A stretch of DNA of 64,000 nt. Origin: a virus. Its lineage: Duplodnaviria; Caudoviricetes. Where the stretch lies: positions 1 through 64,000 of IMG/VR virus record IMGVR_UViG_3300028381_000200. The stretch is one strand, 5' to 3'. The notes beneath the pieces are model-generated. The model was not told where the DNA came from and did not search any database. It saw nothing but the letters and a program-made list of their open reading frames with translations. Positions 1 through 64,000 of this stretch are shown piece by piece. The translations under genes were made by a program, and so were the position numbers. Position 1 is the first letter of the stretch, and each line of letters opens with the position of its first letter.

Positions 1-350
1 TCCACCGCTGTGGTGACGAGAATGGCTTCGATATCGTCGGTGAGCCCGGTGAGCCGCAGGACGTGCTGGGGCGGCACGTAGAGCGCACAGTGGTCCGCGT
101 CCATGAGCCGGTCACCTCGGGCTAGCTCGCCTTGCAGAATGACCGCTTGGGTCTGACGGTTGGTGACGGTGGCCAGCACTCGACCGCTCAGGAGCACCAG
201 GACGGCCTCCAGCGCGTCCAGCTTGAACAGGTTGGCTTCCTGGTCGGCCTTCAGACACAGCCGCCAGGTCGTCAGGAACCGCGCACCGGGGTCCTTGACA
301 TGTTGTAGAATCTGCCACCCGTTCTGTCTGGGCGTGCGATACCGTTTCAC
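1..350 (-). CDS. IolB/KduI-like cupin sugar isomerase (3' end outside window)
   Basis: Manual translation from GTG at 350: MKRYRTPRQNGWQ...LEAVLVLLSGRV...ALYVPPQH; GTGA overlap with SDR stop; not in ORF track. Confidence 0.55.
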   Translation of the reverse strand, partial: MKRYRTPRQNGWQILQHVKDPGARFLTTWRLCLKADQEANLFKLDALEAVLVLLSGRVLATVTNRQTQAVILQGELARGDRLMDADHCALYVPPQHVLRLTGLTDDIEAILVTTAV

Positions 351-1111
351 GATGACACCCCGTTACACAAAAAGCCGCCGTCCACCACCACCGACGTCCC
401 CGTCACGAACCGGGCTTCATTCGACGCCAGGAACACGGCTGCCGCCGCCAGGTCTTCCGGCACGCCGAACCGTCCCATCGGGGTCCGCGCCATTAGTTCC
501 AGCCCGCGTGGCGTCCCTGAAATCAGCTTCTCGTTCATCGGCGTCTGAATCACGCCCGGCACCAAAGCGTTGACAGTAACCCCGTGCCGCGCCCACTCCA
601 CCGCCAGGGACTGCGTGAGCGCCATCACTCCGGCCTTGGACGCGCCGTAGGCAGCTACCTCCATCATGCCCACAAAGGCCGTCAACGACGCCACGTTGAT
701 AATCCGCCCGTGGCCACGCTCCACCATGGCCGCACCGAACACCTGGCACGCAAAGAGGGTCCCGGTCAGGTTGACGGCCAACACCGCGTTCCACTCACGG
801 GTCGACATGTCGGTGGTGCGCCGCCGCGCCGTGATACCGGCGCAGTTCACCAGGATATCGGCGGGCTCCCCAAACTCTTTATGCACGGCCTCGTGCAGCG
901 CTTCGATAGAATGGCGCACCGTGACGTCGGTGGCTTGAATCACGCGCGGCAACGGCGTGAACTCATCGCACACGTTCTCGACACGCTGCCACACGCTCGA
1001 CGTCGGCACCACCTCCGCGCCGCACGACGCGAGCCCTTGCGCTATCGCCAGCCCAATCCCGCTCGTGCCCCCAATCACCACGGCCACGCGGCCCGACAGG
1101 TCAAACATCAT
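347..1111 (-). CDS. SDR oxidoreductase (KduD/gluconate 5-dehydrogenase-like)
   Basis: GGTSGIG Rossmann motif, NCAG, YGASK (YxxxK), VDGG; ATGA overlap with upstream stop. Confidence 0.9.
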   Translation of the reverse strand: MMFDLSGRVAVVIGGTSGIGLAIAQGLASCGAEVVPTSSVWQRVENVCDEFTPLPRVIQATDVTVRHSIEALHEAVHKEFGEPADILVNCAGITARRRTTDMSTREWNAVLAVNLTGTLFACQVFGAAMVERGHGRIINVASLTAFVGMMEVAAYGASKAGVMALTQSLAVEWARHGVTVNALVPGVIQTPMNEKLISGTPRGLELMARTPMGRFGVPEDLAAAAVFLASNEARFVTGTSVVVDGGFLCNGVSS

Positions 1112-1704
1112 CGTCGGACGGTGACCAGCTGGGTCAGCCCTTCGACCTTGAACGCCCACCACTGCGCGTGCTTCAGCGCCTTGTCCAGGGCCGACGTCAC
1201 TCCGGTCCACTCGGAGCCGTAGTCGTCCCATACCACCACGCCTCCGGGAATGACGCATCGGCTGACCATCTCCATAATGCTCAACGTCGACTCATATAGG
1301 TCGCTGTCGGCATGCACGAAACACAAACTCTTATCGAAGTCCGGCATTGTCTCGCTGAAGAGCCCCGCGTGGTAGTCGACGCCTTCCTGCCCGACTCGTG
1401 CAATCACGTTCGTCACCAGCGTGCTGTAGCTCTCCACCGCCCGTGCGGCCAACTCGTTCCGGGCGTCCGTATACAACGGTGTTTGCTTGAAGGTATCGAA
1501 CAGGTGCAACCGTTTCTTCGGACTGACCATTTCAATGAGCGCTCGCAAGCCCACCGCCGTGCCGCCTGCCGCTACGCCACACTCGGCCACGTCCCCTGGC
1601 AAGCGCAAGGCTCCGGCCATCGCCGCGTAAATCACCGCGCCCCGCACCGGTTGCAACTCCGACACCGGCAGAATCAGATCGACGCGCGTTTCGGTTGGTT
1701 TCAT
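1108..1704 (-). CDS. TylF/MycF-family O-methyltransferase
   Basis: GDVAECGV, LFDTF, HADSDLYEST, GGVVVWDDY motifs. Confidence 0.85.
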   Translation of the reverse strand: MKPTETRVDLILPVSELQPVRGAVIYAAMAGALRLPGDVAECGVAAGGTAVGLRALIEMVSPKKRLHLFDTFKQTPLYTDARNELAARAVESYSTLVTNVIARVGQEGVDYHAGLFSETMPDFDKSLCFVHADSDLYESTLSIMEMVSRCVIPGGVVVWDDYGSEWTGVTSALDKALKHAQWWAFKVEGLTQLVTVRR

Positions 1705-1706
1705 AC

Positions 1707-2063
1707 CTACCCCCATCGCTTCGGATTAGTGGGACGGACCGACGGGTCTATCTCGCCGTCCCAGCGCCGTCCTGGGGACTCGTGACTCCCGGTCGGCCGA
1801 TAGTGAGCGTCCGGGTGTCTGGGTCGCATGAACTCAATCATGGCGAAGTTGGCCACGTCCATCAGCCATTCGGTGTTCCCGCTACCCACATACTTGGCCA
1901 GCCGATCCTGGAGGCAGGCTAGTGCATTGACGGGATGGGGAAATGCCTCGGCCAGGAGCCCATACGTCGCGTAGCTGTTGCCCATGCGGTCGACCATCCC
2001 CTGCAAGAATTGCAGGCTGTATTCGGACTCGGGCACGCTCGGCGGCGGCTTGATTTCCATCAC
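1707..2063 (-). CDS. phage protein, possible all-alpha nucleotide pyrophosphohydrolase-like
   Basis: EWLMDVANFAMIEF helix motif; operon position. Confidence 0.5.
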   Translation of the reverse strand: MMEIKPPPSVPESEYSLQFLQGMVDRMGNSYATYGLLAEAFPHPVNALACLQDRLAKYVGSGNTEWLMDVANFAMIEFMRPRHPDAHYRPTGSHESPGRRWDGEIDPSVRPTNPKRWG

Positions 2064-2218
2064 CGCACCTTAGAATTGGGCTGCTGGGGCCGCTGCATGT
2101 CTTCTCGGTGCGCCTTGTCCATTTCCCGCGCTTCCTCCGCCCACTCGGTCAGCTTTTTCAGAAACCGCGTGCCTTGCCGCACTAACTCCACCAACGCTGC
2201 GTCCATGTCGTCGGTCAC
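2060..2218 (-). CDS. small hypothetical protein
   Basis: Helical peptide (VTDDMDAALVELV...) filling the gap with 4-nt overlaps both sides. Confidence 0.5.
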   Translation of the reverse strand: MTDDMDAALVELVRQGTRFLKKLTEWAEEAREMDKAHREDMQRPQQPNSKVR

Positions 2219-3138
2219 GATGTCACCTCGCTTGCCTTCAGGCGTTTGCCATACATGACAATATCGCGGCCCATGCCGCGCCGGGCCAACGTGCGATACG
2301 CTTCCCGTTTCAGCTCGCCCAGGCCCAACAGCTCCAAGCCCATTTCGAGCCGCTTGCGCCAGGCGTGCACTTCGGCCCCGACCTCGGGATGCCCGACATA
2401 GTTCTGTCCGGCCACCAGGAACAGTTCCAACGGGAACGTGCACGTGACGTCGGCCACCGAAAAGCCGCAGCGCCGCATCAACTGGTGCAGCGTTCCGGCA
2501 CAAAAGTAATTCAGGTGCTGCGATGGCACGACCCACCAGGCGTCCTGCTGGCCCGCTGCCACCAACGCATGCTGAATCGCGTTGAAATCATTCGGCACAA
2601 TCACGCAGACCACACCCCCCGGCTTCAGCACGCGATAGGCCCGGCCCAGCATGTCGGCGGGGTCCGGCACGTGCTCCAGCACCTCGCCCATGTTCACCGC
2701 GTCGAAGTCGTGCCACTGCTCGGCGGCGGCTTCGTCAAACTCGCTGTCGAACACCGTGAGCCCCAGGCGCTTCTGACTGTAGGTGCGGGCCACCTCGCTG
2801 GGCTCCAGGCCAATACCTTCCCATCCACGCCGTCGGCCCTCCGCCAGGAAATAGCCAGGCCCAGACCCCACGTCGAGGATTTGACGGCCTCCAGACGTCA
2901 CCCAATGAGCCAGCTCGGTATAGCGCTCGGCGTAGACCAACTGCCACCACCCCGCGTCACGCTCGGCCTCGCTCAGATAATTCGGCTTCGCATCCACGTA
3001 ATAGCTGGCCGAGTAATATCGCCGCAACGCAGCCGGGTCCGGTAACGGCACGATATGCGCGAAGTGACAACCTTGGCAGTCAATGACCGAGATGTCACCG
3101 ACCGCCGCATATAACAACGGACCTTCGTGCGCAGTCAT
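2215..3138 (-). CDS. class I SAM methyltransferase with N-terminal CxxC (glycan-locus type)
   Basis: ILDVGSGPG, EVLEHVPDP, LKPGG, VPN motifs. Confidence 0.9.
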   Translation of the reverse strand: MTAHEGPLLYAAVGDISVIDCQGCHFAHIVPLPDPAALRRYYSASYYVDAKPNYLSEAERDAGWWQLVYAERYTELAHWVTSGGRQILDVGSGPGYFLAEGRRRGWEGIGLEPSEVARTYSQKRLGLTVFDSEFDEAAAEQWHDFDAVNMGEVLEHVPDPADMLGRAYRVLKPGGVVCVIVPNDFNAIQHALVAAGQQDAWWVVPSQHLNYFCAGTLHQLMRRCGFSVADVTCTFPLELFLVAGQNYVGHPEVGAEVHAWRKRLEMGLELLGLGELKREAYRTLARRGMGRDIVMYGKRLKASEVTS

Positions 3139-3500
3139 AGGTGGTCCAATTTGTCTATCGCTTCGCGCGCCCGACGGCCAGGCTTCCGCCCCAACGCCGT
3201 CTCGCTGAAGTCATCCATAAACTCGCCCGCTGGGGGGTCCGGAATGAACAAAATGGCAAAATAGCTTTCCGGGCGCGCGTAGAACTCCAACGTTTCGAGC
3301 GCGTCGGTCAGAATATCGTTGACCCGCTCCACCTGAGACCACATCGCATGGGCACAAACGGCGCACTTCCAGTCCCGGTCTTCGGCGGACTTCGTCGGTC
3401 CGCCTTTCGGAAACGGCCACGCGCGCCCACACCCGAGACATTCGTGCCAGAGCACCCCCGCTGCCTTGAGGCGCTTGTTCAACTCGGCGGCATGCGTCAC
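3135..3500 (-). CDS. hypothetical Zn-ribbon protein
   Basis: CLGC and CAVC; overlapping start/stop. Confidence 0.65.
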   Translation of the reverse strand: MTHAAELNKRLKAAGVLWHECLGCGRAWPFPKGGPTKSAEDRDWKCAVCAHAMWSQVERVNDILTDALETLEFYARPESYFAILFIPDPPAGEFMDDFSETALGRKPGRRAREAIDKLDHL

Positions 3501-4228
3501 AGCTCAATCACCGTGGGCTTGTTCACCATCAGATACTGCTCGTTCACTAGCGCCACGTTGTAGACGGTAAATTCCCAGGCGTCCGGTTCAGGCACCCACG
3601 CAGGGACGGGCACCACCGTTTTCCCGTAACCGCCGTGGATATGACCGCAGACCACAACCTTCGGTTTCACGCGCAGCACCGCGTCCAGCAATGCCCGGCT
3701 GCCCAGGCTGTCGGTGCGCTTCGTCTCCATGTCGTAGACCACGGCCCCGTCGCCGTAGCCGTAGGGCGGCTGGTGGCTCACCAGCACGTCGATATCGGTC
3801 GGGATACTTTTATACTTCTCGGCCAGCTTCTCTTCGGTGGCCATGAACGCCCAGTCGCGGAATTGGCTCGACCAGGGCGTCAGCCAGAACTTCACGCCGT
3901 CCAGCTCGAAGGCCCCGTCGACAATCGCCACGGTGTCGCCCGCTTCGCCGAAGACCACGCGGCTGTTCACAGTGTTGTAGAGATGCTGACCGTAGTAATC
4001 GTGATTGCCCCAGGTCACCAGACACATTTTCGCCGGTTGTGTTTTTCGCCATGGTAGCCAGGTGTATTTCCACCACTGCGCCTGCTTGTCAATCTGTGGA
4101 CCGGAGCCCAGCCGGTGCTGCGCATGATGCGGGTAGTCCGGTATCTGGTCCCCAGCCACAATCAGCAGGTCGCAGGGAGGAATATCCGGCAAGAAGCCGT
4201 GTTGGTCAGACAGCGCAACGATTTTCAT
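3497..4228 (-). CDS. calcineurin-like metallophosphoesterase
   Basis: SDQH, AGD, GNHD, GHIH motifs. Confidence 0.9.
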   Translation of the reverse strand: MKIVALSDQHGFLPDIPPCDLLIVAGDQIPDYPHHAQHRLGSGPQIDKQAQWWKYTWLPWRKTQPAKMCLVTWGNHDYYGQHLYNTVNSRVVFGEAGDTVAIVDGAFELDGVKFWLTPWSSQFRDWAFMATEEKLAEKYKSIPTDIDVLVSHQPPYGYGDGAVVYDMETKRTDSLGSRALLDAVLRVKPKVVVCGHIHGGYGKTVVPVPAWVPEPDAWEFTVYNVALVNEQYLMVNKPTVIEL

Positions 4229-4697
4229 GAAGGGGCTCAGGCGTCGTGATTTCGTCCGCCCAGCTGATTGCCTCGGGTGGATAGCCGCAATACCACAGGT
4301 AGTCGTTGATCGCGTATGCAGCCTCTTGCGCTGTGGTCAGCCTCATGTTGTAGAACAAGACCTCTAGCGTGCGGCTGTGGGGGTGCATCCTCATCGACCC
4401 GGTGTCGCCGAAGCAGAGACGGGCCACCTGCAACCATTGCCCTGGTTGACGCTCCGTGCCGGAGACCCGGCACATCCATCCACCAATACACGCGGTCTCG
4501 CCGTTGTCCCAGTCCCGCATGTGGAACTGCGTCGGGTGTTGCAGAATCGCGTCACGAGTGTGCCGCAAAATACTCGCCCCGTGTGCCGTCAATCGCCCGT
4601 CGCCGTCGCCGTCGGCCATCCCATCGAGTCGCACGTTCACGTTGCCATCGAGTCGCACGTTCACGTTGATAAGGTAGTTGTAATCGCCCATTCGCAT
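4206..4697 (-). CDS. hypothetical protein
   Basis: AGGAGG RBS before ATG 4697; contains NVNVRLDG duplication. Confidence 0.65.
   Translation of the reverse strand: MRMGDYNYLINVNVRLDGNVNVRLDGMADGDGDGRLTAHGASILRHTRDAILQHPTQFHMRDWDNGETACIGGWMCRVSGTERQPGQWLQVARLCFGDTGSMRMHPHSRTLEVLFYNMRLTTAQEAAYAINDYLWYCGYPPEAISWADEITTPEPLHENRCAV
4621..4668. repeat. perfect 24-bp tandem duplication
   Basis: CCATCGAGTCGCACGTTCACGTTG x2, in frame. Confidence 0.9.
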
Positions 4698-4710
4698 GCC
4701 CTCCTTTTGG

Positions 4711-5580
4711 TCAGTTGACCGGCCACCGTCGTGGGTCAATCACCGCTGGGTCGTCGCTCGCACAGAATGCCGTCAGAATCTGCCGCCAGATTGGTAAGTG
4801 TCCTTCAGCGATCCACCGCGCTGCCTGGGTCCACTCCTCGACCGTCCGCACCCCGACAATGACGCTGGCCGGGCCTTGGAGCGCAAACCGGAGCGCTAGG
4901 CGGGGTAGGTCGCGGTCGCGGGCCAGGAGGACCCGGCGGGCACGCTGTGCCGCCTGACGGGCTGCCGGAGGACACGGGCCACCCGCCAGTGCCCCGCGAA
5001 GCCAGGGCGACCGCCCCAAGAGGATCACCCCCGCGCGCCGGGCCTGCTCCACCAGGGACGGCCGCACCATATCCGCGTCGATAATGCGCTGGTCCAGTAG
5101 GTTGTAGGCGATTTGCACGACGTCCACTCCCGCCCGCAACGCGGCTCGCGCGTCGTCCACGGCATACACCGACGCCCCCACCCAGCGCACCTGCCGCTTC
5201 GCCTGGGCCTCGCGGAGCACGTCGAGCACCATGGCCGTATGGCTGAAATCGGTCGCCGTCGCGTTGTGCAGCTGCACGACGTCGAGACAGTCCCGGCCCA
5301 GCGCCGCGCGACTGGCCCCCAGCTGATGCCAGACATGCCGTGACGTCCGCAGGTGCGGGGAAATCTTGGTGGCCATCATCACTTTCGGTCGCCCGCTCGC
5401 CGCAATCCCAACCAACTCTTCGCTCCCATAACTAGGAGCCGTGTCAATCATGGTGACGCCGTCGTGCACCGCTGCCAGCACCAAGCGCAACGCGTCTTGG
5501 CGGGTCGGCGGAGGCAAGCCCGCATACGGCTGCACCAACGCGGCGGTGCCCAACGTCAACGCGGAAATACCTTGAATCAT
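4711..5580 (-). CDS. aldo/keto reductase
   Basis: LTLGT, IDTAPSYGSEELVG, ATK, VQLH, GASVY, YNLLD. Confidence 0.9.
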   Translation of the reverse strand: MIQGISALTLGTAALVQPYAGLPPPTRQDALRLVLAAVHDGVTMIDTAPSYGSEELVGIAASGRPKVMMATKISPHLRTSRHVWHQLGASRAALGRDCLDVVQLHNATATDFSHTAMVLDVLREAQAKRQVRWVGASVYAVDDARAALRAGVDVVQIAYNLLDQRIIDADMVRPSLVEQARRAGVILLGRSPWLRGALAGGPCPPAARQAAQRARRVLLARDRDLPRLALRFALQGPASVIVGVRTVEEWTQAARWIAEGHLPIWRQILTAFCASDDPAVIDPRRWPVN

Positions 5581-6299
5581 TGCGCTCGCGCCGCCAGCAC
5601 ATCCTTCAACCGGAAATACGGGTTGGTCGGATAAATCGCCGCATACAGATCGCGCGCCTGGTGATAGTCGTCTTCGGTGTCCACCGTCAGCCGCACGTGC
5701 CCCAGGTCCGGCCCATCGTAGGGAATCAGATACCGCGTCGCCTTGATCAGACGCTTCATCTGCAACGAGACGTGCTCCCGGTCTGGTCCGGCCTCAGCGG
5801 TATCCCACGTATCCGCCAACGCGGCCAGGTTGAAGATTTCCGCGTCGAGCCCGTCGGGATATTTGTAGCCAGGGTGGTGATTGGTGGGCGTGCCCGTGCT
5901 GACACACGCGTAGAGAGGTGTGCGGGGACGAAACATGGTCGCCATCGCGCCATATTCCTTAATCAGCTGGGTCAGCACGTCCGGGTCGATAAACGGGCAG
6001 TCGGCCGTAATCCGTAGAATGTGTTCGGCCTCGAAGTGCATCGCCGCCTCGTAGAAGCGGTCCAGCACGTCATCGTCCGCGCCGCTGTAGACCTCATGCA
6101 CCGACTTGTTAATCTTCTGCCGCAACACGTTGTTGCTCGGGTCGCGGCCCGTCACAATCACAACTTGGTGCACCAGCGGACACTGCGCCACACGCGAGAC
6201 GATATGCCAGAGCATCGGCACGCCCACCAACGGCAATAGCACTTTGCCGGGCAGTCGAGTCGATCCCATCCGGGCTTGAATGAACGCGGTAATTTTCAA
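5577..6299 (-). CDS. SpsF-like cytidylyltransferase
   Basis: IQARMGSTRLPGKVL, DVLDRF, RITADCPFID, LTVDT. Confidence 0.9.
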   Translation of the reverse strand: MKITAFIQARMGSTRLPGKVLLPLVGVPMLWHIVSRVAQCPLVHQVVIVTGRDPSNNVLRQKINKSVHEVYSGADDDVLDRFYEAAMHFEAEHILRITADCPFIDPDVLTQLIKEYGAMATMFRPRTPLYACVSTGTPTNHHPGYKYPDGLDAEIFNLAALADTWDTAEAGPDREHVSLQMKRLIKATRYLIPYDGPDLGHVRLTVDTEDDYHQARDLYAAIYPTNPYFRLKDVLAARAQ

Positions 6300-6335
6300 C
6301 GGGTGAGACTCAGGTCGCTCTGTTTTAATAATATT

Positions 6336-7190
6336 TCAAGTAGCGAGAGAAAGTAAAGCCCGCTGCGGCAACGTGGGCCGAAGCCCGTCCACGGGGTCTG
6401 CGCGCCAGGCCCGTTCTTCCTTTTCGCATGGCTGAGGCACCTTTAATCCGCTGCCCCGCGCGACGGCCCCACCCTGCACCAGCTGAATCACGTCGGTGAG
6501 TGCGCCGGGTTGCCAACAATGCCCGTAGGCCGACTCCACGCCAAGCCCATCGTCCAGGTCCAGGTGGCATTCGACGGTGGAGGCGTGAAAGCCCAGCGCC
6601 GCCAGCGCTACCACGGCGGCATTCCCCGTATGGTCCGACCAGCCGACCGGCATCTCATACCGCACGGCCAGCGCAGGAATTGCCTTCAGGTTGCATTGAT
6701 CCAAGGGCGTCGGATAGCCGGACACACCGTGCAGAAGCGTAATGGGCACCCCGCCGCGCATCAACAAGCGCATGGACCGGTCAATTTCGGCGAGGGTCGC
6801 CATACCCGTACCTAACACGAGGCGTTTGCGTAGCTCGCGCACCACCTCCAACAGGCGCTCGTCGAGCATCGAATAGCTGCTGATTTTGATTTCGTCGACA
6901 TGTGGGGCCACCGTCTGTGCGCCCACCGGGTCGAAGACCGAACACGAGAACGCCAACCCATTCGCCTTCGCACGGGCGGAGAGTAACGGCAACCATTCAC
7001 TCGGCAACTGGCGGGTGCGCACGAGCCGCCGTTGCGCCGTCGCTTCCACGGCATACAAGCGGTCGGCCACGAAGTATTGAAACTTCACGCCCGTGCAGCC
7101 AATCGCCGCTGCCACGTCCACCAAGGCGCAGGCTCGCCCGAAATCGCCGTTATGGTTCGCTCCCACCTCCGCCGTGAACGTCGTCATCAT
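6336..7190 (-). CDS. N-acetylneuraminate synthase family (NeuB/PseI-like)
   Basis: AEVGANHNGD, VKFQ, KISS, GTGMAT, GWSDHT. Confidence 0.9.
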   Translation of the reverse strand: MMTTFTAEVGANHNGDFGRACALVDVAAAIGCTGVKFQYFVADRLYAVEATAQRRLVRTRQLPSEWLPLLSARAKANGLAFSCSVFDPVGAQTVAPHVDEIKISSYSMLDERLLEVVRELRKRLVLGTGMATLAEIDRSMRLLMRGGVPITLLHGVSGYPTPLDQCNLKAIPALAVRYEMPVGWSDHTGNAAVVALAALGFHASTVECHLDLDDGLGVESAYGHCWQPGALTDVIQLVQGGAVARGSGLKVPQPCEKEERAWRADPVDGLRPTLPQRALLSLAT

Positions 7191-7332
7191 GTAAGCCTCG
7201 CAAGGTTTCAAGGGCACAGCGGGCCAATATGCCGCCGCCGAAGGCGACCATGGGCACCATCGCTACCCACACGCCGACCAGCACAACGCAGACGCCCGCC
7301 GTCGCCCACAGGTCGCGCTCGTGACCGGTCAC
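7150..7332 (-). CDS. possible small membrane protein
   Basis: Hydrophobic stretch; GTGA overlap with aminotransferase stop. Confidence 0.35.
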   Translation of the reverse strand: MTGHERDLWATAGVCVVLVGVWVAMVPMVAFGGGILARCALETLRGLHDDDVHGGGGSEP

Positions 7333-8570
7333 CGCACGCTATCCTCGTAAGGGTCTCCGACCAATAACTCGGCCAGTGTGCCCTCCTTAATTCCCTCACA
7401 CACCACCGCCATGGCGTCGGCTAGGGCTGACGCCCCACTTGTGGCCTCCTGCGACGTCATCGCTGCGCTGGCGAAAATCACCGACGGGTGCACCAATTGA
7501 TTCCGCTTGGCGGCTTGCTGCGAAAACACACTGAGCGCCAACCGCTTGTCCACCGTCGGCGAAAAGTCCAGCCAGAATCTGGGCGCATGCCCGTGAATCA
7601 CCAGCGTCAAATCGTAGCGTTCGGCCACCTGAAGCAACGCCTGCTGCACGATTTCTCCGTTGCGCCACAGCGACGTAATCACCGGCTCGTCCCGGTAGAT
7701 ATCCAGCATGGCTTCGGCTGCGGCTAGGGCCAGCGCGTCGCCGCTGAACGTGCCGCTAACCGGCCAGGCGTGCTTCATCAGGTCCGACCGACCACACACG
7801 AACGCGAAGGGCAGCCCCCCGCCCAATGCTTTCCCGAACGTCGCCAGGTCCGGCATCACCCCGTAATATTTCTGCGCGCCGCCGAGGTTCATCCGCCCCC
7901 CGCACAGCATTTCGTCGAAAATCACCAGTGCGCCATACTCGTGCGCCGCCTTGACCAGCCCGTCCAAATACCCAGGCTTCGGCGGCTCCCCTTGCACCGG
8001 TTCCAGCATGACCGCTGCAACGGGATTGTCTCGGAGGATTTCAGTCAGGCGACCCAACTCGTTATACGGCACCGAGAAAATCACTTCCTCGAACTGGTCC
8101 GGCACGCCGGGGTGTTTGGGTTTCACCGCGACGAAGCCGTCATGCCACCCGTGGTAGCTGGTCTCGGTCGTGAGGATCACGTCACGCCCGGTTGCCATGC
8201 GAGCAATCCGCACCGCTGCGCTGCACGCTTCGCTCCCGGTCTTGACCACGCGCACCTGATCGGCGCAGGGAATCACCTCGCAGAGCCGGTCAGCCACCTC
8301 CTCTTCGAGCACCGACGGCAGCGAGAACAACGTGCCTTTCAACAGCTGCTTCGAGACCGCCGCCATCACGTGCGGGTGGTCATGACCCACGGCCAACGCT
8401 CCCAAGCCGCAGATCCAATCCATCAGCACACGGCCATCGCGCGTCCACACACGCGGCCCTTTCCCGCACGTCACCTGGCCCCAGACGCCAGAGGGAAACG
8501 CGCGCGGGCGCTTCGACAACGTGAACGACGCGTCCGGAATCCGGTTCAACTTCATCACGCGTGTCAGCAT
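7329..8570 (-). CDS. class III aminotransferase (GSA aminomutase-like)
   Basis: KTGSEA, YHGWHD, LIFDE-like, TFGKALGGG, SGTF. Confidence 0.9.
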   Translation of the reverse strand: MLTRVMKLNRIPDASFTLSKRPRAFPSGVWGQVTCGKGPRVWTRDGRVLMDWICGLGALAVGHDHPHVMAAVSKQLLKGTLFSLPSVLEEEVADRLCEVIPCADQVRVVKTGSEACSAAVRIARMATGRDVILTTETSYHGWHDGFVAVKPKHPGVPDQFEEVIFSVPYNELGRLTEILRDNPVAAVMLEPVQGEPPKPGYLDGLVKAAHEYGALVIFDEMLCGGRMNLGGAQKYYGVMPDLATFGKALGGGLPFAFVCGRSDLMKHAWPVSGTFSGDALALAAAEAMLDIYRDEPVITSLWRNGEIVQQALLQVAERYDLTLVIHGHAPRFWLDFSPTVDKRLALSVFSQQAAKRNQLVHPSVIFASAAMTSQEATSGASALADAMAVVCEGIKEGTLAELLVGDPYEDSVR

Positions 8571-9580
8571 AACATTCCCACCAGTTCGTCCTGCGTCAAC
8601 CACAACCGCTCATCGTCACTGCGATAGCGAAACTCTTCCGGCACCGGGTTCCACCGGGCGGGCACATGGCTGGGCCAGGACGGATTCGCCGGAGCGACGA
8701 CATACGCCAGCCCCGTATCGACCACGAAGCGCGTCTCGTCTGCTGCCACCAGAGCCTCGTGCAATTTCTCGGTGCCGCGAATCCCCACCACGTCGATCTT
8801 CGTGGTGCCACCGCTCAGGGCCTGGAGCACCGCCACCACCGGAGCTGCCTTCACTTTCGGCACCCAGATTTGGCCTGGCCCGAAGGACACCAGCACATGC
8901 CGCACGAACGACACCGCTGCGTCCAACGTCCACCAAAACCGGGTCATGCGCAAGTCGGTCACCGCTACCGGGGTGCCCGCCGCGAGCTGGGCCTTCACCG
9001 CAGGCACGAGACTCGCGCGACTCGCCAACACATTGCCGTAGCGCACCACGCCCAGCGCTGTCGTGTGACCGGTGGGTCGCCGCTCGGGGTAGACGACTGG
9101 CCCCATAGGTTTCTTGCCGTCTCGGTAGCCACGATTGGTGCGAATGAACCAGGACTCGGCCATCGCTTTGGTCTTACCGTATTCCGTCACGGCTTCCACC
9201 GCCTTGTCAGTGCTGACCAGCAGCGCTCGCGGCACACCACACTCCACCGCTGCCAGCGCCACGTTCCGACTGCCGTCGACATTGGTCGCCACCGCTTCGG
9301 ACCAGTCATATTCGCAGGTCGGCACCTCCTTCATGGCCGCTGCGTGCACCACGACGTCGACTCCCGCCTTCATAGCCTGGCGCACCCGGTCGTAGTCGCG
9401 CACGTTGCCGATGAAATATTCGAGTCGGTCGCTTGGGGGAAACTTCGCCTTCATGGCGCTCTGGTTGCCCTCGGTGTCGCTGAAGGCAATGATGCGCCGA
9501 TACCAGTGGTCGGCCAACGCGCGGGCCACGAACGCTTGACCGAACGACCCGGTGGCCCCAGTCAGCAGGAGTGTGCTCAC
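8564..9580 (-). CDS. pseB: UDP-GlcNAc 4,6-dehydratase (PseB-like)
   Basis: TGATGSFG, HAAAMKEV, STDKA, YGKTK, RYGNV, MTRFW, GEK-like TEKLHE. Confidence 0.8.
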   Translation of the reverse strand: MSTLLLTGATGSFGQAFVARALADHWYRRIIAFSDTEGNQSAMKAKFPPSDRLEYFIGNVRDYDRVRQAMKAGVDVVVHAAAMKEVPTCEYDWSEAVATNVDGSRNVALAAVECGVPRALLVSTDKAVEAVTEYGKTKAMAESWFIRTNRGYRDGKKPMGPVVYPERRPTGHTTALGVVRYGNVLASRASLVPAVKAQLAAGTPVAVTDLRMTRFWWTLDAAVSFVRHVLVSFGPGQIWVPKVKAAPVVAVLQALSGGTTKIDVVGIRGTEKLHEALVAADETRFVVDTGLAYVVAPANPSWPSHVPARWNPVPEEFRYRSDDERLWLTQDELVGMLC

Positions 9581-9789
9581 AATGACCGCAGCGACAGCAT
9601 GTTGGTGTTGGCGACCACCATACGCAGCTTCACTTTGTCGTCACCGTCAGGCACGACCTCGTAGATCCGATTGCAGCCCGTGCACCACCGCACGTCGCTG
9701 GCCACGATGGGATTGCCGTCGTCGCCCAGCACCTCCAATGAGACCAGGCGACGAATCCCGCAGTTCGAACATTTTAACGGTTCAGCCAT
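9577..9789 (-). CDS. Zn-ribbon protein
   Basis: CSNC...CTGC. Confidence 0.65.
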   Translation of the reverse strand: MAEPLKCSNCGIRRLVSLEVLGDDGNPIVASDVRWCTGCNRIYEVVPDGDDKVKLRMVVANTNMLSLRSL

Positions 9790-9862
9790 GTTCTTCCTTA
9801 CTTATCCCTGCTGTCCGGCAACGCTAAATTTCGTGACTATGCTGGTCGACAAGGAGGTCAGT

Positions 9863-10159
9863 ATGCACTACGAGTTTTACGAAACGTATCTCAACTCCCC
9901 AGAATGGCAGTCGAGGGCGACGGCTGCAAAAGACCGGGCCGGTTGGAAATGCTCACTCTGCTCCAGGCGTCGTGGACTCGAAGTCCATCACAATACTTAT
10001 GACCGCCTTGGGCAGGAAGACCCAACCGACCTGGTCGTGTTGTGTTCCCGTTGCCATCGCACGCACCATGGCACGTTGATGTCAAAATACGGGAACACAA
10101 ACGACCAACCATTCCTGCCATTCATTGCGACCGAACCAGACGTAGACGGTAACAACTAA
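9863..10159 (+). CDS. HNH endonuclease
   Basis: YLNSPEW, CSLC, LEVHH, LCSRCH; AAGGAGG RBS; antisense to operon. Confidence 0.8.
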   Translation: MHYEFYETYLNSPEWQSRATAAKDRAGWKCSLCSRRRGLEVHHNTYDRLGQEDPTDLVVLCSRCHRTHHGTLMSKYGNTNDQPFLPFIATEPDVDGNN

Positions 10160-10320
10160 TCGGCAACATCGTTATTATCGTCGTCCCAAGGAACCCGCAT
10201 ATTTCGTCCACGGCCGATTCGCTTACATGGGAGTCGGCCTTCCTTCACATCGCTGTAAATAGTTTTAACAGAACAACCCAGACGTTGTGCGACTTCTTTC
10301 GGAGACAACCAAATCCTCAT
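10156..10320 (-). CDS. excisionase-like HTH DNA-binding protein
   Basis: WLSPKEVAQRLGCSVKTIY...GRLP. Confidence 0.75.
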   Translation of the reverse strand: MRIWLSPKEVAQRLGCSVKTIYSDVKEGRLPCKRIGRGRNMRVPWDDDNNDVAD

Positions 10321-10399
10321 CACAGCTACCACCTTACCTGCACGGTCACCATCATGTGTTAAGCTGATGCCTTCTGTCTGGTAACTTAACCTCCCTTTT

Positions 10400-10609
10400 C
10401 TATGGCGCGTCCGGCACCATTCCATCCCCTAAAATAGCGCCTATCCTAAGAATTTCCCGAGCATCCGGAAGACGAGAGGAAATCATTTTCTGCCGCTCTC
10501 TGTTTGATATCAAGCGCATACAACAGTCACAAAAGAAATGACCACGGCCATCGGTGAGTAATCCATCAACCACAGCGTCTGGCATTAATAGAATACTTTT
10601 TGTCATCAT
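10400..10609 (-). CDS. hypothetical protein
   Basis: ORF with RBS in AT-richer patch. Confidence 0.45.
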   Translation of the reverse strand: MMTKSILLMPDAVVDGLLTDGRGHFFCDCCMRLISNRERQKMISSRLPDAREILRIGAILGDGMVPDAP

Positions 10610-10932
10610 TTCTCCTCGACTGCCTGAACTATTCCGTGCAATGCGACCCAATCGCTGAACCGCACCATCACCAACGCGTTGTCAGTGTCGGCCCCAGGAC
10701 GGCTCAATACCAAGACGCCCGTCTTCCCGACTGCCTCCGCTGTGCCGACAATGCCTGCCAACCACTCGAACAGCCAGGCCGGAATAGCCTCGCGGTATTT
10801 CGTCTGATAGTAGAAGCCTCCGGCCTCCACGTCACGGTCGGCCCGGCCCTTCCCGGTCACCGGCACGCGCTCGCCGCCCAGCTTCTTCGCCACGCGCGTC
10901 TCGAATCGTTTCCACTTGGGGACGCTAGGCAC
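10606..10932 (-). CDS. PD-(D/E)XK nuclease, Holliday junction resolvase-like
   Basis: WKRFETRVAK...D...QTKYR pattern. Confidence 0.6.
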   Translation of the reverse strand: MPSVPKWKRFETRVAKKLGGERVPVTGKGRADRDVEAGGFYYQTKYREAIPAWLFEWLAGIVGTAEAVGKTGVLVLSRPGADTDNALVMVRFSDWVALHGIVQAVEEK

Positions 10933-11233
10933 TTTTCTCCTTATCGTTCCTGACCACCTGCCACGCCATCACTTTCGACCGTGCCCGTGAGACACCAATC
11001 TGTTGGCGCAGCGTGCGCAGCAACCGCACGTCCAGTTCATGTTCCGACGTCGCAATCACCTTGTTACACCGGCCGCAGTCCCACATCGTCACCAGGCGAC
11101 CGCTCACCTGACGACCCGGTCGCATGCGTCGCCCGTCCACCGGGTGCAGCCCGAACCGACACCGGTTCTGCCACAACATCAGACCCAGCAGATACACCAG
11201 CCCCACCAGTGCCGCCATCATGACCAACTCCAT
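10925..11233 (-). CDS. membrane-anchored hypothetical protein
   Basis: N-terminal TM, CxFGLH and CxxC. Confidence 0.6.
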   Translation of the reverse strand: MELVMMAALVGLVYLLGLMLWQNRCRFGLHPVDGRRMRPGRQVSGRLVTMWDCGRCNKVIATSEHELDVRLLRTLRQQIGVSRARSKVMAWQVVRNDKEKSA

Positions 11234-11243
11234 TACTGCCCCC

Positions 11244-11996
11244 TCAGAAGAGTGACGGCTGCGTCAGCGGTCGGTTATCGACCGGCAGCACGTCTTTCAC
11301 GTCAAAGGCGAACGTCGCCTGCGCGAGTCTCGACACGGCCATCTCACAGTAACGTTCGTCCAGCTCAATTCCCACGGCCTTCCGGCCCAGGCGCTTCGCC
11401 GCCACCAACGTCGTGCCCGTGCCCATAAACGGGTCAATCACCATAGACCCGACGACCGTATGCCTGGCGATCAATTCCATCATCAACGCGAGAGGTTTTT
11501 GAGTCGGGTGATCGAAGCGCTCGCCGCCCGCGCAGACTGGATATCGCAAAATGTTCAGGGTGTAGCCGGTGCCATTCCAGACAGCGGGTGCCCCTTCCCG
11601 CTGCAACCACACAATCCATTCGGTCGCCGACACGTAGGCGGGGCGCGGGTGCGGAGCCGGATTCGTCTTCTCCCAGACCAGCGTGCCCCGTGGTCGCCAC
11701 AGCAACTCGTTCCCCCGCCACCCGGCCAACAAGCGGTCGCTCGTGAACGCCAGCAACGTGCCGCCCGGTGCCACCACGGGCGCGGCCTCTTCGAGAAACG
11801 GGGCCACCTTCCAGTCCGTATCCCAGACGCCGAAGTCCCGCTTCATGGGACTCCGGCCTTCCAGTTCGATATCGTCGGTGCGCACATTGTAGGGTGGGTC
11901 GGTGACAATCGCATCGCCCCGCAGTATAGGTAAGGCATCGCGGCTATCCCCGTGGATAATCACGATGCCTGACTCTTCGTAGTAAATATGGGGCAC
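11244..11996 (-). CDS. DNA methyltransferase (N6A/N4C, beta class)
   Basis: TDPPY, HPTQKP, DPFMGTGTT, GIEL. Confidence 0.93.
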   Translation of the reverse strand: MPHIYYEESGIVIIHGDSRDALPILRGDAIVTDPPYNVRTDDIELEGRSPMKRDFGVWDTDWKVAPFLEEAAPVVAPGGTLLAFTSDRLLAGWRGNELLWRPRGTLVWEKTNPAPHPRPAYVSATEWIVWLQREGAPAVWNGTGYTLNILRYPVCAGGERFDHPTQKPLALMMELIARHTVVGSMVIDPFMGTGTTLVAAKRLGRKAVGIELDERYCEMAVSRLAQATFAFDVKDVLPVDNRPLTQPSLF

Positions 11997-12008
11997 GTGA
12001 CCGAGGAA

Positions 12009-12566
12009 TTACGCCTCGCGGGACGTCAGAACTTTATCGCGCTGGAATTTCCCCAGATAAAATCGCAGCGTCGCGTCGTTCATCTTTTTGCCGATTGTCT
12101 TGCGAATGTCTTTCTTCGACGGCGACCCGTGATACTGAATCGCCTCCAGGATACTGCGGCCGACCGTGCCAATCTTCACCGACTTGGGCATCCCATTCTT
12201 CAGCGAATAGGTTTTGTAGCCCTTGGCCTGGGCCGACTTCAACACGTGCTGGCGGGTGCGGGCCACCTTCTTCGCGCGAGCCCGCGATGACCGGCTGCGC
12301 ACCGTGCGGGTTGAGCGTGCACTGCGGGCGGAGCGCTTGGCGGGCTTCTTCCGCTTCTTGGCTGGGGCTGCCACTGCTGGGGCTTCGTCGACTTCGGTTT
12401 CGACCACTTCGGGGGCGTCAATCGGCTCCTCGGCTTCTTCCGCCGCTGGAGCGTCCGTTTCCCCCTCTGGCGGCGCGTCGTCGGAGAAGGTCTGGGAATC
12501 CATCGTCTGAATGTCACTCTCACTACTGATGTTGTCGGTCGTCACGTCCATGTCTTGCGTATCCAT
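12009..12566 (-). CDS. histone-like protein (acidic N-terminus, K/R-rich middle, winged-helix-like C-terminus)
   Basis: Strong charge partitioning; AKKRKKPAKRS. Confidence 0.65.
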   Translation of the reverse strand: MDTQDMDVTTDNISSESDIQTMDSQTFSDDAPPEGETDAPAAEEAEEPIDAPEVVETEVDEAPAVAAPAKKRKKPAKRSARSARSTRTVRSRSSRARAKKVARTRQHVLKSAQAKGYKTYSLKNGMPKSVKIGTVGRSILEAIQYHGSPSKKDIRKTIGKKMNDATLRFYLGKFQRDKVLTSREA

Positions 12567-12654
12567 GTTAGGTCTGTCTCCTTGAACGGCGGATCAGGTC
12601 TTTCTGCCCGCGCCCCCCAATAATAACGCGATGGCCCAGCAATTTCTACCTGAA

Positions 12655-13257
12655 TCACAGTTCAGGTGCCTTCGCTTTCTTCGTGTGCTCGAAGCGTCGA
12701 ACCTTCCGCCCGACCCGCTCATGTTCGGTCGCCACGATGTCCCGGTCCGCTGGTTGGTCGAAGGCAATCAACAGGAGATATTCCACGTGGGCCACCCCGC
12801 TCACCGCCCGCACCTCTTGCTTCAGCCGTCCGCTGCTCCACCGCACGCCGTCGTCCCCCTCCGCCGCCCGCGCCAACCAGGTGCGCTGTTCCTCCGGTGG
12901 TAGGGCTGCCACAATCTGGTGATGGTCGAAGGGCAGATCGGCACGACGATTCTCTTTGGGCACCTTTTCGGCCGTCCAGGCATACACCCTAACCGTTTCC
13001 GGTCGCCAGTTCTCGTGGTCAATCACTTGCGACGCCATCTGGTCATAGCGGGCCTCGCCAATATTGACCCAGTCCCCCACAATCCAGGCGACACCGCGTT
13101 CCAGGGTCTCCAGCGTTTGCCCTAACGCCTGCCACTCCGCGAATGTCGGGTCCCCCTTGACCGTGAGCCCCGTCGCGCTCAGCGTGAAGTGGTCTAGCTC
13201 CAACGTCCGGACGCCAATCACCGCCAATTCTTCGTCGGTCATGTCACTTCCACCCAT
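12655..13257 (-). CDS. LmbU-like DNA-binding protein
   Basis: TFAEWQALG...WIVGDWVNIGEARY, FDHHQIVA. Confidence 0.6.
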   Translation of the reverse strand: MGGSDMTDEELAVIGVRTLELDHFTLSATGLTVKGDPTFAEWQALGQTLETLERGVAWIVGDWVNIGEARYDQMASQVIDHENWRPETVRVYAWTAEKVPKENRRADLPFDHHQIVAALPPEEQRTWLARAAEGDDGVRWSSGRLKQEVRAVSGVAHVEYLLLIAFDQPADRDIVATEHERVGRKVRRFEHTKKAKAPEL

Positions 13258-13622
13258 CCCTCTATCCCGAACGGGTCGCCACGCCGTTCCCAGAAATGCA
13301 GCGGGCCGTCGGCTCCGGCCGTCGTCCCATCAATCCGCTTCCGCTTCCCACCGACCCGCACGTGCAGGTCCGCGTGACACCAGGCACAGAGCATGACCAT
13401 CATGGCGGGGTTGGTCGCGTCCACTTTCGACCGCCCACCCAACAACTCATGCGCGTGTCCGGTGTCAACCGTAATCGCTCGCCGACACGTCGGCCACCGA
13501 CAGCGGCCACCCTCACGTAAAAACGCCGCTTCGCGCGCCGCCTGCCGGTGCGTGCGATACCGGGTCCGCCGGGCCTGCCTACGCGACGGGGGCCTCTTCG
13601 GTTTCTTTGGAAACGACACCAT
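13239..13622 (-). CDS. HNH-like nuclease
   Basis: CRWPTC, HAHE, LCAWCH. Confidence 0.6.
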   Translation of the reverse strand: MVSFPKKPKRPPSRRQARRTRYRTHRQAAREAAFLREGGRCRWPTCRRAITVDTGHAHELLGGRSKVDATNPAMMVMLCAWCHADLHVRVGGKRKRIDGTTAGADGPLHFWERRGDPFGIEGWVEVT

Positions 13623-13971
13623 GTAGTTTTTCGTTTTCCTCCACGAACACTGCGGCCAACTCCATGGCCACGGCGACGTTCTCAGCGGTCTGGTCCCGCG
13701 CATTGTTCCACTGGGGGATATCTGGCTGGTTGATGACATGCTTCAAGGCCCACTCAGCGCACTCAAATTGAGCCCTGAGCCTGGGGCTGCCGCAGATAAG
13801 GTCGATATCGTCGAAGTTGGTCAACCGGTGCCCAACGATGGCGCTAATCAGCGCCCCATTGGCACAGACGCGGCTGGGTTCGCCGCTGAGAATGTCCCTC
13901 GTATACAACTCGCCCTGAACCCATCCGCCCCGCACGTAGCCTGCTGCGTCGCGTAGAATCTGTGCTGTCAT
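13579..13971 (-). CDS. DUF6197-like phage protein
   Basis: GWVQGE, CANGAL, IPQWNN...TAENV. Confidence 0.6.
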   Translation of the reverse strand: MTAQILRDAAGYVRGGWVQGELYTRDILSGEPSRVCANGALISAIVGHRLTNFDDIDLICGSPRLRAQFECAEWALKHVINQPDIPQWNNARDQTAENVAVAMELAAVFVEENEKLHGVVSKETEEAPVA

Positions 13972-13981
13972 GTCAGGTCTC

Positions 13982-15301
13982 CTATGCTGCTTCTGTCAGG
14001 TTACTAAACCGCGTGCAGTAGTCCAAGAATCGCAGCTTCACGATACCAATCGGGCCGTTGCGTTGCTTGGCGATAATCACTTCCGCCTGGTTGTCGGCAT
14101 CCTCCGGCCGATACAACATGAGCACCGTGTCCGAATCGTTCTCGATATCACCCGACTCGCGTAGGTCGGACAGCTGGGGCCGCTTGTCCCGTCGGCCCTC
14201 CTGGGCGCGCTTCAGTTGGGATAGCGCAATCACCGGCACCCCCATCTCCTTTGCCACGCCTTTCAGCCCGCGACTGATCGAGCCAATCTCTTGAGTGCGA
14301 TTCTCGAAGCTGCCGGACCCGCGCATAAGCTGAAGGTAGTCGACCACGATGAGCGCCAGCATCCCGAACTGCGCACGTAGGCTCCGCGCGCGGGCGCGGA
14401 CTTCTCGACACGACACGTGAGCCATGTCGTCGATGAACAACCGGAGCCCACCCAGGACCCCCACCGCCTGGCTGACCCGTGTCCATTCCACCTCGCTCAA
14501 CCGCCCCGCCCGCAGCCGCCGTAGGTCGACCTCGGCCTCCGACGCGAGCAACCGGAGAAACAGCTGCTCCTTCGACATTTCGCAGCTGTGCACCAGCACC
14601 ACGCCGTCCTTCGCCGCCACGTTGCGCGCCACCGTCAAGGCAAACGCCGTCTTACCGACCGACGTCCGGGCTGCAACCACGAACAGGTCCGCCGGGTGCA
14701 TGCCCGACGTCAGTTCGTCCAGCTCGGTGAAGCCGGTGGCCAGGCCCGTGACCAGGCTGCCGGTCTTGTGGGCACGCTCAATCGAGTCGAGCCCGCCGGG
14801 CACCAGCTCACTCAACGGCACCGCACGTCCGGCCGCTGCCGCCCCACTCAACGCCAGGAGCCGCTCGGCTGCGTCCCCCAGCAGCGCTGAGGCTGGCTGC
14901 TCGCTGTCGTAGGCCACGCGGGTCAGCCGGGTCGCTTCGTAGATCGCCTGGCGGCGGCGGCTCTGCTCCAGGATGATGACCGCATGGTGAGCCACCGGAG
15001 TGCGCATGGGCACCCCGTCGACCAGTGCCGCGATATAGGCCGGTCCCCCCACTTCGTCCAGGTCGCCGGTCCGCGCCAGCTCGGCGCGCAGCGTCACCAG
15101 GTCAATGGCGAGCCCCGCTTCGTGCAGCCGCAGCATGGCGGCATACAACTTCTCGTGCGCCGCCCGAAAGAAATCGGTGGCCGTCAACGACTCCAGGGCG
15201 TCCAGCACCGAATTGTGCAGCAGCACGGCCCCCAGGACGACGCGCTCCGCTGTCAAGTCGTGGGGCAGCAGGCGCTCAATCGTCGCCTTCGTCGCCGTCA
15301 C
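13982..15301 (-). CDS. dnaB: replicative DNA helicase
   Basis: AERVVLG, AARTSVGKT, VDYLQLM, LSQL, SDLRESGDIE, KQRNGP. Confidence 0.97.
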   Translation of the reverse strand: MTATKATIERLLPHDLTAERVVLGAVLLHNSVLDALESLTATDFFRAAHEKLYAAMLRLHEAGLAIDLVTLRAELARTGDLDEVGGPAYIAALVDGVPMRTPVAHHAVIILEQSRRRQAIYEATRLTRVAYDSEQPASALLGDAAERLLALSGAAAAGRAVPLSELVPGGLDSIERAHKTGSLVTGLATGFTELDELTSGMHPADLFVVAARTSVGKTAFALTVARNVAAKDGVVLVHSCEMSKEQLFLRLLASEAEVDLRRLRAGRLSEVEWTRVSQAVGVLGGLRLFIDDMAHVSCREVRARARSLRAQFGMLALIVVDYLQLMRGSGSFENRTQEIGSISRGLKGVAKEMGVPVIALSQLKRAQEGRRDKRPQLSDLRESGDIENDSDTVLMLYRPEDADNQAEVIIAKQRNGPIGIVKLRFLDYCTRFSNLTEAA

Positions 15302-15714
15302 CCTTGCCCTCGGAGTTTGCGCAGGTATTCCGCCGTCGTCTCAGCGGTCGGCACCGGCCGCACCGCATCCTTCCGCTTGACTATCGCGGTGAGGCGAGAC
15401 CAGGAATGATAGAAGGTGGGGATGGCGTAGCCGGACTCTTCCGCGAAGCGATCTTCCCAGGCGTGATACACCGTCAGGCGCTCGCGCACCGTCTCTTCGC
15501 CAAACTTCAGCACCAACGTCTTCAGCATTTGGCCGTCACGCTTCGTGATGACCGGCGGCTCGCTGAACCGGTCTCGGTAGCGCGAGATGTGCAGCCCAAT
15601 CAAGCGTTGGACTGCACCGTTAGTGGTGGGCTTTCTGGCAGGAGACGGCTTAGCCGTGACCCCAAACAGGTTGGGCGTAGCAGGTTGTTTTTTTCGCATC
15701 GTAACCGGGCTCAA
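15298..15714 (-). CDS. replication-associated hypothetical protein
   Basis: Directly upstream of dnaB with 4-nt overlap. Confidence 0.6.
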   Translation of the reverse strand: MSPVTMRKKQPATPNLFGVTAKPSPARKPTTNGAVQRLIGLHISRYRDRFSEPPVITKRDGQMLKTLVLKFGEETVRERLTVYHAWEDRFAEESGYAIPTFYHSWSRLTAIVKRKDAVRPVPTAETTAEYLRKLRGQG

Positions 15715-15757
15715 GTCGAGTCGGGACTGCGAACCTGTTTGGGTGTGAAGTGAGGCT

Positions 15758-15786
15758 ACTCTAACGGAGTATTATTAAAAACGCAA
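15758..15786 (-). promoter_or_regulatory. sigma70-like promoter with operator variant
   Basis: TTGCGT-17-TAGAGT, spacer TTTTAATAATA. Confidence 0.55.
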
Positions 15787-15789
15787 GGT

Positions 15790-16608
15790 CTATTTCACAT
15801 CGTCGCGCTCTTCCGCCAGCACACCGGGTAGGGCAAATGCCGTCCCTTGTTGTTTCGCTTCCGTTTTTAACCACGACAACACCGACGTCAACGCGCCCAT
15901 CGCCGACCGCCGGGGTGGCTTGAAGGCTTCGAGCACCTCCTTCAACAACTCAGTGCCTGGGTGGGCGACTGGCAACATATCAATCATCTCGCGGGCCGCT
16001 ACCGCCAGCACCAACGCCCGCAAGTCGGTCACCTCGACGTGCAGCCGCTTCGGGAACGAGACCCCCACCACCTTTGGCACCGCGCTGGCCACATACACAG
16101 GGGCCACCTCCACCGGGAAGTCGAGCATCTCTTCCGCCGCTGCCATCAGGGACGCGTCTCCAGCCAACGCCGCTTCCGCCGCCAACACCGACGCCGTGTC
16201 GAGCCGCTCGTCTTCCGCTCGGCGTTTGGCTTCCGCTTCCGCCAACAACTGTTCGGCCGCTTGCCGCCGGGCCTCCGCCGCCCGAAACGCCAGCAGCTTG
16301 TTTTCGATAATCGCTTCGGCCTGGGCAATCACCTGAATCGCCTTCGACTCTTCGGCGGTCAGCTTCTTCCAGGACGCATACGCCAGTGCCGTCGGGCCAG
16401 GATTGTCTTTGGTGCCGTGGAACCATCCCACAATGCGCTGACGCATGGTGCGACATTCCACCTTGAGGGACGCCGCGTAGGTAAACTCAGCGGGGGTGTT
16501 GACGCTCATCGCCACCGCTCGGGCCAATGGCGTCTTCGCTTCCTGCTGGTATTTGCTGATCGTCGTCTGGTCGTTCGGGGTCGAGTCTGGTAAGAACACC
16601 ATGCTCAT
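15790..16608 (-). CDS. coiled-coil phage protein
   Basis: Alanine-rich helical protein ending in ALPGV; recombination-block position. Confidence 0.7.
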   Translation of the reverse strand: MSMVFLPDSTPNDQTTISKYQQEAKTPLARAVAMSVNTPAEFTYAASLKVECRTMRQRIVGWFHGTKDNPGPTALAYASWKKLTAEESKAIQVIAQAEAIIENKLLAFRAAEARRQAAEQLLAEAEAKRRAEDERLDTASVLAAEAALAGDASLMAAAEEMLDFPVEVAPVYVASAVPKVVGVSFPKRLHVEVTDLRALVLAVAAREMIDMLPVAHPGTELLKEVLEAFKPPRRSAMGALTSVLSWLKTEAKQQGTAFALPGVLAEERDDVK

Positions 16609-17149
16609 ACCGCCATTGCGTCAGCGCTACCGCGCTCCGCCACAGAAAAGGGTCGCGGGGGTCGACCCGTGTTTCCCAGTGATATCGGCCGTTGCCAGGC
16701 AGGTAGAGATTAGCACGTCGCCAGGATTTTGCACCGCACCGCCGGGCGACATCCCGCAACTCTTCGTCCGCGTCGGCCAGGTCGCAGTAGCCGACGGTTT
16801 GAATGGCGTGCCAGGGTTGTTCGTCGCTGCGCTTCAAGTCGACGATGACCGGCTCGCCGTCGACCAGCACGCCCAGGTCAATGCGGCCAGTGACCCGCTG
16901 ACGCCGGTTGACGACGCGCCGTTCGGTGAACAGCACCGTGGGCGTAAACTCATCAAACCACCCGCGAATCCCGTCCACGTATTCGTCGAGCCCAGGCACG
17001 GCATCCGGCCCTTGCTCACCATACGCGTAGGCTTCGAGCACCGCGTGCAACGCCGTGCCGCGTCGGTAGCCTGCCGCGAGCCGGTCGGCCGGACCCTGGA
17101 AGGGCTTCCGCAGTCCGGCTTCACCGAGAATCGTGCTGACCCGCCACAC
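16487..17149 (-). CDS. PD-(D/E)XK exonuclease
   Basis: RGTALH, GRIDL, VDLK, QTVGY. Confidence 0.8.
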   Translation of the reverse strand: MWRVSTILGEAGLRKPFQGPADRLAAGYRRGTALHAVLEAYAYGEQGPDAVPGLDEYVDGIRGWFDEFTPTVLFTERRVVNRRQRVTGRIDLGVLVDGEPVIVDLKRSDEQPWHAIQTVGYCDLADADEELRDVARRCGAKSWRRANLYLPGNGRYHWETRVDPRDPFLWRSAVALTQWRYEHGVLTRLDPERPDDDQQIPAGSEDAIGPSGGDERQHPR

Positions 17150-17355
17150 TACTCGTCGTGGCCTTCCGTGACCACGTGAGTCACCGTGCCGCTGTGGTCG
17201 TAAGGGCCGTCAGCGACGTGCTCGCAGACCGCCTTGCTGCCGTTCTTGTCGGCGAGACTCTTGGTCCAACCCCGCGCGTCGCTCTCGTTATTGTTGTTGA
17301 CGTGGACCGTCTGCTTGCCTGACCACTTGTCCCGATACGTGATGCGCCAACTCAT
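17149..17355 (-). CDS. hypothetical protein
   Basis: GGAGG RBS, operon packing. Confidence 0.6.
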   Translation of the reverse strand: MSWRITYRDKWSGKQTVHVNNNNESDARGWTKSLADKNGSKAVCEHVADGPYDHSGTVTHVVTEGHDE

Positions 17356-17618
17356 TTGGTCGCCTCCGTCCAATAGAAGTCACGACTCTGACAGCCACAG
17401 TCCGCACACCGGTCGTCTTCATAGCCCAACGTGTGCCGGTCGGCCAAATGCCCGCAGCGGCACATCAGCACACGTGGTGGTGCCTTCGGGCAAGGATAGG
17501 CCAACTGGCCCCAGCCCCCCGGCACCTCGTCGGTCGCCCCACAATAGACACAGATTTCGTCAAAGCTGGAGGCGTCAGAAATGCGAGTCTTGTGACTCGG
17601 GTGTGGTCCGGTAACCAT
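17352..17618 (-). CDS. Cys-rich hypothetical protein
   Basis: CVYC, CRCGH, CADC. Confidence 0.6.
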   Translation of the reverse strand: MVTGPHPSHKTRISDASSFDEICVYCGATDEVPGGWGQLAYPCPKAPPRVLMCRCGHLADRHTLGYEDDRCADCGCQSRDFYWTEATK

Positions 17619-17727
17619 TACCACTCCTGGAGCCACGCCCACAGACTCATCGGGATAAGCCAGGGCACCGTCACCAGCACCCCGGCTATCGCCGCCGCCA
17701 GCCAGACTTGCGCTGACCGTCGGTCCG

Positions 17728-18690
17728 TCATGTCACCACTCCTGAATCCAGTCCCATAAGCCCAGCATCCAGTCCATGTGCTACCTCCGGATAGTCGCGC
17801 ACCCGCAAGTCCGCCGCCCATTCCGAGACGTCGCCACCCTTTCGGTCCTTGAGGATGACATGGATAGGCACGCCCGGCAACGTCGGCAGGGTCACCCGTG
17901 GGTCCGCCCCCATTTGCTTCATGAACACCGGCACGCCCGCAACCTTGCACTGGGCTATCACCGTCCGCGCCCAGGCCAAGTCGAACGGCCGCGCACCCGG
18001 CCCGCTCTCACCACCGATGACCACCCAGTCGATACCCGGCCGGTCGTGCTCGTCGGCCCACTCGTCGCAGGTCAGGCATTCTCCGTTGTGGTCCGGCCGA
18101 AACGTCCGACAGACGGGCAGTGTCACTGGCCCCAATGCCGGTTCGTAGCTCACCCACCGCACCGCCGCTGGCGTGTCCAACAGAAACGGAATGCGGTCGT
18201 CGACCGTTGCCTGGTCTTCCGTGCTCACGCCCAGCCACACGTTGGGATACGGCTGATACGTGGACCCCGCCGGACCGGTCGCGTCGTAATAGGCCCGCAC
18301 GATATCCCGCATGCGCTCCGGCCGCTTGGTCAGCACTTGGAAGGTGTGCTGTTTGGCCGCACCCATGACGTTGAAGATGCGCCCGATATCGACCGCCGAC
18401 AGCTTCTCGTGGAACAGGTCGCTCATGCTGTTGACGAAGATGCGCCTCGGCCGCTTCCACCGCAGCGGGTCATTCAGGTGCTCTTCAATCAGCCGCACCT
18501 CGCCCGTCCACCTCGGGCCGTCCGGCGTGTTGACGGCCAGCCCTTCGTAGGGCAAGCCCGGTCCGCTGAATCGCGCCGCCACGGCCTCAGCGTAACAATT
18601 TCTACACCCCTCGCTGACTCGTGAGCATCCTCTGACAGGATTCCACGTTTCCTCGGTCCAGGAAATTCCGCCACCGCGCTGGTCAGCCAC
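17728..18690 (-). CDS. DUF5131 (Gp37/Gp68) family protein
   Basis: WNPVRGC...GCRNCYAE, FVNSMSDLFH, LTKRPER, GGESG. Confidence 0.92.
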   Translation of the reverse strand: MADQRGGGISWTEETWNPVRGCSRVSEGCRNCYAEAVAARFSGPGLPYEGLAVNTPDGPRWTGEVRLIEEHLNDPLRWKRPRRIFVNSMSDLFHEKLSAVDIGRIFNVMGAAKQHTFQVLTKRPERMRDIVRAYYDATGPAGSTYQPYPNVWLGVSTEDQATVDDRIPFLLDTPAAVRWVSYEPALGPVTLPVCRTFRPDHNGECLTCDEWADEHDRPGIDWVVIGGESGPGARPFDLAWARTVIAQCKVAGVPVFMKQMGADPRVTLPTLPGVPIHVILKDRKGGDVSEWAADLRVRDYPEVAHGLDAGLMGLDSGVVT

Positions 18691-19072
18691 GGGCCTGCTC
18701 CCGATTATGATGACACCGTGAACACACAGGTTCAACATACAGCTGGTGCTCTATGCTGTAGCCTTTCGCGTGGTCGTATTCGTGTCGGTATGGTTCCGTG
18801 AAGATTTCGTCAGCACAGTCCAGACACGGTAAGTCATCAGGATGCGGCAGCTTGCCAGCTTCAATCAGGTAGTTGATTCGAGCCCGCGCTTGTCGCTTGT
18901 CACCGTCCCGCGCCGCCTTCAGCCAACCAGGCTTTCTGCCCGTCTGAACCTTCCGGATTGTCACGCGACGGGACGCCAAGCAGCACGCTGCCAGGCCGTC
19001 CCACCGCGTCCGGTCGAGCCCGAAGGCGTCAACCGTGTGCGTCATTTTACAAGCCGTGCACCACTTCTCCAC
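18683..19072 (-). CDS. HNH-like Cys-rich protein
   Basis: CTAC, CLDC, HEYDH, VCSRCH. Confidence 0.7.
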   Translation of the reverse strand: MEKWCTACKMTHTVDAFGLDRTRWDGLAACCLASRRVTIRKVQTGRKPGWLKAARDGDKRQARARINYLIEAGKLPHPDDLPCLDCADEIFTEPYRHEYDHAKGYSIEHQLYVEPVCSRCHHNREQARG

Positions 19073-19082
19073 AACCCAGGCA

Positions 19083-19110
19083 GTATATCACAACTAATAA
19101 TTAGAGCAAA
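19083..19110 (-). promoter_or_regulatory. promoter with ACTAATAATT operator
   Basis: TTGCTC...TATACT; motif at 19093-19102. Confidence 0.6.
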
Positions 19111-19496
19111 TCCGCTGCCTCTTCCTGGAGCACATGATGCACATGCGTCTTCGAGACCCCGACGCGCTCCGCAATCTCGCGCATCGTGAGCCCCGCCGAC
19201 CGCAGATACCGCACCCGCTTCCGCACGTCCGGCACCATGACGCGGCACCGGCCGTGCCAGTCGTCCATCTCGGCGAGGCGCTCCGGCCGTCCTTCACGCG
19301 CCAGGGCCTCGTTGACGCATCGGCGCAGGTAGTTCGCGCTCGTCAGGTGAGCGCGCTTCGCGGCCTGCTGCACGGCCTCCAACTCGACCCGCGTCACGCG
19401 CACCGCGATATTGTGGCGACTCAGTGGCTTCCTCCCAACTTGCCGCCCTTCGCGTAGGTCATGTTGGACGCCGTCGTCTGATTGAACCAGGACCAC
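19101..19496 (-). CDS. RHH plus HTH DNA-binding protein (start uncertain)
   Basis: IAVRVTRVE...; GLTMREIAERVGVSKTHV. Confidence 0.65.
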   Translation of the reverse strand: MVLVQSDDGVQHDLREGRQVGRKPLSRHNIAVRVTRVELEAVQQAAKRAHLTSANYLRRCVNEALAREGRPERLAEMDDWHGRCRVMVPDVRKRVRYLRSAGLTMREIAERVGVSKTHVHHVLQEEAADLL

Positions 19497-19792
19497 TCGT
19501 TGCGCACCAGCTGCGCGAACGTTGTCTGGTCCACCTCGATGATATCGTCCTGGGCCATTTCGAGCATGTCAATCGCCCGGTCGTAGTCGGCCGTGTGATC
19601 GGACGGCGCGGTCAAGCCAACATACAGACGCACCTCACTCCCGTCGCGCGCCTTCTTCAACATTTCGTCCATCTCTTCTATCGCCCGGAGACGAAAGTTG
19701 GCCTGCGCTTTCAGAAACAAGTCCCGGTGCTCGTCCCGATTCTTCTTTACCTTCGTCAACAACTCCGCCTTCTTCACGCGCACACTGTCCAT
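19421..19792 (-). CDS. hypothetical phage protein
   Basis: AAAGGAGCGAG RBS; DYDRAIDMLEM. Confidence 0.75.
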   Translation of the reverse strand: MDSVRVKKAELLTKVKKNRDEHRDLFLKAQANFRLRAIEEMDEMLKKARDGSEVRLYVGLTAPSDHTADYDRAIDMLEMAQDDIIEVDQTTFAQLVRNEWSWFNQTTASNMTYAKGGKLGGSH

Positions 19793-19875
19793 CGCTCGCT
19801 CCTTTCGACGTATCACTGGCTCGCGCGGAAACCGGAGAAACCGCGCGACCTCGCCCAAATCATACGGATTGCCCA

Positions 19876-20025
19876 TTACGCTGGCACGGGCACCAGCCCT
19901 GGCACCGGCCTCGGCTCCGGCTCTGGATTTTTCTCTGGCAACGGAATCGCTTTAGGCACCGGATGCTCGACGGGCGAGACCACCGGCACAACGTCGTGCT
20001 CGCGCACCCACTCGCCAACATTCAT
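19876..20025 (-). CDS. small Pro/Val-rich protein
   Basis: MNVGEWVRE...PEPEPRPVP. Confidence 0.45.
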   Translation of the reverse strand: MNVGEWVREHDVVPVVSPVEHPVPKAIPLPEKNPEPEPRPVPGLVPVPA

Positions 20026-20626
20026 GACAGAACCTTTCCAGGCACCATCGGTGCCAGCTGATATGCGGCACGCCATACGTCGCCGCGAGAATCTTCCCCA
20101 CCTGATGCCCGCCCACCAACCGCCGGGGATAACCGAACTGCGCGCGATATCCGTAATCACATTCAATCACGCGGCCCCACAGATTGACTTCCCCGAAGAG
20201 GCAGTGTTTCTCGTAACCCAACGCGACGCCGGACGGCCGTTTCATCGCATAGACCCCAATGCGATTCGTCTCGGTGGGCACCTCCCGGTAGGGTCGCCAC
20301 CGGTCCGCGACCATCGGAGCCTTGGGCAACCACGTCGAGTCATTCGTCACGGCATGCAACCGACCGCGTTCGACCTTCCACAGGCGATAGCCGATAATCG
20401 GGTGCCCATCCCGCCGTGGCGGTTCAGCGTCCACCCAATCAAACAGACAGACCACCAGGAGAAACACTGCCGTAAACAACGGGAAGGCCCACGTGAGGCG
20501 CATTCCCATGTCGGTCCAATGAAACACAAACCCCATCGCAATCAATGATCCCCACGCCCCAATGAACATAGAGAGTGGAGCCCGCACCGACTGCGTGAGT
20601 TTAGGCTGCTGCTGCCACCAGGACAT
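19952..20626 (-). CDS. membrane protein with phage C-terminal domain
   Basis: Two TM helices then IGYRLW...GEVNLWGRVIE...GYRA. Confidence 0.65.
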   Translation of the reverse strand: MSWWQQQPKLTQSVRAPLSMFIGAWGSLIAMGFVFHWTDMGMRLTWAFPLFTAVFLLVVCLFDWVDAEPPRRDGHPIIGYRLWKVERGRLHAVTNDSTWLPKAPMVADRWRPYREVPTETNRIGVYAMKRPSGVALGYEKHCLFGEVNLWGRVIECDYGYRAQFGYPRRLVGGHQVGKILAATYGVPHISWHRWCLERFCHECWRVGARARRCAGGLARRASGA

Positions 20627-21674
20627 CGGCGTCGACTCCTTGCCCGACGAACTGCCCGCCCGCCAGCTGGTCCCAGGTGTTGGCCGCGCGCAGGAAGGCC
20701 CGCTCGTCATACTGGAGCGTCAGCAACTGCGTGAACCAGTAGTCTCCGTCCGGCAACCACCCGGTCTTCGGGTCATAGGCGTAGGCGCAATACTTCCGCA
20801 CCTCGTGGCCCTGGCTGTCCAGCAGATAGACATTGCCACTCCGGTGATTCTTGAGCCGGTAGCGCCGTCCGCTGGGGCTCCTGACCTCGACGTAGCCGTC
20901 TTTCTGCCAGGTGTGCCGCTGCACGTCGTTCAGGTGGGCCAGCCACAGCCGGTCGGCCCGCTGCCGCACCACCACCAGCTTCGCCTGCCTGGCCTCGCGT
21001 GCGGCAATCATCTCTGGCGTGTCCACCGGGCCACCGATAAACGTGTTGCCGCTCCAGACCGGGTTCACGTAGGTGTGCATGGCGGTCGTCAGTCCCGCCG
21101 CCGTCAGGTTCGGGTCGGTGCCCTGCCACTCGTAGGCCAGCGTCACGTTGTGGTTCGTTGCGTTGGTGATGACCTGACAGTTACCCAGAACGTTGCCTGC
21201 ACCGGTCGCGTAGACCGTGTGGGCGTGCTCCACCACGACGTCGTCGAGCGTGGCGGGGTCGTAGGTGCCTTGCAGCTGGAAGGTGTAGTGCGTCGCCGCC
21301 GAGACGTTGGTCGCGTTGTTGTCGGCCACGTAGAACCGATAGCGCGTCGTCGCGCTGACCGGGTCGCGCGTCTCAATGACCGGGGCGTTGCCGAGAATCA
21401 CCAGGTTGTTGTTCGCCACCGTCCCCTGCGCGTAAAGGGTCGCCATAGTCGCTCCTGATATCCGGGTCGCCGCTGCCGACACCATCATATCGCTGATACA
21501 CACGTCCAACGTTTGGAACGTCGCGGTGTCAAGCAAATCTATCGGCACCGTGGCATCCGGCAACGTCGTGAGGTTCACGCGCCGCGCGACGGGGAAGTGC
21601 AGCGGTCGGCCCGACGTCGCCGCCTCGGTCAACCAATGCGGAGTCGACGCGACCGCCGCTGCAAGGCTAGCCAC
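20601..21674 (-). CDS. hypothetical protein, T/A/N-rich N-terminus
   Basis: 357-aa ORF coupled to upstream gene. Confidence 0.7.
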   Translation of the reverse strand: MASLAAAVASTPHWLTEAATSGRPLHFPVARRVNLTTLPDATVPIDLLDTATFQTLDVCISDMMVSAAATRISGATMATLYAQGTVANNNLVILGNAPVIETRDPVSATTRYRFYVADNNATNVSAATHYTFQLQGTYDPATLDDVVVEHAHTVYATGAGNVLGNCQVITNATNHNVTLAYEWQGTDPNLTAAGLTTAMHTYVNPVWSGNTFIGGPVDTPEMIAAREARQAKLVVVRQRADRLWLAHLNDVQRHTWQKDGYVEVRSPSGRRYRLKNHRSGNVYLLDSQGHEVRKYCAYAYDPKTGWLPDGDYWFTQLLTLQYDERAFLRAANTWDQLAGGQFVGQGVDADVLVAAAA

Positions 21675-21987
21675 CGGCCATGGGCGGCACGAGGATGACT
21701 CGCTCCGCCGTGGGGTCGAACTCTTTGATAATGGAACCCTTGTCGCCGGTCTTGGGGTCGATGCGGTAGGCCGAGAAGCCCAGGGCTTTCTTCTGGTTGA
21801 AAATCTTGCGCATCTCTTCGACGTCGGCGGGGTCTTCCTTGTCCCACTCGTATTTGGCGTGACCGGTGGCGTCAGGCACGATAAGCGCGCCCGTCTTGCC
21901 CACCCCCGGTAACACGTCGGCGGGGTCGTAAATCTCCAAGTCCTGGGCGTCGCGCGTCAATTCATCTACTGCGTCGGTCGGGGTCAT
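21667..21987 (-). CDS. small protein with C-terminal GG
   Basis: Ends VILVPPMAGG; AGGAG RBS. Confidence 0.7.
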   Translation of the reverse strand: MTPTDAVDELTRDAQDLEIYDPADVLPGVGKTGALIVPDATGHAKYEWDKEDPADVEEMRKIFNQKKALGFSAYRIDPKTGDKGSIIKEFDPTAERVILVPPMAGG

Positions 21988-22175
21988 GTCAAGTCTCCTG
22001 TCGCGCATGGCGAGCACGCCCGCCATCAGCTCACGATACAGAGTGCGTTTCTTCCACGGCTTCGTGCCCCTGGGGGTCGTGTAGCCGGGTTTGCCCTTGC
22101 CGTAACCTTTCATAGCGATCCAACCAATAGCCGACGGTGGCCATGACGACCAACGCCATAAGTGCGATGAGTGCT

Positions 22176-22700
22176 TCAGGCATATTTGCGAATCTTCACT
22201 TCGACTGGAGCCGTCGGGTCGTCAGCCTTGATACCTTTCGCTATCGCCCCGGCCAGCACCAACCCGCTGGCCGTCGCTTCATCGCGTGCCACGAAGGGAC
22301 CGGACGTGTGGACAATCTCCGACCTGCTGACCGACGCACACTGCAAATCCTTCCCCGCTGCAATCTGCGTAGTCTGAATCACGATGCCTTCGTAGACACT
22401 GCCGGTCATAATCGCCGCTCCTTCCGTCATGCCATGTCGGGTCGCCCAGCGAGCGATACTGCCCTTGAGCCCCTTGGTCGGTTGCCAGTCCTGCGCCACG
22501 CTTTCGACCTCGGCCGACCGAATCGCCGTCCCCATCATCCGCACCACGCGAAACGGACTGAAGCCAGGATCTTCGACCACCCAGCCGGGGCCGGACGTCG
22601 GCTCCACGCGGCTCCAGCCCTTCTGCGCGCCCGCGTGCTTGCGCGTGTAAATCATCCCCTCGGCTAGCTCGGCCCCGCCGGTTTCAATCCAGGCTTTCAT
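22176..22700 (-). CDS. hypothetical protein
   Basis: ATGA coupling. Confidence 0.6.
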   Translation of the reverse strand: MKAWIETGGAELAEGMIYTRKHAGAQKGWSRVEPTSGPGWVVEDPGFSPFRVVRMMGTAIRSAEVESVAQDWQPTKGLKGSIARWATRHGMTEGAAIMTGSVYEGIVIQTTQIAAGKDLQCASVSRSEIVHTSGPFVARDEATASGLVLAGAIAKGIKADDPTAPVEVKIRKYA

Positions 22701-23359
22701 TTGGCCTTGAACGTCGGCTCGTCCCACACCGCGACATACGCTTCCGCGCCCTGGTAGCTCACAATGAGGAAGGGGTCCATCACCATGCGTTCATACCGCA
22801 ACGACTCCACCTGGAAGGTCACGTCGGTATGGCCATAGTTGGGAATCTGACTATTGCGCTTGAAGTCGTGGCGAATCATCAGCGCCGTCGCCAGCACGTC
22901 GGCTGGAACCTCTTCCTCGGTCTGCGACAGGCTCGCCCGCCGCCACCGCCAGGCCATGGGCGCAAGCATAATCCACAGCCCCACCGACGTGATGATCCCC
23001 GCGAGCGAGACGAAGAATATCAGCACCCCGCCTAAGTCATTCACCGGGTTAAACCGGCGGGCTACCATCCCAATGGCCGTCAGGTAGCAGAACAGAATGA
23101 TCCCCTGGCCGACCACCGCCCGCAGCCACAGCTTGGCGCGCTGCCACCGTTTGTAAGCCACCACCACCTTCGGCTTGAACGGGGGCACCCCCAACGCAAT
23201 GAGCTGCTCAAACAGATACCGGGCTGCCGCGCGCTTCTGGTTGTGCGCGAGCATCGGTTGGTAGCCCAACTCGGATTGGGCCTTGATGGCCAGGTCGGCG
23301 TCCAGCTGCCGGAGGTCGTCCGGCACTTCCGTCACACGAGTGAGCGTCGCTAGGGTCAT
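22697..23359 (-). CDS. two-TM membrane protein
   Basis: GGAGG RBS; DPFLIV...VAVWDEP C-terminus. Confidence 0.7.
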   Translation of the reverse strand: MTLATLTRVTEVPDDLRQLDADLAIKAQSELGYQPMLAHNQKRAAARYLFEQLIALGVPPFKPKVVVAYKRWQRAKLWLRAVVGQGIILFCYLTAIGMVARRFNPVNDLGGVLIFFVSLAGIITSVGLWIMLAPMAWRWRRASLSQTEEEVPADVLATALMIRHDFKRNSQIPNYGHTDVTFQVESLRYERMVMDPFLIVSYQGAEAYVAVWDEPTFKAK

Positions 23360-23375
23360 GTCTGCCTCCTCCTGT

Positions 23376-23558
23376 TCAAACAAACCAACTGATTCGAAAG
23401 ATGCCGACGGCGCACAGCAACGCCAGCCCATACCAGGGCCAGAACGCCAGCACACCCATCACGGGAATCAGAATCGCCATGAACAGCATGAAGCGGTAGG
23501 GCTCGTCCACGGTGTCGAACCATTGATTGAAGCCGGTGGGATCAAAACGATAGCGCAT
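23376..23558 (-). CDS. small membrane protein
   Basis: Two hydrophobic segments. Confidence 0.5.
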   Translation of the reverse strand: MRYRFDPTGFNQWFDTVDEPYRFMLFMAILIPVMGVLAFWPWYGLALLCAVGIFRISWFV

Positions 23559-23796
23559 GAGGGGTTCGGGGTCCTGACGACGGCTGAATGTCGGTAAAAC
23601 CACGCTCACCAATAAGTGGAATCACAACCATCTCCCGCAATTTCAACGGGACAACAACAACCACCAACCAGTTACATAGTTTCGGGGTGCAACCCGAAGG
23701 GTCCTTACGAAGCCACCGAGATTTTTTATCGTGGCGCTCGGGGGGCCTCCGCTTCCTCGCCACTAGACATTCCGCATCCGCCGCTGGACCCCGTCA

Positions 23797-24180
23797 CTAC
23801 ACGCTTTGCTTCTTCACCATGCCGATCAGCCACTCCAAAATATACAGCCGGGGCGCGAACCAGACGAGCAGCGTATCATGCAGCTGCGACCCAGTGAACG
23901 TGCCCATCACGATTGACGCGAACGTCAGCGCCACCGCCACGCCAACCTTGTCATCATCGTCATCGAACTGGTGGGCGTTCCATTTCCGCCACGCCAGGGC
24001 CAGACCACCCACGCCGACCAGGAACAACACCAACCCGGTCGTCTCCCAAGCCCGGCCGAAGGCAATCTTCTCCTGCACGAGCAGCGGGATTTCGGCCTTG
24101 GCCCACGTGGCCGCGTCCTGCGCGTTGGCCAGCAGCGCCCGCAGCAGTTCCGCTAGTTGCTTCTGTAGTTCTGGGTCCAC
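23797..24180 (-). CDS. membrane protein
   Basis: WAKAEIPLLVQE, two TM, FAPRLYILE. Confidence 0.65.
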   Translation of the reverse strand: MDPELQKQLAELLRALLANAQDAATWAKAEIPLLVQEKIAFGRAWETTGLVLFLVGVGGLALAWRKWNAHQFDDDDDKVGVAVALTFASIVMGTFTGSQLHDTLLVWFAPRLYILEWLIGMVKKQSV

Positions 24181-24193
24181 TTTATTCGGTCGA

Positions 24194-24496
24194 TCACGAC
24201 AGTTCGCCCAGGACGCTGTCATCCTGCTCGTAGCCGACGACCGGCGTTTGGCCGTTCGTCGCTTTGATTTGCTGGTCCAACGTCCTGATTTCTCGCGCGA
24301 CCGTCGACACCATTTTGTCGAGCACGCGCACGTCGTAAGTCGGCTGACGCGTGGTTTCTTTGTCACCGCCCACGCCGAACCGGCGCGTGACCGTCGCGCT
24401 GTTCGCGTCGCGCAATTCGACCAGTTCCGCGTGTCGCTGGCGGAGAGTCTTCATCCAAACCAGTGCTTCGTTGACCGTGATTGTTCTCCCCGCCAT
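24194..24496 (-). CDS. DIP1984-like half-size coiled-coil protein
   Basis: TVNEAL...PTYDV...IRTLDQQIKATN resembles one DIP1984 repeat. Confidence 0.65.
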   Translation of the reverse strand: MAGRTITVNEALVWMKTLRQRHAELVELRDANSATVTRRFGVGGDKETTRQPTYDVRVLDKMVSTVAREIRTLDQQIKATNGQTPVVGYEQDDSVLGELS

Positions 24497-24501
24497 CGCT
24501 C

Positions 24502-24590
24502 ACCTCGCTTCGCTTGCTTTGCCACGCCTCGCCTAGCCGCACCGGGCCGCGCTTTGCCGTGCAATCCTCGCCTTACCTCGCCTGCTTTGA
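24502..24590 (-). ncRNA. satellite GGY-NN guide-like unit
   Basis: AGCAGGC-(NN-GGY)n-AGCAAGC; UUCG hairpin at 24594-24615 on its 5' side. Confidence 0.8.
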
Positions 24591-24624
24591 AATGGGTCGC
24601 GCCGAAGCGCGACCCGGTCGAGTC

Positions 24625-24876
24625 CTACGCGTCTACCGTGAACGCGGCTTCGGACGCCTTGCCATTGACCGTGACCACCACCTTGCCCGGTCCCTTGGTC
24701 GCGCCGTGGGGCACCGCCGTGACAATCGCGCCGTCGTTCCACGTCGCCACCACCGCCGCTACCCCGCCGACCGTGACCGTGCTGTTGCCCTGGGTGGCCC
24801 CAAAGCCGGTCCCGGTAATCGTCACTGAACTGTCCGCTGGTCCGTGCCCTGGGTTCGCAATAATCGTCATCTTCAC
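24625..24876 (-). CDS. single IPT/TIG-domain protein
   Basis: VTITGTGFG...VTVGG...WNDGAIVTAVP. Confidence 0.8.
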   Translation of the reverse strand: MKMTIIANPGHGPADSSVTITGTGFGATQGNSTVTVGGVAAVVATWNDGAIVTAVPHGATKGPGKVVVTVNGKASEAAFTVDA

Positions 24877-24922
24877 TCCTCCGCGTTTATGAAGTTACGG
24901 TTGCGTCGGGTCGACCCTTGGG

Positions 24923-24989
24923 AAAAAAGAGACCGTGGTAGATAACGAGTTCAAATCGTTCCTGATTACGAATCATAGCTACCACAGTC
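24923..24989 (-). ncRNA. three-way-junction RNA / terminator
   Basis: GACTGTGGTAG/CTACCACGGTC stem enclosing two hairpins, followed by U-tract. Confidence 0.5.
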
Positions 24990-25020
24990 ATTCGGACACG
25001 CACTTGGTTCGCCAGTCGCC

Positions 25021-25126
25021 CGATGCCGCAGCTTAATGTCGGCGCTCTACCACTGAGCTACCAGGACATGTTTTTTGGGGTCCTGGGCGGGATTTGAACC
25101 CGCGCCTCCGAGTATTGGCCGCATCG
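25021..25126 (-). ncRNA. circularly permuted tRNA-like RNA (T arm, looped acceptor stem, D arm)
   Basis: GCGGG TTCAAAT CCCGC, CCAGGAC/GTCCTGG, GCTC AGTGGTA GAGC; flanks pair in place of the anticodon arm. Confidence 0.75.
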
Positions 25127-25150
25127 CCGCCGACGTTCCGCCGTGTCACC

Positions 25151-25230
25151 CTGAGCCTCGCTGGTAAAAGCCTAAGCCTAACCCCTTCTACGGGAGGTAA
25201 ACTTGAGCCTTAGCCTGAGCCTGACCCAGC
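25151..25230 (-). repeat. hexamer repeats T(C/A/T)AGGC
   Basis: TCAGGC TCAGGC TAAGGC TCAAGT ... TTAGGC TTAGGC. Confidence 0.7.
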
Positions 25231-25235
25231 CTCGT

Positions 25236-25312
25236 TGGACCACCGGGCGGGAGTCGAACCCGCAATCTCCGGGGTAGAAGCCCAGCGCATCATCCTATAA
25301 TGCTTCCGGTGG
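25236..25312 (-). tRNA. tRNA-Arg (UCU), atypical
   Basis: Full cloverleaf CCACCGG/CCGGTGG, anticodon loop CTTCTAC, TTCGACT T-loop, encoded CCA; A8/U14 and U73. Confidence 0.8.
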
Positions 25313-25317
25313 TCGAT

Positions 25318-25392
25318 ACCTTGCTTGCTTTGCTTCGCCTTGCCACGCTCTACCAGGCCATACTCCGCCGACACAGCCTCACCTGGCCTGCT
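25318..25392 (-). ncRNA. satellite GGY-NN guide-like unit
   Basis: Starts at TAG stop (TAGCAGGC), ends just before tRNA 5' end. Confidence 0.75.
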
Positions 25393-26161
25393 ACGCTTTG
25401 CCGTTGCTGCCTTTGAACACGAAGTTGAACAACTTGTCGCCGACCGTCGGCAGCTTGTCGCTCTCCAGCGATACCTCGTTTGCCCTCATTCGAGCCGCCT
25501 TGATGGCCCTACGCAGCGACTCGGCACGCTCCAACATGTCAGCTTTCTGCACGATGGTCAACGCGCTGCTCCACTCTTGTGCCGTCACCGTGCCCACCGG
25601 CACGTCTTCGGAGATGACCTGCGCCTGGCCAGGGTGCTCCGGTGTCGGCTGCAACAGCACCAGCACACGCTGTGCTTTCTTCGTGCGCTGTGTCCGCACC
25701 TCGCGCGCCTTGTAGACGCCAGCTCCAGCGTCGGGGTCCGGCACGTAACTCTTGGCCGAGTCCAGCGTCGGCGCAGCCGTCACCAGTTCTTGAATTTCAG
25801 CACTGCGTTTTTCAAGTTCGAGCAGCGCCGTCGCCGGGACGTTGGTCAACAGCACCGTGCCGTCATCCAGGACGACGTCGGCCCGTGCCTTGGTATTGGC
25901 CTCCGCCACCTGGTAACTCACGTCCAGCGCTTTGCGCCAGACGTCGGCGATCCAATCCAACTCTTTGGGCACCGTGCTTTCCAGCTCCGAGTGCTGCTCG
26001 ATCACCACCGGCATGTTCTCTTCCAGCGGCTGGAAGGCGAGAATTTTCTTTTCGAACAGGTGTCGCTTTTTTTCGAACGTGGCCCGCAGGTCGGTCCGCG
26101 TCGCCTGCGCTTGACCCTTCAGCTGACCCTCGACCGCCAACAACTCGTGCAACTTCGGCAT
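25391..26161 (-). CDS. DUF7873-like conserved phage protein
   Basis: KLHELLAVE, ARADV, VPATALLELEK, RTKK, EHPGQ, DVPVG, ARMRAN. Confidence 0.75.
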   Translation of the reverse strand: MPKLHELLAVEGQLKGQAQATRTDLRATFEKKRHLFEKKILAFQPLEENMPVVIEQHSELESTVPKELDWIADVWRKALDVSYQVAEANTKARADVVLDDGTVLLTNVPATALLELEKRSAEIQELVTAAPTLDSAKSYVPDPDAGAGVYKAREVRTQRTKKAQRVLVLLQPTPEHPGQAQVISEDVPVGTVTAQEWSSALTIVQKADMLERAESLRRAIKAARMRANEVSLESDKLPTVGDKLFNFVFKGSNGKA

Positions 26162-26662
26162 GTCTCGCTCCTTCGGCGGTCGCGTGTAGGGAGAACAGCG
26201 CCACCAGTGCGACGTGATTGCTCGACGGCGCGCTCACCCACCCGCAGGTGCAAATCGCTCGGTCGAATCCGTCGTGATAGTAATACCCGCCATCGCCAAA
26301 CGTGCATTGCCGAAAGTGCGACAGCTCGTGGTCCATTAGACGCTCGTCATCGTCAAACGTTGCAATGTCTCGCCGCCAGGGATTTCCGCCAATGTCACCC
26401 TGGTTATGGGGCCTTTAACTCCGCCCGTTTTGCCTCGGCCTCATCGCGTTGCGCCTATGACCACTGTCAGCGCAGCGGCTTTTGCCCCCGTGGTGTGGTC
26501 TTGCGCGTGGGAGTCGGATGTTAATTCACCCTTGGCGGACGCCGGGCTGTCCACACCAGCGCCCTCCCCCACCGCTCAAGCTGGTCACGTGCGTTGCTCT
26601 CAGTCCGAGAATTGCCCGGCTCTTCGTCCATCACCGGGCCGCGTCTCTTCCGCCACGGCGAG

Positions 26663-26962
26663 TTAGTGTGTATGACTCAATAACCACGCGCATTGATACG
26701 CGGGCGACGCACAGCCGCCGCAGTCCTTCCCGCAGAGATTGCACCCGTGGGCCACCAGCAACCGGCCGTCGTCACCGTCCCTGGTCGCCGCCAAGTTGAC
26801 GACCACGTCGCTCACGACCTCGGCGTGGGCCTTCCGCACCTTGTGCAGCTGCGAGAACGCGTGGGCCGGACACGGCAGCCACCGCAGGCCGTCGCCTTCA
26901 AACGTGCAGCCGCATTCCAGCTGGTGAAAGTCCTGGGGCTTCATACTGTCGAGGGTCGTCAT
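26663..26962 (-). CDS. Cys-rich hypothetical protein
   Basis: ECGC, CNLC, CGGC. Confidence 0.55.
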   Translation of the reverse strand: MTTLDSMKPQDFHQLECGCTFEGDGLRWLPCPAHAFSQLHKVRKAHAEVVSDVVVNLAATRDGDDGRLLVAHGCNLCGKDCGGCASPAYQCAWLLSHTH

Positions 26963-27339
26963 GCGCCCACCTTTCGTGTTGCGGCCTTCATCGCTACCGC
27001 GTGCACCAGCGCGTCCCGCAGTTTGCTTTCGATCAGCTCATACCAGTCGTTGCCCTGGAAGACGGCCAGCACCGGGCCTTCGCTCGTGCCCAGCACCTCC
27101 TGGAGCACGATGACCCGCTCCGCTGGGCGGTGCCGCAGCTTGAACTTCACGCCGCGAAACAGAAACCGCAGCTGCCGTCCGGCTGGCCCGAACGTCGCCA
27201 GCGAGTCGCGGTCGGCCAGCGTCAACGCGCACATTAAGAGCGTGCCCATAATCGGCAGGGCGTAGGACGCGTGGTGCTTGGCCTTCGCGGTCGTGTGCCG
27301 CAGGAAGCCTTGAATGTCGCCGACCGTGTCGAGTTTCAC
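26959..27339 (-). CDS. hypothetical protein
   Basis: GTGA coupling to ATPase stop. Confidence 0.6.
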   Translation of the reverse strand: MKLDTVGDIQGFLRHTTAKAKHHASYALPIMGTLLMCALTLADRDSLATFGPAGRQLRFLFRGVKFKLRHRPAERVIVLQEVLGTSEGPVLAVFQGNDWYELIESKLRDALVHAVAMKAATRKVGA

Positions 27340-28475
27340 TTGGTCACCATTTCCGGCGGTTTGAAGCCGAACGCCGGTTCCGGCGTGGCCACCGGTTGGC
27401 CCGACACCGCAGCATACAACTCGGCAATCGTCATCCGCTGGGTCACCCCAGTCGGGTCCCCGCCGTGCGCCTGGACCCACGCCTGCGAGGCGTCTTTCCC
27501 TAACGACGTAAATTCAATCTTCGACGCGCAGCGGCCAGGTCGGGCCACCGCCGGGTGCAGCTTGCCCAGCGGCTCGTTGGTGGTGATCAACACCAGCACC
27601 CGTAGCCCTTGCCCCAAGAGCCCGTCAACCAGGTTCAGGAGTCGACTCAACGCCTGCCCGACCTGTTCGCGCGCGTCCGGCACCAGCAGTTCGCCCGCGT
27701 CTTCCAGGACAATCAACCGCCAGCGCGAGTTGCCCTTGAGAGGCTCCGCCGCCTGGGCCAGGGCCACCGGCAGGTCATCCTCCTCGTCTTCTTCCTGCCC
27801 GCCGAACACGGTCTGAATCAAATACGCGACGTGCTTGCCGAAGAAGTTGTCCGGGTCCGTCACGTAGTGGAAGTCACACCAGGGCTGCCAGGCTCGGGCA
27901 AGTGCCCGCAACGCATACGTCTTGCCGGTGCCGGGCACGCCGTGCCACAGCAGCAGCTGGCCCGCGCTCGTCGGCCGAAAGGCCATTTGGTCGTTCAACT
28001 GTGCCTGCACCGGGGTCGCGTAGTTTGTCTGAATCGTCGCCCACTCCGGCACCGTAATCAGCCGCCGCAGCCGCGCCGGACCGTGCGTGGATTGATACCA
28101 GAACGTGACCGGGGTCGCGTCGGGCTTCTCGGCAATCGGTAACCGCTCCCGCCAGGCTTTGATCGTGGCCTCGACCGCCGCCAACTCATCGCCGCCGACA
28201 ATCAGTCGCACCTGCTCGTGCGCAATCGAAATTTGCACGGCACAGGTTTCGGTCAAATCCCCTGGCACGAACGCCGACTCGTCGCCGTCCTGCTCGTGGA
28301 CAATCACGCGCGACTTCGGAGCCAGCGTCGCCAACGCCGCAGGCCGCAACGTATTCCACTCTGCGCCGCGCAGGAAGCGATACTTGTTGCTCATCACTTC
28401 GTGCATGAACAGGTAGTGCGGGACACTACTCCAGCTGGTGTCCGACAACGACAGGTTCAGGTTGGGACTGGTCAT
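27336..28475 (-). CDS. AAA+ ATPase
   Basis: GVPGTGKT, IVLED, LLNLVDG, TTN, RPGR. Confidence 0.9.
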   Translation of the reverse strand: MTSPNLNLSLSDTSWSSVPHYLFMHEVMSNKYRFLRGAEWNTLRPAALATLAPKSRVIVHEQDGDESAFVPGDLTETCAVQISIAHEQVRLIVGGDELAAVEATIKAWRERLPIAEKPDATPVTFWYQSTHGPARLRRLITVPEWATIQTNYATPVQAQLNDQMAFRPTSAGQLLLWHGVPGTGKTYALRALARAWQPWCDFHYVTDPDNFFGKHVAYLIQTVFGGQEEDEEDDLPVALAQAAEPLKGNSRWRLIVLEDAGELLVPDAREQVGQALSRLLNLVDGLLGQGLRVLVLITTNEPLGKLHPAVARPGRCASKIEFTSLGKDASQAWVQAHGGDPTGVTQRMTIAELYAAVSGQPVATPEPAFGFKPPEMVTK

Positions 28476-29512
28476 TGATGATCGTCTCGCTCCGCCTTAC
28501 CCTCCGGAGCCGTGAATGCGGTCGCCACACGTGCCCACCGGCCCGCCCGGCCCGCCTTCCATTCGTAGGTCACCTGCACGAACGTGCCTAACGCGCGTGT
28601 CGCGCGTGCGGCTCCCGCCACGTCTTCGCTGTCGGTCAAATACTCGCGCTCGGACCCGCCGATGATGAACCACACCTTCCCGCTCGGGTCGTGGGCCTCG
28701 CGCACCGTCAACACCTTCTCGGGAATCGGCGGCTCCTGCTCTGGCTTCGCCTGGGGCACTGGAGGGGCCTCGGCCTCCGCCAATTCCATCAAGTTGGTGA
28801 ACGTCCGCCCGGCCCGCTGCACGTCTTCGAACCGCGCCGTCACCGGCACGTTGCGCTTGTAGACGTCCTGGGCCTTCTCCACCAGCTTCGTATCGAATGT
28901 CGTGCCCGACCGCCCGTCGCTCAACGTCACCCGCGTCGGCTTCCCTTCCCCGCCCGGCACCACACTGGCGACCTTGGCCACGCCGTCCGGCCGGACCTCT
29001 TGCACTTGCGCCTTGGCCTTCGTGCGCCCGTTGCCTTCGGTCATCTCTTCGGCCGGGGTGCCTTGATACCCGGCCAGCACCACCACCCAGGCCAGCACGT
29101 TCCGTAGCGCCTTCGCCATCGCACGGGTCTGGGCCATGCTCTTTAACTGGAACAACTCACGATCCTTCCACCTGTCTTCATCGTCCAAGCACATTGATTC
29201 GGCGGCTGTGATTTCCTGGCCGTCGCTGCGCAACGCCACGGCCCGCGCTTCGAAGCCCCTGGCCGTGCCGTATTCCACGAACCGCACTTCGCTGACCTTC
29301 GCGGTAATGCCGTAGAACCGCGCCAGGGTCATCCAGTCTTCAAATTCCAAGTAGCGCTCCCCGTTGATAATCACCGGGCGGGGCTTGGCATCGACCACCC
29401 GCTTCAACGCCACCGCCGCACGTTGCGCTTCGGCCAGCACCTCCTCCGGGGGCCGTCGCACCACCAGGTCGGCCGTCACGTCGATCACTGCCAACTCTTC
29501 GGCCATGAACAC
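28472..29512 (-). CDS. ssDNA-annealing/recombination protein
   Basis: SMAQTRA..KA and TPAEEM motifs, C-terminal OB-like segments. Confidence 0.65.
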   Translation of the reverse strand: MFMAEELAVIDVTADLVVRRPPEEVLAEAQRAAVALKRVVDAKPRPVIINGERYLEFEDWMTLARFYGITAKVSEVRFVEYGTARGFEARAVALRSDGQEITAAESMCLDDEDRWKDRELFQLKSMAQTRAMAKALRNVLAWVVVLAGYQGTPAEEMTEGNGRTKAKAQVQEVRPDGVAKVASVVPGGEGKPTRVTLSDGRSGTTFDTKLVEKAQDVYKRNVPVTARFEDVQRAGRTFTNLMELAEAEAPPVPQAKPEQEPPIPEKVLTVREAHDPSGKVWFIIGGSEREYLTDSEDVAGAARATRALGTFVQVTYEWKAGRAGRWARVATAFTAPEGKAERDDHQ

Positions 29513-29533
29513 TCCTCGTTAGAGCACCTAACG

Positions 29534-29755
29534 CTATGCCGCTGCGTTCTCCGACTCCGCCAGCTTCGTCATCGTATCGCGCGTCACGCTGTCGACCGTG
29601 TCACCGGTCAATAAACAATGTTGAATCAAGTCGCTCTTCGATTTCCCCGTTCGCTTCTCGGCCGCGCTCATTGCCAACCACGTTGACCGGTCGACGCAAT
29701 ACGAACTTAGAACTTTTTTGTTGGCATAAGCTGGTCGTCCCTTTTTCCTGGCCAT
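29534..29755 (-). CDS. ribbon-helix-helix regulator
   Basis: GRP...SSYCVD...GKSKSDLIQHCL; operator overlaps its promoter. Confidence 0.65.
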   Translation of the reverse strand: MARKKGRPAYANKKVLSSYCVDRSTWLAMSAAEKRTGKSKSDLIQHCLLTGDTVDSVTRDTMTKLAESENAAA

Positions 29756-29782
29756 TTCTGTCTCTCCCTGCGAGGCATTAGT

Positions 29783-29813
29783 AATTATTAGTTGAAGGCA
29801 CCTCACGTGTCAA
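29783..29813 (-). promoter_or_regulatory. promoter overlapped by ACTAATAATT operator
   Basis: TTGACA-17-TAATAA; motif 29783-29792. Confidence 0.6.
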
Positions 29814-29828
29814 GTCGAGTCATTAATA

Positions 29829-29855
29829 GGGCGGTGACCACAACGATCACCGCCC
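29829..29855 (-). terminator. hairpin 3' of satellite guide
   Basis: GGGCGGTGA/TCACCGCCC. Confidence 0.55.
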
Positions 29856-29920
29856 ACCTCGCTCAGCCTTGCTCAGCCCGTCCCTACTTCGCCACACCTC
29901 GCCTTACCTCGCCTGCTTTG
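29856..29920 (-). ncRNA. satellite GGY-NN guide-like unit
   Basis: CAAAGCAGGC then 11 NN slots; begins about 10 nt after upstream stop. Confidence 0.8.
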
Positions 29921-29927
29921 AATGCGG

Positions 29928-30962
29928 TCATTTCCACCTGCGCTCGACTTCGCGTTCGAGCAACGGCAGAAATTGTTCCGCGTGTGTCGGGGCGATGGTG
30001 TCCCAATTCAGTTTGCGCAACCGCGCGCAGCTTTTCGGGAACGTCGGGCGACCGGCCGCTTTGAATTTCCGGTGCGCCACGTTGGCCAGCGCGATGAGAG
30101 GTAGCACCCGCACTCGGCCTGCGCCCGCTTGCATACCGAACACCGCTGCCACCAGCTCCACGAACGCTTCCGCCCAGGCAATCATGCCCGGCACGGCCAG
30201 GGCCGCGTCGGTGCGCGGCAGCGTCTGCGTGACCATGTCGCCACCCGGCTTCGTGCCCGTGGTGACCACCAGCACACTACGCAGCAACGACGGGCCGTCC
30301 AGTGGCAGCTTGCTGTTGTTCAGCAAGTCGACCATGCCCCGCACGGGGGATTTCTCGCTGGTGGCAATCCGTCGAATGAATTGCCCGGACAGCCCCGGCC
30401 ATCCCTTGAGCACCGCCTTCGGTGTCAACTTGCGCCGACTATTGAGCGCGACGAAGAGGTTCACTTCGGCGTCCAGGCTGTCGACCTTGTGAATGAGTGC
30501 CTTCAGCGGCACCTTCACTTCGTCATGCGCCCAGAAGCGCTGCTGCCCGTCGACAATCCAGCGCGATCCGTCGCGCCGTTCGGCGATATCAATTGGGTCG
30601 GGAATGGACCCGCCCGACTTCAGCACGTGAATGAGGCTGTTGACCTCGTCGCCGATTCGGACACGCTGATAACGTTCGTCCACGTTCAGCGTTTTGAACT
30701 CCGACGGTTGGATAATAGTGACCTCGACCGCGTCGGTCACGCCGGTCACCAGCACGGGTTTGACGAGTCGCCGGGCCAGGTGCGTCGCCTGAATGGCGTC
30801 GCTGTCGGCCAGCTTGCGTTTGCCGAGAAGCGACGCAGCCGTCACCTTCGTCATGTCCTTTTTCTTCTTGGCCAGGGGGACGTCGTGCTGGCGCAAGTCG
30901 TGGCTCGAAGGCGTTGAAGTCATATTCGCCATAGCCACTTCACCGAGGGTTGTCATACTCAT
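29928..30962 (-). CDS. ParB/Srx-like domain protein
   Basis: VDERYQR, IVDGQQR, EVNLFVALN. Confidence 0.75.
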   Translation of the reverse strand: MSMTTLGEVAMANMTSTPSSHDLRQHDVPLAKKKKDMTKVTAASLLGKRKLADSDAIQATHLARRLVKPVLVTGVTDAVEVTIIQPSEFKTLNVDERYQRVRIGDEVNSLIHVLKSGGSIPDPIDIAERRDGSRWIVDGQQRFWAHDEVKVPLKALIHKVDSLDAEVNLFVALNSRRKLTPKAVLKGWPGLSGQFIRRIATSEKSPVRGMVDLLNNSKLPLDGPSLLRSVLVVTTGTKPGGDMVTQTLPRTDAALAVPGMIAWAEAFVELVAAVFGMQAGAGRVRVLPLIALANVAHRKFKAAGRPTFPKSCARLRKLNWDTIAPTHAEQFLPLLEREVERRWK

Positions 30963-31002
30963 TACTCGCTCCTGTTCTTCAGCCTTTGGGTTACTAATAA
31001 TT

Positions 31003-31401
31003 TCATTCTATCACAGTTGACGCTTTCCTCGCCTTCCGTGATCCGGGTTTGGCTTTCTGCTGCTTCACCGTGGTGACGGTTTTTTCATCGCCCCACCACT
31101 TCATAGGGTCGTGCCCCGACGAGTCCAGCAGCAGCATGGCGGTCCAGGCTAGGGCCACCCCGTGCATGCGCGGCCGAATCAACTCGAACGGCGACACGTC
31201 GAGCAACTGCGCCGACGTCTTTATGTGCTTGCGGGCCAGGTAGTCGCCCAACCGTCGGGCCGCAACGAAGTTGACGACGCCGCGTGCAGCCAGGTCGGGT
31301 TTGGTCATCGGGACCCCGTCCAGGACCACCAACGTCGTGGTATACAACTCCTCCATAAACGTTTTGCCGGTGACGCGCTTGCCGTCTTCACGGTCGATCA
31401 T
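31003..31401 (-). CDS. hypothetical protein
   Basis: GGAGCGAG RBS. Confidence 0.65.
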   Translation of the reverse strand: MIDREDGKRVTGKTFMEELYTTTLVVLDGVPMTKPDLAARGVVNFVAARRLGDYLARKHIKTSAQLLDVSPFELIRPRMHGVALAWTAMLLLDSSGHDPMKWWGDEKTVTTVKQQKAKPGSRKARKASTVIE

Positions 31402-31529
31402 TTCTCGCTCCGTTTCTTGGCGGGATAGCGGCGGGCTTTATCCCGCTCGCTATGCCGCAGCCGTTGTTCCCGCTTCAGCCGTGCTTGCTCCAGTCGCCGC
31501 TGCTTCTCTGGTCGCCGGACGGCCATGGC

Positions 31530-32240
31530 TCAAACCGCCCGGTAGTGCCCAGGCGCAGGCCGCATGGCCTTACCTCGCGCCACCAACCGGTTCAACGCGG
31601 CACGCGCATTCGACATCGAATTGGCCCCCCGACGCGGCACGTAACCCTTCTCGTCAAGCGCCGCCTTCACCTGGGAGGCGGTAATCGTGCCGTTCTCGTG
31701 CGGCAGCATAGGCTCGACCATTTCCATGAGGCCGACGTCCGCCGTGCCCCGCGCCTTGGGGAAGGTCATGGCCCGCTGGTCGCCCGCGCCGTTGGGTTTG
31801 GCCAACGCGTAGGCCCCGTCGCGGCCTCCCTTGCCATGCCGCACGGCGCGACCCTGCTTCCGAAGCCGGGCCAACGTGCTGGTCAGTTGGTTCCAGAATT
31901 TCTCCGGCAGCTTCCGCCGCAATTCCCTGGGGGTTTGCGGCACCAAGGTCAGCGCCGAGTAAATGACCTCGGTCACCGGTCCCAGGGGCGACACCTTGCC
32001 GCCACGGGCCTTGTGCCCCGCCCACCGCGCTGCGAGCGCCTTCCGAATGGCCGCTTCCTTGGCGGGGGTCATCTTCCTCCGCCAGGGCTCCGACTTGTGA
32101 TCGGCCACGTCCGGCTCGTCACCGAACAGCCCTTCGAGGGTGGCCAGCTCCACCCGCAGCTCCTTGATTCGTTTCTTGACGCCCAGCCTGGCAGCCGCCA
32201 GGACGAACGCCTGCACCTTTCGTGGAATACCTTTCATCAC
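31530..32240 (-). CDS. basic DNA-binding protein, likely two winged-helix domains
   Basis: KALAARW, LARLRKQG, LNRLVARG...GHY; own promoter. Confidence 0.7.
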   Translation of the reverse strand: MMKGIPRKVQAFVLAAARLGVKKRIKELRVELATLEGLFGDEPDVADHKSEPWRRKMTPAKEAAIRKALAARWAGHKARGGKVSPLGPVTEVIYSALTLVPQTPRELRRKLPEKFWNQLTSTLARLRKQGRAVRHGKGGRDGAYALAKPNGAGDQRAMTFPKARGTADVGLMEMVEPMLPHENGTITASQVKAALDEKGYVPRRGANSMSNARAALNRLVARGKAMRPAPGHYRAV

Positions 32241-32266
32241 TCGCTCCTTTCAACAGGGAAAACCGC

Positions 32267-32294
32267 AGTATACACCGAACTAATAATTATGCAA
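32267..32294 (-). promoter_or_regulatory. promoter with operator
   Basis: TTGCAT-16-TATACT; motif 32279-32288. Confidence 0.6.
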
Positions 32295-32295
32295 T

Positions 32296-32578
32296 GCCTA
32301 ACTTGCTTTGCCTGGCCCCACTCAACCGGGCCTCGCTCAACCAAACGTAGCCACGCCTGCTGTGCCGTGCCTTACCGTGCCGAACCGGACCTGGCCTTGC
32401 CTGTCTCAGCCTGCTTTGCCTCGCCGTCCTTGCTCCGCCTTACCAGGCTAACCAAACCTGGCCGCGCCTCGCCTGCTGTGCCTGACCTCGCCGTGCCGTC
32501 CTTACCCGACCGCACGTAGCCATGCCTGCTTTGCTCTGCCTGGCCAGTCTCGGCCAAGCCTCCCTAGCGCCGCCTGCC
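32296..32578 (-). repeat. GGY-NN array C (5 units)
   Basis: GCCTGC delimiters at 32355, 32409, 32471, 32524, 32572. Confidence 0.9.
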
Positions 32579-33124
32579 TTACATGACGGCTTGGGCGAGC
32601 GCCATCTTGCACGCCGACAAACTTTCGAGCGCAACGTGCAACGCGGCTGACCGGTCGGCCAGGTCCGGATTGGCGTCCATACGCCGCTTCAAGTGCTCGA
32701 TAAACCGCTGAAGCCCGTCCCGCTTGCCCATGGCTTCCGCGATGGCCGACGCCAACTCGTCGGCGTCCAACGTGTCGAGCGTCTTGTAGCTCTCCGCCTT
32801 CGGCACGTGAATAAAGACCGGCCGCGACGTAGTGACCGTCTCGCCTGCTGCCGCGTGGGTCACCTCGATGACTTCCACCGACCGCATCAGGTTCATGGCC
32901 TGGTTCAGCCGGTGCTGGTGCGCCGCGATTGAATCGCGCCACTCGAACGCGCCGTGCAACGGAGATGATGGTGGCGTTGCGGCCGTCACCACCACCGCCG
33001 GAGTCAGCGATCCGACTTCGTTGTGCAGGTCGGCGAGCGCCTCACCGGCCTGTTGTGCCGTCACACCTCGAATGCGTGATCCCTTCCGAAATGTGTAAGC
33101 TGAATGCTTCTGCCGCTTCGCCAT
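32579..33124 (-). CDS. partner protein of the RAMP/array locus
   Basis: LTPAVVV..A...SSPLHGAFEWRD..AA..HRL; AAAGGAGCGAGTG RBS. Confidence 0.8.
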   Translation of the reverse strand: MAKRQKHSAYTFRKGSRIRGVTAQQAGEALADLHNEVGSLTPAVVVTAATPPSSPLHGAFEWRDSIAAHQHRLNQAMNLMRSVEVIEVTHAAAGETVTTSRPVFIHVPKAESYKTLDTLDADELASAIAEAMGKRDGLQRFIEHLKRRMDANPDLADRSAALHVALESLSACKMALAQAVM

Positions 33125-33137
33125 CACTCGCTCCTTT

Positions 33138-33540
33138 CCTTGCTTGCTGTGCTCAGCCTCCCTCGCTCTGCCAAACCGTGCTCCGCCAAGCCTCGCTTGC
33201 CGTGCCGTGCCGAACCGTGCGGACCGAACCACACCTAACCGTGCCGGACCGGGCTAAGCCTGCTGTGCTCTGACTCACCGCGCCTCGCCATACCGCGCCG
33301 CGCCCAGCCGTGCTCAACGACCCTCGCCTGCTCTGCTCTACCCAACCACACCGCACTTCGCAGACCTAACCTAGCCTGCTTTGCTTTGACTGGCCACGCC
33401 GCGCCGTGCCTTGACTGACCTGGCCCGGCTTGCCTTGCTCGGCCAGGCGCGACCAAGCCGCGCCTAGCTCCGCTCGCTACGCCTGCTCGGCCTAGCCCCA
33501 CCGCGCCTCGCAAACCTCGCCTTACCGCGCCTGCTTTGCT
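33138..33540 (-). repeat. GGY-NN array B (about 7 units)
   Basis: GCCTGC delimiters at 33258, 33326, 33374, 33481, 33529 plus GCTTGC variants. Confidence 0.9.
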
Positions 33541-33552
33541 ATGATGGATGAC

Positions 33553-34275
33553 TTACGCCGCTTTCGAGACGACCGTCACCGCTGAACCGACGCTGAACAT
33601 GCCCCACTCTTGGCCAGCTGATTCTTTCGAATCTGGCCGTCCCGCACCGACGCCAACTTGCAATCCGATTCGAGAAAACAAGTTGACGACGTCTTCCTCG
33701 GTGAATTGGTCGGCGTCAAAACGCACTTTGACGTTGGCTCGCCACTCGCGGAACCGTGCCCGTGCTCGCAGGTCGGCCACGCCGGTCGCGTTGCGCACCG
33801 CTGCGATGAAGTTGTCCGGCTCACCTTCGATTCGCACCAGGCTGGTGCCGTCGGTTGAAATGCCGTCGGCCACGATGAACACCGACAGCTTGGCGAACGT
33901 CATTTTGAAGCCGACCAACCGGCACGCCGAAATCGCCGCTTGCCGGAAGGCTGACGCGTTGATGCCATACCAGCCCTCGGTCGCCACCCAGAGACTGTCC
34001 TTGAAACCAGCGTCAAAATCTTTGGCGCTGCGCTGTTTCTTCCCACGCGTGGTGCTGCCCGCCAGCTGCCCCTTCATCATTTCGGCCTGGGACGCCGGAC
34101 CGAATCGGTTGCTGACGTATTGCGTCAACGACTCGATTGGGATGATGATTTCCTTCATGTTGGGCGGGGTGATTTGCACCCGCGTCCCAGTGGTCTTCGC
34201 CGCCGGTTTACTTTCCGGCGTCGGCTCGCCCATGATCGGGTCGGCCTCTTCTGCTGCTGCCTTCGTTTTCATCAC
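33553..34275 (-). CDS. Cas7/RAMP-like RNA-binding protein
   Basis: YGINASAFRQA helix start, RNATGVADLRAR hairpin, C-terminal Gly-rich loop GLQVGVGAGRP..SAG.EWGMF; flanked by arrays. Confidence 0.7.
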   Translation of the reverse strand: MMKTKAAAEEADPIMGEPTPESKPAAKTTGTRVQITPPNMKEIIIPIESLTQYVSNRFGPASQAEMMKGQLAGSTTRGKKQRSAKDFDAGFKDSLWVATEGWYGINASAFRQAAISACRLVGFKMTFAKLSVFIVADGISTDGTSLVRIEGEPDNFIAAVRNATGVADLRARARFREWRANVKVRFDADQFTEEDVVNLFSRIGLQVGVGAGRPDSKESAGQEWGMFSVGSAVTVVSKAA

Positions 34276-34294
34276 TCGCTCCTTTTTGAAATGA

Positions 34295-35321
34295 ACCTTG
34301 CCTAGCTAACCTCGCCTCGCCAAACGTAGCCCTGCCCAGCCTGCTCTACCACGCCGTGCCTTGCCTAGCCGCACCACGCCATGCTTCGCTTTGCCTCGCC
34401 TGCTGTGCCACGCCTTGCCCCGCCGAACGTAGCCAAGCCATCCTTGCTCAGCCAAGCCAAGCCATCCACGCCTGCCGGGCCTTACTCGACCAGGCCGCAC
34501 CTAGCCGTCCTTGCCGTGACCCGCCACGCTCCGCCTTGCCTGCTGCACTTTGCCGCACCAGACCGCGCTTGGCTCATCTCCGCCAGACCCCGCCTGACCG
34601 GCTGTGCTCAGCCCCACCACACCAAGCCAGGCACTGCCCAACCTAACCTTGCCTGCTTCGCTTTGACTTGCCAGACCGCACCGCGCTTTGCCACCCTAAC
34701 TCCGCCTGCTGTGCTCAACCGCGCCGCGCCACACCGGGCCTCACTTAACCTTGCCTGCTCCACCGCGCCCGGCCGTGCCTTACCAGGCCGCGCTTTGCCC
34801 CACCTCGCCATGCCTGCTGTGCTCCGCCATACCAGGCCGGGCCGTGCCTAACTACACCCCGCCTGCTTGGCCTGACCTTGCCTCACCGTGCCGTCCATGC
34901 TCCGCCAAACCACGCCTCACCTCGCCTGCTTTGCCTGGCTCGACCGCGCCATACCCCACCGCGCCAAACCCTCCGCCCGACCTTGCCTGCTTTGCTTTGA
35001 CTTGCCGCCCCAGCCCGGCCGCGCCGCGCCATCCCGCGCCTTGCCTGCTTTGCCACGACGTGCCTAACCCCGACGTGCCACGCCCACCTAACCCCGCCGT
35101 GCTGCGCCCCGCCGTGCCTTGCTGGCTGCGCCTGGCCTTGCCTACCATTCCCTCCGCACCGAACCTTGCCTGCGTTGCTGCGCCGCTCCAGGCCGTGCCT
35201 TACTCCGCCACGCTCCGCCTGCTGTGCCCCACTCTGCCCGGCCTAGCCTTGCTTCGCCTGCTTTGCTTTGCCACACCGCACCTTACCGCACCAGACTTCA
35301 CTTAGCCTTGCTTCGCCTGCT
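34295..35321 (-). repeat. GGY-NN array A (about 1 kb, at least 16 units)
   Basis: 16 GCCTGC delimiters from 34339 to 35315; many spacings 39/49/59 (5n+4). Confidence 0.92.
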
Positions 35322-35324
35322 ACC

Positions 35325-35365
35325 GAAAAAAACGGGGCGGGCTGGTATACCCAGCTGCGCCCCGT
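35325..35365 (-). terminator. intrinsic terminator after DUF932
   Basis: ACGGGGCG...CGCCCCG followed by T7. Confidence 0.75.
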
Positions 35366-35370
35366 CATCC

Positions 35371-36465
35371 TTACGCCGCTTCCGCAATCTTCGACCAGTC
35401 CTTCGGAGCCAGCGCCATCACTTCGCCGCCCGCCCGTTCGAGCGCCGTCGTGATTTCGTAATCGGCTTCGAGCACGTTGGCCGTCGCCGTGATTGCACTC
35501 GACAGCCCCCACTGACTCAGGTCGCCACCCGCCGCCAGCGCCTTGAGAATCCCGTTGCTCGCGCGCTCCGGGAGGCTCAGCACTTCAATCGTGGCTTCGA
35601 CCACCGCAGGCAGGTTGTCGCTTTGAATCACCTGACCCTGCGCTTGGCGAATTTGCGTGATTGCCTTCTTGAAGGTGTCTTCGTTGAAGGCAGCCATCGT
35701 GACGTCCCGAACCTTGAGCCAAAAAGCCGCGTCGTCGGCTCGCCTGGTCTCATCCTTGAAGACCTCGTAACCCTCGTCGGCGCTATTCGCGCGCCCGACG
35801 TGGTATTTCTTCATCGCCGCCTGCGCGACAATCGCCAGGTTCGTGCAGCGCGTGGTGAACACCGAAGGTTCGACCCTCAGCGTGCCCGCGCCGACGTCGC
35901 TGTTCGAAATCACGATTGCAGCGACCAACCGGCTGTCCTTCATGATATGGTGCTCGTGCCCCGCCATCCTCATGTCGACCAACTCTGCATCGCTGAGCCC
36001 CGGCAGAATGCCCTTGATATAGAGTCGGGTTTCGGTCAGCTCGCTGGACATGACTTTCACGCCCGCCTTGAGCAACGTCGGGAGCACCGCGTTGGCCAAG
36101 TCGAAGTTGTCGAGCGCCCGAAACTTCGGGCTGAGAAACGCGCGCACCTTGCCGTCCAAGGTTCTCAGCATGCGTCTTTCATCTTTCGCCGCGTGCAACC
36201 AGGTGTTCAGGTTTTGCGCGAGCAGCTCCGGCTGTTCGGCGCGCATGCGGTCGAAATATTGCTTGGGAATCCCCAAATGTTGAGCGAACTGCCCGTGGGC
36301 GTAGTTCGTCACCGCGAAGGGGGTGTGATTGATCCCGTCGAGCACCACTTCGCCGTCCTTGACCACGGCTTCGATTTTGCCCTGGGGCGCGATGTAGTCC
36401 TGCCGGGAGTTGGCTTGCCGCTCCAGTTCGGCGGCAATGTCCTGAAGGCTGCGTCCTGCTCTCAT
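35371..36465 (-). CDS. DUF932-family phage protein
   Basis: RAFLS..FRALDN, ISNSDVGAG, CTNLAI. Confidence 0.85.
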   Translation of the reverse strand: MRAGRSLQDIAAELERQANSRQDYIAPQGKIEAVVKDGEVVLDGINHTPFAVTNYAHGQFAQHLGIPKQYFDRMRAEQPELLAQNLNTWLHAAKDERRMLRTLDGKVRAFLSPKFRALDNFDLANAVLPTLLKAGVKVMSSELTETRLYIKGILPGLSDAELVDMRMAGHEHHIMKDSRLVAAIVISNSDVGAGTLRVEPSVFTTRCTNLAIVAQAAMKKYHVGRANSADEGYEVFKDETRRADDAAFWLKVRDVTMAAFNEDTFKKAITQIRQAQGQVIQSDNLPAVVEATIEVLSLPERASNGILKALAAGGDLSQWGLSSAITATANVLEADYEITTALERAGGEVMALAPKDWSKIAEAA

Positions 36466-36541
36466 GATTCACTGGTCCTTTTCCCCTCGGTCTCCGGCGG
36501 TATGCCGGTCTCACGAGGCTTTCGAGTCATCCAACGAAGGG

Positions 36542-36571
36542 ATTGTCTCACAAACTAATAATTCGTGTCAA
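36542..36571 (-). promoter_or_regulatory. promoter with operator
   Basis: TTGACA-18-GACAAT; motif 36554-36563. Confidence 0.65.
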
Positions 36572-36574
36572 CCC

Positions 36575-36775
36575 CTATTTTTCGAGCAGGTCCAACAGGG
36601 TCCTGGGCTCATCTTTGTCGGTCCAGGCCGCAGGCAGGCCCGCCGCCTTGCGGACCCGGCGGATCATTTCGAGCCAGAGGTGGTTGTCGGCCCCGGCCTC
36701 GGCCAGGTCGGTGAGCAGCTGGGGCAACCGCTCGTCGCCCACCGCCTCGCGCAGCACCTCGGCCACCGCTTTCAT
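36575..36775 (-). CDS. hypothetical protein
   Basis: ATGA coupling, GGAGG RBS. Confidence 0.6.
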   Translation of the reverse strand: MKAVAEVLREAVGDERLPQLLTDLAEAGADNHLWLEMIRRVRKAAGLPAAWTDKDEPRTLLDLLEK

Positions 36776-37107
36776 TCGGACCTCCGGGGGATAATGGTGA
36801 CCACGTTCGAGACCTGGGGCAGCACGGCCAGGGCGTTGCTGCCCATAATCTCCAAGCCCTCCTCATTGGCGTAAACGTCGAAGCGCTCCCGGTTGATTGT
36901 AAATTCCAAGCGGGTGCCATCGGCCAGATAGGTGCTGCCGTCGTCGAGGTTCCCATCTGGGCCAGCCCGCAGATAGTTCTTAATCCGGATACTGGTCTTC
37001 ACGGTCGTGGGCGCGTCGCGCTTCAAGGTGGCGACCTGGTCTTCGAGCGCCTGGACGTAGTCCTTGAAGCGTCGGGGGAGCGCGTCGTAGCCGTCAGGTC
37101 GGGTCAT
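36772..37107 (-). CDS. hypothetical protein
   Basis: ATGA coupling. Confidence 0.65.
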   Translation of the reverse strand: MTRPDGYDALPRRFKDYVQALEDQVATLKRDAPTTVKTSIRIKNYLRAGPDGNLDDGSTYLADGTRLEFTINRERFDVYANEEGLEIMGSNALAVLPQVSNVVTIIPRRSE

Positions 37108-37325
37108 GGTCCATCCTCCAGCAGCCGGTCGATTTCGCGCTCTAGCTCCGGGATGCGCTCATACTCCAGCTTGTCAATCTTCACGAGCAGGTCGTCACGG
37201 GCACCCTCGGCAGCCTTGAGCCGGTCCCGCGCCTCGGCCACCGCCCGTGACAGGTGGTCGTCGTAGCCGTTGCGCAGTTTCAATTGCGCCTCACTCAACA
37301 GCTGGTCCAGGTCCGGCTTAGTCAC
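37104..37325 (-). CDS. coiled-coil hypothetical protein
   Basis: Operon packing. Confidence 0.6.
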   Translation of the reverse strand: MTKPDLDQLLSEAQLKLRNGYDDHLSRAVAEARDRLKAAEGARDDLLVKIDKLEYERIPELEREIDRLLEDGP

Positions 37326-37704
37326 TGGAATCCTCCGTCAGGTTCAACCCTTCCTCGAAGTGGGGGTGGTCGGGGGCCAGCACCGTGACCGGGGCGACAT
37401 CGTCCAGGTCGGCGTCTTCCCACTCGTCAAGCATGGCCTGGGCGGCTTGCCCGGCCTCGCTCTCTTGCCACTTCTCGCTGTGGGCCTCAAATTCGTCGCG
37501 TAACTCCCCGGCCACCGATGCCACGAACGTGCGGGCCTTGCCCAGACGCTGGTTGTGGTCCTTAATCGCGCGGTTCACAAAATTGAGCCGCACGTCGATA
37601 TGCTCCAGGAGATTCAGAAATTGCGCATGAATCAATTCCCGGTCCGACCGCAACATCTTCTGGTGCTCGGCTAATTCCGCGCGCTGTGACTTCGTCAGCT
37701 TCAT
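37318..37704 (-). CDS. acidic helical phage protein
   Basis: SEKWQESEAG motif; coupling. Confidence 0.65.
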   Translation of the reverse strand: MKLTKSQRAELAEHQKMLRSDRELIHAQFLNLLEHIDVRLNFVNRAIKDHNQRLGKARTFVASVAGELRDEFEAHSEKWQESEAGQAAQAMLDEWEDADLDDVAPVTVLAPDHPHFEEGLNLTEDSSD

Positions 37705-38006
37705 TTGTGCTCTTCCCAGACGTCGAAATCGGGATCACCCTCTGTGGGTTTCACCGACTTGTTCCCCGCCTTGCGTAGGTCGTTGAGCAGCCGCACCTGG
37801 GCGTTCACCGCCTCCAGGCAGTCGGGATTCCACAACGTGTGCCCCTCCGGCCGAAAGACGTATTGCCGCCAGGGCGTGTAGAACGAAATCACGCCCAGCT
37901 GCTCGTTGCTGCTCTTCGAGACGACGGCCATCACCGCTGTCTTGGTGTCGCTGCGCCGTGGTTCGAACTTGAGATAAATCATCGGCCACTCCGGTTCAAA
38001 ATTCAT
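37701..38006 (-). CDS. hypothetical phage protein
   Basis: KT...LG.I.FYTPWRQYVF.P...CL. Confidence 0.65.
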   Translation of the reverse strand: MNFEPEWPMIYLKFEPRRSDTKTAVMAVVSKSSNEQLGVISFYTPWRQYVFRPEGHTLWNPDCLEAVNAQVRLLNDLRKAGNKSVKPTEGDPDFDVWEEHK

Positions 38007-38428
38007 GGCCAGACCATAATCGTGGTCCGGCCCACCTTCGCTGCGTAGCGGACCGTGTGCCAGGTGCCGCTGCGCATCACTTCCTTCCGCTGCCTCGGGG
38101 CCGCAATCAACACGTCCACGCGGTCGACGATATCCTTGTTCCGGTCCAGGGGCGAACGCGGCCTCGCCACCACGTCGCCGTCTTCGTTGATCGTCAGCGT
38201 CGCCTGCTTGCTGACGTCAACCAGTGCCGGGTGCACCTCCCGCCGGTAGCCCAGGTGCGCCGCCAGGTCGTGGGCTTCTGCGTCCGCGCCGATACAGCCG
38301 CCGTGGTGCAGCGTCACGGGGTCCTTGGCGAAGGACTGGCCGTCGGCAATGTTGCGCAGCCAGAACGCGACCTCGGCCTTCTGCTTGGCCGTCATGCCCT
38401 CCTGGGTGCCGGTGAAGCCAACCCTCAT
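38003..38428 (-). CDS. SLOG/DprA-like nucleotide-binding protein
   Basis: VGFTGT, HGGCIGAD, RNKDIV, SGTWHTVRYA. Confidence 0.75.
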   Translation of the reverse strand: MRVGFTGTQEGMTAKQKAEVAFWLRNIADGQSFAKDPVTLHHGGCIGADAEAHDLAAHLGYRREVHPALVDVSKQATLTINEDGDVVARPRSPLDRNKDIVDRVDVLIAAPRQRKEVMRSGTWHTVRYAAKVGRTTIMVWP

Positions 38429-38646
38429 GGAGCCACCCACCCGTCCGGCGTCGCAGGCATGCCCATGGCGATATAGCACGCCGTGCAGGCGAAGTGCCCG
38501 TTGGTCGGATTGTAGGTGCCCTCGTTCTCACGCACAAACTCCGCCGGGGTCATCTCTTCGCTAGCGGCTTGATCCCGATACTCGTCCAAGTCTTCGGCAT
38601 TCTTGCCGCAGCCAATGCACACCGGCCGAATCAACGGCTTCGTCAC
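38425..38646 (-). CDS. Zn-finger hypothetical protein
   Basis: CIGC...EGTYNP.NGHFACTACY. Confidence 0.6.
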   Translation of the reverse strand: MTKPLIRPVCIGCGKNAEDLDEYRDQAASEEMTPAEFVRENEGTYNPTNGHFACTACYIAMGMPATPDGWVAP

Positions 38647-38770
38647 GTCACACCTCCCTTGTCGAGCCACACGAGTAGCGCGCCACCGACAATCCCCAGC
38701 GCGCCGACCTCGTAGCCGCCTGCGGCCACCAGGGCAGCCCCGAGCAGGATCGCCGTCGCGCCGAACCACA

Positions 38771-39070
38771 TCATGCTTCCTCCCAGAACCAGGTCGTCGA
38801 CCAATTCACCTCAGCGATTTTCGCCGCCGTCAACCGCCGCGCGGCTGCGTCCATCGCCCGCTGCGACGCGAAGTAAAAGTTCATGTCGCGCTCCCCGAAG
38901 CCTGCGCCGCTCGACCCCGAGGCGCGGCCCACCGCCTCCGTAATGACACGGTCCAAGTCAAAGGCCCGCGCCAGGGGATACGACACGTCGAGCCGAAACG
39001 TCTTACTCGCTCCCTTCTTCTGTTTTGCCATCATCGCCTCCATTTCGACGGGCGCAGCACGTCGCGCCAA
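38771..39070 (-). CDS. hypothetical protein
   Basis: SGAGFGERD motif. Confidence 0.55.
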   Translation of the reverse strand: MARRAAPVEMEAMMAKQKKGASKTFRLDVSYPLARAFDLDRVITEAVGRASGSSGAGFGERDMNFYFASQRAMDAAARRLTAAKIAEVNWSTTWFWEEA

Positions 39071-39581
39071 CGGTGGGGCACCCGACTATACGGGAACGTC
39101 CACGCGGCCACGACCAGCGTCATAATTATCCACGTGCTCATGATTCTTACCTTTCTTGGGCGGGCGTCGGCTTGCCCGCGTCAGGAGTTTGGCCACCAAC
39201 CATCACCGGCTAGGTTCAACGGGCTCACGCCCTCCCCCTCCGGCTCGGTCTCCCTTTCCCGGCCCGTCGACCGGGCTGCTCTTCGCGTCGAGCGCCGCCT
39301 GGCACCCGGCACACAATCGGCCGTGGCCTTGCGGCTCACAGCAGTGATAGGTGCCGACCCATTCTCGGCCGCACCAGTCACATAACAATTCAACCGTGAT
39401 ACAACTCATGGTCGGACAACCCCACCCTCACCCGACCTGCTGTCATCTCCATGCCCATCGTGAGTGACCACATGACAGCGCCTCGACTTGAGATCGGAGA
39501 CTCCCGGACTACGACTCATGAGCCAGCACCAGGAGTCTCCCAACCGTCACTTGTTGCATGTGTCACCTGCTGGCTCAAACC

Positions 39582-39863
39582 CTAGTAGCCTCCTGTCTCG
39601 GCCGCGTAGCGCTCCAGCTCCGACGCAATGTCGAGCAGGCTGCGCCCGTGGTCGTGGTGCTCGCGCTCCGCCAGGGTGGCCAGGGCCACCGCCGGGTCGT
39701 GCTGGGCGACGCGCGCCACCGGGCCGCACTCGTCGGCGAAGTGGTAGACCTTCCCCTTCCCGAACCGCACCTTCGTGCCCACCGGCACTTTGCCGCCGCA
39801 GCGCTTGCAGGTGCCGGGATACTTCGTGACGATTGTTGAGAACGGGGCCTTGTTGAATGCCAT
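39582..39863 (-). CDS. hypothetical protein
   Basis: KYPGTCKRCG...H..EC; GGAGG RBS. Confidence 0.6.
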   Translation of the reverse strand: MAFNKAPFSTIVTKYPGTCKRCGGKVPVGTKVRFGKGKVYHFADECGPVARVAQHDPAVALATLAEREHHDHGRSLLDIASELERYAAETGGY

Positions 39864-39899
39864 GGATTCCTCCGTGTTGCCCTCGCGGGCTGTTAGCTG

Positions 39900-40184
39900 T
39901 CAGTTGCAATCGCGCTTCAGGGTCCAGCCGTAAATCCGACCGCGCCCCATGTCCGGCTCGGTGCTCACCACCACCGCCGCGTGGCACTTGTCGCAGAACG
40001 CTTCCCGTCCGTAGGGGTCGTGCGACCCGCGCTGGTGCCAGGTCGTGATCCGGTGGCCGCGCGCCTGGCTCGCCGCTTCCGCTTCGCGCTTCAGTGCGCC
40101 CAGTTCGGCGAAGTCGTCGACTCCCTTGCCCGTCACCTCCACCTTGCTCGTGCCGCGTCTCGCTTTCTTCATCTTCATGTGCAT
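39900..40184 (-). CDS. hypothetical protein
   Basis: AGGAG RBS, downstream of promoter. Confidence 0.55.
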   Translation of the reverse strand: MHMKMKKARRGTSKVEVTGKGVDDFAELGALKREAEAASQARGHRITTWHQRGSHDPYGREAFCDKCHAAVVVSTEPDMGRGRIYGWTLKRDCN

Positions 40185-40228
40185 CTCCTGTGGCCCTCGC
40201 GGGCGGTTGAACTTCCAGAGACACATAG

Positions 40229-40257
40229 ATGGTATCATGGAATTAATAATAAGTCAA
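40229..40257 (-). promoter_or_regulatory. promoter with operator variant
   Basis: TTGACT-17-TACCAT; ATTAATAATA in spacer. Confidence 0.6.
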
Positions 40258-40267
40258 CTTCTCATTT

Positions 40268-40609
40268 TCAGCGCGACCACCGTTTGATCGCCTGGTCCTG
40301 CTTGGCTTCCGCCTTCGCGCGCACCGGGTCGACCACCGTTTCCTGCAACAGCGCGTCGGGGTCCAGCGTCGGGTCCTGGGCCAGGCGACGCGCAACCGAG
40401 GCCGCGTTCGCCGTCGTGGCTTCGCGCTCGGTATGGTCCGCATACGTCAACGTCAACACGCGCTCAATCTTGTCGTCGAACACGTCGGTCTCGGGATGCA
40501 CCTCCGGCGTCCACTTCGTCACCACGACCTGCTGCGATTCGCCATTCACCAGCACCGCGAACTGCACCGTGTCGTTCTTGTTATGGAATACCCGTTCAAT
40601 CCGAAACAT
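40268..40609 (-). CDS. hypothetical protein
   Basis: ORF in early-gene run. Confidence 0.55.
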   Translation of the reverse strand: MFRIERVFHNKNDTVQFAVLVNGESQQVVVTKWTPEVHPETDVFDDKIERVLTLTYADHTEREATTANAASVARRLAQDPTLDPDALLQETVVDPVRAKAEAKQDQAIKRWSR

Positions 40610-40615
40610 GGTGCG

Positions 40616-40789
40616 TCACCCCCCACTCTTTTCCAGTTCATCCTCCGCCATTTCTCGGCGGTGCCGAACGGCCAACTCGATATCCTTGAGCCCCTCGGCG
40701 AAGTCCGCCAGTGAACAGTCCACGACTTCAGCCTTGCTGAGGGTCTCCTCCGCGATTTTCTCCCACACTTCCTCCAACTCCTGGTCCAC
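40616..40789 (-). CDS. small acidic protein (not in ORF track)
   Basis: GGAGGT RBS, GTG start, DQELEEVWEKIAEE... Confidence 0.5.
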   Translation of the reverse strand: MDQELEEVWEKIAEETLSKAEVVDCSLADFAEGLKDIELAVRHRREMAEDELEKSGG

Positions 40790-40993
40790 GCAACACCTCC
40801 TCTACCGTCGCATTCCGCAACGCATCCACATAAAGCGCATTGGTGCGCCAAACCTGGCCGCACGTCAGACATTTGACTTCGCTGTAGGGCGACCACGTCC
40901 ACCGGTTGCCGTTGAACGCCGAGTGATTCGAGTGCCGCTGCACCACGACCCACTGATCGTGGTGCGCCCGGTCGCGGCACGCCTTCCCCATGC

Positions 40994-41362
40994 TCATACG
41001 CCCCACCCGTAGTCGGTGTGCCCATCGTAGCTCGTCGCGTGCGTGAACGGCTTCGGCTCCACCACCAGGAGCGCCGACCGCAGCGCCAGCTTCAGCCCCT
41101 CGACGTCCAGCTTCGGCCCACCACCGATATGCACCGTCATGTCGGCCTTGTAGTCGTAGAGCGTGAACGGCTGGTTGCCGAACCGGCCCACGAAATCGAA
41201 CGACGCCTTGTCGTCGCCGTTCACGACCATCGATTGGCCGCTGGCCGTCAGGAGCCGGGCCACCAGCTCCTCAAACTTCCACGTCGTGTTGTCCAAGTAG
41301 CCGCGCAGGGACGTGCCGCCCGTGTCGGCTTCAGCGTCCCATTCAAGAGTCTTCGTCGCCAT
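40994..41362 (-). CDS. hypothetical phage protein
   Basis: GTSLRG, GDDK, FTLYDYK, HIGG. Confidence 0.65.
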   Translation of the reverse strand: MATKTLEWDAEADTGGTSLRGYLDNTTWKFEELVARLLTASGQSMVVNGDDKASFDFVGRFGNQPFTLYDYKADMTVHIGGGPKLDVEGLKLALRSALLVVEPKPFTHATSYDGHTDYGWGV

Positions 41363-41600
41363 CCTCCACCTCCTTTTTTTCGAGTAATGCGAGTGCCCGC
41401 TTGTAGGACGTGTGCACCAGCCGCTCGTCTTCGTTCTCGAAGACGGCCCGGCCCCCTTCGACGCCGACAAACATCCACTCTTGGCCCTTCATCGTGACGT
41501 CCTGGCCCAGGTGCTCCATCAGCTCTTTGACCAGGGGCGTCTCGCGGTAGACCATTTGGTGCCGCAGCATGTCGACCAAGTCGTCAGCGTCAACCCTCAT
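41343..41600 (-). CDS. hypothetical protein
   Basis: GGAGG RBS. Confidence 0.55.
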   Translation of the reverse strand: MRVDADDLVDMLRHQMVYRETPLVKELMEHLGQDVTMKGQEWMFVGVEGGRAVFENEDERLVHTSYKRALALLEKKEVEDGDEDS

Positions 41601-41609
41601 CGAGCCCTC

Positions 41610-41795
41610 CTATTCCCACCCTTGCGCTTGTGCCCATCGCGTGCCTTGCTCCAACGCGAGAGTCGTGATCCGCAACATCTTTTCAGACGGGAACGGCTTC
41701 CGAGATTTACGAGCAGCGCGCTCCGCGTTTCGGAGTGCGGTTACTTCTCGGTTAATCTCCGCGTCCGTCATTTGCTGCACAGACTTACGTGCCAT
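41610..41795 (-). CDS. hypothetical protein
   Basis: GGAGGT RBS. Confidence 0.55.
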   Translation of the reverse strand: MARKSVQQMTDAEINREVTALRNAERAARKSRKPFPSEKMLRITTLALEQGTRWAQAQGWE

Positions 41796-42003
41796 TGGTC
41801 ACCTCCCCTTCAGCCACGGCCGTGTAGTGGCCGTCGACCACCACCACGAGGCCCCGCTGCACCAAGCTGTCGAGAATGCGCGCGGTGCCGCTGTAGGTAT
41901 TCCAATACCACCCGGAGCCATAGCCCTTTTGGGTCCAGCCCCCTCGCTCACGCAACACCTTGAGCACCGCCGCCTGATTTTTCCCGAGTGGCCTGTTAGC
42001 CAT
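41785..42003 (-). CDS. small winged-helix-like protein
   Basis: LGKNQ..VL..L...TARILDSLVQRGLV. Confidence 0.55.
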   Translation of the reverse strand: MANRPLGKNQAAVLKVLRERGGWTQKGYGSGWYWNTYSGTARILDSLVQRGLVVVVDGHYTAVAEGEVTNGT

Positions 42004-42598
42004 GGACCACCGCCGTTTCCTTCGGCGTGGTTTCCTCGACCCACTTCTGAACCTGCCAGTCGACGTAGTTGATCCCGTCGGCCACCGACAACTTCCGCTG
42101 TTCGCTGTCCGAGTAGCTCCAGCCGCCCGACGCGCCCTGTTGGTGCACGAACTTCTCGGCCCCGATTGCCTGGGCCACTCGCGCGAGGTAGGCCCCGAAC
42201 GTCGCCGCGCGCCCGTATTTCTCGTCGAGTTTCGCCATGCGGCGCTCAATGGTCTTCAGCGTGTGGGCCATCAGCTGGGCCTCGCGCGCATCGACCGAGA
42301 AGACGTTCTGATACCGCACCTCCCACCCGTAAAGGTGTCGAGGATTCCCCTTGCGCTCGCCCTGGCTGGTCACCACCAGGTCTTTGAGCCAGAGACCGTT
42401 GACGACACCGCGCGTGTTCCGCACGGAGTCGTAGCGCACGCCGCTGAAGGTCTCACCCTGGTCCACCTGCCGCCGCTCGTAAGCGTCGTAGCCAATCGTG
42501 ACCACGCTCGCCCGGACGTGGTAGTAGTCCCCGTCCCGCTGCTCCGTCACGTAGAGCCCGAGCTGCGTCACGTCCTTCTGTCGCCTGGGTTTGTTCAT
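41996..42598 (-). CDS. hypothetical protein
   Basis: GAGGAGG RBS, downstream of strong promoter. Confidence 0.7.
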   Translation of the reverse strand: MNKPRRQKDVTQLGLYVTEQRDGDYYHVRASVVTIGYDAYERRQVDQGETFSGVRYDSVRNTRGVVNGLWLKDLVVTSQGERKGNPRHLYGWEVRYQNVFSVDAREAQLMAHTLKTIERRMAKLDEKYGRAATFGAYLARVAQAIGAEKFVHQQGASGGWSYSDSEQRKLSVADGINYVDWQVQKWVEETTPKETAVVHG

Positions 42599-42711
42599 TG
42601 CTGCCTCCTCTGTTGGTCTTTCGACCGGTTAAGGTTTGGTGGCTCGTGTCGGGGTCCGCCCTGGTCAACCGTCCAGGAGGTCTGCCCTCCGAACGCCGTC
42701 CACCTGCCACC

Positions 42712-42740
42712 ACTATACACCTCGAATTATTAGTTGTCAA
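42712..42740 (-). promoter_or_regulatory. near-consensus promoter with operator
   Basis: TTGACA-17-TATAGT; motif 42725-42734. Confidence 0.75.
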
Positions 42741-42961
42741 CGCCTCCGTCGTCGCGGTGTGCGAATCTCGCGGTCGTTGTAAGCCGCCTCCTGGCAGTGC
42801 GAGCCCGCGCAGGTGACCGAGTAACCCGGTGGGCGAGGATTGCCGCAGTAGCGGCAGCGACCGGTCGAGCGTTCGTCCTGCTGATAACGCAGGTCGTCCT
42901 GTTCGGCCTTCTCGCGCAGCGCCTTCGTGCCGTCTTGTGAGCCGTCGTAAAGGATATACAT
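42737..42961 (-). CDS. small Zn-finger protein
   Basis: CRYC...C...C; AGGAGG RBS. Confidence 0.55.
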   Translation of the reverse strand: MYILYDGSQDGTKALREKAEQDDLRYQQDERSTGRCRYCGNPRPPGYSVTCAGSHCQEAAYNDREIRTPRRRRR

Positions 42962-43055
42962 GCTCGCCTCCTGTGGCCCTTCCAGGCCGTTGGGTTGTCG
43001 TCGAACTGCCCCCACTATACGCCTTTTTCCGAGGATTTCAAGCCCTATTTTCTGA

Positions 43056-43084
43056 TTGACGTGAATTATTAATTATGAGACAAT
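43056..43084 (+). promoter_or_regulatory. rightward promoter with operator variant
   Basis: TTGACG-17-GACAAT; AATTATTAAT in spacer. Confidence 0.65.
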
Positions 43085-43212
43085 GTCCCTGTCGTTACCG
43101 AGGCACAGCGGTTGGAAGCCGCCAGTGACCAAGGTCGTGGGCGCGGGTGGCCACGTAAACGGACCACCTTCGAAACCCAAACCGCGCGCGAGCGCAACCT
43201 GGAGGCACACAC

Positions 43213-43506
43213 ATGATGCTCTTGACCAAAGAAAACCGCAAGGCCCTGCCTGCGCTCTACAGCCAGGACGGGAAGGGCATGGACGCGGTCGCCGTCGTGA
43301 AGTTTTTCGACCCGACCGGCAGCTGGACCTGGTATGCGACCGAGTTTGACGGGGTCGACACCTTCTTCGGCCTGGTCGACGGCCACGAGAAGGAACTGGG
43401 CTACTTCAGCCTGGGGGAACTGCAAGCGCTCAAGGGTCGCTTCGGCCTGGGCGTTGAACGCGACATGCACTTCAAGCCCACGGCGCTCAAGGACTTGATG
43501 AAATAA
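43213..43506 (+). CDS. DUF2958-like protein
   Basis: VKFFDP.GSWTWYATE, FGLV.G.E.ELGYFSL.EL, VERD. Confidence 0.8.
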   Translation: MMLLTKENRKALPALYSQDGKGMDAVAVVKFFDPTGSWTWYATEFDGVDTFFGLVDGHEKELGYFSLGELQALKGRFGLGVERDMHFKPTALKDLMK

Positions 43507-43527
43507 GCGGTGAGCCGAAACTAGCGG

Positions 43528-43556
43528 TTGCAATAACTAATAGTTTCGGCTACACT
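43528..43556 (+). promoter_or_regulatory. promoter with operator variant
   Basis: TTGCAA-17-TACACT; ACTAATAGTT. Confidence 0.6.
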
Positions 43557-43615
43557 GTCTTCGCACTTCAGACACAGACTCGAACAGCGCGCAAGCGCAA
43601 CACGGGAGGCACCAA

Positions 43616-43825
43616 ATGAACCTGACTTGCCCGGAATGCCAAGGGACGATGACCGTCACGTCGGCACTGACCGAACGGCCGTATCACCCTGGCTATCACA
43701 ACGCGGACCTGCCGCTGCCGACCAAAATGGTCGACACCGTGGTGGCCGCGTGCAACGAGTGCGAGTTTATCTACGAACTGACGCGCGACGAGCAGAACGC
43801 GTATTACCAGGAAGGGGGCCGCTAA
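43616..43825 (+). CDS. Zn-ribbon protein
   Basis: CPEC...CNEC. Confidence 0.6.
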   Translation: MNLTCPECQGTMTVTSALTERPYHPGYHNADLPLPTKMVDTVVAACNECEFIYELTRDEQNAYYQEGGR

Positions 43826-44031
43826 TGATGAAGCCGTTCCCAGCCAAAACATTGATCGACACCGTGCGCGCGGGCGACCGCGTCACGATTGTGGACCGCT
43901 TCGGGAAGCAGCATTCCGGCCGGGCCGTGATGCCATGCAGCGCCGGAGGCTGGGTCCTGAACATGGGCGGCAAATACGGCACGCCCGGTATCGCCGACGA
44001 CACCAACACCGTGAGTGTTCGACACAAGTAG
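43825..44031 (+). CDS. hypothetical protein
   Basis: TAATG coupling. Confidence 0.55.
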   Translation: MMKPFPAKTLIDTVRAGDRVTIVDRFGKQHSGRAVMPCSAGGWVLNMGGKYGTPGIADDTNTVSVRHK

Positions 44032-44045
44032 AAAGGAGCGAAAAA

Positions 44046-44231
44046 ATGCCGCGTCTGGCGCTGTTTAGCAACATAAAAAACTGCCCGTTCACCATCTTCG
44101 CGGCAACGCACTACCGGCCTGACGGCACGTGCAAGTGCGACGACCAGAAGGAACGGGACCGCATGATCCGGCACTGGGGCTACCGCCCAGAGCATTTCAA
44201 GGATATCCCGCTGCGAAAGGACAGCGACTGA
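44046..44231 (+). CDS. hypothetical protein
   Basis: AAAGGAGCG RBS; CP..I...HYRPDGTCKC. Confidence 0.55.
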   Translation: MPRLALFSNIKNCPFTIFAATHYRPDGTCKCDDQKERDRMIRHWGYRPEHFKDIPLRKDSD

Positions 44232-44233
44232 CC

Positions 44234-44707
44234 ATGACTCGACGCGTGTGCATGACCATCGTCGTCTTCCACTGGGTGGAGCACCTCACGCAAGCCTATC
44301 AAGTGTGGGTCCTGGGCTGGCCTCGCCCACACGCCATGGGCTTTGTGGGGCTCCTGATTCCGTGGCTCATGCACTCGGAGTGGTTGCACTACGGCTTCGC
44401 CGTCGCCATGTATCTCGGCATGTGGGCGCTGATCGACCAGGACGGTATCACCGGCCGCGCGAGTGGCTGGTGGCGGCTCGCCTGCTGGTTGCAGACCTGG
44501 CACCTGTTCGAACACTCGCTGCTGCTCGTCCAAGCGCAGCTCGGCGTCGCCGTGCCGGTGAGCATCATTCAACTGTGGTGGCCGCGAATCGAACTGCACT
44601 TGTTCTACAACACCGTCGTCACCGTGCCCATGCTGTGGGCGCTCTGGATTGAGCACCACACACGGCACACTGAAAGGAGCGAGTTTCAATGGCAACCGAA
44701 CGGGTAA
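44234..44707 (+). CDS. multi-pass membrane protein
   Basis: Four hydrophobic segments with H/E motifs (HWVEH, EWLH, WHLFEH, ELH). Confidence 0.7.
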   Translation: MTRRVCMTIVVFHWVEHLTQAYQVWVLGWPRPHAMGFVGLLIPWLMHSEWLHYGFAVAMYLGMWALIDQDGITGRASGWWRLACWLQTWHLFEHSLLLVQAQLGVAVPVSIIQLWWPRIELHLFYNTVVTVPMLWALWIEHHTRHTERSEFQWQPNG

Positions 44708-46503
44708 TACTCCACGGCCTCCGGCAAAAGAATGGCGCGGAGGAAGTGATCGAGCGCCGAATTGAACGGCCGTCACGTATATATTTCACCACAGGTGGCT
44801 ACGTCAGTGACCCAGGTCTGGCCTTCAAGGTTGGTGACACCGTCATCTTCTCGGACGTCAATGTGGCCGATGACACCGCAATCATTCGACACAAGGACGA
44901 CCTGACGGTAGTCCCTGACTTCTCATCGATTTTCGTGCCGCCGACCGCTGCGCCGACCACGGCCGTGGCCCAACTGAAGGGACGACCGCTCGTTGCTCAG
45001 CCCAGCGCACGCGAAACCATTGACCAATGGCTGCGCGACAAGCAGTGGTTCCGACCGGGGGTGCGGGCACTCGGCCCACACAACCTGGGGAACATCATGC
45101 ACCAATGGGTGCTGCATTCCGACGAGCCGATTACCGACGCGTTGCGCTACCTGCTCGCGTCGTCGAACGGCACGACGCATACGGCTACCTGCCGCCCGTA
45201 TCGTGGCACACCGGACGAGAACCTGGCGATTGACGCAGCCACGTATCAACGCGGGGACCTGACGCGCTTCAGTGGCGTCGGGCTACGCGATACGCTCAAG
45301 CCGCTCACCAACCTGGTCGGCGCTGGCACGCCGTTGTTGGGAATCCCCAACATTCATTCGACCCCGATTTGCGTGATCGGCAACGGTCCGGCCGGGGCTA
45401 TGGTGCATTACGGCTTGCGGGTCCTGGGCTTCAACAACCTGACCCTCTACGACCGGCAGGGCACATCGAAGGGCATCTGGACGCAAGAGAACGTCTACAA
45501 AGGCAGCCGCAATAACCCGCGCGAGCTGACCTTTCTCAACGTGGCCACGCTGAAGGCCGCGCCGGGGGACGGCGCGTCGGTGCGCACATTTGTCGACAGC
45601 ATGGCCCAGACTCCCAGCAAAGCGGCGCTCAACGGGGTCACGCCGAAACCGTTCGCCCATCAAATCTTGTTCACCGGAGGGGCAACGCCGTCCACCTACC
45701 CCATCGTCATTAACTGCATGGGCGTGGGGAAACCGGCGGACGTTGACCCGCGACGTATGAAGACCACGAACGGCAGCAAGCTGGGCGTGCGTTGGCAGCA
45801 GATTCTGACGGCGGAGCAGCTGCGCCGGAAGCGACTGCTCTTCGTCGGGCTCGGCAACTCGACGGCGGAAATGCTGGCGCAAATGCACAAGTTCATCGAC
45901 CAAGGGGTGGACACCGACTACCGCGTGCTCACGCACTACCCGGAAGACGCCGTGCGCAATCCGGCGTCCACGGTGCTCAACAACGGGAAGGACTACCGCG
46001 TGTTCCGGGACCCAACCACCAACCTGGTCGACTACCAGGGCGACCTGGCTGCGTCGCGTGCGGACTACTTCCGCGCGTTGCACAGTGGCCGTCTCATTAG
46101 CGGGGTCAACGGGTGGAAAGTCATCAACGGGGGACACCACGATCAGAAAGGCGTGTTGGCGGCGACGTCGGTGGTGCCGCGCCGGAATCTGACGCACGAG
46201 GTCGCTGACATTGCGCAGCTCTACACGCTGATTGGCTACGAGCACTCCGCCGACGTGCTCAAATCTTTCGGGATCGACCTGGACGCGCAGGGCGGACCGA
46301 AATACGACTACGACGGAGAATTTTTCCACGGCTCCGGCGAGAACCGAAAAATTCTGAAGGGCTACTTCGGGCTCGGCGCGGTGCTGGAGTCCGAATGGAA
46401 TCCCAACGCCGTGGTGATTCCCGGCATGCTGCACCGCATTGGCGACCTGCTGTTCGGCGTCATCCTGCGCGCAGCAGAATATCAGCTGTCGAAGGAGCTG
46501 TAA
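44689..46503 (+). CDS. flavin-dependent oxidoreductase/monooxygenase-like protein
   Basis: VIGNGPAG (FAD) and FVGLGNS (NAD(P)H) motifs. Confidence 0.7.
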   Translation: MATERVILHGLRQKNGAEEVIERRIERPSRIYFTTGGYVSDPGLAFKVGDTVIFSDVNVADDTAIIRHKDDLTVVPDFSSIFVPPTAAPTTAVAQLKGRPLVAQPSARETIDQWLRDKQWFRPGVRALGPHNLGNIMHQWVLHSDEPITDALRYLLASSNGTTHTATCRPYRGTPDENLAIDAATYQRGDLTRFSGVGLRDTLKPLTNLVGAGTPLLGIPNIHSTPICVIGNGPAGAMVHYGLRVLGFNNLTLYDRQGTSKGIWTQENVYKGSRNNPRELTFLNVATLKAAPGDGASVRTFVDSMAQTPSKAALNGVTPKPFAHQILFTGGATPSTYPIVINCMGVGKPADVDPRRMKTTNGSKLGVRWQQILTAEQLRRKRLLFVGLGNSTAEMLAQMHKFIDQGVDTDYRVLTHYPEDAVRNPASTVLNNGKDYRVFRDPTTNLVDYQGDLAASRADYFRALHSGRLISGVNGWKVINGGHHDQKGVLAATSVVPRRNLTHEVADIAQLYTLIGYEHSADVLKSFGIDLDAQGGPKYDYDGEFFHGSGENRKILKGYFGLGAVLESEWNPNAVVIPGMLHRIGDLLFGVILRAAEYQLSKEL

Positions 46504-46967
46504 TGACGATCCAAGACAAGATCGCCCACGTCAACGACCTGGCGAAGGGATTCAAGATTCACCTCGCCACCAGGGCGCAGCTCCGCTTGCTGGCCCTCGC
46601 CTTCGGCCACGATGAACTGTGGCAGGCGTCGAAACATTCACGAGGCACGTCGCTCCCGAAGTTGCGAACGATCTTCACCGAACCGGTGACCGACGACGCG
46701 ACCTATGCCATCACACTGCACGAAATGGGGCATATCGTCGCGCCGAACGGCCACCTGTATCAAGAGAAGGACCGCGCCACCAGCGAGGCGCAGTGGATGC
46801 GGCTCACGATTATCGAGGAAGAGGCTGCGTGGGCATGGGCCAGGTATCAGGCCCTGGAATGGACGCCCGCCATGGACGAGGCGAAGCGCACGGCGCTCGA
46901 CTCGTATCAGCGGGGCCTGGAACGGGCCATGGCCCGAGACCCACGCGTCGTCGACTGGGCTGCATAG
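46503..46967 (+). CDS. HEXXH metallopeptidase-like protein
   Basis: LHEMGH ... EEEAAWAWA. Confidence 0.65.
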   Translation: MTIQDKIAHVNDLAKGFKIHLATRAQLRLLALAFGHDELWQASKHSRGTSLPKLRTIFTEPVTDDATYAITLHEMGHIVAPNGHLYQEKDRATSEAQWMRLTIIEEEAAWAWARYQALEWTPAMDEAKRTALDSYQRGLERAMARDPRVVDWAA

Positions 46968-47124
46968 AAATTATGGGAGAAGAGACGCCGATGACGCAAA
47001 CCGTCACGTTGACCGTCACGAAGGGTAGGTAAGTCCAAAGCAGCTTCGGCCAACATCGCGCCATGCCTCTTCAGCGTCTGGTCCTTGCTTCACCGGCGTC
47101 GGCGATCACGGAGCGCCTCCGACG

Positions 47125-47274
47125 TTAGGCCGTGCGTCGCTTGTAGACCTTCAGCCAGCAGTGATAGCACCGCCGGATCGCGGCCCCGTAGCTGGTGAAC
47201 GTAATCGCCATCCACGGCTTGCCGCATTCGAAACAGTGGTCTTCTTGCACCTTACTCGTGGTCCGTTCAAACAT
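47125..47274 (-). CDS. small Zn-finger protein (not in ORF track)
   Basis: GGAGGAG RBS; CFEC...CYHC, 49 aa. Confidence 0.5.
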   Translation of the reverse strand: MFERTTSKVQEDHCFECGKPWMAITFTSYGAAIRRCYHCWLKVYKRRTA

Positions 47275-47345
47275 CAGGTCAACTCCTCCCGCCGCGTCTG
47301 CTCACGGCTGTCACCCCGTGAGCAGACGCCACGCATCGCATCATA

Positions 47346-47681
47346 CTACCGAATCGACTGACCGGGCTGCCGTCGCTGCTGCTCCAGGAACTGCAACGCC
47401 TGCTGCGCCGTCGTGAAGACGGCCGCTTCGCGCGCTGACACCGCTGCGCTCGCGCCCGTGTTGTTGTCACTGCACCAATAGGCCGGGGACATGCCCGGAA
47501 TGTCGGTCGTGCCCAGCACGTTTACCAACTCGCCATCGACAATGGCGAATAGATCGCGCGGCGACAGACTAATCGGGGACGGAGACTTCTGTGGGTCGAG
47601 CTGTGCGCTCTGCGCACTCCCGCCTTGAATGTAGTGGCCGCTTCCACTGAACTGACGTTGGGCTCGATCTTGAAGACTCAT
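47346..47681 (-). CDS. hypothetical protein
   Basis: AAGGAGGT RBS. Confidence 0.6.
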   Translation of the reverse strand: MSLQDRAQRQFSGSGHYIQGGSAQSAQLDPQKSPSPISLSPRDLFAIVDGELVNVLGTTDIPGMSPAYWCSDNNTGASAAVSAREAAVFTTAQQALQFLEQQRRQPGQSIR

Positions 47682-48222
47682 ACGAACCACCTCCTTCGCT
47701 CGGGTCAACGACGTGTCAACCAGCCGCGTATGCTAGACCCCTCCGCCGAAAAAAGCAACGCCGACAATTATCAATTTTTTTCGGGCGCTCGCCAAAATGT
47801 CGGCCAGCCGACACGTCTCGCGTTTCAACGACGCCGTTGCGCTCCTACTTGACAACTTTTTGCCCGCTCATAAAATCGCTGATAAGCGGCCGGGGGAAAT
47901 CAAGTAGGACAGGTCAGGTTGGATTGGTCTTCGTCAGCCTTCCCTCGATGCTGGAATATAAAGCTGGCGTCGTCTCCTTTGAACGCAACACAGTTCGGTG
48001 GCCACGGCCACCAACACGACACATCCGTCTGCGAGTCGGCTCCTCACGCAGTCTCAAAAGCGACGCGGCCAAGTCGGCAAGCACGGTGTCGTGAGGTTGT
48101 CGTCTCACACTCCGCGCCGCACCAGCTGCGTGACGCTTCCGCCGACCTCGACATTTCCTGCGCTGGACGGCTCAGCGCCTCGACGCGCTCGCGCGCCTGG
48201 GGCGAGGTGTTAGGGGGGGGAC

Positions 48223-48354
48223 TTGAAAAGGATTTCCGGGGTAGGCTATACTGCGCCGTCACCGGATTGGTTGCGGGGTTCCCCAAGTTCCGCCGCGCCA
48301 ACTCCTGTTCAGCCGCGCGTGACTTCCTCGCCCGAGGTCACGCGCTTTTTTTTT
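48223..48354 (+). ncRNA. candidate ~95-nt sRNA with promoter and terminator
   Basis: TTGAAA-18-TATACT then GCGCGTGAC/GTCACGCGC hairpin and T-tract; no ORF. Confidence 0.45.
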
Positions 48355-48394
48355 GGAACGGCGTAGCATAACGCTGCGGTCCGACAAAGTCAAA

Positions 48395-48430
48395 GAGCCC
48401 GGCTGTTAGTCGACCTAACAGACCGGGCTC
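48395..48430. terminator. hairpin after late operon
   Basis: GAGCCCGG.TGTTAG/CTAACA.ACCGGGCTC. Confidence 0.5.
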
Positions 48431-48489
48431 AATCACTTACGGCCAAAACGACGGATAGAAATAGCCCAGGTAGTCGACGCTGCTGGGAC

Positions 48490-48690
48490 TTAGCCCAAAG
48501 GGACGGGGTGCGCGGCCAGCCAGGCTGCGTCCTTCGCCAGGCTCGACAGGAACGCCGAGTGGAACGCCGCAATCACCTCTTCGTCAGTGGGCGCGGGCAA
48601 CGTCGGGTTCGCCTTCACGAACAACTTTCGAAACGCCGCAATCAGGGCCGGTGTCTCCTGAATCGCAAGCATGAGAATGGCTGGATTCAT
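48490..48690 (-). CDS. hypothetical protein
   Basis: TAATG coupling. Confidence 0.6.
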   Translation of the reverse strand: MNPAILMLAIQETPALIAAFRKLFVKANPTLPAPTDEEVIAAFHSAFLSSLAKDAAWLAAHPVPLG

Positions 48691-49076
48691 TAGTGCACCT
48701 CCTGGAGAACGGTTTGCAGCAACGCGACGTAAGGCCCAATCAGCCGCGATTCGTTAGACGGGAGGTTGTGCTGAAGCTCGGAGAGGCCCGATTGCACGCC
48801 CGCTTTCCAGCCGTTGGGGGCGTCGTGGACGATAGTGATCGCCGACTGGTGGTAGAGGGTCACCTTGCGGGCCGTCTCGACGCTGACCAGCGGTGGCACC
48901 TGTTTGTTGGCATCCTGGACCACGTCCCGGAGGAGGTCGAGGTTCTGAATGATGCGCGTGCCATACCAGGCCGCTGCCGCTTGAGGCGACAACGTTGGGG
49001 GCGCGTGATTGGCGCAAGCCGAAAGGCCCACGACCAACACGCCCAGCACGCACAACGACCGAAGTCGATGCAGCAT
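48690..49076 (-). CDS. lipoprotein (possibly lysis-associated)
   Basis: Signal peptide with LSAC lipobox. Confidence 0.7.
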   Translation of the reverse strand: MLHRLRSLCVLGVLVVGLSACANHAPPTLSPQAAAAWYGTRIIQNLDLLRDVVQDANKQVPPLVSVETARKVTLYHQSAITIVHDAPNGWKAGVQSGLSELQHNLPSNESRLIGPYVALLQTVLQEVH

Positions 49077-49125
49077 GTGTTCACTCCTTTAGGGTGAAGC
49101 GCGAGTGGTGGTTAGGCGGGTCGGG

Positions 49126-49458
49126 TCAGACGCCTGCGAGCTGGGACCAGTCTGTCGAAATCTGCGACTGGATATCGGCGTCGGTGGTGGACGAAATGAC
49201 GGCCCCTTCGTGGAAGTCGTAAGAGGTCGTGAAATTGTTGACGTTGGGGCGCATGACAATCGACAGCGCCAGCTGGGCGGCGAAGGTCGTCGGCATGCCC
49301 AGGACTTGTCGAGCGTAGGTCGCACGCTGCGCATGTCCCACGGTGCCGCCGTCTTCGCTGAGCACCTGCCAGGCCACCGTCACCAACGCATTGAGAATCC
49401 GTAGGCGGAAACGCGGGTCATTCGCCAGGGCTTGCTGCGTGAAAGCGTCATTCGCCAT
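49126..49458 (-). CDS. hypothetical protein
   Basis: GGAG RBS; DADIQSQISTDWSQLAGV. Confidence 0.65.
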   Translation of the reverse strand: MANDAFTQQALANDPRFRLRILNALVTVAWQVLSEDGGTVGHAQRATYARQVLGMPTTFAAQLALSIVMRPNVNNFTTSYDFHEGAVISSTTDADIQSQISTDWSQLAGV

Positions 49459-49702
49459 TAGCTTCTCCGGCCTCGGGCGTAATCATCTCACCCGGCTGCA
49501 CCGACGCCCCGTCTGGATTGAGCGCTTGGTTGACCGCCCGATAGTTAGCCGCTGTGTCGAGCACGAGAAGCGTTTGCCCGTTGATTAAGCTGAGCGTCCG
49601 GGCCTGCACCGAGGGACTCCACGCAAACGCGGGACCGAGAGAGACGACCGAGTCATCGCGCAGAATCGCGGTAGCTCCATCAGGAGCAACGGTTATGACC
49701 AC
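49448..49702 (-). CDS. hypothetical protein
   Basis: AGGAG RBS, GTG start. Confidence 0.45.
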   Translation of the reverse strand: MVITVAPDGATAILRDDSVVSLGPAFAWSPSVQARTLSLINGQTLLVLDTAANYRAVNQALNPDGASVQPGEMITPEAGEANGE

Positions 49703-49746
49703 GGTGTCTCTCCTGGAAGGATTCGAACCCGCCTTCAGTATACGCC

Positions 49747-50994
49747 TTATATCGGGTCCCCGTTGGGATATCTTGCACCGTTGCCAAAGCCCCGTGGAGC
49801 CAACGGGCCGGGCGTGCATAAACACTCGTAACCTTTGAGGTCCCCGATATCTTCGTTGGCAAATCGGCCGTCACCATCGAGCTGGTTGTTGAACTGACAC
49901 TGCGCGATGATTTCAAACGCAATCCAGTCGACCGTTTGCGGCAGGCCCCAGAGCCCACCCGCACGTAGCCGCACCGAGACGTCGTTCCCGCGCGCCTGCA
50001 TCATGCCTGCACTCCACGCCGGGTCGGTCTTGTATTGGTAGAGCAGCGTCTTCACGCCGACCTTGATATTGGCTTTCCAGAACGTCGGCCCGTGCCCGTC
50101 GCCACCAGGGCCGAAGTCGGCGTAGCCCTGTTGCAAGTGCACCGCCCACCGCACCGACGGCCATCGCAACGCGTCGTGGTCAATCGTGGAGCGCAGCACT
50201 GCTGGGTCATACCACAAGCTGGCTTCCCACGCGTGTGAGGCCATCGTGATCCCATCGATACTGAGCAGCGCGTCGACCCACGGAGCCACGTGCTCCGGGT
50301 CTGGGTTGCGGCCGTCGTAGTCCTTCGAGCGTAGGAAGTGGCAGGGAATGAGGCCAGCGGCTTTCACGCGCGTCGTGAGGTCCAGGTAGTCCGACAGCGT
50401 CAACCGCGTGCCGTCCCGCGAGTCGGGAATCGACAACCAGAAGTGCCGATAGCCACGCGCCGCATACGCTTCGAACCACCGGTCCTGCCAGTCGCGCGGA
50501 TAGCGGTCCACCAGGTAAGTCAGTAGCCGGTTCTGCGCGTCACCGCGTGCGCCTCCGGCCACGAACGGTGCGCCAGGAATTGTCACCGCCCAGAGGTTCG
50601 CGCGGTGGTAGCCGTCATCCTCGCGCGCCGGGGCGGTCCCATTGAACGTCGTGTGCACCGGGAGTGACGCGCCCGTGTCCGGGTCGGCGGTATCGCGGTC
50701 GAACGGCGGCAGCGGCCCGCGTGGTTCCAGCGGGCCGGGCTCAAAAGGGTGCTTAGTCCGCCATTCGTCGCTGTTCTGAATGCTAGTGCGAATCGCCTGC
50801 TTCGCTTCAGTGTCCGATGCGCCTTTCGCGCGCAGCGTCACGTAGACGTCGAGCAGCCACGCGCCGATGCCTTCCCAGTCGGGGTGCCCGTCAATCCACA
50901 AACCGTCCGGTCGTTGCAGCCCATCGTCAGCTCTGTAAAACTGGTCTAGCCACTCGCCTGCCTGGATGAGGTCGGCTCGGGGAATCAGACTCAT
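49747..50994 (-). CDS. hypothetical protein, possible glycoside-hydrolase-like barrel
   Basis: 415-aa Trp/Tyr-rich ORF in lysis region. Confidence 0.6.
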   Translation of the reverse strand: MSLIPRADLIQAGEWLDQFYRADDGLQRPDGLWIDGHPDWEGIGAWLLDVYVTLRAKGASDTEAKQAIRTSIQNSDEWRTKHPFEPGPLEPRGPLPPFDRDTADPDTGASLPVHTTFNGTAPAREDDGYHRANLWAVTIPGAPFVAGGARGDAQNRLLTYLVDRYPRDWQDRWFEAYAARGYRHFWLSIPDSRDGTRLTLSDYLDLTTRVKAAGLIPCHFLRSKDYDGRNPDPEHVAPWVDALLSIDGITMASHAWEASLWYDPAVLRSTIDHDALRWPSVRWAVHLQQGYADFGPGGDGHGPTFWKANIKVGVKTLLYQYKTDPAWSAGMMQARGNDVSVRLRAGGLWGLPQTVDWIAFEIIAQCQFNNQLDGDGRFANEDIGDLKGYECLCTPGPLAPRGFGNGARYPNGDPI

Positions 50995-51347
50995 TGCACA
51001 GCCTCTAGCCTTTCCATGTCGATAGTTTGAATGTGCACACAACGCGGGTGGTGAAGTCGCACTCGTGCCGTGCGCCGGTCAGCGGAGACGAAGGTGACCT
51101 TCGCCCAAATCCGCGTCGATTTCCCAACGTCGCGCCGCCGCCGTGACCAGAACCAGACTTCCGAGCCTTTGACAATCGGAATGGCCACCGTCATCGCCGC
51201 CGCCATGGACGCGTCCTCGCATTTGAAGGTGCTATCAACGGTCTTACACGTGAGTAAACCAAACATGGCCCGGCCAAGGGGAGTCGGCGTGCTCGTCGAT
51301 TCGAACGAACACGCCGTCGTCAGCGCCAGGAGCGCTGCCCACTTCAT
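50991..51347 (-). CDS. possible lipoprotein
   Basis: MKWAALLALTTAC. Confidence 0.45.
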   Translation of the reverse strand: MKWAALLALTTACSFESTSTPTPLGRAMFGLLTCKTVDSTFKCEDASMAAAMTVAIPIVKGSEVWFWSRRRRDVGKSTRIWAKVTFVSADRRTARVRLHHPRCVHIQTIDMERLEAVQ

Positions 51348-51547
51348 GGAATTTTCAGCACCTGGCCTGGCAGAATTTTGTTCGGGTCATTCAGCTGGTC
51401 CCGATTCGCGTCGAAGATTTTCGGGTAGGCCGTGGCCGACCCGTAGTAGCTGGTCGCAATGCTGCTGAGCGTATCGCCGGGCTTCACCGTGTAGGTGCGA
51501 TAGCCGGTTGCCGAGAACAGTCGCTGCCACCAATCCATAAGACCCAT
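51344..51547 (-). CDS. LysM-domain protein
   Basis: YTVKPGDTLSSIA...IFDAN...ILPGQVLKIP. Confidence 0.92.
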   Translation of the reverse strand: MGLMDWWQRLFSATGYRTYTVKPGDTLSSIATSYYGSATAYPKIFDANRDQLNDPNKILPGQVLKIP

Positions 51548-51559
51548 GTGTCATCTCCT

Positions 51560-52120
51560 TTACGGCACAACAAGTAGAGAGAACGTCAGTGCGCGATTTT
51601 CCAAACCTTCTTCGAACTTCGCATCGATACCTTTGCGCCCGGCCTTTGCCGCGTCGGTCGCCAGGTCAATCATCTGGAGCCGCGCCGCAATCAAGGCTTG
51701 GTTCAGCATGATTTGAAACCGGCCGGTCGCCGGGTCGTTCACCGCTTCGACGGTCGCCGCGTCCATGACGCTCGTGCGGGGCACGTTCAGCACACGCTGG
51801 AGCCACCGGATTGCCAGGCCCTCTCCACTGTTGTAGCAGAAGTCGACCATTTGCACGCGCACCGGGGCGAACAGAATCTGGTCGAGTCCGTGCTGCACGG
51901 AAATCTGCGCGAGTTTCCATTTCACCGCCGCCCGCGCTTCGACAATCGTCAGCTTCTTGAGGTCGGCCAGGGTCACGCTCTTGCCCTGGCGATAGCCCTG
52001 GAGCACCGGCAGCGTGATGCCCCCCGGCCCTGTGGGTTGGTCAATCTTCGGTGGCTCTTCGTAGCTCCACCCTTCGCGGGTGAACGTCGCGTCGACCAGT
52101 TCGTCTTCGGTCACATCCAC
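51560..52120 (-). CDS. GH108-like endolysin
   Basis: REG, D..TGPGGIT, DFCYNSG...AIRWLQRVL. Confidence 0.7.
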   Translation of the reverse strand: MDVTEDELVDATFTREGWSYEEPPKIDQPTGPGGITLPVLQGYRQGKSVTLADLKKLTIVEARAAVKWKLAQISVQHGLDQILFAPVRVQMVDFCYNSGEGLAIRWLQRVLNVPRTSVMDAATVEAVNDPATGRFQIMLNQALIAARLQMIDLATDAAKAGRKGIDAKFEEGLENRALTFSLLVVP

Positions 52121-52133
52121 TCCCAGACTTCCA

Positions 52134-52730
52134 TTAGGGGTCCGCCAACTGCCAACTAATCGTCGAGACGTAGGTCGGCGCGTTGCCGTCGTTGTTCATT
52201 GTGCGCGCAACGGTGAGCGTCTTCTGGTCCGTTAGGGTCACGTCAATAATCGTCCGTCGGATTTCTTCCGTAGACACCTGTGCCGACGTCATTCCCAGCG
52301 ACATTAGGATGGCACGCTTGGGATTGACAGGATGGTCAAGCGTCACCGTCACCGAATTGACGTTCCCTGTAATGGCACTCTCCCCCCGCTGAATACTGCT
52401 CCAGACGCCGGGCCAAAACTCGATGACGGAATAGTCGTAAATCCAGGCGTTGGCCCCGACAAACGTCCCCCCGCCAGTTTTGAGCGTCACCGTCACGCTG
52501 TTTGTTAGCACCAGATACAATTCAGAATGACCGGCATCCGCAAAATACGGCACTCCGGCATTGTCCGAATAACGTCGCCCCGTTTGAAACAGCAGCGTAT
52601 TATTCATGTCCACCGCAGCGATAGTCACGGTCGTCGAAGTGACCGATTGCGGCATCGTTATCGTGCCATTCTGCACCGATTTAATGAAGTTGCTGACGCG
52701 CCGCCCCGAAAAGACCCGAGGGAATTTCAT
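52134..52730 (-). CDS. virion/tail protein with IKSVQxG repeats
   Basis: IKSVQNGTIT...VTIAAVD and second copy SSIQRG. Confidence 0.7.
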   Translation of the reverse strand: MKFPRVFSGRRVSNFIKSVQNGTITMPQSVTSTTVTIAAVDMNNTLLFQTGRRYSDNAGVPYFADAGHSELYLVLTNSVTVTLKTGGGTFVGANAWIYDYSVIEFWPGVWSSIQRGESAITGNVNSVTVTLDHPVNPKRAILMSLGMTSAQVSTEEIRRTIIDVTLTDQKTLTVARTMNNDGNAPTYVSTISWQLADP

Positions 52731-53140
52731 TAGCTCATCTCGTGGTAATAGGCTTGAATCCAGCACACCGAACTGGACGCCGCTTCCACCATTTGAAACT
52801 GGTAGAGGTCGCTGCTCTTGCTATACAGCGGCCCTTCAAAAATATAGGTCGTAATGGTCGACCCCAACGTCGACGTGGACGTGGACGCCCCAGCCAACTG
52901 AATCGACTCAATCAGATTTTGTTGGCTAAAGGAACTACTACTCGGAACGCGATACACCTTGATGGTGTGCGCGGCCGAATCGTTGTTACTGATGACGAAT
53001 CGGTCGAGAACGCCACCGTAGCCAGACGATCCATCCGGATTCTTGAGGCTAGTGCTGTGCGTGAAGATAGTGGTAATTCCTCCACCACTGGACGCGGGAG
53101 CCGCCACGAAGAGATTGACCAGACTTGTTGGAGCACCCAT
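52730..53140 (-). CDS. putative virion protein
   Basis: Beta-rich ORF in tail operon. Confidence 0.6.
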   Translation of the reverse strand: MGAPTSLVNLFVAAPASSGGGITTIFTHSTSLKNPDGSSGYGGVLDRFVISNNDSAAHTIKVYRVPSSSSFSQQNLIESIQLAGASTSTSTLGSTITTYIFEGPLYSKSSDLYQFQMVEAASSSVCWIQAYYHEMS

Positions 53141-53419
53141 TCAGACCCTCACTACATCGCGCCAGCGGGAAATCACCACTGGGCTGTTAAATCCGGCTGA
53201 CGTAATCGCGCCGCCAATGCCGGTTGTTGCGCTCCCGCCCACTTGTGCAGCCATGACCATGTCAATCACGGTCTTGGTCTGCACCAACGGGTAGGTCGCC
53301 GACTTCACTTCCGCGTCCACGTTGTCGTAAATCTTTTGCAGCTCCGCTTCGTCAATCAGTGACCCGGTGGTGCCGCTGCCATCGTCGTCGGTCCAATGTG
53401 ATCGTGCGAGTGTGCCCAT
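53141..53419 (-). CDS. putative tail protein
   Basis: WTDDDGSGTTG motif. Confidence 0.65.
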   Translation of the reverse strand: MGTLARSHWTDDDGSGTTGSLIDEAELQKIYDNVDAEVKSATYPLVQTKTVIDMVMAAQVGGSATTGIGGAITSAGFNSPVVISRWRDVVRV

Positions 53420-53428
53420 GGCTCTCTC

Positions 53429-56400
53429 CTATTGCGTCGGCTGCAACCGTCGTAACACGTGGATGAGGTTCCGCCACAACGCGCCGAACTGCACTTGGAA
53501 TTGCCAAGTGCTGGCGGTATAGAACGTGCGCGTGACCTGCTGAATCGTGACGTCCAGGACGATGCCCCGCACCGGCAGCTTGATACTGAGAATCTTGCCG
53601 GACCGCATTTGCCGGTCCAACGACCACAAGCTACCCGTCACCACCGCCGTCTTGAAGGCCGACAATTCCGCGAGCGCCGCCTGCGTGCATTGCGCAATCG
53701 TGCCGTTGTTGATATTGATAAATTGTTCGTGAATGCCGTCAGTGGCCGCGAAGTTCTGGTCCAGCTCCAACAACCCCAACGCCGCTTGCGCCGCAGCGTC
53801 GTCGACTACCACCCGCACGTTGAGTTGTTCTCCTTGTTGGCAGGTATCGAGAATGGACCCGACGCCAGAGGTCGGCACGCCCGTGATGTTGCCAGGGCCA
53901 GACGAGGCTGACCGGCCCGTATAGGTGATAACTTGGCCTTCACTGGGCGAGAACAGCTCGCCACCGGTTGCCGAATACCAACTGGTTTCATCGACAGGAA
54001 TAGACGACGATCCCGCTGCCGTCGGTGAGCTGCATCGCCCGCCGCCTCCCAGGACAATCATGCGGGTCCGCACCTGCGTCAGGTCCAGCGTGTAGTCCAG
54101 GGTGTTGTAGTTGTAGACGCCAGGAGCCAGCGCCACGGGCCGCTGCGACGTTTCGGTGAGGAAGTAGTGCACGTCCATGTCGACGTCCACATACCAGTTC
54201 CAATTGGGCGCAGTGGCCGTCGCCACGCTCTGAATCGCCGTGCCCACCTTCGCTCCACGAAAGGTGAGGGGCGCGTCGAGCACTGGCCCGCCCGGTTGAA
54301 CACCGTGCGACGTGAACCCGGTGGTATACGAGGCCACGAGGTCTAGCACAACGAGAGTGCTGCTCTGCCCCGCTTCGTAGGTTTTGCTGACCGTGCGCCG
54401 GTTCAACAACCACGTCCAGTCGGTGGCCCACACGTCATATTTGAAGACGTTGGCTTGCACGCCACCCGGCGTTTTGATCGGTTGCTTCCGCGTTTTGACA
54501 ATCGTGCCGCCGAAGAAGCGATTGTTCGACGCCCCGTCGGCGAGAATCAGCGTGTTGCCGTATTGCGGCATCCAGCCACTCAGCGCGTCGGTGGACAAGC
54601 GCAGCGCATAATGACGTGCGATTTGGGTCAGCGTGAGTGCCGTCGGGTAGACCGCCACTTCGTCGAGGCTTCCCGCGAACGGGAGTAGGGCCGTGAGCCG
54701 TGCACCCAACGAGAGCGCCGACGTGCTGGCCACCAACGGGCCGTCGTTCTTGGTGATGGTCTGAGCCACGAAGGCCCCGTCCACATAAATTTTGGGGGTC
54801 ACTCCGTCAAAGGTGCCGACCGCATGATGCCAGTTCCCATCGTTGTAGCTCGCCGTGGTGGCGACGTCGAACCCGAGCGACCCTACGAAGCTGTAGGTCG
54901 ACCACCGGAGTTGACCCGTCCCCGTGTTGACATACAGCTCGTAACCGTTGTAACCAAAGCTATCGGTCTTCGATAGAAAAAACATGTAACCGGTCAGCGT
55001 ATATTTCACCCAGACTTCAACCGTGATGGCCGTCACCGGATTGAGCACGGTGGTATTGGGTATCGTCACATAGCCGGTGCTGCCGTCAAAGATCACACCC
55101 GTGCTGTTATCACTCAACGGACTCACCTGCGCGAGCTGGACTCCGCCGACGTAGGTGCCGGGGTGTTGTAACTCACACGAGTCGTTCGCGGTCACGCCCA
55201 CTAATTCGCCTAAGCGCCAATACCCCACACATCCATCCGCCAACACCGTGTCGGCATAGCCGTTCCGGCACGACGGGGACGTCACAAATACGGTGCACTG
55301 CACGGTGTCTGGCTGGTCACTCAAAATATCGGTGGCGCTCAACGTGTGCTTCAGGATGTTGTCCATGATATCGATCCCGTTGAGCATCACGATGGGCCGA
55401 AAACTGAAAAAGAACGACCGCCCCGCATCGGCCCGCAGCACGCTGGCCTTTGACTGCATAAGCCCTTGCCGACTCGTGGTCGCGGTGCGCGCCGTATACA
55501 TACGCGTCACCTGCGCAGCGGTGAACGTGTAGGAATACAACGCGATTTCGTCTAAGGTGCCGTTGAACGGTGCCGTCGTGTTGTCGCTGTATTGGCCGAT
55601 GCGCACCGGCACGGCGGGCTGCCCCGGCACGAGGTTCGCGGCCGTGGCCTGCTTTACGAGCCCGCCGTCCACATAAATGTTGAACCCATTAGCCGTGGTG
55701 GTGCCGTCCCAGGTCACAATCACCTGATGCCACGCGCCATCGCGGTAAGTGAACGCCCCACTATTGGTATCCACCACCGGCACGTTGCCGTTGTAAATCC
55801 AGGTGCGAATGCTGCCGTCCGCATTGAGCCCCAGAGACCACCCGGACCCAGACGTCGACACCGTCTTGTTCACAATGACCTGGAACACGTTGTAGGTCGT
55901 CTTGAACGACGCCATAATCGTGAACCGCGAGATGTAGCTCAGCGCCGCGTTGTCCGGCACCTCGATATACCCCGTGGTCCCGTTGAACGTCATGGCGTCG
56001 TCGCCGTCCGACGGCCACCCGTCGACCTTCAGCGTCACCCCACCGTTGATCGTCCCGTCGTAACCGTTCAGAGTGTCGTCAGTCGCCACCAGTCCCGTCT
56101 GGTCCCCAAGTCGCCAGAACGCGTCTGGGGTTTCCTGGACCATGGCTGCCATGCGCCACCGATTAGTGAGCGCCGTGTAGCCGGTCGGCAGCTTGAACGT
56201 CGCAATGCAGATAATCGAGCTGGGATTCGGCGACCCGAGCCCGGCCGTCGCGTTGTAAGCTGATGCCGCACCCAGCACCCGGTCTTCGACGAACACCCAG
56301 TCGGTGAAGAAGGTGGTTTCGCGGGTGGTATATCCCACGCCCGGTGTAATGACCCGGTTCGCTACCACCACCGCCACGAGTAATTCCGAATCCGTTGTGG

Positions 56401-56791
56401 TGATGGCGTTCGCAGACGTCGCCGTCGTGCCGCCGGTTTGATACGTCTCGTTGTGTTGCGCCAGCGGCGCGGTGGTGGAATACCCACTGTATTCCATGAT
56501 GACCAAGGTCGACGCGCCCGCCGACGGGGTCATCGTGACAGTGTTCGCTCCAGCGTTGCAATTTTTGGCGTAATACATTTGCACGCTGAACGCCTGCCCT
56601 GCGCTGTGACGAATCGACGCGACGGCGACCCAGGTGTTGGCTTGGCTGTCAACCAACGTCGTCACTGTCGCCGTGTCACTTTCAAGCATGACCGCCGCTA
56701 CAAGGAGATGCGTAGCGATGTTGGCAGAACTGTAGGCTAAGGCATTGGCCCCGGCTGCAACGCGTTGATTTCTACTCTGAACGTAAGGCAT
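53429..56791 (-). CDS. tail protein with two LamG/concanavalin-like domains
   Basis: Two FWRLG/YWRLG...FNG/FDG...WH...IYVDG...LDEIA/LDEVA repeats; after tape measure. Confidence 0.85.
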   Translation of the reverse strand: MPYVQSRNQRVAAGANALAYSSANIATHLLVAAVMLESDTATVTTLVDSQANTWVAVASIRHSAGQAFSVQMYYAKNCNAGANTVTMTPSAGASTLVIMEYSGYSTTAPLAQHNETYQTGGTTATSANAITTTDSELLVAVVVANRVITPGVGYTTRETTFFTDWVFVEDRVLGAASAYNATAGLGSPNPSSIICIATFKLPTGYTALTNRWRMAAMVQETPDAFWRLGDQTGLVATDDTLNGYDGTINGGVTLKVDGWPSDGDDAMTFNGTTGYIEVPDNAALSYISRFTIMASFKTTYNVFQVIVNKTVSTSGSGWSLGLNADGSIRTWIYNGNVPVVDTNSGAFTYRDGAWHQVIVTWDGTTTANGFNIYVDGGLVKQATAANLVPGQPAVPVRIGQYSDNTTAPFNGTLDEIALYSYTFTAAQVTRMYTARTATTSRQGLMQSKASVLRADAGRSFFFSFRPIVMLNGIDIMDNILKHTLSATDILSDQPDTVQCTVFVTSPSCRNGYADTVLADGCVGYWRLGELVGVTANDSCELQHPGTYVGGVQLAQVSPLSDNSTGVIFDGSTGYVTIPNTTVLNPVTAITVEVWVKYTLTGYMFFLSKTDSFGYNGYELYVNTGTGQLRWSTYSFVGSLGFDVATTASYNDGNWHHAVGTFDGVTPKIYVDGAFVAQTITKNDGPLVASTSALSLGARLTALLPFAGSLDEVAVYPTALTLTQIARHYALRLSTDALSGWMPQYGNTLILADGASNNRFFGGTIVKTRKQPIKTPGGVQANVFKYDVWATDWTWLLNRRTVSKTYEAGQSSTLVVLDLVASYTTGFTSHGVQPGGPVLDAPLTFRGAKVGTAIQSVATATAPNWNWYVDVDMDVHYFLTETSQRPVALAPGVYNYNTLDYTLDLTQVRTRMIVLGGGGRCSSPTAAGSSSIPVDETSWYSATGGELFSPSEGQVITYTGRSASSGPGNITGVPTSGVGSILDTCQQGEQLNVRVVVDDAAAQAALGLLELDQNFAATDGIHEQFININNGTIAQCTQAALAELSAFKTAVVTGSLWSLDRQMRSGKILSIKLPVRGIVLDVTIQQVTRTFYTASTWQFQVQFGALWRNLIHVLRRLQPTQ

Positions 56792-56800
56792 ACTATTGAA

Positions 56801-56895
56801 GTCGGGACGCCATCAAAGCAAAGCAGGCGTGGCTTGGCAAAGCTGGGTTTAGCGCGGTGTGGCTCGGCGAGGCGAAGCAGGCAACGCGTCCCGAC
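56801..56895 (+). ncRNA. satellite GGY-NN guide-like unit inside a 10-bp inverted repeat
   Basis: AGCAGGC at 56822 and 56876; GTCGGGACGC/GCGTCCCGAC flanks; antisense to tail operon. Confidence 0.8.
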
Positions 56896-56897
56896 AT

Positions 56898-59800
56898 TTA
56901 GTTCCCAGTCCTAGCCAGTGGCATGCTGCCACCTCTTTGCATCCAATCGTCGGCGATCTGCTGTGAGATGACGTCGGCCAGTTCGTCCGCAGCCCACACG
57001 TTGCCCTGCACCGTCACGTAGACATTCCCGCCGCCCCCCACACCACTTAGTTGCCCGCGCCCTGGCACACCAACCACGTCGCCAGGATGTAACATGGCAA
57101 AACCTGCTGACGTGACTCGTTCCAGCGGACGATTGGCAAAACTCGGGACGCCACCTTCGGTGTCCACCTTAATGCGCACGTGTTTCTCGGTCGGAATGTT
57201 GTTGATGGCGGCTGAGAAGTCCTTCGTGTTCGCGGTAATGTTCGCAAACATGTCGCGGATATCTTCGAGCACATCCAACAGTTGCTTGTTAATGTCTTCC
57301 ATTTGCGGGCCGACGATACCTTGCTCCTCCGCCTGCTTGAGTAGATTATTCGTGGCTTCATCCGTGAAGTCGCCAAACTTCTGTTGTTCTTCCCACAGCC
57401 TTTGCAACGATGGTTGCATGGTCGTCATCGCCGTCTTCACGCTCACACCACGCTGGACGAGCGTGTTAAATTGATTGCTCGTGTCTTCACCAAAGGCGTT
57501 GAACATTTCCGCCGTTTCGAGGCCAGCCGTCTCCAGGTGTTTCATCATCTGCACGTTCGCCGAGGCCGCGTTGTAAATGTCCTCGTTGGCCACCACCGCG
57601 TCCTTCACGTCAGCGAGTTGGTCAATGGCGGCTTTTGCGGCTCCACCGAACTGGTCTTCCTGCTCCTTCAGCACGTCAATCGAACCGCCGAGCGCCTTGA
57701 TGGCTCCGATGACGTCGCCGTTCTTTTCGACGAGCATGCCAAACGTAGCGAGGGTGCCCTGCGCGGCAATGTTGTAGGATTCTTGGGTTGAAATTCCAGC
57801 GGCCACGCGCGCGTTGACGTCGTCCGCCAGGTGCGACTGGGCGTCTGCCACAGCGGCGGCTTTGGCAGCGGCGGCATCCATGACGTCAGTGATATTCTTG
57901 ATGGCCTTCTCGGTCGCCTCTGCGCCTTCTTTCTCGGCGGCGAACATCGCCAGAATGTCAGCTTCGGCCTTCTTCCCGGAGAGCCCCATGTCCGCATAGG
58001 CTTTGGAAATTTCCCCGAGCATGTTGTCGAAGCCGCCGAATTTCTTTTCGAAGTCGGCTTCTGTTTTGCGTCCGGCCAATTCCTCTTTACTGGCTTTACC
58101 AATACCCATCAGCGCCTGGACGCCGAGTCCAATCAGTGGACCGATGATGGGCACGACCTTGCCGATAATGTTGCCTACCGTCTTACCCATGGCGTTGCTG
58201 ACGGTGTCGGTAATCGCCTCGCCGAACTTACTGCTAATCGAATCCCCAATCGCGGTGCCGACGCTGATGCCAATCGCTTTCCCCGCGCCCGAGAGCCCGC
58301 CACCACCCGTGAAGGCATTCTTCAGCAGGGACGGGATTTCCTTGATCACGCTCGTGAAGTTGGCCTCCATTTCTTCGCCGAAGGTCTTCGCGGATCGCGC
58401 GGCCTCGTTAATCGCCACGTGCGCGTCCTCGACACCTTTGACCAATTCGCCGATGACTGGCACCACCGTGCCGCCGATAATTGCGCCCGTCTCCGTCTCG
58501 ACGACGTTGAAGTAGAGGTTCTCCGAGGCCAGGTTCTTTAAGGCTTCCCGCGCGTCATCGAAGGGGGTCGTGAGTCCTTCGGCGTTCCAGTGGAGGTCTT
58601 CAATCGCCACCGAGAGCTGGGGCAGGTTGTTCGATATCGGCTGGAGGGTCGTAAAGACGTTGCGATTCGCCGCTGCCCACTTGGCCAGCGCGTCGTTCAT
58701 CGGCAGAATGTGCTGCTTGACCAGCTTGTTGATTTCGTCTCTGACTTTGATGATTTCGTCGGTGCTGAGGTCTTGCGACTGGATGACGATTCGCAGGGCT
58801 TCAATCGTGTCCTTGGATTTCTTGTTCTGTTGGTCGTAGCTGGCGACGAGCCCGTCAATCGCCGATTTGTGCTGCTTGGCTGCGTCCGAGGCTTTCTTAT
58901 CGTTGGCGATAATTTCGGTGACTTGGGAGGTCGTCAGGTCCAGGGCCTTGGCAATTTTCTCGACCGAGATGCCCAGCTCGTCATAGTGGACGACCTGACC
59001 CTTGACCGATTTGTCGACGTCTTTGGCGGTCTTTCCGAAGTCGGCTTCGGCCGCGACAATGTCATCCCACACGTCGGCGAAGGCTTGGGCGGAATCTTTG
59101 GCCGCGTCCAGGGCGGATTTGAGCTGGTTGACCTGGGCTTTGGTGAGCCCCGTCTGCTTCGCTACAGTCTCCTCGCTGTAGCGCATGTTCAGCATCTTCT
59201 CGGCGGCTTCTTTTACCGCGTCGCCGAGGTCGGTGTGGTGTTTCTTGGCGTCGGCCAGAATGCGGTTATACGATTCCTGGACGGCTCCGGCGGTTTCGGC
59301 TTCGAGCTTGGCGTTGTTGACCGATTGCCGCCACTTGCTGAAGGCAATGGTCAGCTCCCCGAGCACCGTGAGCGCAATTCCAAACGGGCCGAACATCGTG
59401 GAAATGGCCAGGGCCAGAACGGGGGCGGTATTGACGACGGCTTGGACGAAGCGGTTGAAGGTTTGGATGGCCAGCGTCGTCGCCGGAATCAACTCTTTCC
59501 CGATGGTCGTAGCCAGGTTGGCGAACATGACCTTGGTCGTGGCCATGGATTGCTGAAGCTCTTCGCCTGCGGCCAGGTCTTCCTCGGTCCAGACCACCGC
59601 GAGGTCTTTGCCCTTCTGCATCAAGTCGTCGAAATCTTTGGTCAGGAACTTCAGGTTCTGCGCACCCGACCGGCCCATCAGGGCAATCGCGTCGGACATG
59701 AGGGTGGTCGACCCGGCGGCATCGTGCATGCCGCGACTCATCATGGCGATTCGTTCGGTGGGGTCGGCCGCGCGGAAGTCGTTGACGTTGATATTGAGGT

Positions 59801-60446
59801 CGCGCAGGGCTGCGTCGAATTTGTCCGCCGCTGGCCCGGTGGCGTCCATTCGGCGCGTCAGCTGTTGCAGAATGCTCTGCATTTCGCCGAGACTGGACCC
59901 GCCGATTTCCGCCGCCGCTTTGATCGCGCCAATCTTCTCCACCGCCATGCCGGTCATGTGGGAGAAGGTCTCGATTTCTTCGCCTGCCTCAGCCGCGTCT
60001 ATGGCGAGCTTCCCGAGTGCCCCGCCTGCCGCCGAGATACCGCCGCCAATGACGCTGAGCCCCACGCCCATGGGTCCCATGAGGTCCAGGACGCCCTTGA
60101 GCGCTTCACGACCGAACTGGGCAGGGTTGGCTATCCCCGAGACGATATCCGCGCCCACCTTCTCGCCGAAGGTCTTGACGGTGAGTCCCAGGTCGGCCAC
60201 CGCGTTGTGAGTTTTGGCGGTGACGTCGTCCCACGCCGTGCGCCAGTTCAGCCCGGTAGTTTCCCCTGCCTTCTTGACGGCTTCGGGCACCTGCTCGAAG
60301 GGCAGCGAGAGCTGACCGCCTTTGTCCTGGGTTTCGGTGTAGAGGGTTTGCAGTGCATCTGAAAATTCATTCAGAGACTCCACGCCCCCACTCGAATCAC
60401 CGATGATTTGGAGTAATAGTGATTGTGTGAGATTGGTGGAAGCCAT
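56898..60446 (-). CDS. tape measure protein
   Basis: 1182-aa Ala/Gly-rich helical protein after tail chaperone. Confidence 0.9.
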   Translation of the reverse strand: MASTNLTQSLLLQIIGDSSGGVESLNEFSDALQTLYTETQDKGGQLSLPFEQVPEAVKKAGETTGLNWRTAWDDVTAKTHNAVADLGLTVKTFGEKVGADIVSGIANPAQFGREALKGVLDLMGPMGVGLSVIGGGISAAGGALGKLAIDAAEAGEEIETFSHMTGMAVEKIGAIKAAAEIGGSSLGEMQSILQQLTRRMDATGPAADKFDAALRDLNINVNDFRAADPTERIAMMSRGMHDAAGSTTLMSDAIALMGRSGAQNLKFLTKDFDDLMQKGKDLAVVWTEEDLAAGEELQQSMATTKVMFANLATTIGKELIPATTLAIQTFNRFVQAVVNTAPVLALAISTMFGPFGIALTVLGELTIAFSKWRQSVNNAKLEAETAGAVQESYNRILADAKKHHTDLGDAVKEAAEKMLNMRYSEETVAKQTGLTKAQVNQLKSALDAAKDSAQAFADVWDDIVAAEADFGKTAKDVDKSVKGQVVHYDELGISVEKIAKALDLTTSQVTEIIANDKKASDAAKQHKSAIDGLVASYDQQNKKSKDTIEALRIVIQSQDLSTDEIIKVRDEINKLVKQHILPMNDALAKWAAANRNVFTTLQPISNNLPQLSVAIEDLHWNAEGLTTPFDDAREALKNLASENLYFNVVETETGAIIGGTVVPVIGELVKGVEDAHVAINEAARSAKTFGEEMEANFTSVIKEIPSLLKNAFTGGGGLSGAGKAIGISVGTAIGDSISSKFGEAITDTVSNAMGKTVGNIIGKVVPIIGPLIGLGVQALMGIGKASKEELAGRKTEADFEKKFGGFDNMLGEISKAYADMGLSGKKAEADILAMFAAEKEGAEATEKAIKNITDVMDAAAAKAAAVADAQSHLADDVNARVAAGISTQESYNIAAQGTLATFGMLVEKNGDVIGAIKALGGSIDVLKEQEDQFGGAAKAAIDQLADVKDAVVANEDIYNAASANVQMMKHLETAGLETAEMFNAFGEDTSNQFNTLVQRGVSVKTAMTTMQPSLQRLWEEQQKFGDFTDEATNNLLKQAEEQGIVGPQMEDINKQLLDVLEDIRDMFANITANTKDFSAAINNIPTEKHVRIKVDTEGGVPSFANRPLERVTSAGFAMLHPGDVVGVPGRGQLSGVGGGGNVYVTVQGNVWAADELADVISQQIADDWMQRGGSMPLARTGN

Positions 60447-60466
60447 CTACGACCTGGAAATGTGAG

Positions 60467-60679
60467 TTAGCCCATGGCCAGGAGTAAGAGGCCGAGCATG
60501 GGATTTGACTCGGCGACGGCCTGGGCGCGCGTCTGCTCTTCGAAGTGGTGCACGGTGGCCATGGCGAGGTCGAAGTCGAAGGCGATTTCTGGGTCGACGA
60601 TGTGACAGACTTCAGACGGCCGCTGGCGATACCTCCGGCACATCCGATCTACTTCCCTCGCCAGGTCGCTCTTCAGGAA
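60467..60679 (-). CDS. frameshift extension of tail assembly chaperone (GT-like)
   Basis: Open +1 frame FLKSDLAREVDRMCRRYRQRPSEV...LAMG from CCTTTCC site. Confidence 0.6.
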   Translation of the reverse strand, partial: FLKSDLAREVDRMCRRYRQRPSEVCHIVDPEIAFDFDLAMATVHHFEEQTRAQAVAESNPMLGLLLLAMG

Positions 60680-61100
60680 AGGTCTCAGCCGCTGCGGCCA
60701 CCTCTGGGGCCGCTGACCGCATCGTCACGGTCACGAGAATATTCTTGCGGGTGGCGAGGGTCAGGTCGCTCACATGCAAGCAGTTCTCGTTGGCGTCAAT
60801 GGGCACGTCGTCGGGGACGACACGGGGTTCGACCATGGCTTCACAGACGAAGATGTTGACGAAGGACAGCAGTTCGAGACTGGACTGAAGCACTTCTTCC
60901 GTCAGCGCCTCGGTGCCTTTGCCCGCCCACTGCCCCACCATTTTCATGACGCCGTTGAAGAGTGGGGTTGGGATGAGCCCACGCAACAACATGAGCTGCA
61001 TATCGGGCCGTCGTGCGCGGACTTCAATCCCATCCCCGAGGTCAATCGTAAATTCCGGTTGCTCGCGCGCTTTGAGCGCTTTGGCAGTAATCAACGCCAC
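60612..61100 (-). CDS. tail assembly chaperone
   Basis: Between major tail and tape measure. Confidence 0.75.
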   Translation of the reverse strand: MALITAKALKAREQPEFTIDLGDGIEVRARRPDMQLMLLRGLIPTPLFNGVMKMVGQWAGKGTEALTEEVLQSSLELLSFVNIFVCEAMVEPRVVPDDVPIDANENCLHVSDLTLATRKNILVTVTMRSAAPEVAAAAETFPEERPGEGSRSDVPEVSPAAV

Positions 61101-61122
61101 ATTCTCACCTCGCTCAGGTCAG

Positions 61123-61725
61123 TTAGATTTCGTTCTTGGCCTGGAATACTTGGTCGCCGACGGTGCGTGACGTGTCGGCCAACGCCTTCATCGTCACCTG
61201 GTAGGTCGTGGGCTTTGTCTTCTCGAACGGCAGCTTGATGCCGTCCATGCTGTAGGCTTTGTAGATGCACACCCACGAGAACTTCGCGGTGTTGTCCCGG
61301 TGAATGCTGCTCATGAAGACCAGCTTGAATGACGGAGCCAGAATGCTGGTGCCGTTGCCGCCGTAGTAGAGGTCCCCGGTGGCGTCCGACTGGGAGCCGA
61401 CGTTGTCGAAGGCCGTCTTGAGCACAATAAACGTGCGCTCATACGCCGTGAAGACAATCTGGGCCATCTCTTCCGTCGTGAAGACGTCGACCCCGATCAG
61501 CGACTGTTCGGGCATCAGCTCTTCCTTCGTCGCTTTGTAGTCGAAGGTGGACGGCCCGGTGGTGAAGCCGACTTCGGTGAAGCCGGTCTGGAGACCAGAC
61601 GGCACTCCCGCCGTGTGTTGGAACAGCACCGGAGGTGCCCCGCTTACCGGTGCCACGGCCGTGCCGAACGCGCCGACGAACACGCGCGCTGGCCCGGCAA
61701 GAATGTTGGACGCGACCTGTGCCAT
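61123..61725 (-). CDS. major tail protein
   Basis: NILAGPARVF, EVGFTTG; position. Confidence 0.75.
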   Translation of the reverse strand: MAQVASNILAGPARVFVGAFGTAVAPVSGAPPVLFQHTAGVPSGLQTGFTEVGFTTGPSTFDYKATKEELMPEQSLIGVDVFTTEEMAQIVFTAYERTFIVLKTAFDNVGSQSDATGDLYYGGNGTSILAPSFKLVFMSSIHRDNTAKFSWVCIYKAYSMDGIKLPFEKTKPTTYQVTMKALADTSRTVGDQVFQAKNEI

Positions 61726-61768
61726 GATGCGTTACTCCTGTAATCCAGTGTTTGGGCGCTCAGGTCAG

Positions 61769-62023
61769 TTACTTGATCGGGTCGACGGTGTTGTCGGAGT
61801 AAGAATCCGCCTTCGGGGTCTGCGGTTCTTCCACTGCGTCGTCCCCACCGACGACTTCCACGAGCGCCTTCACGGCAGGCTCGTCGGCAATCGCAGGTTC
61901 CAGTTCGACGGTGGTGCCGCTCGCGTAAATTACGCCGTGGCGCGCGAGCACCTGGCCTTCGCGCACGCGCACGGTGATCGTCTTCGCCGCCGCTGGCGCT
62001 GCTTTGGGTTGCGTTTTTGCCAT
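61769..62023 (-). CDS. small virion-associated protein
   Basis: GGAGA RBS; structural operon. Confidence 0.6.
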   Translation of the reverse strand: MAKTQPKAAPAAAKTITVRVREGQVLARHGVIYASGTTVELEPAIADEPAVKALVEVVGGDDAVEEPQTPKADSYSDNTVDPIK

Positions 62024-62051
62024 CTGAAAATCTCCTCCGAACGAAAACGTG

Positions 62052-62459
62052 TTACGACCGGGCCGAGACGCTGAAGACGCCGACGTTGACGTTGGCTCCC
62101 GTGGTCAGGGTGCCGCCGTTGCTGCTGCTGTAGGTCACGTTGCAGAACCCGTTGGCGTCGTTGAACAGGCTCGGCGGAAACGGGCCGACCGCCGTCAGGC
62201 CGAAGCTGCTGCTCGGAATCATGAGCGACAGGTTGTGGATACTCGCCAAGCCGCCGAAGTTGTCCACGACCTGGGCCACGACCGTCACGAGAGTGTTCAC
62301 GGCCACGCCGGTCTGGCTGGTCGATGCCTGAATCACGAGAATTTCACGGCCCGTGTTCTGCCACTTGTCGCCCGTGCTCGACGACGGGGCGGTGGTCGAC
62401 GTGAAGCCTGCCACTGAGGCTGGAGCCATCGTGATTGGGGTTACGGTCAGGGTTGCCAT
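62052..62459 (-). CDS. putative virion protein
   Basis: GDKWQNTGRE...GPFPPSLFND..G. Confidence 0.7.
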   Translation of the reverse strand: MATLTVTPITMAPASVAGFTSTTAPSSSTGDKWQNTGREILVIQASTSQTGVAVNTLVTVVAQVVDNFGGLASIHNLSLMIPSSSFGLTAVGPFPPSLFNDANGFCNVTYSSSNGGTLTTGANVNVGVFSVSARS

Positions 62460-62472
62460 GTCTACTCCTCTG

Positions 62473-63240
62473 TTAAGAAACTGCGGAAATCGTGCGCTCC
62501 ACGCGGCTGCGCACTTTGAACGCGTCGCCACTCGTGCCGCCGGAGATTTGGATACTGGTCACTTGCCCGTAGCTATCCCCTTGCACGCCCATCACGCCAA
62601 TGTTCACCGTGGTGCCCACTGAGCTGTTCGCCGAAATCGTGATTTGCTTAATCGTCGGCGACGTCGCGTCGAATTGCAGCCCGTTGATCGTCGCGGTAAT
62701 CGGAATCGTGCCAATCGTGGCGGTCACCACGGCTTGCAACCAGGCCCGCCCATACTGCGTCGTGTCAATGTCCGCCACGTGCGCGTAGGTGCCCGACCCG
62801 CTGCCCGTCACCGTGTAGGTCGCCATCGGGTCGACCGCCGGAGACATGACTTGTTCCGGAGCCAGGGGAAACCCCATTTGCTGCACGTGCGTGCTCGCCC
62901 GGATATTGTTCACTTGCATGTAAGTGTCGAGATTGATGACGCCGACCTGACTCGAATTAGCGACGTGTTTATCGAGCGCCCACCAGATATCTGCCGCCCC
63001 CAGCGCCGCATAGAGGCCCGAGGCCAACAACGTGTCGTCGCGCATTTTGAACGACGGCATCAGGTCGGAGAGCACTTCGGCATCCGCAATCGCCGCCAAG
63101 GTCACGGTGTCATTCAACGCCGCTTTCGACACGGTGTTCGATTCGGTGCCCAGCACGCCAACCGCGTTGTCGAAAATCAACTTCCCCGACGCCAGGCTGT
63201 CGAGAATCGTGATTAGCGTGTTGGTTGGTATCGTCCCCAC
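62473..63240 (-). CDS. putative virion protein
   Basis: Thr/Gly-rich ORF in structural operon. Confidence 0.65.
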   Translation of the reverse strand: MGTIPTNTLITILDSLASGKLIFDNAVGVLGTESNTVSKAALNDTVTLAAIADAEVLSDLMPSFKMRDDTLLASGLYAALGAADIWWALDKHVANSSQVGVINLDTYMQVNNIRASTHVQQMGFPLAPEQVMSPAVDPMATYTVTGSGSGTYAHVADIDTTQYGRAWLQAVVTATIGTIPITATINGLQFDATSPTIKQITISANSSVGTTVNIGVMGVQGDSYGQVTSIQISGGTSGDAFKVRSRVERTISAVS

Positions 63241-63241
63241 G

Positions 63242-63718
63242 CTAGTCTCTCCAGGTCTGCACGGTGACCATCACCAGCGACGACTTCAAATACGGGTGTT
63301 CCACCGCTGGGACTAACGGCGAATAGTCCACTTCCTTCACCAGAATGGGTCCCGAGTGCACGCGCGGCAGAATCGCGCCCCAGAGCAAATCCACCGTGGT
63401 CCGGGTCAGCACCTCGATTAACCGTGTAACCGTGTGCTCGTCTTTGGCGACCGCCGTCCACCGCACACCGACGTCGTGCTGGGTGTATTTCACAATGTCC
63501 TGCTCGACAAACGTGCTGTGATACCCAATCAGTTCCGCCATCGGGAACACCAGGTGGGACAACCGCTCCTCCTGGTAGATTGCCGCTGGCAGTAACGGTA
63601 GAAACCCGTCCTGCTGCTTGTTCACCACGCGGGTCATCTGTTGTCGAAACGCCGGACTGCGCAGCAACCCCGAGAGGTCCCGCTTGACGTCGTCCATGTC
63701 GCCGAGAATCACTGGCAT
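63242..63718 (-). CDS. tail terminator/completion-like protein
   Basis: Size and position. Confidence 0.55.
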   Translation of the reverse strand: MPVILGDMDDVKRDLSGLLRSPAFRQQMTRVVNKQQDGFLPLLPAAIYQEERLSHLVFPMAELIGYHSTFVEQDIVKYTQHDVGVRWTAVAKDEHTVTRLIEVLTRTTVDLLWGAILPRVHSGPILVKEVDYSPLVPAVEHPYLKSSLVMVTVQTWRD

Positions 63719-63724
63719 AGCACG

Positions 63725-64000
63725 TCACAGCTGCCCGCGAATGAACTTCACCGCGTATTCCTGAAGCATCCGCCCCATCAACATGGAAAATTCGTTGTTG
63801 ATTCGCAGCGGGGGTCGCGCAGGCGTTCCGAAGCCCGCGCCGTAGCGATAACCGCGATACTCTTTCAGCCCGCTGGCCGCACCAGACCGCGCCGTGCCCA
63901 ACTGCTGATACATGGCATACGGCACCGCCGTGCCGACTTCCAGGCTGTCCTTCTTCGATTCCCAGATCGCATTCGTGTCATCAGGGAACGTCAACGACTC
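63725..64000 (-). CDS. virion morphogenesis family protein (5' end outside window)
   Basis: VGTAVPYAMYQQLGT...PARP. Confidence 0.7.
   Translation of the reverse strand, partial: ESLTFPDDTNAIWESKKDSLEVGTAVPYAMYQQLGTARSGAASGLKEYRGYRYGAGFGTPARPPLRINNEFSMLMGRMLQEYAVKFIRGQL

Follow-up and report, generated by a model that had tools for sequence, protein, structure and literature searches.

A candidate VIPR guide RNA gene behind a phage DUF7873 gene and its predicted target in rival alleles of that gene

A tract of repeated units with a period of five bases abuts the DUF7873 gene of a soil phage, raising the question of whether the tract is a guide RNA gene and, if so, whether it is directed at the gene that it adjoins or at another allele of that gene. 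The tract lies in a window of 64,000 nucleotides, the first 64 kb of a single phage-like contig of 102,060 nt with 62% G+C. Genes of the window are mostly on the minus strand, and their products include a DnaB helicase, a DNA methylase, a DUF5131 protein, a ParB-like protein and large tail-type proteins. The start of the contig (2215–9580, minus strand) carries consecutive sugar-pathway genes of the kind seen in nonulosonic (sialic-like) acid synthesis, encoding NeuB, a cytidylyltransferase, a class-III aminotransferase, a PseB/FlaA1-like dehydratase, an aldo-keto reductase and a methyltransferase; these genes may be carried by the phage as cargo or may belong to host DNA at its flank.

Structure and setting of the guide tract

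The tract occupies positions 25326–25392 of the minus strand, directly behind the phage's own DUF7873 gene (25391–26161, minus strand; 256 aa; Pfam PF25283, E = 5.4e-63). Read from 25392 downward, it runs AGCA, GGCca, GGTga, GGCtg, TGTc, GGCgg, AGTat, GGCct, GGTag, AGCgt, GGCaa, GGCga, AGCaa, followed by a closing AGCa. Its 12 units comprise eight GGY units, three AGY units and one 4-base unit (TGTc), and its AGCA boundary overlaps the TAG stop codon of the DUF7873 gene (25393–25391). The variable slots are CA GA TG (C) GG AT CT AG GT AA GA AA, and the list of slots given in the original prediction proved exactly right when compared with the minus-strand sequence. The period-5 pattern of the tract is far beyond chance. 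The guide is separated by a 13-nt linker (25313–25325, minus strand, read from the sequence) from a tRNA-Arg(TCT) gene (25236–25312, minus strand), which was detected by ARAGORN, scored 53.6 bits in Rfam and appears as a cloverleaf in the predicted fold; the fold of the guide/tRNA region has a z of −1.08. No terminator-like sites were found between the DUF7873 gene, the guide and the tRNA, and a promoter scan of 23700–26700 returned no sigma-70-like sites, although the sigma-70 consensus may not be that of the host. The guide sequence is identical to that of the window in covering contigs from four soil or rhizosphere runs. As for the adjoining gene, its product had no match in PHROGs, and the AF2 model of the product (pLDDT 94.6) had no Foldseek match at E <= 0.001 in PDB or BFVD.

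Two further elements lie beyond the tRNA. Just downstream of the tRNA-Arg, the stretch 25017–25127 (minus strand) gave a sub-threshold match to the Y RNA-like YrlA family (37.6 bits versus a gathering score of 69) and carries a tRNA-like module; the contig of one run differs at 17 positions around this stretch. Short period-6 repeats of the AGGCT type fill 25150–25235, between the tRNA-Arg and the YrlA-like match.

Period-5 blocks recur in the window, with 18 on the minus strand and one on the plus strand according to our scan; the 38 kb of the contig beyond the window gave no blocks in a scan of the same type. Splitting at a recurrent AGCA/GGC step delimits approximately 30 tracts of 7–13 units each in the window, of which 16, 5 and 5 are in arrays and 4 are dispersed, with one tract off the gene strand. 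The three arrays all fall between 32303 and 35321. The main array, with its 16 AGCA/GGC-delimited tracts, is located at 34290–35321 (minus strand), upstream of the vipr gene described below; an array of five tracts is located directly downstream of vipr at 33216–33535 (minus strand); and a third array, also of five tracts, is located at 32303–32578 (minus strand). The dispersed guides other than that behind the DUF7873 gene are found at 24515–24586 (minus strand), at 29859–29917 (minus strand, directly behind the ParB-like gene) and at 56822–56879 (plus strand). The plus-strand guide has a minus-strand tail gene on either side, and a perfect 10-bp inverted repeat encloses it (56801–56810 and 56886–56895). 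Most guides within 32303–35321 contain one 4-base unit (e.g. GGAc, GGTt or GGGt), often after unit 2–6, with GGAcGGC seen in five of these tracts, and the guides at 29859–29917 and 24515–24586 have their first 26–27 bases in common. When all guides were compared with their own contig and with 14 related IMG/VR loci, no guide, those of the main arrays included, rose above its shuffled null.

The gene between the arrays (vipr; 33553–34275, minus strand; phrog_4652) encodes a Cas7-like RAMP of 240 aa, as judged by profile, AF2 and fold matches. The VIPR systems described in two recent preprints (bioRxiv 10.64898/2026.04.26.720920 and 10.64898/2026.04.26.720927) combine a small phage-encoded RAMP, Vipr, with guide RNAs made of GGY/NN pentamers. 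Vipr is presented there as a minimal RAMP with an RRM core, a glycine-rich loop and a thumb. The top PDB-chain match of our gene product in a single-sequence search was the Vipr of SUSP1 (E = 0.015), and a profile built from 87 family sequences had SUSP1 Vipr as its only PDB match (E = 8.2e-6, over approximately 46 residues). The family includes 2003 representatives at E <= 0.001, and residues G212, R213, G221 and G225 are invariant in the alignment. The AF2 model has a pLDDT of 91.5, and its top 10 Foldseek matches in the PDB are Csm3/Cas7-type chains (TM 0.35–0.54, E from 4.9e-5).

A related IMG/VR locus, L052, contains a vipr gene 62% identical to this one, tracts likewise bounded by AGCA/GGC, and a homolog of the gene at 32579–33232; the layout is therefore conserved. 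A tract of L052 (10782–10855, plus strand) has four identical GGTga units in succession, making it an unusually low-complexity guide. The gene at 32579–33232 (minus strand; phrog_15946), for which the L052 homolog is 39% identical and lies beside vipr, has no Pfam domain and may be an accessory (vap-like) gene. As listed, this ORF begins with about 30 codons that are translated array sequence, and because of this overlap the true start is probably internal, at the Met of MAKRQKH.

On these sequence features we assign the tract at 25326–25392 to the VIPR class. A Vipr-type RAMP is encoded on the same contig, 8.2 kb from the guide; the guide is a tandem GGY/NN gene of 12 units; and its best self match in the 102-kb contig is 15/22, so that it has no self hit at or above the 80% level. 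This last property does not extend to a short guide beside vipr, which reaches 13/16 on the phage's own vipr gene. A TRAP-like protein-binding site and a G-quadruplex tract had also been considered, and were dropped after the VIPR papers and the Vipr gene came to light.

A potential concern with this assignment is that the tract might be left over from an array, decaying or without expression, and might now be functionless. Of its 13 triplets, five are not GGY, an internal 4-base unit is present, and the guide has no promoter-like site of its own. AGY units, a single 4-base unit after unit 2–4 and AGCA boundaries are, however, common to most of the main-array tracts and to L052, and frequent internal degeneracy is noted in the VIPR preprint. 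A coherent peptide of the neighbouring gene's family can also still be read in frame from the variable bases, and the tract is unchanged in the contigs from the four runs. We consider it very unlikely that the tract is such a relic.

Agreement of the guide with own and non-self DUF7873 alleles

According to the preprint text, the NN pairs of VIPR guides read double-stranded DNA two bases at a time and pass over each third one, and natural targets were called when at least 80% of NN positions agreed (10.64898/2026.04.26.720920). We read the guide in the corresponding manner as NNx, with the 4-base unit counted as one codon, which yields CAnGAnTGnnnnGGnATnCTnAGnGTnAAnGAnAA. The original prediction had set these slots beside a site in the phage's own DUF7873 gene. 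This site, QEWSSALTIVQK (25545–25579, minus strand), agrees with the guide at 13/22 informative bases, or at 13/23 when the lone C is counted, and is mismatched at 9/22. The tract, the slots and the score of 13/23 were borne out, but the self match is not above chance. It shows nothing on its own, because 48 positions of the window score at least 13/22, with a window maximum of 15, and because 154/500 slot shuffles produced a wobble-aligned site of at least 13 within the DUF7873 gene.

The self match bears on the possibility that the guide is a built-in repressor of its own DUF7873 gene, tolerant of many mismatches. The guide is placed in the 3' region of the gene itself, its own site agrees at the first three slots and at the last slot, and for the guide beside vipr the 13/16 on the phage's own vipr amounts to 81%. 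Against this reading, the score at the own DUF7873 site (59%) is no better than that of the 154/500 shuffles and falls below the 15/22 found at unrelated places in the window, and the preprint reports no self hits of at least 80% for any guide set that it examined (10.64898/2026.04.26.720920). We regard a built-in repressor as highly improbable.

We also examined the match of the guide to non-self members of the family. The DNA of the aligned site in 13 IMG/VR homologs (33–55% identical) agreed with the guide at 10–15 of 22 bases; relative to the self score of 13/22, three homologs were above (14, 14 and 15), three were equal and seven were below, with none reaching 80%. From a protein collection, the best 120 of 783 DUF7873 homologs were taken. 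A further search started from the part of the homolog P0018 that holds the target site, and is hence biased toward P0018-like proteins; it added 38, for a total of 158 proteins including self. P0018 and another homolog, P0011, had both been recovered by the initial, unbiased search. Scores of the 157 non-self homologs were bounded from the amino acids by taking the lowest and highest values over the synonymous codon families.

Based on this protein-level bound, P0018 (QEWSSMLTVKEK) scores 18–20/22 (82–91%), P0011 (QEWSGLLTVKQK) scores 18–19/22 and P0122 (QEWSSMLTVSEK) scores 16–19/22. The other 154 of the 157 non-self homologs taken score at most 17/22, compared with 13 for self. Two of the 157 homologs taken, P0018 and P0011, are by the same bound sure to pass 80% whatever their codons; these two are 60% identical to each other. 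The commonest form of the segment in the family, QEWSGLITPAEK, scores only 15/22, and most relatives would therefore be missed by the guide.

Several controls were used to evaluate these scores. When the order of the slots was shuffled (n = 300) and all positions of the 158 proteins were scored, the upper bound did not exceed 17 and the lower bound did not exceed 16, so that none of the 300 shuffles reached 18. When 27 other guides of the phage were scored on the DUF7873 family, the maximum was 0.81, obtained with a 16-position guide, and most values were 0.65–0.78; the corresponding values for the guide at 25326–25392 are 0.91 and 0.82. The way in which the 4-base unit is counted also affects the result, with a gap of one codon giving the best score of 20 and gaps of 0, 2 or 3 codons giving 16–17. 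These comparisons, made with scores bounded from protein sequences, indicate that the non-self match is not due to chance.

The proposal that the target is a diverged competitor allele of DUF7873 is thus supported, by bounds of 18 or more of 22 for P0018 and P0011 versus 13 for self and by the 0/300 shuffles. The lack of any homolog with a better match than the self allele had been named as the refuting result; such homologs are found among the IMG/VR DNA sites (3 of 13) as well as in P0018 and P0011. The peptide decoded in the original prediction, Q-E-W-S-G-M/I-L-S-V-K-E-K, is two residues off the P0018 segment. The gapped-pattern search of DNA that had been suggested there found no allele of at least 80% in the collections scanned; three of the 13 aligned IMG/VR homologs exceeded the self site with 14–15/22. 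The term satellite, as used there, denotes a guide away from the main array and not a phage satellite.

The P0018 and P0011 alleles are on record solely from Logan assemblies. Queries with these two proteins against viral contigs returned one weak unrelated locus together with the same relatives of 33–59% identity. A relaxed gapped pattern had 0 matches in viral contigs, 21 matches in metagenome contigs, none of them with DUF7873 homology by tblastn, and 6 matches in genome contigs, in unrelated taxa. No arrays were found near the DUF7873 homologs in the 13 IMG/VR loci, and homologs of the ParB-like and DUF6847-like genes are absent from the same loci.

These data need to be weighed against the explanation that the guide is real but has its true target in unsampled DNA (a different gene, a site in the host or a satellite), with the match to DUF7873 a coincidence that arises through the conserved Q-E-W and K codons. 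Good DUF7873 matches occur in just 2–3 of the 157 homologs taken, 8 of the 22 matched bases sit on near-invariant residues of the family, and no collection scanned gave a DNA-level match of at least 80%. Slot shuffles of the same composition, however, are likewise able to land on conserved motifs, and they never went past 17 in 300; the decoy guides remained at or below 0.81 on the DUF7873 family. The match is furthermore in frame, in the sense orientation and in the family of the adjoining gene, and the guide at 24515–24586 has a like relation to the family of its own neighbour, at 22/24. A coincidental match is unlikely in our estimation. The interpretation that we favor is that the tract is probably a VIPR guide RNA (vrRNA) that spells a rival DUF7873 allele, with the predicted effect of silencing the gene in relatives while the phage's own mismatched allele is spared.

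Other dispersed guides and a proposed mode of action

The next gene downstream of the guide at 24515–24586 is the DUF6847-like gene (24194–24496), and the guide decodes to the family of this gene. Its site there, DKETTRQPTYDVR (24327–24364, minus strand), matches in frame at 17/24, which is the joint best score in the whole contig (4 positions tie), and for the two genes flanking the guide 0/500 shuffles do as well. Among 60 DUF6847-like homologs the score rises to 22/24 in 5 and is at least 20 in 29; shuffles of the guide reached 20 on this family once in 300, and none of the other guides scored above 0.75. P0314 scores 21/24 for this guide, and we infer that P0314 and P0018 are on one contig, solely from equal size (6,699 nt). 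The gapped pattern for the guide at 24515–24586 had 0 matches in viral contigs.

The remaining guides differ in how well they match their surroundings. The guide at 29859–29917 begins 9 nt beyond the ParB-like gene and agrees with the end of this gene at 16/22 (29926–29957, minus strand; the nine final codons, the stop codon and two more bases), a score reached by 6/500 shuffles. The guide at 33484–33535, which is the first tract of the array directly downstream of vipr, has its 13/16 match in the phage's own vipr at 34001–34026 (minus strand; 4/500 shuffles) and matches the vipr gene of L052 at 14/16 (10208–10233, plus strand). It spells the conserved Vipr motif AKDF[DE]AGY.., and its target might be rival VIPR systems, or it might act back on the phage's own vipr. 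For the plus-strand guide at 56822–56879, the single best match in the contig is 15/20, antisense in the adjacent 1182-aa gene (58864–58892) and with the skip base at the wobble position, but this match is marginal (28/500 shuffles). From these alignments it appears that at least two guides spell a non-self form of the adjoining gene and that two or three more match their neighbors best.

We propose the following mode of action for the guide behind the DUF7873 gene. The guide would probably be transcribed together with the DUF7873 gene, or by read-through from that gene, and cleavage by RNase P at the 5' end of the tRNA-Arg would probably set its 3' end. As in the model of the preprints, Vipr would coat the guide RNA with one protomer per 5-base unit, with GGY hidden and NN presented. 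The NN pairs would read two bases in three of the DNA, and would therefore follow codon positions 1 and 2 of the sense strand. The peptide spelled in this way, Q-E-W-x-[G]-M-L-[S]-V-K-E-K, would correspond to a variant of a conserved DUF7873 segment found in a few related phages and absent from the phage's own gene, and the 4-base unit TGTc would occupy exactly one codon of the target. The complex is predicted to bind the DUF7873 gene in relatives, whether co-infecting or resident, and to repress its transcription, with the phage's own allele escaping by virtue of its mismatches at 9 of the 22 bases.

The arrangement of the locus has potential consequences for its inheritance. The guide adjoins the mismatched allele, and weapon and resistant copy would therefore be inherited together; the same adjacency might keep recombination from making a self-targeting genome. 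We put forward tentatively, as a possibility about which we have some doubt, that a dispersed guide and its mismatched own allele make up a linked 'weapon plus resistant copy' cassette, spreading in the manner of a poison-antidote or allele-drive element. If this were the case, a recombinant gaining the guide would also have to gain the neighboring resistant allele, and the guide would silence the rival allele of an important gene in mixed infections. The layout suggests self-sparing by allele divergence tightly linked to the guide, so that the safety and spread of guides become testable questions. The alignments of two dispersed guides also suggest that a 4-base unit within a guide still moves the reading of the target on by a full codon, which provides two natural cases for how the irregular unit is read.

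Comparison with known systems

VIPR was first described in 2026, with natural targets known for two clades, those of enterobacterial and of Pseudomonas elements, and with Escherichia phage SUSP1 and a Pseudomonas fulva prophage as the reference loci of type II. The system described here resembles VIPR in having a phage-borne RAMP, tandem GGY/NN units (12 here, 9–16 in the published guides), NN pairs that follow codons with a one-base skip, a predicted target in competing phages and, for the guide behind the DUF7873 gene, no self hit of at least 80%. It differs in the ends of its guides. The invariant structured 3' tail of type II VIPR, a pseudoknot, is absent here, and the tracts abut one another via AGCA; this 4-base boundary fits the 'staggered arrays' mentioned in the legend of fig. 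S18 of the VIPR preprint. Compared to the reference loci, there are also many internal 4-base units and many AGY units, and the Vipr protein is distant from that of SUSP1. The contig represents a distant, GC-rich version of VIPR from a soil phage.

Solo vrRNAs, found in SUSP1-family phages and F5 satellites, are the second point of comparison. They are defined by the lack of a Vipr on the contig or within 20 kb (10.64898/2026.10.15.759431), and the guide at 25326–25392 falls outside this definition because vipr is only 8.2 kb away. Solo vrRNAs are like this guide in being lone guides off the array, with a relative's gene as predicted target and a lower score on self. The published targets of solo guides are vipr genes, other vrRNAs, satellites and host repeats (10.64898/2026.10.15.759431), whereas here the predicted target is the rival allele of the abutted gene and a tRNA lies behind the guide. 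The crRNA-Cas7 filaments of class 1 CRISPR systems share with this system a RAMP backbone and the Csm3/Cas7 type III folds; unlike them, the stretch of the contig examined has no CRISPR repeats and no other cas genes, and the guides have a gapped code in place of a contiguous spacer.

The code itself, codon-following guides, competitor targets and stand-alone guides are already in print. In the main texts of the VIPR preprints we found no guide beside the phage's own mismatched allele of its target, no tRNA-flanked guide and no reading of the 4-base unit, points on which the supplements to those texts may bear. With the comparison drawn from those main texts, the locus represents a known class whose layout is unpublished: every dispersed guide is positioned beside the phage's own mismatched allele, and the family of the neighboring gene may serve as a simple predictor for the targets of dispersed guides.

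What the first reader, a model, noticed from the sequence alone, without database searches (positions are those of the whole stretch)
33481..34026. First guide after the RAMP gene matches the RAMP gene family itself
Unit 33481-33535 slots GC AA GA (T) GA GC GG TA CG are compatible with A-K-D-F-D-A-G-Y-R. The own gene has GCC AAA GAT TTT GAC GCT GGT TTC AAG (A-K-D-F-D-A-G-F-K, 34000-34026). 14/17 match with the first seven slots perfect. Either a counter-measure against the same system in rivals or negative autoregulation.
Basis: partly seen in the sequence, partly recalled or inferred. Interest (0 to 1): 0.85.

Follow-up and report, generated by a model that had tools for sequence, protein, structure and literature searches.

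The report
Phage VIPR guide aimed at vipr genes
A soil phage carries a recently described RNA-guided silencing system (VIPR), and the first guide after its guide-binding protein gene spells a short stretch of that same gene family, fitting a relative's version better than the phage's own copy.

Summary
On the minus strand, 33535->33481 reads AGCAGGC, then nine NN slots (GC AA GA TT GA GC GG TA CG) separated by GGY scaffolds. The first seven slots equal codon positions 1-2 of AKDFDAG in the adjacent gene (34026->34000); 15 of 18 letters match overall.

The locus is a VIPR system, described in 2026 preprints. VIPR has a minimal RAMP protein (Vipr) and GGY/NN guide RNAs that read DNA two bases on, one base (the wobble) skipped, and silence transcription. 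The 239-aa gene folds like Cas7/Csm3 and its family profile hits the solved SUSP1 Vipr. Same-strand arrays accompany homologues in 67 of 83 viral and 23 of 29 genomic loci.

The own-gene match alone is weak (P=0.063 per guide genome-wide). But all nine slots fit AKDFDAGYR in homologue P0002, whereas 0 of 200 shuffles gave a run of 8 or more over 121 family proteins.

The phage's own allele differs at the two 3'-most slots (Y->F, R->K). I read it as a guide against close relatives' vipr genes that spares its own copy (about 0.65). Autoregulation is less likely: 60 of 61 relatives have no comparable self-match.

Vipr-targeting guides are already published, so this is a new member of a known kind.

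The parts
33481..33535 (-). Focal vrRNA unit: 5' AGCAGGC, nine NN slots (GC AA GA TT GA GC GG TA CG) between GGY scaffolds, one irregular 4-nt unit after slot 4, then the next AGCAGGC
   Evidence: same letters in an independent run's contig
34000..34026 (-). Matched site in the phage's own vipr gene (codons AKDFDAGFK); 15 of 18 informative letters, with the skipped base at the wobble position
   Evidence: site identical in contigs of runs X3, X4 and X5
33553..34272 (-). vipr gene (239 aa, minimal RAMP; phrog_4652, no Pfam family)
33130..33545 (-). Array A2 (about 80 slots) between vipr and the next gene; the focal guide is its first unit
34290..35330 (-). Array A1 (about 210 slots, about 17 units) upstream of vipr, downstream of a terminator-like hairpin
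32310..32578 (-). Array A3 (about 55 slots) after the 181-aa gene
32579..33124 (-). 181-aa gene (phrog_15946), conserved partner of vipr in L008, L009, L010, Cy-LDV1 and Quico; candidate vipr-accessory (vap) gene
31530..32237 (-). 235-aa gene with a C-terminal AbiEi_4-type helix-turn-helix; excisionase-like genes hold this position in Cy-LDV1 and Quico
29850..29921 (-). Solo vrRNA-like unit (12 slots) followed by a hairpin
24495..24590 (-). Solo vrRNA-like unit (13 slots)
25305..25396 (-). Solo vrRNA-like unit (12 slots)
56818..56895 (+). Solo vrRNA-like unit (10 slots) on the other strand, enclosed by a 10-nt inverted repeat

Best explanation
The locus is a phage VIPR system. Vipr protomers (the 239-aa RAMP) line up along a guide RNA, each holding a GGY and exposing the next NN. 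The NN pairs read double-stranded DNA two bases on, one base off, so the skipped base falls on codon wobble positions. Binding silences transcription. All of this is established for SUSP1 and P. fulva VIPR and is inferred here.

The first guide downstream of vipr spells AKDFDAGYR in this code. That is the version of a conserved Vipr segment found in the phage's closest relatives. Its most likely job is to silence the vipr operon of closely related competing phages.

The phage's own copy carries two conservative replacements (Y->F, R->K) at the two 3'-most slots. These remove 3 of the last 4 informative letters and probably spare it from its own guide. That sparing is inference.
For: System identity:
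- The family profile hits the solved SUSP1 Vipr, 36pp_D, E=2.7e-4. The thumb R138 and G-loop R179 align to invariant R171 and R212.
- The AlphaFold model has pLDDT 81.2. Its top Foldseek hits are Csm3/Cas7 RAMPs at probability 0.99-1.00.
- The four main arrays hold 357 slots, 317 with an RGY scaffold (GGC 163, GGT 73, AGC 69).
- Same-strand arrays sit beside homologues in 67 of 83 viral loci and 23 of 29 genome loci.
- The published code and mechanism were read.

The guide itself:
- 7 exact slots in frame in the own gene.
- 9 of 9 slots fit P0002 and 8 fit P0070, while 0 of 200 shuffles gave a run of 8 or more over 121 proteins.
- The best DNA-level hit among 84 related loci is the homologous site of the closest relative, L015/L008, at 16/18. 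Four of 200 shuffled guides reach that, and P=0.01.
- The slots are specific to the close clade: K at slot 2 in 16 of 121 proteins and G at slot 7 in 7 of 121.
- In the close clade of 10 sequences (own included), 8 have Y at slot 8 and 7 have Y-R. Only own and P0001 have F-K, so F-K looks derived.

Support from relatives and from print:
- Relatives' guides hit other vipr genes in the wobble register more than shuffles do: 8 windows at 16/18 or more against 2.8 +/- 1.9, reached by 7 of 504 shuffles.
- Self-matches are rare: 1 of 61 loci.
- Published precedent: vrRNAs that target other VIPR systems, and guides whose self score is lower than their non-self score.
- In SUSP1, engagement starts at the 3' end of the guide.
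Against: - No perfect DNA target was found. The 18-letter pattern has 0 hits in IMG/VR. It has 10 hits in JGI metagenomes, none in a vipr-like frame.
- P0002 is known only as protein. If its Arg codon is AGR, the DNA match would be 17/18, not 18/18.
- By the published score the own-gene hit has P=0.063 genome-wide, among 27 guides tested. A 7-slot run somewhere in the window occurs in 15% of shuffles.
- The match was chosen after the fact.
- The guide has a defective 4-nt unit in its middle. In 'staggered' arrays such a register shift might be a boundary between two short RNAs rather than a tolerated defect.
- The Vipr here is only distantly related to SUSP1 Vipr. The match covers 46 residues, and the D177 and W178 equivalents are A/E and G. 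The rules are therefore transferred, not shown.
- There are no expression data.
Confidence: 0.65

Rival explanations
1. Chance. The arrays are genuine VIPR guides, but this unit's resemblance to vipr is a coincidence among about 350 slots and many possible targets. Its real target lies elsewhere or it is a decaying unit.
For: - Genome-wide per-guide P=0.063, with 27 guides tested.
- 15% of shuffles give a 7-slot run somewhere in the window.
- 20 of 500 shuffles reach 15/18 against the own gene.
- The guide has an irregular 4-nt unit in the middle.
- No perfect DNA target in two large collections.
- The other guides find nothing convincing in the own record.
Against: - The run is in the codon register, in the adjacent gene, and extends to 9 of 9 in a real homologue. 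None of 200 shuffles reach a run of 8 over 121 proteins.
- The two extra slots (TA, CG) equal the majority residues Y and R of the close clade.
- The best DNA hit in 84 loci is the homologous site of the nearest relative.
- Relatives show a modest excess of vipr-directed guides.
Confidence: 0.2
2. Negative autoregulation. The guide binds the phage's own vipr coding region despite three mismatches and damps transcription of vipr, array A2, the 181-aa gene and array A3.
For: - 15/18 = 0.83 is above the 0.8 identity that the published work uses to call natural targets.
- It is the highest self score of the 27 guides.
- The site lies inside the operon that encodes the guide itself.
- Published VIPR silences from within coding regions on either strand.
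Against: - The design is not conserved: 60 of 61 relatives with arrays have no guide at 15/18 or more to their own vipr, the same as after shuffling.
- The published sets found no self hits at 0.8 or more.
- The mismatches cluster at the 3' end, where engagement starts in SUSP1.
- The guide fits other alleles better than self.
Confidence: 0.12

Closest known systems
VIPR systems (Vipr + vrRNA), bioRxiv 10.64898/2026.04.26.720920 and 10.64898/2026.04.26.720927
   Same: - A phage-encoded minimal RAMP flanked by same-strand arrays of GGY/NN pentamers.
- A two-gene core: vipr plus a small partner gene.
- Guide slots that match coding DNA with the wobble base skipped.
- Units of 9-13 slots, within the published 9-16.
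   Different: - The protein is only distantly related to the characterised SUSP1 type II Vipr: E=2.7e-4 over 46 residues, with the D177 and W178 equivalents not conserved.
- There is no long 3' tail or pseudoknot between units.
- Units abut through a 7-nt AGCAGGC with a 1-nt register shift. This resembles the 'staggered arrays' named in the legend of fig. S18, which I read only as a legend.
- Arrays are very long, about 1.7 kb in all, with four more solo units elsewhere in the record.
- I could not assign a type number because the supplements are closed.
vipr-targeting vrRNAs: P. fulva-clade guides against other VIPR systems, and solo vrRNAs of SUSP1-like phages (bioRxiv 10.64898/2026.10.15.759431, section 8)
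   Same: A phage guide whose NN code matches a vipr coding sequence, with a lower score to self than to relatives. It is read as warfare between related VIPR-bearing elements.
   Different: - Here the carrier is itself VIPR-positive, and the guide sits directly after its own vipr.
- The self score (0.83) is above the 0.8 cut-off at which the published sets reported no self hits.
- Self and non-self differ by two conservative amino-acid replacements at the guide's 3' end.
Class 1 CRISPR backbone RAMPs (Cas7/Csm3)
   Same: Fold: the top Foldseek hits are Csm3 chains of type III-A complexes. A protein filament on a guide RNA with periodic base flipping.
   Different: - No CRISPR repeat-spacer array.
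- No Cas family among the 10 neighbouring proteins scanned.
- The guide is gapped, 2 of every 5 letters, rather than contiguous with every sixth base flipped.

Membership tests
VIPR system | Vipr protein: small single-RRM RAMP with G-loop and thumb | tested here: met
   The profile of 34 family members hits PDB 36pp_D 'SUSP1 Vipr protein', E=2.7e-4. R138 and R179 align to invariant R171 and R212. The AF2 model has pLDDT 81.2 and pTM 0.75. Foldseek gives 44 PDB hits at E<=0.001, and the top ones are Csm3/Cas7. The match to Vipr itself is short (46 residues).
VIPR system | vrRNA: at least 4, typically 9-16, tandem YNNGG/GGYNN units flanking vipr on the same strand | tested here: met
   357 slots in four arrays, 317 with an RGY scaffold. 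Units of 7-14 slots lie between AGCAGGC marks, plus a few longer runs where the mark is degenerate.
VIPR system | Array and protein travel together across homologues | tested here: met
   67 of 83 IMG/VR loci and 23 of 29 genome loci have same-strand arrays. Cy-LDV1 and mycobacteriophage Quico have them too.
VIPR system | NN slots specify targets by the 1-nt-skip rule, mostly in codon register | tested here: inconclusive
   For: the focal guide; one A1 guide matching 8 of 8 slots in frame in an ORF of L078; and an excess of wobble-register hits on vipr genes among relatives, reached by 7 of 504 shuffles. Against: 24 of the 27 guides found no target at shuffle P<=0.03 in the 1.3 Mb searched, the exceptions being the focal guide and two guides hitting L078. 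There is no overall excess in the window.
VIPR system | vipr-accessory (vap) gene next to vipr | tested here: inconclusive
   The 181-aa gene (phrog_15946) follows vipr in L008, L009, L010, Cy-LDV1 and Quico. It has no Pfam hit and no PDB hit better than E=0.33. Homology to vap1-6 could not be checked because the sequences are in supplements I could not open.
VIPR system | vrRNAs are expressed, processed and bound by Vipr; the complex silences targets | not testable with these tools
   No RNA run holds the locus.
VIPR type II (SUSP1 / P. fulva) | About 100-nt vrRNAs, each ending in a conserved structured 3' tail (pseudoknot) | tested here: not met
   Units of 39-63 nt follow one another directly, separated only by AGCAGGC. 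There are no Rfam matches in 29000-37000. The locus is therefore not filed as type II.
CRISPR-Cas (type III-like) | Repeat-spacer array and cas gene set | tested here: not met
   Tandem Repeats Finder reports no array with a period above 24 nt in the window. No Cas Pfam family was found in the 10 neighbouring proteins.

The most novel reading that the evidence does not exclude
The guide and the phage's own altered vipr allele form a poison-and-antidote pair. A VIPR-positive phage keeps a guide against the ancestral sequence of its own effector gene, and so disarms close kin that co-infect. Its own copy escaped through the only route the wobble-blind code allows: two conservative amino-acid changes (Y->F, R->K) at the 3' end of the guide, where engagement begins. 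If true, this locus would be a natural experiment. It would locate the mismatch-sensitive end of the guide and show how self is told from non-self in a VIPR type that has not been characterised.
Probability: 0.35. Interest if true: 0.6.

Novelty: new member of a known kind. Interest (0 to 1): 0.4.

Why it matters
VIPR was described only in 2026, and its biology is known from two E. coli and Pseudomonas clades. This locus differs in several ways:
- It comes from a soil or rhizosphere phage.
- It belongs to a very large, unannotated Vipr family: 5,606 hits, none with a Pfam domain.
- Its arrays have a different, contiguous architecture.

The focal guide is a concrete, testable case of VIPR-against-VIPR conflict in which self and non-self differ by three letters at one end of the guide. 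Testing it would show whether the published targeting rules, the identity cut-off and the 3'-to-5' engagement carry over to this type. It does not change the picture already in print.

Tried and rejected
Ideas considered and dropped:
- Before finding the VIPR papers I considered a TRAP-like ring protein binding 11 x 5-nt repeats, two-tetrad G-quadruplexes, R-loop-forming switch-region-like DNA, a centromere for the ParB-like gene, and translated Arg/Gly-rich repeats. All were dropped once the protein profile hit the solved Vipr and the papers were read.
- Rfam gave nothing in 29000-37000.

Searches for a perfect target:
- The exact 18-letter pattern found 0 hits in IMG/VR.
- It found 10 hits in JGI metagenome contigs, none in a vipr-like reading frame.
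- The genome-contig scan with the close-clade alignment found only relatives at 52% identity or less. The guide matched none of them above 14/18.
- A scan with P0002 returned the L008 contig again, at 77%.
- The DNA of P0002 and P0070 could not be obtained because the tool that returns encoding contigs is closed.

Other dead ends:
- Guide-by-guide target search of 27 guides in 1.3 Mb of related loci plus the own record: only the focal guide (P=0.01) and two borderline hits in L078 (P=0.02 and 0.03) stood out.
- A first survey of relatives' arrays against 76 vipr genes, without separating registers, showed no excess: 9 windows at 16/18 against 6-14 in five shuffles. The excess appeared only when the wobble register was taken alone.
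- Expression: no RNA holder was listed for the locus, so processing and RNA ends could not be examined.
- Contigs of runs X3 and X4 leave parts of the arrays uncovered. I draw nothing from those holes.
- Supplementary files were not requested because they are closed. The type assignments (data S4, figs S16-S18) and the natural-target tables (data S3; Supplementary Tables 12-18 of the October preprint) may already list this family or similar vipr-directed guides.

Full report
**What is in the sequence.** The window is the first 64 kb of a 102,060-nt IMG/VR virus record with 62% G+C. Around the finding all genes lie on the minus strand.

Three long intergenic stretches are built from pentamers of the form NN-GGY when read on the minus strand: 35330->34290, 33545->33130 and 32578->32310. 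They are cut into units of mostly 39-63 nt by the motif AGCAGGC. A dynamic-programming parse gives 357 two-letter slots in these arrays plus a small one at 29921->29850. Of these, 317 are followed by an RGY scaffold (GGC 163, GGT 73, AGC 69).

The array order is: a terminator-like hairpin after a 364-aa gene; array A1; a 239-aa gene (33553-34272); array A2; a 181-aa gene (32579-33124); array A3; then a 235-aa gene with a C-terminal helix-turn-helix. Each of the three genes is preceded by the same AAGGAGCGAGTGATG leader.

**The observation.** The unit at 33535->33481 is the first of array A2 and starts 17 nt after the stop codon of the 239-aa gene. Its slots read GC AA GA TT GA GC GG TA CG.

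The gene has GCC AAA GAT TTT GAC GCT GGT TTC AAG at 34026->34000. Seven consecutive slots therefore equal codon positions 1-2, and 15 of 18 letters agree.

The scaffold after slot 4 is GC instead of GGY, which makes a 4-nt unit. A contig from a different run carries the same letters over 33367-33645. Contigs of three runs carry the same target site.

**What the system is.** The 239-aa protein has no Pfam family and belongs to phrog_4652, of unknown function. A database search found 5,606 relatives, none with a Pfam domain.

A profile of 34 of them hits one solved structure, 36pp_D 'SUSP1 Vipr protein', with E=2.7e-4 over residues 135-180. The SUSP1 residues R138 and R179 fall on columns that are invariant in this family. 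D177 and W178 fall on E/A and G.

The AlphaFold model (pLDDT 81.2) finds Csm3/Cas7 backbone RAMPs of type III, type VII and Craspase complexes at probability 0.99-1.00, with TM-scores of only 0.3-0.5.

A literature search on 'Vipr' led to three 2026 preprints, of which I read the result and method sections named here:
- 10.64898/2026.04.26.720920, sections 4, 10, 20 and 27.
- 10.64898/2026.04.26.720927, sections 4 (part 1), 8 and 9.
- 10.64898/2026.10.15.759431, sections 8, 17, 25 and 26 plus passages.

A fourth preprint, 10.64898/2026.10.21.760802, was read as passages only.

They describe VIPR as follows:
- A phage-encoded minimal RAMP, Vipr, polymerises on a vrRNA made of alternating GGY and NN.
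- The GGY bases are held by the protein.
- The NN pairs read DNA with one base skipped between pairs. That skipped base falls mostly on codon wobble positions.
- Either strand can be targeted, no PAM-like motif is needed, and binding silences transcription.

The pentamer arrays, the two-gene core and the phage setting here fit that description.

The association is conserved. Same-strand arrays lie beside homologues in 67 of 83 IMG/VR loci and 23 of 29 loci from species-representative genomes of many phyla. They are also present in Cyanophage Cy-LDV1 and upstream of gp57 of mycobacteriophage Quico.

The arrays here lack the long structured 3' tail of the characterised type II systems. Units abut with a 1-nt register shift at AGCAGGC, which resembles the 'staggered arrays' mentioned in a figure legend. 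I cannot give a type number because the supplements are closed.

**Is the match more than chance?** The evidence taken narrowly is mixed.
- Against the own gene in frame, none of 500 slot shuffles reaches a run of 7. By the letter-identity measure, 20 of 500 reach 15/18.
- Over the whole window in six frames, a 7-slot run is expected 0.17 times and appears in 15% of 300 shuffles. Runs of 6 are not enriched: 4 observed against 2.7 expected.
- I scored all 27 guides of 8-14 slots against the whole record as the published work does. The focal guide has the highest self identity (0.83) and its best hit is exactly the vipr site. Shuffled versions do as well in 6.3% of 300 trials.

Taken alone, then, the own-gene match is not secure.

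The family comparison changes this.
- Among 121 family proteins (own plus the 120 listed), P0002 (62% identical) reads AKDFDAGYR at the homologous site, so all nine slots fit. P0070 fits eight.
- In 200 shuffles, the longest run over all 121 proteins was 5 in 111 shuffles, 6 in 80 and 7 in 9, and never 8.
- The slots are specific to the close clade: K at slot 2 in 16 of 121 proteins, A at slot 6 in 26, G at slot 7 in 7.
- In the ten closest sequences (own included), Y occupies slot 8 in eight and Y-R occupies the last two slots in seven. Only the own gene and its 95%-identical relative P0001 have F-K.
- At the DNA level, the best hit among 84 related loci is the homologous site of the nearest relative with DNA in hand, L015 (the L008 contig), at 16/18. 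Four of 200 shuffled guides reach that, and P=0.01.

Results against this reading:
- The exact 18-letter pattern is absent from IMG/VR.
- Its 10 occurrences in JGI metagenome contigs are not in vipr genes.
- P0002's codons are unknown.

**Do other loci show the pattern?**
- A first survey used 116 arrays (5,163 slots, 4,235 nine-slot windows) from relatives against 76 distinct vipr genes. It showed no excess of near-matches when all registers were pooled: 9 windows at 16/18 against 6-14 in five shuffles.
- Counting only the wobble register gave 54 windows at 15/18 or more, against 38.9 +/- 8.2 (reached by 20 of 504 shuffles). It gave 8 windows at 16/18 or more, against 2.8 +/- 1.9 (reached by 7 of 504). 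Other registers were, if anything, depleted.
- All the listed hits were to other phages' genes.
- Self-matches are rare. In 61 loci with arrays and distinct vipr genes, the best self score is 12-13 in most and reaches 15 in only one, the same as after shuffling.

So vipr-directed guides recur weakly in this family, and targeting one's own copy is not a family habit.

**Mechanism proposed.**
- Shown elsewhere and transferred here: Vipr protomers bind the GGY scaffolds. The nine NN pairs read the template strand of a vipr gene, because the guide has the sense of the coding strand. A filament forms and transcription of the vipr operon is blocked.
- Inferred: the intended target is the AKDFDAGYR-type allele of close relatives that compete for the same host.
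- Inferred: the carrier is spared because its own allele differs at the last two slots (TAY CGN -> TTC AAG, 3 of 4 letters). The code ignores wobble bases, so only amino-acid changes can break a match, and Y->F and R->K are about the mildest available.
- In SUSP1, protomers and pairing build up from the 3' end of the guide towards the 5' end. Mismatches at the 3' end would therefore hit the start of engagement. Whether that holds for this type is untested.
- The irregular 4-nt unit in the middle of the guide is an unresolved weakness. The match runs across it in continuous register on the target, which argues that it is tolerated if the match is real.

**Comparison with what is known, and novelty.** The system is VIPR, already described. 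[quoted passage not shown]

What is particular to this locus:
- A distant Vipr clade with contiguous arrays.
- A VIPR-positive carrier.
- A self score just above the 0.8 cut-off at which the published sets reported no self hits.
- A clean two-residue difference between self and the apparent target.

That makes it a new member of a known kind with a good experimental handle, not a new principle.

**Verdict.** Confidence is 0.65 that this is a genuine guide directed at close relatives' vipr genes with the own copy spared, 0.20 for coincidence and 0.12 for autoregulation. Interest is 0.4.

Noticed in passing
window 24495-24590(-), 25305-25396(-), 29850-29921(-), 56818-56895(+): Four solitary vrRNA-like units (10-13 slots, each starting with AAGCAGGC) lie far from the vipr locus, one of them on the opposite strand. 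The one at 56818-56895 is enclosed by a 10-nt inverted repeat (GTCGGGACGC ... GCGTCCCGAC). The one at 29850-29921 is followed by a hairpin.
   Followed up: partly
window 35042-35003(-) and L078 460-483: A guide in array A1 (AA GC AT GC GC CG CT GC) matches 8 of 8 slots in frame inside a 101-aa ORF (MDDFNAIAARLAE...) about 3 kb upstream of vipr in a related phage contig. I extrapolate about 0.02 such exact 8-slot runs by chance in the 1.3 Mb searched, scaling. The ORF has no homologue in the own record or in the other loci.
   Followed up: partly
L012 (NC_028751.1, Mycobacterium phage Quico) 3560-3880; L011 (BK059895.1, Cyanophage Cy-LDV1) 6650-6860 and 7455-7625: Two named, deposited phages carry clean GGC/NN arrays with GGCAGGC punctuation next to 'hypothetical' homologues of this vipr (Quico gp57; Cy-LDV1 g34). 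Cluster F mycobacteriophages would be a tractable host-phage system for this VIPR family. 'Mycobacter' does not occur in the main text of the discovery preprint; the supplements were not seen.
   Followed up: partly
proteins P0110 and P0032: Some database gene models extend vipr upstream through the array. This gives artificial Arg/Gly/Ala-rich N-terminal extensions (for example ...GKARPGEAGQGRQGEARRG...). It is an annotation artefact to watch for in this family.
   Followed up: no
window 34749-35144: A contig from another run (X5) aligns to array A1 with 7 substitutions and 51 gap letters (indels of 1-12 nt). The contigs of runs X3, X4 and X5 that cover the matched vipr site are letter-identical to the window there. 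The arrays therefore vary between samples much faster than the vipr gene.
   Followed up: no
window 34272-34289, 33124-33141, 32237-32254 (minus strand): The same leader AAGGAGCGAGTGATG (Shine-Dalgarno, then GTG ATG) precedes vipr, the 181-aa gene and the 235-aa gene. By eye, a TTGCAT ... TATACT promoter-like pair lies at about 32262-32290, after array A3. The consensus scan did not list it.
   Followed up: no
window 27336-28475(-) and 29928-30962(-): Downstream neighbours include a DUF5925 + AAA ATPase protein (379 aa) and a ParB-like protein (344 aa). Their relation to the VIPR module is unknown.
   Followed up: no

Follow-up and report, generated by a model that had tools for sequence, protein, structure and literature searches.

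A phage-borne VIPR locus with staggered arrays and the near match of its first guide to the adjoining DUF932-like gene

Organization of the VIPR locus

The virus record IMGVR_UViG_3300028381_000200 holds a genome of 102,060 bases (75% complete), and the stretch analyzed here, referred to as the window, covers its positions 1-64,000. The minus strand of this window encodes a DUF932-like gene followed by three pentamer arrays, a gene for a small RAMP protein (vipr) flanked by arrays on both sides, and a partner gene (Table 1). The main array encodes the guide RNAs of a phage-borne VIPR locus comprising the Vipr RAMP gene, the partner gene, and three "staggered" RGY-NN arrays. VIPR (Viral Interference Programmable Repeat), described in 2026, is an RNA-guided system that silences DNA in a CRISPR-like manner: each GGY is held by one Vipr protomer, the NN bases pair with double-stranded DNA, skipping every third base of the target, and transcription is silenced upon binding (bioRxiv 10.64898/2026.04.26.720920). 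Under this "1-nt skip rule" a guide reads its target as NNx; most targets lie in coding sequence, where the skipped base falls at the wobble position. Published vrRNAs contain 9-16 repeats per guide, and type II is exemplified by Escherichia phage SUSP1 and a Pseudomonas fulva prophage (bioRxiv 10.64898/2026.04.26.720920).

Table 1. Features of the VIPR locus and the adjoining gene, in window coordinates.
Feature	Coordinates	Strand	Description
Sigma-70-like promoter	36542-36571	-	TTGACA, 18 nt, GACAAT with TG; upstream of DUF932-like gene; 10/12 consensus positions
DUF932-like gene (364 aa, P0001, phrog_1362)	35371-36465	-	PHROG phrog_1362, E=6.7e-40
Near-target site, codons 119-127 (DNFDLANAV)	36085-36111	-	16/18 to guide 1, skip at wobble position
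Intrinsic-terminator-like hairpin and seven-T run	35326-35366	-	Between DUF932-like stop codon and main array
First vrRNA unit (U1)	35258-35321	-	Boundary AGCA, nine variable pentamers (35317-35273), three handle-like pentamers (AA AA AG)
Main vrRNA array	34300-35321	-	~213 pentamer steps, 191 RGY-NN; 14 AGCAGGC boundaries 39-174 nt apart
vipr, Cas7-like RAMP protein (240 aa)	33553-34275	-	Glycine-rich loop GVGAGRPDSKESAGQEWG; profile match to SUSP1 Vipr
Second vrRNA array	33140-33548	-	Between vipr and partner gene; 5 AGCAGGC boundaries
Partner gene (181 aa, phrog_15946)	32579-33124	-	Candidate vap accessory gene, by co-occurrence with arrays
Third vrRNA array	32270-32575	-	4 AGCAGGC boundaries

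A profile of the Vipr family (15 members) matched PDB chain 36pp_D, "SUSP1 Vipr protein", with E=2e-9 over profile positions 25-200, which is near full length, compared with only E=0.015 for the single Vipr sequence. The AF2 model (pLDDT 79.7) had Cmr/Csm Cas7 subunits as its best Foldseek matches (E 1.7e-5 to 1e-3, probability ~1), and a glycine-rich loop, GxGAGRPxSKxSxGxGWG, was conserved in the family alignment. The protein is a RAMP protein related to the published Vipr proteins, which are minimal RAMPs with an RRM core, a glycine-rich loop, and a thumb. Neighboring genes had PHROG matches and the sequence is an IMG/VR virus record, which places the system on a phage or mobile element. The Vipr family was found in 18 of 23 array-bearing records and the partner family in 19 of the 23. 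The partner protein had no PDB or Pfam match, and its model (pLDDT 87.3) gave no fold match at E<=0.001, the best being a transcriptional regulator at E 0.35. None of vipr, the partner gene, and the DUF932-like gene had a match in NCBIfam or PADLOC. Rfam contained no family for the arrays, and a tRNA was its sole match.

Pentamers repeated in tandem, each combining a fixed trinucleotide with two hypervariable bases, make up the arrays, which flank vipr as vrRNAs do. Their first position, A or G, gives a consensus related to GGY. The array pattern had eight matches in the window versus none in 100 shuffles. The three arrays together contain ~23 boundaries and ~25 units, and the main array ends at the vipr ribosome-binding site. 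In a set of 113 clean units from 26 records, the number of pentamers ranged from 7 to 17 with a mode of 11, the boundary had a fixed overlap of 1 nt, and the 3' slots were semi-conserved (AG in 113/113, AA in 69/113, and AA in 39/113), with slot entropies of 3.6-3.9 bits at the variable positions. In 113/113 clean units, one G served both as the last base of xGCAG and as the first base of the following GGCNN, a figure that follows from how the units were cut. Unit sizes and boundary agree with the 9-16 repeats of the preprint and with its legend on staggered arrays (bioRxiv 10.64898/2026.04.26.720920). In many units of the main array the pentamers are degenerate or shifted in phase, and in run X6 one low-depth contig lacks positions 35085-35330, U1 included.

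The first unit, U1, reads AGCA GGCGA AGCAA GGCTA AGTGA AGTCT GGTGC GGTAA GGTGC GGTGT GGCAA AGCAA AGCAG on the minus strand (35321-35258), and its last G is common to the next unit. It is among the cleanest units, with RGY in 12/12 pentamers and an intact boundary and 3' slots; its first 19 nt, AGCAGGCGAAGCAAGGCTA, are common to units 1 and 2. At the terminator-like hairpin between the DUF932-like gene and the array, RNA folding of 35375-35258 gave a long G+C stem followed by U7. The putative promoter upstream of the DUF932-like gene, called from its consensus match alone, was the sole promoter-like site within 31400-36700.

The boundary pattern matched 27 stretches in viral metagenomes, 22 of them with arrays and with a GC content of 48-68%, and the staggered-array VIPR branch is common in viral metagenomes. 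A TRAP-like RNA-binding array, G-quadruplex/R-loop tracts, Chi-like or centromere repeats, opposite-strand rut sites, and type III antitoxin RNA repeats had been candidate explanations for the arrays and were dropped after the Vipr homolog was found. The literature yielded no relevant report of a pentanucleotide periodicity in phages.

Match of the first guide to the DUF932-like gene

The gene upstream of the main array had been named DUF932 in the initial annotation, a name supported only by look-alikes in language-model and structure comparisons and not by the Pfam model. Pfam DUF932 (PF06067) gave no hmmscan match at E<=10 and none in a six-frame search of the genome, and none of the 120 listed homologs of the gene had a Pfam domain. 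The ESM Atlas provided a structure match (TM 0.90) to a cluster with 94% PF06067 members, a lead-grade result with predicted models on both sides, and an equally lead-grade feature score of 0.98 to clusters that are 49-61% PF06067. Judged by these models, the predicted fold is the same as that of DUF932 proteins, hence "DUF932-like".

Nine slots of U1 (GA AA TA GA CT GC AA GC GT, slots 1-9) spell D-N-Y-D-L-A-N-A-V, and the minus strand at 36111-36085 reads GAC AAC TTC GAC TTG GCC AAC GCG GTG, i.e., D-N-F-D-L-A-N-A-V. The 16/18 agreement of the slots with codon positions 1 and 2, proposed from the sequence at the outset, was borne out on the minus strand together with its two mismatches, namely TA versus TT (Tyr/Phe) and CT versus TT (synonymous leucines, CTN versus TTG). 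Such matching of two-base slots to two of every three bases of a gene is the published VIPR NNx skip code, and a Vipr homolog lies in the locus. A gapped NNx scan of the window, on both strands and in all frames, gave the own site as the sole match of at least 14, with the runner-up at 13. With a skip of one base the best score of U1 was 16 within its own genome and 17 among relatives, compared with 13-14 for skips of zero and two, while the score of 18 for a skip of three was the array matching itself. Only U1 followed the skip rule, in frame, and the other seven clean guides remained at null level.

The match coincides with the nine variable slots, which lie between the unit start and the conserved 3' slots AA AA AG, and stops before slots 10-12: over all 12 slots the own copy scored 17/24 and the best DUF932-like alleles 18/24. 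The target window was moderately conserved (rank 82 of 356 windows). The leucine codon TTG at the own site is ordinary among the leucine codons of the gene (7/35, with 26% TTR elsewhere), and it is therefore no proof of escape. Among the sequencing runs listed with this stretch none was of RNA, and four DNA runs, consisting of fragmented low-depth contigs, yielded no usable variant at the target site.

Random slot guides reached 16 somewhere in the window in 8/1500 cases (~0.5%) and shuffles of the U1 guide in 3/1000; in the 102-kb own genome, 24/4000 random guides reached 16/18. With ~25 units or ~250 sliding windows, one such match somewhere is unremarkable by itself. Random guides reached 17/18 in relatives in 2/4000 cases, a score that U1 attained in a related phage. 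Two-substitution neighbors of the NN string of the own site fitted any of 119 homologs in 29/1377 cases. Among eight clean guides, only U1 beat its shuffles (0/200), whether the search covered the 222 kb of relatives or the own genome of 102 kb. A match of U1 by chance is unlikely because it lies in frame, covers exactly the variable slots, differs from the own gene in an allele-like manner, and reaches 17/18 in a related phage.

Alleles in other elements and the probable role of the first guide

The expectation that DUF932-like alleles with a better match to U1 would exist elsewhere was confirmed, and the refuting condition set together with it did not hold. Alleles scoring 17/18 were found in six relatives of 35-71% identity, and alleles scoring 18/18 in the DUF932-like genes of one viral contig and seven Burkholderiales/Comamonadaceae genomes, one of the seven adjoining a primase gene. 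All eight metagenome matches to an extended perfect pattern of 21 bases fell in DUF932-like genes at the same site, with 18/18. Perfect U1 matches also occurred in unrelated genes (34/41 in bacterial genomes and 2/3 in viral contigs), and DNYDLANAV was present in two of the 120 closest homologs. Five related phage records without arrays had one site each with no more than three mismatches, located at the homologous codons, and a reversed-pattern control gave none.

Corresponding scans for other guides were negative. Two other guides, each specifying 20 bases, had no match in perfect-pattern scans of viral contigs; 70 distinct guides from 26 records, compared with ~1.0 Mb of fetched loci, had a shuffle-like distribution of best mismatches except for U1; and among 244 strict guide windows from 18 records none besides U1 scored at least 16 against 25 DUF932-like genes. 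Among the VIPR loci examined, no other targets the DUF932-like family.

The best explanation, to which we assign a probability of roughly 60%, is that U1 targets the alleles of rival elements and that the phage's own copy is at least partly spared. Transcription of the three arrays would presumably proceed along the minus strand, with the product then being cut into vrRNAs that serve as guides. The nine variable slots of U1 spell an allele that occurs in nature, from a moderately conserved stretch in a DUF932-like family of phages and mobile elements. The phage would thereby silence the gene in same-host rivals, i.e., related phages and prophages, with 17-18/18 alleles, while its own copy directly upstream would be partly spared by its differences at two paired positions (Phe for Tyr and TTG for CTN Leu). 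The preprint places its bar for natural targets at an 80% match (bioRxiv 10.64898/2026.04.26.720920); the own-genome score of 16/18 (89%) is above it, and sparing of the self copy may accordingly fail. If all 12 slots must pair, no allele of the family would reach 80% because the next residues, L-P, are near-invariant. Further points against this reading are the only moderate conservation of the target window, the ordinary use of TTG at the leucine codon, the location of most perfect matches from bacterial genomes and viral contigs in unrelated genes, and the finding of a target for U1 and for no other guide. In addition, the carriers of perfect alleles have only the DUF932-like gene in common with the phage, it being the sole robust common gene in a tblastx comparison of the perfect-allele loci with the phage genome.

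It is doubtful that U1 instead guides Vipr to nt 355-381 of the ORF of the phage's own DUF932-like gene, where it would damp transcription from the upstream promoter and any read-through into the VIPR locus as a feedback loop or timing switch, its strength tuned by the two mismatches. The score above the 80% bar would fit such self-regulation, as would the position of the site in the same-strand gene directly upstream, between the sole promoter-like site and the array, and the perfect match of the U1 3' slots 6-9; a cryo-EM preprint reports that protomers resolve 3' to 5' along the vrRNA, which was counted in its favor. Against it, a strong terminator-like hairpin parts the gene from the array, the preprint sets contain no self matches at the natural-target level (bioRxiv 10.64898/2026.04.26.720920), a purely self-directed guide has no need of the better alleles found elsewhere, and the gene lacked an adjoining VIPR array in 7/7 relatives found by protein search. 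More doubtful still is a combination in which U1 is a deliberately imperfect self guide that throttles or times the operon from the promoter at 36571-36542 while fully silencing the 17-18/18 alleles of rivals. If true, U1 would be the first VIPR guide regulating its own genome, and the number of mismatches would set graded silencing.

That U1 is a relic, which once matched this gene family or arose by duplication and now acts on nothing, so that the likeness is historical, is quite unlikely. The stretch that units 1 and 2 have in common, the degenerate or phase-shifted units of the main array, and the X6 contig that skips U1 would agree with decay, but U1 itself is among the cleanest units and exact 18/18 alleles are still present in nature. 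A nine-slot pattern reaching 16/18 fortuitously in a GC-rich window of 64 kb is very improbable as an account of the whole: the frequency among random guides, multiplied over the units or sliding windows, and the lack of any match for the other guides favor it, but it is opposed by the in-frame coverage of exactly the variable slots, the allele-like nature of the two differences, the 17/18 score in a relative, and the 8/8 metagenome matches in the same family at the same site.

Targeting of rival alleles by U1, if correct, matters in several respects. Natural VIPR targets are known for few clades, and a soil/rhizosphere phage of the staggered-array branch here yields one clear predicted target, extending the 1-nt skip rule to a branch other than the type II systems in which it was tested and naming the DUF932-like family as an object of phage conflict. 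The natural series of 16/18, 17/18, and 18/18 alleles could further serve for measuring the mismatch tolerance of VIPR, which decides autoimmunity avoidance.

Comparison with known systems

The locus resembles the VIPR systems of SUSP1 and the P. fulva prophage in being phage-borne, in its small RAMP protein akin to SUSP1 Vipr, and in its second small gene. Likewise, it has long intergenic pentamer arrays of a fixed trinucleotide plus two variable bases, and its guide matches a coding sequence through the NN bases in the NNx manner, each skipped base lying at a wobble position. In contrast, the SUSP1 type II vrRNA has an invariable 3' pseudoknot tail that is absent here, where units abut with a 1-nt overlap (AGCA/GGC); only the last 2-3 pentamer slots are semi-conserved, and the locus is therefore kept apart from type II. 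Instead of the published GGY, the fixed part is RGY (AGY in low-GC relatives), ~23 boundaries in three arrays compare with four vrRNAs in SUSP1, the partner protein is without a recognizable fold match, and the best match of one guide is a near-self site.

According to the legend of fig. S18, vrRNAs of staggered arrays derive from positions overlapping by 1 nt, such that one end marks the next start (bioRxiv 10.64898/2026.04.26.720920), and this layout of other types among the seven VIPR types, as given in that legend, is also found here. In a second preprint, solo vrRNAs of the SUSP1 family are reported to target the VIPR loci of relatives with a self match below the rival match, which was read as autoimmunity avoidance (bioRxiv 10.64898/2026.10.15.759431). 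U1 is similar in that its target gene is common to carrier and rivals and its self score is below the rival score, and the solo vrRNAs are a precedent for the proposed targeting of rivals. The solo vrRNAs target vipr or vrRNA, whereas U1 would target a DUF932-like gene from within a full VIPR locus. Finally, the Vipr-like protein has the fold of the Cas7 subunits of Class 1 CRISPR-Cas systems (Csm3 and Cmr4), which it also resembles in placing one protomer per short RNA step.

Pentamer arrays and their VIPR context

A 1 kb intergenic tract on the minus strand (34300-35321) was made of five-base steps, each consisting of RGY (GGC, GGT, AGC, AGT) followed by two free bases, with 191 of 213 steps conforming. 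Lag-5 autocorrelation across the window recovered this main tract plus four smaller ones near 24.4, 32.2-32.5, 33.1-33.4, and 56.7-56.8 kb, and a triple-RGY density scan of the entire 102-kb genome, an IMG/VR virus record, picked up further short tracts at about 25.3 and 29.9 kb and no RGY tract outside the window. AGCAGGC punctuated the steps (39 copies on the minus strand and four on the plus strand), and a boundary plus six-pentamer pattern matched the window eight times compared to zero in 100 shuffles.

A search of viral contigs with the boundary-plus-pentamer pattern yielded 27 stretches (22 array-bearing, GC 48-68%), and clustering of ORFs within 3.5 kb of the arrays revealed two recurrent protein families, the homologs of 33553-34275 (18 of 23 array-bearing records) and of 32579-33124 (19 of 23). 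The 33553-34275 product weakly matched PDB 36pp_D "SUSP1 Vipr protein" in a single-sequence search (E = 0.015), and the profile of its 15-member family matched this entry over nearly the full length (E = 2e-9). Its AlphaFold model (pLDDT 79.7) resembled, at E 1.7e-5 to 1e-3, the Cas7 subunits that form the backbone of CRISPR complexes of types III and VII. In the low-GC array members, the fixed part was AGY with very regular punctuation. The fixed trinucleotide tracked genome GC, being GGC-rich at 60% and AGC/AGT at 48-50% (viral contigs L010, L024, and L035), and the 1.15 kb L010 array terminated at a hairpin followed by a six-T run.

According to the discovery (10.64898/2026.04.26.720920), cryo-EM (10.64898/2026.04.26.720927), and competition (10.64898/2026.10.15.759431) preprints, VIPR loci are carried by phages and combine Vipr, a minimal RAMP, with an accessory gene (vap) and with vrRNAs built from 9-16 GGY/NN pentamers, in which NN pairs with double-stranded DNA and one third of the target bases is skipped, usually the codon wobble; binding silences transcription, and in nature it is directed at rival phages, satellites, and other VIPR loci. 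The locus is a new member of this family, of the kind published since April 2026, and represents an uncharacterized staggered-array branch. Cutting the arrays of 26 records at xGCAGGC gave 113 units that were clean and in phase, each 7-17 pentamers long (mode 11). The final pentamer was always xGCAG, and its G also opened the following unit, fitting the 1-nt overlap of "staggered" arrays stated in a figure legend (10.64898/2026.04.26.720920). The penultimate slot was AA in 69/113 units and the preceding slot in 39/113, with entropy of 3.6-3.9 bits in all remaining slots. Unlike the characterized type II VIPR, the units had no pseudoknot tail and the locus is therefore not of that type.

A near-identical translation-initiation region, AAAGGAGCGAGTGATG, was common to the three genes that follow arrays, and the third array was succeeded by an AbiEi-like and then a ParB-like/DGQHR gene. 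Short vrRNA-like tracts that stand alone, each with one or two units and AGCAGGC boundaries, were distant from vipr and resembled the "solo vrRNAs" described in the competition preprint (10.64898/2026.10.15.759431). At 25236-25405 (minus strand), a vrRNA-like unit stopped a few bases short of a same-strand tRNA-Arg(TCT), such that tRNA processing could set its 3' end.

Coordinates of array-associated features (window positions unless a contig is named)
Feature	Coordinates	Strand	Remarks
Related array loci	L010 3549-4775; L024 1571-2191; L035 932-1591, 2432-2969		fixed trinucleotide versus GC
Shared translation-initiation regions	34257-34290, 33122-33150, 32238-32262	-	vipr, partner gene, AbiEi-like gene
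AbiEi-like gene	31530-32240	-	C-terminal AbiEi_4 helix-turn-helix, Pfam E = 6.4e-6; directly downstream of third array
ParB-like/DGQHR (DpdB-like) protein	29928-30962	-	phrog_1033 4e-9; NCBIfam DpdB 1e-4, below cut-off
Solo vrRNA-like tract	29860-29915	-	hairpin next after tract
Solo vrRNA-like tract	25315-25405	-	same AGCAGGC boundaries
Solo vrRNA-like tract	24495-24590	-	same AGCAGGC boundaries
Solo vrRNA-like tract	56812-56890	+	strand opposite to both flanking genes

Match between the first unit and the DUF932-like gene

The first vrRNA unit of the main array (U1; AGCA GGCGA AGCAA GGCTA AGTGA AGTCT GGTGC GGTAA GGTGC GGTGT GGCAA AGCAA AGCAG) carries GA AA TA GA CT GC AA GC GT as its first nine free dinucleotides. 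The initial annotation paired these slots with the first two bases of nine codons in the upstream DUF932-like gene, and rescoring confirmed 16/18 at 36111-36085 on the minus strand (codons 119-127 of ORF 35371-36465; GAC AAC TTC GAC TTG GCC AAC GCG GTG), with no other site above 13/18 in a gapped scan of both window strands. Since the VIPR preprints describe NN pairing with one target base in every three skipped, the slots and two-of-three matching correspond to the published code, and the interpretation placed on them was essentially right. The last three U1 slots (AA AA AG) show the handle-like consensus, so the nine gene-matching slots are exactly the variable ones.

Guides drawn randomly from the window's slot pool (4000 trials) reached 16/18 in the own genome in 24 cases, and in two cases they scored 17/18 within 222 kb of related-phage sequence; earlier estimates for 16/18 within the window were 8/1500 random slot guides and 3/1000 U1 shuffles. 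With ~25 units, some 16/18 match is expected roughly 15% of the time and the count by itself is weak evidence. However, an outlier score appeared with a 1-nt skip only, U1 alone among eight clean guides in the window exceeded its own shuffles (0/200) in both relatives and own genome, and the match was in frame with limits coinciding with the guide's variable region. Among 1377 two-substitution neighbors of the own NN string, only 29 fit at least one of 119 homologs and only nine fit as many homologs as the guide does; the two differences between U1 and the own site are not random. Taken together, the guide statistics, skip length, frame and bounds, and allele-like differences place chance well below 1%.

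Predicted target family and better-matching alleles

The target gene product (P0001) belonged to phrog_1362 (E = 6.7e-40). The Pfam DUF932 model did not match the gene, and no Pfam domain or useful name was present among 120 homologs listed for it; "DUF932-like" is a fair label given its predicted placement beside DUF932 clusters in the ESM Atlas (features 0.98, structure TM 0.90). Across the 120 nearest homologs, at 59-68% identity, site residue 3 was mostly F (94 sequences; Y in 24), residue 7 was Q, N, S, or E, and DNYDLANAV occurred in two. The following L-P residues were near-invariant in the family, and therefore no allele can pair with U1 slots 10-12. Conservation of the target window ranked 82/356, above average but not exceptional. 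A small gene upstream of the DUF932-like gene (36772-37107, minus strand) matched Pfam DUF7239 (E = 3.7e-10). VIPR-bearing viral contig L033 encoded a DUF932-like gene (~340-1430; 37% identity to P0001) with the site ENEDLAEAV scoring 16/18 to U1, and the guides of L033 gave no match to this gene.

The search for better-matching alleles proposed in the initial annotation was run, and 18/18 and 17/18 alleles exist. With the two mismatch positions left free, the pattern occurred in 44 viral stretches, including 16 P0001 homologs at the homologous site (18/18 in L057, 17/18 in six, and 16/18 in nine); the other 28, two of which were chance 18/18 matches, fell within unrelated ORFs or outside coding sequence. 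Seven relatives from an independent protein search scored 15-17/18 and none had a pentamer array near the DUF932-like gene. Whole-record scans of five of these identified one site each with ≤3 mismatches, at the homologous codons, compared to none for the reversed pattern, and a VIPR array was absent from all five records. The perfect pattern occurred at 41 places in bacterial contigs (one genome per species), seven in P0001 homologs (37-42% identity) from Burkholderiales, mostly Comamonadaceae, with one adjoining a phage-type primase gene, and 34 in unrelated, mostly orthologous host genes. Adding the following xTx CCx codons gave a 21-base pattern found in eight metagenome contigs, all within P0001 homologs at the same site.

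A low-depth contig from soil or rhizosphere run X6 (1066 nt, depth 4.2) aligned with the array and the 3' portion of the DUF932-like gene, differed from them at many positions, and skipped 246 nt (35085-35330), units 1 and 2 included. This single contig hints that the first array units have been gained or lost among relatives.

Proposed role of the first unit

A sigma-70-like promoter was predicted upstream of the DUF932-like gene, and a strong terminator-like hairpin separated the gene from the main array. If the locus works like those already published, each vrRNA would acquire a coat of Vipr protomers, and the U1 filament would be guided to the DNA sequence GAx AAx TAx GAx CTx GCx AAx GCx GTx. 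The favored explanation is that U1 acts on the 17-18/18 alleles of rival elements and that the own allele, which differs by Phe for Tyr and TTG for CTN, is at least partly spared. Against this, the own 16/18 exceeds the 80% bar used for targets in the discovery preprint, which reports no such self matches (10.64898/2026.04.26.720920), the phage commonly uses TTG for Leu, the perfect-allele carriers are not its close relatives, and no target was found for any other guide searched. Self-regulation via a deliberately imperfect own site is therefore a live alternative, and a smaller possibility is that U1 is a relic guide.

The locus offers one well-supported predicted target plus an unusual near-self match. 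The use of U1 against rivals would follow the same logic as the solo vrRNAs of the competition preprint, whose self-match scores are reported to fall below their scores against rivals (10.64898/2026.10.15.759431).
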